12,550 nucleotides of DNA. Origin: Promethearchaeota archaeon (GTDB lineage: Archaea > Asgardarchaeota > Odinarchaeia > Odinarchaeales > JBHLKK01). The stretch spans positions 1 through 12,550 of the forward strand of contig JBHLPL010000055.1 of NCBI GenBank assembly GCA_048939465.1, read 5' to 3'. The translations under genes and the position numbers were made by a program. This document shows positions 1 through 12,550 of this stretch, one piece after another; the stretch's first letter is position 1; every line of letters starts with the position of its first letter. The notes below the pieces were generated by a model that was not told where the DNA came from, ran no database searches, and saw nothing but the letters and a program-made list of their open reading frames with translations.

Positions 1-1949
1 GTGATATCAAGACGTGCCTTTTCCGGAGTCTTCTCGGCTCCTGCTTGCCAGATGTGATTACCCAAAAGCTTTCTAGCCGCGCCATTTACTATGTGCGTGG
101 CTGTATGATGTCTCATCAAGGCGATCCTTCTTTCCCAATCAATTTTCCCGAGAACCTTTTGTCCTTCTCCAAATCTCGGTGTATCAACTTCATGAACCAC
201 AATCTCACCTATTTTTTCCACGTTAACAACTTTTGATCCATTCAACGTACCCATGTCGTGAGTCTGTCCTCCCCCTGTTGGATAAAACAAAGTTTGGTCT
301 AGCACAACGTATCTTCCGTCTATTATTCTCAATACTTTTGCCTTAAACTCCTTTTTGTATGTCTCTTCGTAGTATCGAAGACGTGTGGGATTTACGCCTT
401 CAAGCCCCTCCTTGAGCTGCTCCGACGGAGTAGTCTCTTCTCTCCTGACCTCCTCCTCGGTTTTTCTCTCGTTAATGCTTACGTAGAAATCTCCGGGGAT
501 GTCTACATGTTGCCCTCTTTTCTCTGCAATCTCCTTTATTACCTCAGGAGATATACCCCTTGATTCATATAGCTCTAGCAAAGTCTCTCGATTGATTCTT
601 TCTTTCTTTTTGAACAACCCCTCAACATATCTTCTTCCTTTTTCGAGGGTACTGTAATACCTTCTGGTTTCAATTTCCAAAATGTCACCGACTAGTTCTT
701 CTGAATTAAGTACTCGAGGATACGATCTCTTAAGGTAGTTGATGTGCCTATAACCGATCTCGGAAAGATCTAGTCCCAATCTGTAAACATCATTCAGACT
801 TATTGCTCTTCGAAGAATCGTTCTAAGGTTGTAGCCTCCTCCGACGTTCGAGGGTATGGCACCGTCGGCCAGTGCAAAAACAAACGTACGCATGTGATCG
901 GCTATCGCATAAATAGCCTCAAGAGGTCCTAATTTACTTTCAAGTTCGCGATGAGGTATCCCTAATCGTGAAGCTATTTCCCGTCTGACACTTTCAATAT
1001 TCCCGACTTCTTCAACATCGATAAGACCCGATAAGATTGTGTATCTGTGCAAAAGTTCTTTATCAACACTTATTCCTGACTCTTTAAACATATAATCGAA
1101 AACAGGTCCAAAAGTTGCCTCATAAATAGTTGGCGTTCCTTGTGTAAACCAGCAGGTCCTCTCAATACCCCAGCCAACATCAATTATCCTGAAATCCATT
1201 TTTTGATAGCTACCGTCTGGCAAGACCTCGTATTGCATAAAGACGTTATTGACAATCTCCAACCCTCTTCCGAATGCTTCGAGGCATGGTCCAAAATTAC
1301 CACCACCGACCCAGATGTCTTCCTTGTACACAACCTCTTCTGGTTTTAGTCTCAGATTCTTGGTTAGAAACTCAAAGTTCAGGTCGATACAGTGATCCAT
1401 CCAGTATCCTTTAAGACCCAACTTCTTAGAATTAAATGAATGTTGTCCCCCCATGACAAAAAGGCTTAAGTGTCTTCCGCTTTTTCCTACATTATCAACA
1501 TCGCTAAAACCTTTTCCGCCAAACCTAACACAAGGTTGCGGCACAACCAAAGGATTTGCAGGTGGTTTTGTTACACCACTCAAAACCCAAGGTTGAAAAT
1601 CAGCTATGGACGCGATTGTGAAGTGTATGTCGTCACGCCACCGCGCGACAACTGGATACTCCTTGATTCTGGTATGCCCATGTTGTTCAAAGAATCCGCA
1701 CCATTTCTCAATTGTTTTATGAAAATCCCAACCCCCGTTTATCCTCTGTTCAATGAACTTGTACCCTCCCACGCACGCTGTATCTCCGCACGATTTTTCA
1801 TCAGGATTCATTGTCCAGAAGTGACCACCACAACCCTCGCACTTTGCTCTGTCAAAACCTTCTCTCCTGAATAGTTCTACTTCGTACTCCTTTCGATTAA
1901 ATATCTTCCTCAGAATCTCTTTTGTAATCAACACGTTCACCCTCGACAT
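1..1949 (-). CDS. alaS: Alanyl-tRNA synthetase, archaeal type; 3'-truncated by the window edge
   Basis: Hand translation gives an uninterrupted minus-strand frame from ATG 1949 to base 1. Motifs: N-terminal Zn knuckle KCEGCGGHFWT..CGDTAC, YPVVARWRDD..FTIASIADFQPWV, IDVGWGIER, ADHMRT..DGAIPSNVGGGYNLRTILRR, DQTLFYPTGGGQ, editing-domain HHTATH. SD-like GAGGGTGA (1944-1937) suggests the true start is TTG 1931. Confidence 0.97.
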   Translation of the reverse strand, partial: MSRVNVLITKEILRKIFNRKEYEVELFRREGFDRAKCEGCGGHFWTMNPDEKSCGDTACVGGYKFIEQRINGGWDFHKTIEKWCGFFEQHGHTRIKEYPVVARWRDDIHFTIASIADFQPWVLSGVTKPPANPLVVPQPCVRFGGKGFSDVDNVGKSGRHLSLFVMGGQHSFNSKKLGLKGYWMDHCIDLNFEFLTKNLRLKPEEVVYKEDIWVGGGNFGPCLEAFGRGLEIVNNVFMQYEVLPDGSYQKMDFRIIDVGWGIERTCWFTQGTPTIYEATFGPVFDYMFKESGISVDKELLHRYTILSGLIDVEEVGNIESVRREIASRLGIPHRELESKLGPLEAIYAIADHMRTFVFALADGAIPSNVGGGYNLRTILRRAISLNDVYRLGLDLSEIGYRHINYLKRSYPRVLNSEELVGDILEIETRRYYSTLEKGRRYVEGLFKKKERINRETLLELYESRGISPEVIKEIAEKRGQHVDIPGDFYVSINERKTEEEVRREETTPSEQLKEGLEGVNPTRLRYYEETYKKEFKAKVLRIIDGRYVVLDQTLFYPTGGGQTHDMGTLNGSKVVNVEKIGEIVVHEVDTPRFGEGQKVLGKIDWERRIALMRHHTATHIVNGAARKLLGNHIWQAGAEKTPEKARLDI

Positions 1950-2023
1950 CGGAACGTGACCCGCAGATTTAGTGTAATCGTCACTTCTAATGGTAGTCTG
2001 TCTATTAATAAGAGTGGGGTTCT

Positions 2024-2072
2024 TCCTAATCCGGAATAATTAGGATAAATTTCAGAACCAAACAAAAAGGAA
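2024..2072 (-). terminator. Putative terminator region after rpl12: oligo-T tract followed by a 7-bp inverted repeat
   Basis: Minus strand TTCCTTTTTGTTTGGTT (2072-2056) lies 15 nt after the rpl12 stop. Inverted repeat TCCTAAT (2024-2030)/ATTAGGA (2039-2045) follows. Confidence 0.4.
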
Positions 2073-2087
2073 TGTGATTGGTTATCT

Positions 2088-2387
2088 TCACCCAAATAGA
2101 GCTCCCAAGCCTGCTGTAGCCTCTTCTTCCTCTTTTACTTCTTCCTTTTTCTTCTTCTCTTCAACAGGTGTCTCAGTCTTCGCTGCTGTTGTAGGCGCTG
2201 CTGCCGGAGCTATTGCAGCCATTTTAGTGGCTTCCTCAATGTTTACATCCTTGAGTGCAGCAACCAATGACTTCACTCGTGCTTCACTAGCTTTCGCTCC
2301 TGCCGCCTCCAAAACTTTACCAACGTTAGCCTCGGTGATTTTCTTTCCGGCCTTGTGGAGCAACATTGCAGCATAGATGTATTCCAT
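2088..2387 (-). CDS. rpl12: Ribosomal stalk protein aP1/L12
   Basis: [20 protein letters not shown]-terminus, Ala/Pro hinge, acidic tail ending GLGALFG. SD GGAGGTG (2400-2394) supports ATG 2387 rather than 2396. Confidence 0.97.
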
Positions 2388-2452
2388 ATCATACACCTCC
2401 GAACTATGAATTGCTTACATGCATCATTTCGATTCTTTCTATTTTCTCTTGA

Positions 2453-3328
2453 TTAAGTGGATTCTTTATACACTAATTTATATAGGGCGTTAGCCTCAGC
2501 TTCTGCTCTGGATAGCGGGGTCTCTATGAGTCCTGGTACGAATATTTGGGCATTTAACGAGAGATTGCTTATCTCCATAGATGCCTTTTGAAGTAAAATG
2601 TGCATATTATCACTTGTTGGATACGCCATATTTACTGATAGGTTAGTTGCTTCTGCATACGCCTTCCCTATTTGACCGAGTATTTTTTCGATATCCGTCT
2701 TTAGATCCTCGCTGGTGAAGATTACGCCGTTTTGATATGCTGCATGCAGAGTCAGCCCAACTTCCATCGGGGTGATACCCAGTTTAGATAGAATCATTGC
2801 TACTTTTCTAGGTACCTCTTCACCCTTTCTGACGATAACTTTGTCTTCTGCCATCCATATTGTCCCTGATCTGATTTTTGTCTTCAGACCCAAATCCCCA
2901 AATTCAGTTATCATAGGACCTGGTGGGAATCCAGTGTTCCCCTCAGGAATGATGATATCTTTTGATGGAATGCTTCCAGGTTTTGCAGGCGCCTTCATTC
3001 TATTACTGTTTAGGAATCTTGCCATCTCAAATGGATCCGTATTGACAAAAAGGAAGGCTATTGTGCCCTCTATCATGTCTATTAGTCCTTCAACATTCCT
3101 CTTCTTTCCCCTAGTCTTCTCTATGGCCCGTTTCATCAACCTATTCTTCGCCATTTTGATAATAGCTTCCCCTCTCAGCCTCTTTCTAATATCTTGAACC
3201 TGTTTTACACTCAGTTCTTCCATCTTTACCAAGCCAATCACATCAAATTCCTCGATATAGCTTGCTAGTTGCTCTACTTCCTTGATTTTCGCCTCAGGAA
3301 CTTCTCTTCTTTGAGCTGAAACACTCAT
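2453..3328 (-). CDS. rplP0: Ribosomal protein uL10/P0; lacks the C-terminal acidic tail
   Basis: RKRLRGEAIIKMAKNRLMKRA, NTGFPPGP, GITPMEVGL and YPT-type stalk helices; position in L1-L10-L12 order. Start is ATG 3328 or GTG 3337. Confidence 0.96.
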   Translation of the reverse strand: MSVSAQRREVPEAKIKEVEQLASYIEEFDVIGLVKMEELSVKQVQDIRKRLRGEAIIKMAKNRLMKRAIEKTRGKKRNVEGLIDMIEGTIAFLFVNTDPFEMARFLNSNRMKAPAKPGSIPSKDIIIPEGNTGFPPGPMITEFGDLGLKTKIRSGTIWMAEDKVIVRKGEEVPRKVAMILSKLGITPMEVGLTLHAAYQNGVIFTSEDLKTDIEKILGQIGKAYAEATNLSVNMAYPTSDNMHILLQKASMEISNLSLNAQIFVPGLIETPLSRAEAEANALYKLVYKEST

Positions 3329-3340
3329 AAAACCCACATC

Positions 3341-4000
3341 CTAGACCTCTAGTTTTGCTGAGGAACCCATGCTTGTCTTAACATAGATTGACTTGACATT
3401 TTGCATTCCTTTATCCAGATTTTCTTTGAGGAACGATAATATCTCCAGAATATTCTCTGCAGTACTTTTATTGTCCATATTCTTGTCTCCGACCTTAACA
3501 TGTATAACTAGGCTCTTCTTCATCGCTATTCGCACGGTTTTACGGTATTTTTCTAGGACAGGTTTAATATCTGATGTTGGCGGAATAATACCTCCTGGTT
3601 TGGGCATTTTTCCTCTGGGTCCGAGGATCGGTCCCAGAAATCTCCCGATCAGAGGCATCATGTCTGCACTCGCGATGAAGAAATCGTTTTCATCCACTAT
3701 TCTCTTGGCTGATTTCTTATCAGCGGCTAGTCTCTCCAAGTCCTCTCTTGATAAAACTAAATCTGCTCCCTCTTTCTTAGCTTGAATTGCCAAATCGCCC
3801 ATGGCTATGACACATATTCTTGGTTTCTTACTAGCGGTATTTGGCACAACTAATTCTGCTTCTATTCTGCTCTCTGGTCGTTTGAGATCTATCCCCCTCA
3901 GATTAACGGTTAGGTCGATCGACTCCACAAAGTTCCTTGTTTTTGCCTTGCTTTTTACTTCAGCAACAGTTTCTGCAATTCTATCAATGCTTACTGACAT
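3341..4000 (-). CDS. rpl1: Ribosomal protein uL1
   Basis: RNFVESIDLTVNLRGIDLK, LGPILGPRGKMPKP, VYVKTSMG-like terminal motif (IYVKTSMG). Confidence 0.97.
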   Translation of the reverse strand: MSVSIDRIAETVAEVKSKAKTRNFVESIDLTVNLRGIDLKRPESRIEAELVVPNTASKKPRICVIAMGDLAIQAKKEGADLVLSREDLERLAADKKSAKRIVDENDFFIASADMMPLIGRFLGPILGPRGKMPKPGGIIPPTSDIKPVLEKYRKTVRIAMKKSLVIHVKVGDKNMDNKSTAENILEILSFLKENLDKGMQNVKSIYVKTSMGSSAKLEV

Positions 4001-4152
4001 ATTCCTAAACCCCAGAATATACTAAAGGGAGATCATAATCCTTAAGATTGGAATTGGTCGAAGTTGTAGGAAAGGGATTTGCAAGCTTTCTATTTAACTT
4101 TATCTTTTTTCCCAAGACTCCGTCTGAAAGGGTGAAGATGAATTGCGTTGAA

Positions 4153-4189
4153 TTTAAATAAATTTTCTGGTAATTGAGTTTTGGGTAAG
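4153..4189 (-). promoter_or_regulatory. Putative BRE/TATA promoter for rpl1-rplP0-rpl12; possibly bidirectional
   Basis: Minus strand CTTACCCAAAA-CTCAA-TTACCAGAAAA-TTTATTTAAA: purine run followed by a TATA-like box. The plus strand reads TTTAAATA (4153-4160). Confidence 0.5.
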
Positions 4190-4478
4190 ACACTCGTAAG
4201 AGGAAGCTTGCCTAACGGCATGGTGTAGCATTCAGTCTGGGAGCACAGGCCTTGTGGGTGTATCCCGCTTGGCGGGGCAGCTGAGTGCCTGTGGCACAGT
4301 ATGGAGCGAACCAGCCTGAAGTTTGAAAGCTTTCCTGTGCAGCCCTGAATTCGGAGCACAGAAGCCCCCCTCTGCGAAGCCAAAGTGTCCTTAGGTGCGT
4401 AAATCAGGGAGAAGGAGGAAACTCTTTACGAAGGCCGGGAGCAGTTCGCCTGGAGAAATCTATATCTCTCTTTCCTGA
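4183..4478 (+). ncRNA. Candidate structured ncRNA of unknown family between rpl11 and rpl1
   Basis: About 56% GC over 4201-4440 (hand count), with G exceeding C on the plus strand and no credible ORF. Helices: AAGGAG-GAAA-CUCUUU (4412-4427), CUC-GUAA-GAG (4193-4202), UCCCGC/GCGGGG (4263-4277), CUGUGC/GCACAG (4335-4361), UCAGGGAG/UUUCCUGA (4404-4411/4471-4478), UAAG-ACACU/AGUGU-C-CUUA (4186-4194/4384-4393). Some helices are slightly better on the minus strand, so strand is not certain. Confidence 0.5.
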
Positions 4479-4494
4479 AATATATTACTGAAAT

Positions 4495-4989
4495 CTAGGT
4501 TCCTTCAGCTTTTGAGATTAGCTCGTCGAATTCTCCTTGATCTATTTTCCTTTGAATGTCCCTCGGGTCTTCTCCGTCTATAGTTATACCCATGCTAACG
4601 CATGTGCCAAGTACGGTTTTGACAGCTCTTTTTAGACCTCTGTCAAACATTAGGTCTTTTTTCGCGTTTGCGATTTTGACTACCTGTTCTAACTTAATGC
4701 TGCTAACCTTTTCTTCGCTAGGGTTCTGACTTCCCTTACTAACACCGGCCTCTTTAAGAATAAGTGCTGATGTAGGAGGAACCCCTATCTCAACCTCGAA
4801 TTCCTTAGTTTCTTCGTCAACTATTATCTTAACTGGCACTTTAAGACCGGTCAAATCCTTGGTCAGTTCGTTTATTTTTGTAACTACCGCATAAAGGTTC
4901 ACGCCCGTGGGTCCAAGCATCGGTCCAACTGGAGGACCAGCACTGGCTTTTCCTCCCTCAACCATTGTTTCAACGCTTAGCTTACCCAT
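4495..4989 (-). CDS. rpl11: Ribosomal protein uL11
   Basis: VEGGKASAGPPVGPMLGPTG, VPPTSALI, VKTVLGTCVSMG; SD GAGGGTGA (5003-4996). Confidence 0.97.
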   Translation of the reverse strand: MGKLSVETMVEGGKASAGPPVGPMLGPTGVNLYAVVTKINELTKDLTGLKVPVKIIVDEETKEFEVEIGVPPTSALILKEAGVSKGSQNPSEEKVSSIKLEQVVKIANAKKDLMFDRGLKRAVKTVLGTCVSMGITIDGEDPRDIQRKIDQGEFDELISKAEGT

Positions 4990-5065
4990 TTTGAATCACC
5001 CTCAAATAACCATGGAGAAAACGTTCAAACCAATTATAAAATTTTCGCATATCAAAGGCGGACCG

Positions 5066-5581
5066 CTAGAGGTGAAATTCCTCCTCTTCCTCCTCTTCCT
5101 CCTCAAACTTGCTCGTCTTTTCGACTAGCTTAATATAATCTGCATGCACCTTTATGGGAATTGGATATGCAGATTCAAGGAGTTCAAGGACAACTTCGCT
5201 TTTTGAAGCATCTATCCTCGAAACCTTGGCCCTCTCTCCCTTGAATGGACCACCGATGATCTCGACAGTATCGCCAACGTCTAGTCCCTCTGTGGCCGGT
5301 CTAGGCACAAGTGCATGTTCTATCTCTGATATGTCCACTTTTCCTACGACTTTGCCCCTCACGTGAGGTATTCCCGATATAACTTTATCTACTTCCTGTT
5401 GGCTTCCCGCCTCTACAAAAACATAGCCTCTCAAAAGCCAGGAAACTAGTACGGCTTTTAGGTTTGCTTTTAATGTTTTTGCTCTTGCCTTGATCATCTC
5501 TGCTACGCCTTTTTCCTGACCTATAATCGTTCTAATGGCATAAATGCTGGTCTTAGCTCTCGAAATTGCCATAATACGCAT
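5066..5581 (-). CDS. spt5: Transcription elongation factor Spt5/NusG (NGN + KOW)
   Basis: RTIIGQEK, LRGYVFVEA, KOW GDTVEIIGGPFKGERAKV. Alternative ATG at 5572. Confidence 0.96.
   Translation of the reverse strand: MRIMAISRAKTSIYAIRTIIGQEKGVAEMIKARAKTLKANLKAVLVSWLLRGYVFVEAGSQQEVDKVISGIPHVRGKVVGKVDISEIEHALVPRPATEGLDVGDTVEIIGGPFKGERAKVSRIDASKSEVVLELLESAYPIPIKVHADYIKLVEKTSKFEEEEEEEEEFHL
5078..5104. repeat. Perfect 9-nt tandem repeat (TTCCTCCTC)x3 encoding nine Glu at the Spt5 C-terminus
   Basis: Units at 5078-5086, 5087-5095 and 5096-5104; the minus strand reads (GAG GAG GAA)x3. Confidence 0.9.
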
Positions 5582-5591
5582 CTCCGCTCTC

Positions 5592-5762
5592 CTAAAAACC
5601 CGTGAATGCCCAGAATAATATTCTAATTATGAATGCTAATACTCCCAAAACCAATATGGCAAGTAGACTCATTCTGACTCCGTAATTGACTTCTTTTAGG
5701 GTAGGCTTCCTGGAAAGCCTAATGACTCTCTTAGCTTTTTCTATGAAATCCCTCAATCCCAT
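5592..5762 (-). CDS. secE: Preprotein translocase subunit SecE/Sec61-gamma (56 aa)
   Basis: RVIRLSRKPT followed by one hydrophobic TM segment; ftsZ-secE-spt5 order. ATG 5762 is preferred over the ORF-track start, which overlaps ftsZ. Confidence 0.93.
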   Translation of the reverse strand: MGLRDFIEKAKRVIRLSRKPTLKEVNYGVRMSLLAILVLGVLAFIIRILFWAFTGF

Positions 5763-5787
5763 TCTCAGAACCCCAAAGGAAGCTGCT

Positions 5788-6864
5788 TCAAAGTTCTTCA
5801 AGCCCTAAGTCTTTCCCTAGGTTATTAACCTTTTCCCCGTTTGCGCCAAAAATGTACGGAGATCTAACGCCTGAGACTATGATTATTACTTGGACTTTAT
5901 CTTTTAGCGAATCGTCTATTATTGCGCCCCAAATTATCTCGGCGTCGGGTTGGAGCTTATCTGAAACAACTTTGACTGCGGTTTGCGCTTCTTTTAGTGT
6001 CATATCTGAACTTCCATTTACGTTTATCAGCGCGGCGTTGGCCCCTTCTATGTCCACATCCAAAAGTGGATTATTCAATGCGTTTTCTACTGCATCTATG
6101 GCTCTGTCATTGTTATCCGATTCTCCCATCGCAATAATTGCCACTCCACGATTCTTCATGATAGTCCTGACATCAGCAAAGTCTAAGTTTACTAGTCCTG
6201 GCCTGGTTACCAGCTCAGCTATGCCTTTGACCCCTCGTATAAGCACTTCATCTGCCACCTTAAACGCCTCAGAGATGCTCAAATCAGGTGCAAACTCCAG
6301 AAGCCTATCATTTGGAATCACGATAACGGTATCTGAAGCTTTCAGAAGCTTTTTTAGGCCCTTTGCTGCGTTTTCCTGTCTTTTTTTGCCCTCAACTTTG
6401 AATGGCAAGGTCACTATTGAGACCGTCAACGCATTCTGTTTTTTTGCAGCTTCGGCAAAAATCGGTGCTGCCCCTGTGCCGGTTCCGCCACCGAGTCCAC
6501 ATGTAATAAACACCATGTCGGCCTTTACCGAGTTTCTGATATCGTCAATGTTCTCCCTTGCAGCCGCTTCTCCGACGTCTGGATTATTACCTGCCCCAAG
6601 TCCACCTGTTAATTCTTTTCCAATAAGGAGCTTGTAATGAGATTTGGTATGAAGTAAGTCCTGAGCATCCGTGTTCACGGCAAGCGTTTCAGCTCCATCT
6701 ATGCCTGCTTCCATTAAGCGGGTTGTTGTATTGCCTCCCGCTCCGCCGATACCTATGGATAGAATCTTGGCTTTTACGTTTCTCAAGACTTCCTCCAGAT
6801 GAGTGTCTGTTATGTGATCTTCTGTACGGGCTTTCTTTAGGGCTGTTTCTATGAGCGAACGCAT
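5788..6864 (-). CDS. ftsZ: Cell division protein FtsZ (FtsZ1-like), 358 aa
   Basis: GIGGAGGN, GGGTGTG tubulin signature, NLDFADV T7 loop, IIWGA. SD GAGGGTG (6877-6871) precedes ATG 6864 (MRSLIETAL). Confidence 0.97.
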   Translation of the reverse strand: MRSLIETALKKARTEDHITDTHLEEVLRNVKAKILSIGIGGAGGNTTTRLMEAGIDGAETLAVNTDAQDLLHTKSHYKLLIGKELTGGLGAGNNPDVGEAAARENIDDIRNSVKADMVFITCGLGGGTGTGAAPIFAEAAKKQNALTVSIVTLPFKVEGKKRQENAAKGLKKLLKASDTVIVIPNDRLLEFAPDLSISEAFKVADEVLIRGVKGIAELVTRPGLVNLDFADVRTIMKNRGVAIIAMGESDNNDRAIDAVENALNNPLLDVDIEGANAALINVNGSSDMTLKEAQTAVKVVSDKLQPDAEIIWGAIIDDSLKDKVQVIIIVSGVRSPYIFGANGEKVNNLGKDLGLEEL

Positions 6865-6930
6865 TATGAGCACCCTCAATCGAAAAACGAGATTAAGTCG
6901 GGATAATCTAAGCTTAACTTCTTTTTTTTC

Positions 6931-6953
6931 CAATAAATTCTTTTCTTTGGTAG
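6931..6953 (-). promoter_or_regulatory. Possible ftsZ promoter (BRE + TATA-like)
   Basis: Minus strand CTACCAAAGAAAAGAATTTATTG about 70 nt upstream of the ftsZ ATG; resembles the two r-protein promoter-like sites. Confidence 0.3.
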
Positions 6954-7061
6954 TCTTCAAGAATCAGATCTTATTACCCCAGTAATACGCTAGTATATAT
7001 GATGCAATTATAGAGTCGTCAGCTTCTAAGTGACCAAAGGCGCCATTCAGCATGGATTTGG

Positions 7062-7910
7062 CTATGACGAAGGATACTTCGAAGCAAAATCGCTGGCTTT
7101 TCCAACGTCAACTTGCATATTTCCGGCCATTTCTGTTATCCTAATCCTCTCCTTTCCTTTAACACCCTTCCAATCAAAAATTAGCATTTCGGCTCCATCG
7201 GCAGTCTTCTCTATAGCTTGCTTCAACATTTCTTCATTGATGTAGATAGTAGCGTGCTTTGGAATTATATGACCAACAGCGACTTCCGTATTCAATCCAA
7301 GCTTAGTGAATTTTGGGGCATAGTGCCCCCCTCCTACTCCTATTGCTCTCAACCCTTTTCTCGGAGGGTTAATCGAAGATATAATTGCCTTAGCTGCTGC
7401 CAATCCTGCTTTTTTGTTCTGCCATCTTTCAGCTGTACTCCCGATTTCTACATACATGACTGGGATATCAAGAGAGGGGCCATGATGTGTTGCTTCATAG
7501 CTGACTCTGTACTCCTTCAGACCAAGCTCGATCTTTGCTGCTAATAGCCTTTTTAGAGCAGATTTCATCTCGTATGCTGGGGCGATAGAGACTCTCCTAT
7601 CTTTGCCCCCAAATTCCGCCTTGTTCAAATTACCCGGAACGTGAACAGTCAAGACCGGTAGTTTACTTTCACTTGAATGTCTGGAGGCACATATCACGAG
7701 TTCTGGCGAAAAGGACTCTGTAATATGGGACGCATAAATAGTATCTCTTGTAGTAAGCGCCAACTCAACTTTTTTTCCACTGATGACCGTATGACGGACA
7801 ATACTCTCGTCAAATGTTTTGTTGGTCTCCTCAAAACTGCAAATTGAACGTAATTGTTCAATAATATTCATGCCAGCAACATCCATTGTAGAAGCCAGAA
7901 CCAGTATCAA
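7062..7910 (-). CDS. dtdA: D-aminoacyl-tRNA deacylase, archaeal/plant DTD2 type
   Basis: SRHSSES, LTVHVPGN, EATHHGPS, YVEIGS, GVGGGHYAPKF. TTG start with an in-frame stop just upstream; adjacency to ftsZ is typical of archaea. Confidence 0.93.
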   Translation of the reverse strand: MILVLASTMDVAGMNIIEQLRSICSFEETNKTFDESIVRHTVISGKKVELALTTRDTIYASHITESFSPELVICASRHSSESKLPVLTVHVPGNLNKAEFGGKDRRVSIAPAYEMKSALKRLLAAKIELGLKEYRVSYEATHHGPSLDIPVMYVEIGSTAERWQNKKAGLAAAKAIISSINPPRKGLRAIGVGGGHYAPKFTKLGLNTEVAVGHIIPKHATIYINEEMLKQAIEKTADGAEMLIFDWKGVKGKERIRITEMAGNMQVDVGKASDFASKYPSS

Positions 7911-7922
7911 ACTACTATCCCC

Positions 7923-8849
7923 TCATAATAGGAGCGATAGTATCGCCTTTTGAGCGTGAAGTCGATTTTCAGCTTGATCCCAAACAATTGAATTTGGGCC
8001 ATAAAAAACCTCATCTGTAACTTCATTCTTCTCACGAGGAAGACAGTGCATAAACAAGTAACTTCCATGGGCAGAAGAACATAGTTCCTCGGTTACTTGA
8101 AACGAACTAAAATCCTTTTTGCGTTTTTCAGCTTCTTTTTCTTGTCCCATGCTGACCCAAACATCAGTATAAACTATGTCTGCGTCTTTAACAGCAGCCT
8201 CAGATGAATTAACAATCTCTATCTTAGAGCCGGAAATTGCTGCATTTTTCTTGGCAAGCCCTAGGACTCCTTGCGCCGGTTCATACCCTTTCGCAGTTCC
8301 AACACTTATATCCATTCCTACTTTGCTGCATCCGATTAATAAGGAATTACAAACATTGTTCCCATCTCCCAGGAATGCCAATTTCAGATCTTTCAGTTTT
8401 GTTCTTCTCTCTTTTATTGTTAGAAGATCTCCCAATATTTGACAGGGATGAAATAGGTCTGATAAGCCGTTGATAACAGGAATCTCTGCATTCTCGGCGA
8501 ACTCCTCAAGACCATCGTGAGAGAAGACTCTCGCCATTATGCCGTCTACGTATCTGTCTAAGACACGAGCAGTATCTGATATTGGTTCCCCGCGCCCGAG
8601 TTGGATATCGTTCCATCCTAGATAGATACTACGTCCTCCTAACTGATACATTGCCACCTCAAATGAGACTCTGGTTCTGGTAGATGGTTTCTGGAAAATC
8701 ATTGCTAACGTCTTCTCCTGAAGAAGTCTGTGCCCTGACTCTCCAGTAGTCTTCCTCTTTAAGCTACTCGCAGTGTCCAGCATCAAGTTGATATCTTCTT
8801 GCGTAAAATCCTGTAGTGTCAAAAAATCTCTCCCTCTAATGCTTTGCAT
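7923..8849 (-). CDS. argF: Ornithine carbamoyltransferase
   Basis: FQKPSTRTR, HPCQ, GDGNNV, DVWVSMGQE, HCLP, QAENRLHAQKA. Confidence 0.96.
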   Translation of the reverse strand: MQSIRGRDFLTLQDFTQEDINLMLDTASSLKRKTTGESGHRLLQEKTLAMIFQKPSTRTRVSFEVAMYQLGGRSIYLGWNDIQLGRGEPISDTARVLDRYVDGIMARVFSHDGLEEFAENAEIPVINGLSDLFHPCQILGDLLTIKERRTKLKDLKLAFLGDGNNVCNSLLIGCSKVGMDISVGTAKGYEPAQGVLGLAKKNAAISGSKIEIVNSSEAAVKDADIVYTDVWVSMGQEKEAEKRKKDFSSFQVTEELCSSAHGSYLFMHCLPREKNEVTDEVFYGPNSIVWDQAENRLHAQKAILSLLL

Positions 8850-8899
8850 GCTTCTTTCCCCTCATCATATCTCTCATAATTAGCATTCTAGTATCCCCT

Positions 8900-9802
8900 T
8901 CATGACAAAATAAGGTTTACAAACTCCTCCGGCTCGAATTTTCTTAAATCTTCATATCTTAGACCGGTTCCCACATAAATTATTGGCTTCTTTGTTATGT
9001 AAGCTATAGAAAGGGCAGCTCCACCTTTTACATCTGCATCTATTTTGGTGAGAACTGAAGCGTCAATTTTCACTGCCTCGCTGAACTCCTTAGCTTGTGA
9101 TACTGCGTCATTGCCAGCTAGAGCATCACCTACAAAGATAACAAGATCGGCGTCGGAAACTCTCACGATCTTTCTCATTTCATCCATTAGGTTTTTGTTG
9201 GTCTGAACGCGTCCTGCCGTGTCAACTAAGACTGTTTTTATATTCCTAGCTCTCGCGTAATTTGCAGCATCATAAGCGACAGCTGCCGCGTCTGCGCCAT
9301 AATCATGCTTTATTATGCGAACTCCAAGTTTCTCCGCGTGCTTCTCTAATTGCTCAATACTTCCCGCACGGAATGTGTCACTGGCTGCCATGACTACTGA
9401 ACAGTTCTTTTTCTGAAGTAATCTGGCGAATTTGGCTATGGTGTGGGTCTTTCCAACACCGTTAAATCCCACAAAAACGATCACAAATGGATCTTTCTTT
9501 TTCTTTACGAGCTCAACCAGGTCTATCCTATTGTTGTCTTTTATTCTCAATGCCTCGTGAATGACCTCTCTAAGCGCTTCTTCCACGTAGTTCTTCGTAT
9601 CCTCCAGGCGCCCTATCCTAGTACCAACGAGTTTGCTTTTGAGATCTTCTGCAATCATATCTGCGACAGTCACAGCCACATCATTACCAATAAGTTCCAT
9701 TTTCAACTCGTAAAGAGCCTTCTCTAATCTCTTTTCATTGAGTTCTTTTGTGGCGATTTTTCCCTTGAAACTTCTTAAGCTTTGCTTAAGTTTCTCGAAC
9801 AT
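8900..9802 (-). CDS. ftsY: SRP receptor FtsY (NG domain only, 300 aa)
   Basis: GFNGVGKT P-loop, DTFRAGSIEQL, DTAGR, TKID, GGAALS. Confidence 0.97.
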   Translation of the reverse strand: MFEKLKQSLRSFKGKIATKELNEKRLEKALYELKMELIGNDVAVTVADMIAEDLKSKLVGTRIGRLEDTKNYVEEALREVIHEALRIKDNNRIDLVELVKKKKDPFVIVFVGFNGVGKTHTIAKFARLLQKKNCSVVMAASDTFRAGSIEQLEKHAEKLGVRIIKHDYGADAAAVAYDAANYARARNIKTVLVDTAGRVQTNKNLMDEMRKIVRVSDADLVIFVGDALAGNDAVSQAKEFSEAVKIDASVLTKIDADVKGGAALSIAYITKKPIIYVGTGLRYEDLRKFEPEEFVNLILS

Positions 9803-9848
9803 TTGCTCTCCCCCGCTATGCTACGGCAAAAACACGATTACGTCAGAA

Positions 9849-10262
9849 TCATTTGGGCTTACGCAACAGCTCCTCTACTTGTGGTCTAATCTCGTAGATT
9901 TTATTTTGAATCTGCCTAAGCTGTATTTTTAGAGAAGCTGATGCCTTAACTAGTTCTTCCTGTCTCTCCTCTAATCTTTTGATAGCCTTTTCTACCTCGG
10001 TTTCGATGACAACACCTGCTCCTATCCCCAAGGTGACTTTGTCTGTATCCTCAAATCGAGCTTTGATATAAGAATTGGAACCAATTGGGGCAAGGAATTC
10101 TTGGTCTGCTTTTTTACTCTTGAATTCCTCGAGGGTGAACTTTGTAATATTGAGTTCAGCAATTACGGAAGATACTAGCTCAATCCGTTTTTGAAGGGAA
10201 GTGGCTTGAACCTCGTATGCGTTAAGTTCTGCAACTGCTTTTCTAATCTTGTCTTCGGACAT
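9849..10262 (-). CDS. pfdA: Prefoldin alpha subunit
   Basis: Coiled coils flanking the beta-hairpin FLAPIGSNSYIKA..KVTLGIGAGVVIE; canonical LX-pfdA-ftsY order. Confidence 0.93.
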   Translation of the reverse strand: MSEDKIRKAVAELNAYEVQATSLQKRIELVSSVIAELNITKFTLEEFKSKKADQEFLAPIGSNSYIKARFEDTDKVTLGIGAGVVIETEVEKAIKRLEERQEELVKASASLKIQLRQIQNKIYEIRPQVEELLRKPK

Positions 10263-10282
10263 TCTCTACACATCCCCGCAGA

Positions 10283-10480
10283 TTAACTTGATGCCTCTTC
10301 TATCTCTTCGATTGCTTTTATTCTTACGTTTCTTCTTCTTACACGATGGTTGCTGCCTAGATCCATGTAGATCTTCTCTATAGCATCCTCTTTTTTCAGG
10401 GCTCTTATTACTTTGGAAAAATCGTAGATACGATCTTTCTTCTTGAATACTCCCTTGATTATGAAGTCTTTGACGCTCAT
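10283..10480 (-). CDS. rplX: Ribosomal protein LX/eL20 (L18a)
   Basis: FSKVIRALKKEDAIEKIYMDLGSNHRVRRRNVRIKAIEEI; conserved gene position. Confidence 0.92.
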   Translation of the reverse strand: MSVKDFIIKGVFKKKDRIYDFSKVIRALKKEDAIEKIYMDLGSNHRVRRRNVRIKAIEEIEEASS

Positions 10481-10556
10481 GCTTATCTACACCATACAGG
10501 TAGACCTCATCCAAAAGGATTGAGACAAATTGCACTGAGTCTAAATGCGCTCTCTG

Positions 10557-10575
10557 ATATTAAATTTTGGGTAAG
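10557..10575 (-). promoter_or_regulatory. Putative BRE/TATA promoter for rplX-pfdA-ftsY; possibly bidirectional
   Basis: Minus strand CTTACCCAAAA-TTTAATAT about 80 nt upstream of the rplX ATG; the same 11-mer occurs upstream of rpl1. Confidence 0.5.
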
Positions 10576-10938
10576 GTACTTTCAAAATGCTAAAAGGGAG
10601 GGAGAAGCTACTTGCAGAACCTGAGAATAATCCACTATTATCTAAACCACCTCAAGGAGACCTCGTTCGAAAGGGCGTAGACGAATTGAGCAGTCTTTGG
10701 ATGCTTTTATACTAAACATGTTAATAGGTCTGAAGACACCTCTCTCTGATGCGGAAACGGTTAATGACCTATGAAGAAAGGCGAGGTAAACCCGATAGCC
10801 AGAAGCTATATGCAGATTAGCAGGCCAGGGCGCTGCAAACTGCCCTCTGAATTGACTTGCGGTGAAATCAAAGTCAGGAAGGGAATTGCGGTCAAGCACA
10901 GCCGTAAGCTCTTCGTGTAAGGGACGAGTAGCTTACTC
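10569..10938 (+). ncRNA. Candidate structured ncRNA of unknown family between eIF6 and rplX
   Basis: Ends pair: GGGUAAG-G-UACUU (10569-10581) with GAGUA-G-CUUACUC (10926-10938), 12 bp with 2 G-U pairs valid only on the plus strand. Internal helices: CGUUC-GAAA-GGGCG (10664-10677) inside CUCAA/UUGAG (10651-10690), AUAGGUC/GACCUAU (10724-10772), AGGGCG/UGCCCU (10827-10846), UUGACUU/AAGUCAG (10852-10877). About 46% GC (hand count). Confidence 0.45.
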
Positions 10939-11606
10939 TATTCTATGTCCAGTGCTTCTCCTATTCTGACAAGTTCTGGTCCGGTTGTTTCAAATCCCGC
11001 AATTGCTCCATGGGAGTTTGCCAGAAGTCCTGCTCTTACGTAAAATACACCACGATTTGTGGTTCCAATATTTACCGGAACTTTCAGAATCTCTCTTATT
11101 TGCTGTAGTTCTTCTTCGGATGCATGGGGGGCGGCAAGAACTCCTCTATTTGTAGCAACTGCCAATGAGCCCACTAACGGCGAAAGACCTATTCTGCCTT
11201 TCTGACCTTCTACATCAAGCGTCTCTTCAATAGACTTTACTGCCTGTGGTTCAAGTTTGGGATGAAGAATTGCACCGTAATCATTACAGAGGACAATATT
11301 ACCAAAGCAAGTTAATTTGCTTGGGATTATTCCAATATTTAGATCTGTATTCTTCTTGATATGTAGCATTTCACTTTCCATCGCATAATAGGGCAAGATT
11401 ATCCCGTTGGAATTCCCTGCTGAAAGTACCCCGATCAGAGAGCTTTGACCAATATTCGCTTCTATGAGGGAAACTTTGAGAGTCTCTTCCACTACTTTGG
11501 GGATTCTTTTTGGAAGGCCACGCCGCACAAGTACGAAATTATCGTTGGCAAACGAAAAAACTCCCAAATTTGGCGTTCCTAGGAAGTCCAGACGCTGAAT
11601 AGCCAA
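10938..11606 (-). CDS. eif6: Translation initiation factor 6 (aIF6)
   Basis: FLGTPNLGVF, GNIVLCNDYGAILHP, VGSLAVATNRGVL, GTTNRG..VRAGLLANSHG..TTGPEL; TTG start. Confidence 0.97.
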   Translation of the reverse strand: MAIQRLDFLGTPNLGVFSFANDNFVLVRRGLPKRIPKVVEETLKVSLIEANIGQSSLIGVLSAGNSNGIILPYYAMESEMLHIKKNTDLNIGIIPSKLTCFGNIVLCNDYGAILHPKLEPQAVKSIEETLDVEGQKGRIGLSPLVGSLAVATNRGVLAAPHASEEELQQIREILKVPVNIGTTNRGVFYVRAGLLANSHGAIAGFETTGPELVRIGEALDIE

Positions 11607-11610
11607 AGAA

Positions 11611-11892
11611 TCACACCTCGGCTAATAAGACCTCGACAACACCATCAATATCTTTGGTTGCTCTGACCTTGATTTTATGAGGAGGTTTTTCTATTCCCCT
11701 TTCCCATATTTTTTCATTGACGTCTGGATTTATGAGAACTGTATCGGCTTTCATGTGGCGAGAAATATACTCTTTCAGTATCTTAACAGCTTTCTTAGCT
11801 CTGCTCTTGGGTTTGATATATTTGATGACTTTGTGTATTGGTACTGTGTAAATTCGCTCCTCAACAATTTCTTTGCCTGGTTTCTCAGACAA
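11611..11892 (-). CDS. rpl31e: Ribosomal protein eL31
   Basis: ERIYTVP, RAKKAVKILKEYISRHMK, NEKIWERGIEKPPHKIKVR; SD GAGGTGA (11905-11899) and TTG start. Confidence 0.96.
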   Translation of the reverse strand: MSEKPGKEIVEERIYTVPIHKVIKYIKPKSRAKKAVKILKEYISRHMKADTVLINPDVNEKIWERGIEKPPHKIKVRATKDIDGVVEVLLAEV

Positions 11893-11905
11893 CTTCTGTC
11901 ACCTC

Positions 11906-12061
11906 TTAAGGCTTTATCCTTGTCCTCCTCCAAAGTCTTCTTTTTGGATGCATTCTGACCCTTCCCCTGGTCTTCACAATAACCCAAGTTGGGACGCTTT
12001 TGTTTTCGGTAAGAGCATGTCCAAGTCTGAGCTTCTTCCCCAAAGGCTTGTTTCTTGCCAT
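11906..12061 (-). CDS. rpl39e: Ribosomal protein eL39 (51 aa; absent from the ORF track)
   Basis: Hand translation [51 protein letters not shown]; ATG 12061, TAA 11908-11906. Confidence 0.96.
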
Positions 12062-12077
12062 GGCAATCGTCTACCCT

Positions 12078-12422
12078 TTATCTGAATTTAATGCGTATAT
12101 CCCTCTTTTTGCTCTGCAATCTAGCTAGCAGAGTTTTGAACTCTTCATCTGACATCGGAAGCGAATAGCCTGATCGAACTAGTTGCCCATTTTGAGCCAG
12201 TCTTATTAGCTGAATCTCAACTTGCTCAGCAAATTCAGGCTTAACCATCTTGATATTTGTTAGTCTGCTTCTGGCCTCCGGTGATAGAATTGAGCGCAGA
12301 AGCTTCTCTTTTTGTGTTTCCATCTCTTTTCGGAGTTGTTCTTTACCTTGTGCCTCTTCTATCTGTTGCCGGAGTTGCATTAATTTCCTTTGTCGGATCA
12401 TCTCCAACTCTTCGTCCGACAA
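12078..12422 (-). CDS. pdcd5: PDCD5/TFAR19-family DNA-binding protein
   Basis: DEELEMIRQRKL, LRSILSPEARSRLTNIKMVKPEFAEQVE, DEEFKTLL; SD GGAGG (12435-12431), TTG start; canonical position after rps19e. Confidence 0.93.
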   Translation of the reverse strand: MSDEELEMIRQRKLMQLRQQIEEAQGKEQLRKEMETQKEKLLRSILSPEARSRLTNIKMVKPEFAEQVEIQLIRLAQNGQLVRSGYSLPMSDEEFKTLLARLQSKKRDIRIKFR

Positions 12423-12434
12423 TATATTCTCCTC

Positions 12435-12550
12435 CTAATCCTTACTCCTCTTCTGGAGCGTTTGGTAAATTCTGTGCGCAGTCATGTCTAGAAGGGAACG
12501 TCCTTTAGGCGTAAGCAGCCTTCCTTTCTTCTCCTCTGCTTGTACGAGCC
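12435..12550 (-). CDS. rps19e: Ribosomal protein eS19, C-terminal fragment (5'-truncated by the window edge)
   Basis: Hand translation LVQAEEKKGRLLTPKGRSLLDMTAHRIYQTLQKRSKD*, matching the eS19 GRxLTPKGRSLLD motif; TAG 12437-12435. Confidence 0.9.
   Translation of the reverse strand, partial: LVQAEEKKGRLLTPKGRSLLDMTAHRIYQTLQKRSKD

Follow-up and report, generated by a model that had tools for sequence, protein, structure and literature searches.

The long L11-L1 and eIF6-LX junctions in the window (the whole stretch of 12,550 nucleotides analysed here) were very probably opened by insertions of non-autonomous mini-transposons of the IS200/IS605 type, similar to the palindrome-associated transposable elements (PATEs). 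Three elements are present, one in the first gap and two in the second, all on the plus strand and antisense to the ribosomal protein genes. This kind of element has been described already; the host lineage is new.

The L11-L1 and eIF6-LX gaps

Gap 1, between L11 and L1, measures 494 nt (4001-4494) and gap 2, between eIF6 and LX, 457 nt (10481-10937), so that the long junctions reported in a first-pass annotation of this DNA are real. The LX gene is intact and its true ORF (10283-10480) matches Pfam Ribosomal_L18A; an 89-aa GTG frame (10266-10535), which differs in frame from the LX ORF, has no Pfam match. Other features noticed at that stage were found as well. The purine fraction of the plus strand is 0.53-0.56 in both gaps vs 0.42 in the whole window, and both contain the 11-mer TTTTGGGTAAG with a TATA-like box about 20-25 nt upstream of it (Table 1). 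Genome-wide, further copies bring the 11-mer to five occurrences, against three for the reversed control, and four of the five are held by family-1-type elements, described below.

Table 1. Features of the three elements and their flanks in the window (LE, left end; RE, right end).
Feature	Position	Strand	Remarks
TTTAT target pentanucleotide	4099-4103	+	presumed TAM; directly 5' of gap-1 element
Family-1 PATE-like element	4104-4449 (346 nt)	+	LE, putative promoter, omega-RNA-like body, RE
LE subterminal hairpin TCCGTCT-GAAA-GGGTGAA	4119-4136	+	common to both families and to tnpB/tnpA elements
TATA-like box TTTAAAT of LE	4153-4159	+	kept in 10 of 12 family-1 copies
11-mer TTTTGGGTAAG	4179-4189	+	family-1 consensus (12-copy alignment)
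Omega-RNA-like body and RE, family 1	4183-4449	+	RE hairpin ~4422-4443
Flank adjoining family-1 RE	4450-4467	+	would-be guide, via IS200/IS605 TnpB mechanism (PMC10055086)
Spurious 97-aa ORF in family-1 element	4090-4383	-	no Pfam match; non-triplet indels among copies
CTCAT target of mini-element	10476-10480	+	LE begins at 10481
Family-1-type mini-element	10481-10635 (155 nt)	+	core deleted; LE and degenerate RE
LE hairpin, mini-element	10506-10524	+	
TATA-like TCTAAAT, mini-element	10540-10546	+	
11-mer TTTTGGGTAAG, mini-element	10565-10575	+	
TATTAT	10636-10641	+	family-2 insertion target; 6-nt spacer between gap-2 elements
Family-2 PATE-like element	10642-10936 (295 nt)	+	body unrelated to family 1
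LE hairpin, family 2	~10661-10680	+	
Mutated TATA region, family 2	10694-10703	+	TCTTTGGATG vs consensus CCTTAAATAC
Omega-RNA-like body, family 2	~10727-10936	+	
RE hairpin, family 2	~10911-10929	+	terminal motif GTAGCTTAC
Flank adjoining family-2 RE	10937-10954	+	putative guide
Spurious 85-aa ORF in family-2 element	10642-10899	-	no Pfam match; copies vary by 6-10-nt indels

Two dispersed repeat families

The cores of the gaps match 11-14 other places in the genome over their full length, with 68-83% identity. These repeats fall into two families. Family 1 has 12 full copies (69-83% identity) and includes the gap-1 element; family 2, to which the larger gap-2 element belongs, has 15 full copies (68-77% identity), with further copies in two genomes of the same genus (G001 and G002). 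The long bodies in gap 1 and gap 2 show no homology to each other, and the families have in common only a module of about 50 nt, comprising the LE hairpin and promoter, and the 3' end.

The remaining element of gap 2 is a 155-nt derivative of family 1. Its sequence from 10497 to 10584 matches positions 7-94 of the family-1 HMM (33.9 bits) and the stretch 10598-10635 weakly matches positions 308-346, finishing exactly at the end of the model; positions 95-307 are missing. The RE is degenerate and ends in ..GAGAATAATCCAC. This copy has lost its scaffold and is probably decaying.

This arrangement changes the picture of two gaps with one layout, each opened by the 11-mer. The 11-mer of gap 2 sits in the separate mini-element, and the family-2 consensus, which represents the body of about 300 nt, does not contain it. 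The proposed long-range helix between 10569-10575 and 10926-10938 joins two independent elements and is thus a coincidence. As an alternative, the first-pass annotation had considered that one non-autonomous element had inserted twice and that both copies had decayed. Non-autonomous insertions they are, although there are three of them, from two sub-families that share only the ends and the promoter module.

Both families contain open frames on the minus strand, in the direction of the operon (the 97-aa and 85-aa ORFs of Table 1), but it is scarcely credible that these encode small proteins: they start with TTG or GTG within repeat DNA, and non-triplet indels break the frames in other copies. 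The internal ORFs have no Pfam match.

Relationship to tnpA and tnpB elements of the same genome

With lengths of 155-346 nt, the elements are too short for a transposase gene. Their LE and RE subterminal hairpins match those of IS200/IS605 elements carrying tnpA or tnpB in the same genome. An nhmmer model of the LE hairpin module gave 80 matches in the genome of approximately 2 Mb, among them a tnpB element (C2:25980) and a tnpA+tnpB element (C105:1002). The LE of the former (TTTAT/..CCGCAAAAAGAC-TCCATCC-GAGA-GG..TTTAAAT, with the slash marking the element boundary) precedes an intact tnpB ORF of 384 aa, with the TATA-like box at 26029-26035 and the tnpB ATG at 26094. Both elements terminate with an RE hairpin followed by GTAGTTYAC, as do the mini-elements; in gap 1 the terminal motif is GCAGTTCGC (consensus GTAGTTCAC).

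The similarity extends into the bodies. Positions 153-300 of the family-2 HMM align to C55:5875-5721 (E 4e-19), which represents the last ~52 codons of a tnpB gene (..ARNIAQRYTRITGLG..*) and the RE. Full-length parents were found in the same-genus genomes at four loci (L069, L070, L074 and L077), combining the family-2 LE, a tnpB open frame of up to 384-406 aa and the family-2 3' end. Judged from these alignments, the family-2 body has its homologue in the final ~215 nt of tnpB plus the RE, the region in which, on the tnpB strand, the omega RNA is encoded. For family 1 the same derivation is suggested more weakly: HMM positions 142-346 align to a tnpB 3' end and RE in G002:C94 (L085:1691-1865) with 33.8 bits, a match obtained only with --max. 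BLAST of the bodies against the complete tnpB 3' ends at C2 and C105 revealed no similarity.

TnpB domain matches in this genome include the intact ORFs of C2 and C105 as well as pieces at the ends of contigs C55 and C70, these two pieces being all that is visible of the cognate family-2 tnpB. A family-1-type tnpB was not found in the assembly, which is 91% complete. There is one tnpA in the genome (C105:1180-1545, PF01797, E 7.5e-37).

Insertion sites and empty sites

The elements sit 3' of TTYAT, without target-site duplication or terminal inverted repeats, and the left flanks of 27 family copies, from both families, are TTYAT-like. In G001 and G002 the L11-L1 spacer is 147 nt, vs 494 nt here (494-346=148), and the eIF6-LX spacer 14 nt, vs 457 nt. 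Their empty site at gap 1 reads ..ctatttaacTTTAT/CGGGAGAAAGTC.., the spacer running straight across TTTAT/CGGGAGAAA, and the window has ..TTTAT/element/CTGGAGAAATC.. at this position (the flank is also given as TTTAT/element/CTGGAGAAA).

Insertions also differ between related strains. In metagenome contigs of such strains (runs X5 and X9), 4104 is followed directly by 4500 and the family-1 insertion is absent. In gap 2, a contig from X5 contains the mini-element but not the family-2 element next to it: it skips 10613-10937, reading ..GCTCAC TATCGT and then resuming at 10937. Because related strains differ in whether they carry the family-2 insertion, it is fairly recent.

These data bear directly on the first proposal for the gaps, a pair of related, structured ncRNAs encoded by the host and transcribed from divergent promoters inside the ribosomal protein superoperon. 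TATA-like boxes and GC-richer, foldable plus-strand segments do occur in both gaps, but the same sequences recur at 25 or more unrelated loci, and neither the same-genus genomes nor the related strains have them at these junctions. Because both gap sequences belong to dispersed families and are absent from the junctions of relatives, they do not constitute an operon-specific pair, and we regard this origin as very improbable. Neither did an Rfam search of the gaps give a match at the gathering score (best E-values 0.15-0.42, far below the cut-offs), including for archaeal SRP RNA, RNase P RNA, ribosomal protein leaders, HgcC and HEARO, among other families; the SRP and RNase P RNAs of this genome are located away from both gaps, at C86 and C76.

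RNA structure of the bodies

Folded as single sequences, the plus strands of the gaps were no better than shuffled controls (z -0.39 and -0.64). For the families, alignments were used. RNAalifold on 31 family-2 3' bodies, including the tnpB-linked parents, yielded -68.6 kcal/mol, compared with -34.6 ± 3.7 for column shuffles and -58.5 for the reverse complement. Compensatory pairs numbered 24 against a shuffle maximum of 22, a slight excess in copies whose relatedness inflates such statistics. The energies point to a conserved plus-strand fold of the family-2 bodies. Double changes affect 8 of 62 pairs in family 2 and, in the 12-copy alignment of family 1, 14 of the 78 pairs of the consensus fold. 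The long-range helix predicted earlier in gap 1 holds up, unlike that of gap 2: of the 9 positions at which 4186-4194 pairs with 4384-4393, 8 are preserved among the 12 family copies, with 4192:4386 being A-U, G-U or G-C depending on the copy.

Condition of the copies in the window

Conservation along both families is block-wise and not uniform, which suggests a constraint on the body. The gap-1 copy ranks third of 12 by family HMM score (332 bits); its TATA box and start region are retained, as is the entire scaffold. Its defects are one mismatched C.A pair in the LE hairpin and, at the RE, TTCGC in place of TTCAC. The family-2 copy has the second-lowest score of 15 full copies (273 bits vs up to 329). 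It is 2 nt shorter at the conserved AAGGCACACC, its RE hairpin is shifted and altered, and it is probably decaying, given its mutated TATA box.

Such damage, together with the reduced mini-element, is what would be expected if all copies in the window, of the same IS200/IS605-derived identity, were inert and decaying relics, immobile and producing no functional RNA, in other words spacer DNA through which the operon transcripts must read. Against this stand the good state of the gap-1 copy, the block-wise conservation and the recent family-2 insertion. We consider a purely relic status conceivable, but on the doubtful side.

Insertions at start codons

The LE of the mini-element abuts exactly on the LX start codon (CAT at 10478-10480, minus strand). 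It replaces the 14-nt spacer of the relatives and places a GGTG 9 nt upstream of the LX ATG. Likewise, 7 of the 15 family-2 copies dock exactly on the ATG of ORFs of at least 150 aa, reading GGAGGTGGTTTAG/ATG on the gene strand. By landing on start codons, LEs might replace the native upstream region with a GGAGGTG-type ribosome binding site of their own and so act as portable signals for translation and possibly transcription, a suggestion that we put forward only tentatively and think improbable.

Extended to the window, this would mean that the elements have been co-opted as expression signals: the LE would provide, on the minus strand, a Shine-Dalgarno sequence, possibly with a TATA box as well, translation of LX would start from sequence brought in by the element, and transcripts leaving the right ends on the plus strand could serve as antisense RNAs to L11 and eIF6. 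The intact LX gene fits this reading, which nevertheless appears unlikely. Docking may arise passively, as the target TTCAT is ATGAA on the opposite strand and only harmless insertions survive. The gap-1 and family-2 elements of the window are not docked at start codons, and the antisense effect is something we purely infer.

Proposed origin and mobility

In the mini-transposon interpretation preferred here, each element is a tnpB-bearing insertion sequence that underwent a core deletion. Four parts are retained: the left end with its subterminal hairpin; a putative TATA-type promoter, which would drive tnpB where the element is complete; the terminal ~215-265 nt of the parent, consisting of the 3' end of tnpB and the right end and covering the scaffold region of the TnpB omega (guide) RNA; and the right-end hairpin with the terminal motif ..GAGTAGTTYAC. 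Movement would take place as single-stranded DNA, using the sole genomic TnpA (C105) in trans.

Plus-strand transcription from the TATA box is predicted and is consistent with the anatomy of the families. In family 1, TTTAAAT is the putative promoter and the 11-mer at 4179-4189 the probable start region. The LE promoter would direct the synthesis of an omega-RNA-like scaffold, with the flank adjoining the RE as 3' guide. Should this RNA be a TnpB omega RNA, 4450-4467 would be the guide segment in gap 1; the corresponding flank of the family-2 element overlaps the final codons of eIF6 and its stop codon (10938-10940), which are read from the other strand. TnpB supplied from elsewhere (C2, C105, C55/C70) could then use the RNA of the element to re-cut the TTYAT-flanked, empty donor site, which would favour retention of the element.

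Comparison with known elements

PATEs were described in Haloquadratum walsbyi and other haloarchaea (Dyall-Smith et al. 2011, PMC3119063). Like the elements in the window they have no transposase gene, terminal inverted repeats or target duplication; their near-terminal palindromes resemble those of IS605-type transposons of the same genome, and a target of 4-6 nt adjoins them. An origin by core deletion, including tiny forms with termini only, comparable to the 155-nt mini-element, and strain-specific insertions are further shared traits, and one published PATE, HqIRS71, retains part of the C-terminal tnpB region. The present elements differ in their Asgard host (labelled Hodarchaeota), in their old and divergent copies (68-83% identity) and in a promoter-plus-scaffold layout that is uniform over two families.

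In Geobacillus stearothermophilus, Meers et al. (2023, PMC10055086) reported PATE-like, gene-less IS200/IS605 elements with omega RNAs, stating that PATEs 'often encode omega RNAs' with TnpB acting in trans. There too, LE and RE are common to tnpB elements, a single tnpA is the candidate, TAM and transposon-encoded motifs are conserved (here TTYAT, the presumed TAM, and TTYAC), and an omega RNA, putative in the present elements, comes without a nuclease gene, so that TnpB would have to be supplied in trans. The elements studied here, known from sequence alone, differ by their archaeal host and the TATA-type promoter in the LE.

The sotRNAs of Halobacterium salinarum and the PATE-derived ncRNA VNG_R0052 (Gomes-Filho et al. 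2015, PMC4615843) are a third parallel: an ncRNA region lies where IS1341-type tnpB has its 3' end, and a fused LE and RE make up an intergenic RNA. Those RNAs were seen by RNA-seq, the PATE-derived one being expressed, and overexpression affected growth. The present elements, read from DNA, share no sequence similarity with them and have no match to Rfam HgcC.

Significance

The long ribosomal protein junctions are thus transposon insertions and not new operon-linked RNAs, which removes a false lead. Gene-less IS200/IS605 elements bearing putative guide RNAs are abundant in this Asgard genome, documented by clean empty sites and strain polymorphism, and even in conserved clusters with high expression their insertion can leave the genes intact. 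Recognizing them is useful for the annotation of Asgard metagenome-assembled genomes, in which these cassettes would otherwise be taken for ncRNAs or small ORFs. Only the docking at start codons might exceed published knowledge: if the co-option were true, essential genes, including Asgard ribosomal protein genes, would be expressed from transposon-supplied signals, and L11 and eIF6 would in addition be transcribed in antisense from the guide-RNA promoter, which reads outward. The families also offer natural material on stand-alone omega RNAs and on the TAMs of archaeal TnpB.

Gene order and the two long spacers

Every gene of the 12.5-kb window is encoded on the minus strand; the order is alaS, P1/L12, L10, L1, L11, Spt5/NusG, SecE, FtsZ, D-Tyr-tRNA deacylase, carbamoyltransferase, FtsY, prefoldin alpha, LX, eIF6, L31e, L39e and a dsDNA-binding protein. 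The LX gene is an ORF of 65 aa with a match to Pfam Ribosomal_L18A (E 1.9e-16). A naive ORF call would pick an 89-aa frame with a GTG start as LX, but this frame is spurious: it overlaps the real LX and extends into the left end of an element in the adjacent spacer. Since LX is the shorter ORF, two long spacers are delimited, gap 1 (L11-L1, 494 nt) and gap 2 (eIF6-LX, 457 nt), close to the lengths estimated in the first-pass annotation.

Positions of genes, spacers and elements in the window and, with contig prefix (C), elsewhere in the source assembly
Feature	Position	Strand	Remark
L1	3341-4000	-	
Gap 1	4001-4494		
AT-rich box TTAAATAG	4090-4097		
Family-1 element	4104-4449		346 nt
11-mer TTTTGGGTAAG, first copy	4179-4189		TATA-like box ahead
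Gap-1 helix	4186-4194 with 4384-4393		
Putative guide, family-1 element	4450-~4467		right-end flank
L11	4495-4989	-	
Spurious LX frame	10266-10535	-	89 aa
LX	10283-10480	-	start codon CAT at 10478-10480
Gap 2	10481-10937		
Mini-element	10481-10635		155 nt
Match to family-1 HMM positions 7-94	10497-10584		33.9 bits
11-mer, second copy	10565-10575		TATA-like box ahead
Match to family-1 HMM positions 308-346	10598-10635		weak; match end is model end exactly
Family-2 element	10642-10936		295 nt
Putative guide, family-2 element	10937-~10954		right-end flank
eIF6	10938-11606	-	
Docked family-2 copies	C66:3252-3549, C23:2084-2383, C61:18115-18414, C59:1616-1911, C139:3766-4065, C27:3872-4168, C116:22377-22671		
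Elements of the ~214-nt family and other size classes, examples	C39:12680, C141:1435, C137:2639/8605/23311, C68:13257, C71:13535, C133:1631, C130:5165, C2:18494		

The gap contents are insertions

The first-pass annotation had considered RNA genes belonging to the ribosomal protein operon, but the orthologous spacers spoke against this. In both same-genus genomes (G001 and G002) the L11-L1 spacer is 147 nt versus 494 nt here, and the eIF6-LX spacer 14 nt versus 457 nt. The former runs directly from ctatttaacTTTAT into CGGGAGAAAGTC in the relatives; in the window, ctatttaacTTTAT is followed by 4104-4449 and then by CTGGAGAAATC. This segment is a precise insertion of 346 nt, 3' of TTTAT and without duplication (494-346=148). 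The gap contents are insertions, not operon features.

Among public metagenome contigs, one of 19 kb (run X3, independent study) has both gaps filled. In contigs of related strains (runs X5 and X9), 4104 is joined to 4500. One X5 contig of ~90% identity contains the first part of gap 2 and joins 10613 to 10937 via GAGAAGAGCTCAC TATCGT, so the 295-nt element is missing from it.

The 147-nt L11-L1 spacer (window 4001-4103 plus 4450-4494; locus L094 in G001, L099 in G002) is well conserved within the genus and probably holds the promoter and leader of the L1 operon. Read on the minus strand, the gap-1 element precedes the AT-rich box by a few bases.

Two repeat families with a common layout

When each gap was compared by BLAST with the 1.96-Mb source assembly, both cores proved to be members of dispersed repeat families. 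Family 1, the type of gap 1, has 12 full copies (69-83% identity) and family 2, found in gap 2, has 15 (68-77% identity), besides partial or more diverged members. The bodies of the two families have no mutual similarity, but their plus-strand layout is common: a TTYAT flank, a left-end (LE) module of ~50 nt containing TCCGTCC-GARA-GGGYGGA as hairpin, then a TATA-like box, a GC-richer conserved body starting about 22-25 nt further, a 3' hairpin and the terminal motif GAGTAGTTYAC. Because copies differ by indels that are not multiples of three, and internal minus-strand ORFs are without Pfam match, the elements are non-coding.

An HMM search located the LE module at 80 sites in the genome, including at least one additional family of ~214-nt elements. 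This third family, with both a left and a right end (RE), has at least 11 copies, and further size classes range from 132 to 396 nt. One family-1 copy (C48:18818-19214) is broken at HMM position ~245 by a hairpin-only insert of ~40 nt (18923-18961, plus strand), an element inside an element like the nesting described for haloarchaeal PATEs (palindrome-associated transposable elements, gene-less IS200/IS605 derivatives).

Gap 2 is made up of two tandem elements. The first, a mini-element of family-1 type, immediately adjoins the LX start codon; its first HMM match takes in TCTAAAT and the 11-mer along with the LE hairpin, and its scaffold core (HMM positions 95-307) is deleted. The mini-element is followed by TATTAT, the family-2 element, one base and the eIF6 stop codon.

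The shared 11-mer and RNA-family searches

Both copies of the 11-mer reported earlier, each behind a TATA-like box, were recovered. They do not open two parallel 300-nt cassettes, as had been proposed: in gap 2 the 11-mer belongs to the mini-element, and it recurs because this and the gap-1 element have common family-1 ancestry. In the whole genome the 11-mer has five occurrences, versus three for the reversed control. The long-range helix suggested for gap 1 is maintained in the 12 copies, one pair varying between A-U, G-U and G-C. Its counterpart in gap 2 pairs the start of the mini-element with the RE of the other element and is a coincidence, since the two strands belong to different elements.

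A known RNA family was not recognized: Rfam gave no match at gathering score in the whole window and nothing meaningful at E<=10 in both gaps. The hits, all far under their cut-offs, were RAGATH-26 on the LE hairpin (E 0.42), CRISPR-DR8 (E 0.15), the L31 leader (E 2) and, at E 7.7, sR33. A search for tRNA and tmRNA genes found none. Two further candidates, SRP RNA and RNase P RNA, are located elsewhere in the genome (C86 and C76), which rules them out as gap contents. Single sequences of either gap, on either strand, fold with z-scores no better than dinucleotide shuffles, an uninformative outcome.

Relationship to IS200/IS605 elements

TnpB-type genes are present on contigs C2, C105, C55 and C70, and the one Y1 transposase gene (tnpA) on C105. 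The C2 element starts with TTTAT directly followed by CTCTTTCTCCGCAAAAAGAC-TCCATCC-GAGA-GG...TTTAAAT, continues with an intact tnpB ORF of 384 aa and terminates in CTCCATCCGAAAGGGCGGGGCAGTTCAC. The C105 element (tnpA and tnpB) has TCCATCC-loop-GGGTGGA-GTAGTTYAC at each end. Hence the module that both gap families carry is the left end of these insertion sequences with its promoter, and their common 3' end the right end. About 80 LE modules are accompanied by only one detectable tnpA in the 2-Mb genome.

Compared with the complete C2 and C105 elements by blastn and blastx, the ends of the gap elements match and the bodies do not. The family-2 body was traced to another tnpB: HMM positions 153-300 align (E 4e-19) to C55:5875-5721, which comprises the last ~52 tnpB codons (with DLNGARNIAQRYTRITGLG) and the RE, the stop codon lying within the RE hairpin loop. 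The 5' half of the body is similar to the preceding codons CGHTLNSDLNGARN. In four elements of G001 and G002 (L069, L070, L074 and L077), the family-2 LE is followed by tnpB (open frame up to 384-406 aa) and then by the 3' end of family-2 type. Full-length copies of the family-2-type TnpB lie on G002 contigs C110 and C101. C5:940-1316 is an intermediate deletion form in which a TnpB zinc-ribbon remnant persists. The link is weaker for family 1, of which HMM positions 142-346 align to a tnpB 3' end plus RE in G002 (contig C94) with only 33.8 bits; no family-1-type tnpB was found in the source assembly (91% complete).

The family-2-type tnpB of the source organism is split over two contig ends, with a 3' piece at C55:5721-6043 and a 5' piece plus LE at C70:1-999; the assembly was probably broken here by a single element present in several copies. 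Family-2-like cassettes also occur in a distant genome of another family in the phylum (G024; L055:1206-1520 on the minus strand, L059 and L063), adjoining ABC-transporter, flavodoxin-like and carbamoyltransferase genes. They contain a TATA box, GGTCTAAAGGCACACC..GTGGAAACGGTTAATGACC and GAGGTAGTTTAC; they resemble gene-less elements in the 5' half and tnpB-linked ones in the 3' half.

The tnpB 3' end with the RE is the region encoding the omega (guide) RNA of TnpB (PMC10055086, PMC4615843). RNAalifold on an alignment of 31 family-2 3' bodies, extracted by HMM anchoring and including tnpB-linked parents and G024 copies, gave -68.6 kcal/mol, versus -34.6 +/- 3.7 for column shuffles and -58.5 for the reverse complement. 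Compensatory changes such as GGGGCG/CGCCCC versus GGGCTT/AAGCCC affect 24 of 40 pairs. As this count is only slightly above the best shuffle (22), the covariation is supportive of the fold but not decisive.

Docking on start codons

Read from the other strand, the target TTCAT becomes ATGAA. On that strand, seven of the 15 family-2 copies abut exactly the ATG of ORFs of 150-500 aa, and the mini-element abuts the LX start codon in the same manner (junction at 10478-10481). Docking may be passive survivorship, given this reading of the target. The docked LE reads GGAGGTGGTTTAG directly before ATG, a Shine-Dalgarno sequence at 6 nt, and it may instead be a functional replacement, a portable ribosome-binding site. 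Copies are mostly antisense to nearby long ORFs (18/27), which is not a strong orientation bias and is partly accounted for by docking.

Proposed mechanism and place among known elements

The gap elements are PATE-type non-autonomous IS200/IS605 derivatives that keep a promoter and an omega-RNA-coding segment. By the biology of the family (PMC10055086), the genome's single TnpA would mobilise them in trans as single-stranded DNA, the LE promoter would transcribe the scaffold with the right-end flank as guide, and TnpB in trans would use this RNA to cut empty donor sites flanked by TTYAT, the expected TAM. The family-1 copy of the window looks intact in sequence. The consensus TATA is gone from the family-2 copy (TCTTTGGATG versus CCTTAAATAC) and the mini-element lacks the scaffold, so that both are probably relics.

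PATEs were defined in Haloquadratum with the same features, including terminal-only forms, and one of them keeps tnpB C-terminal sequence (PMC3119063). Halobacterium expresses a PATE-derived RNA (PMC4615843), and omega RNAs used in trans are often encoded by PATEs (Meers et al., PMC10055086). The kind of element is already known and the host lineage is new; start-codon docking is the one feature that may go somewhat beyond the known description of PATEs.
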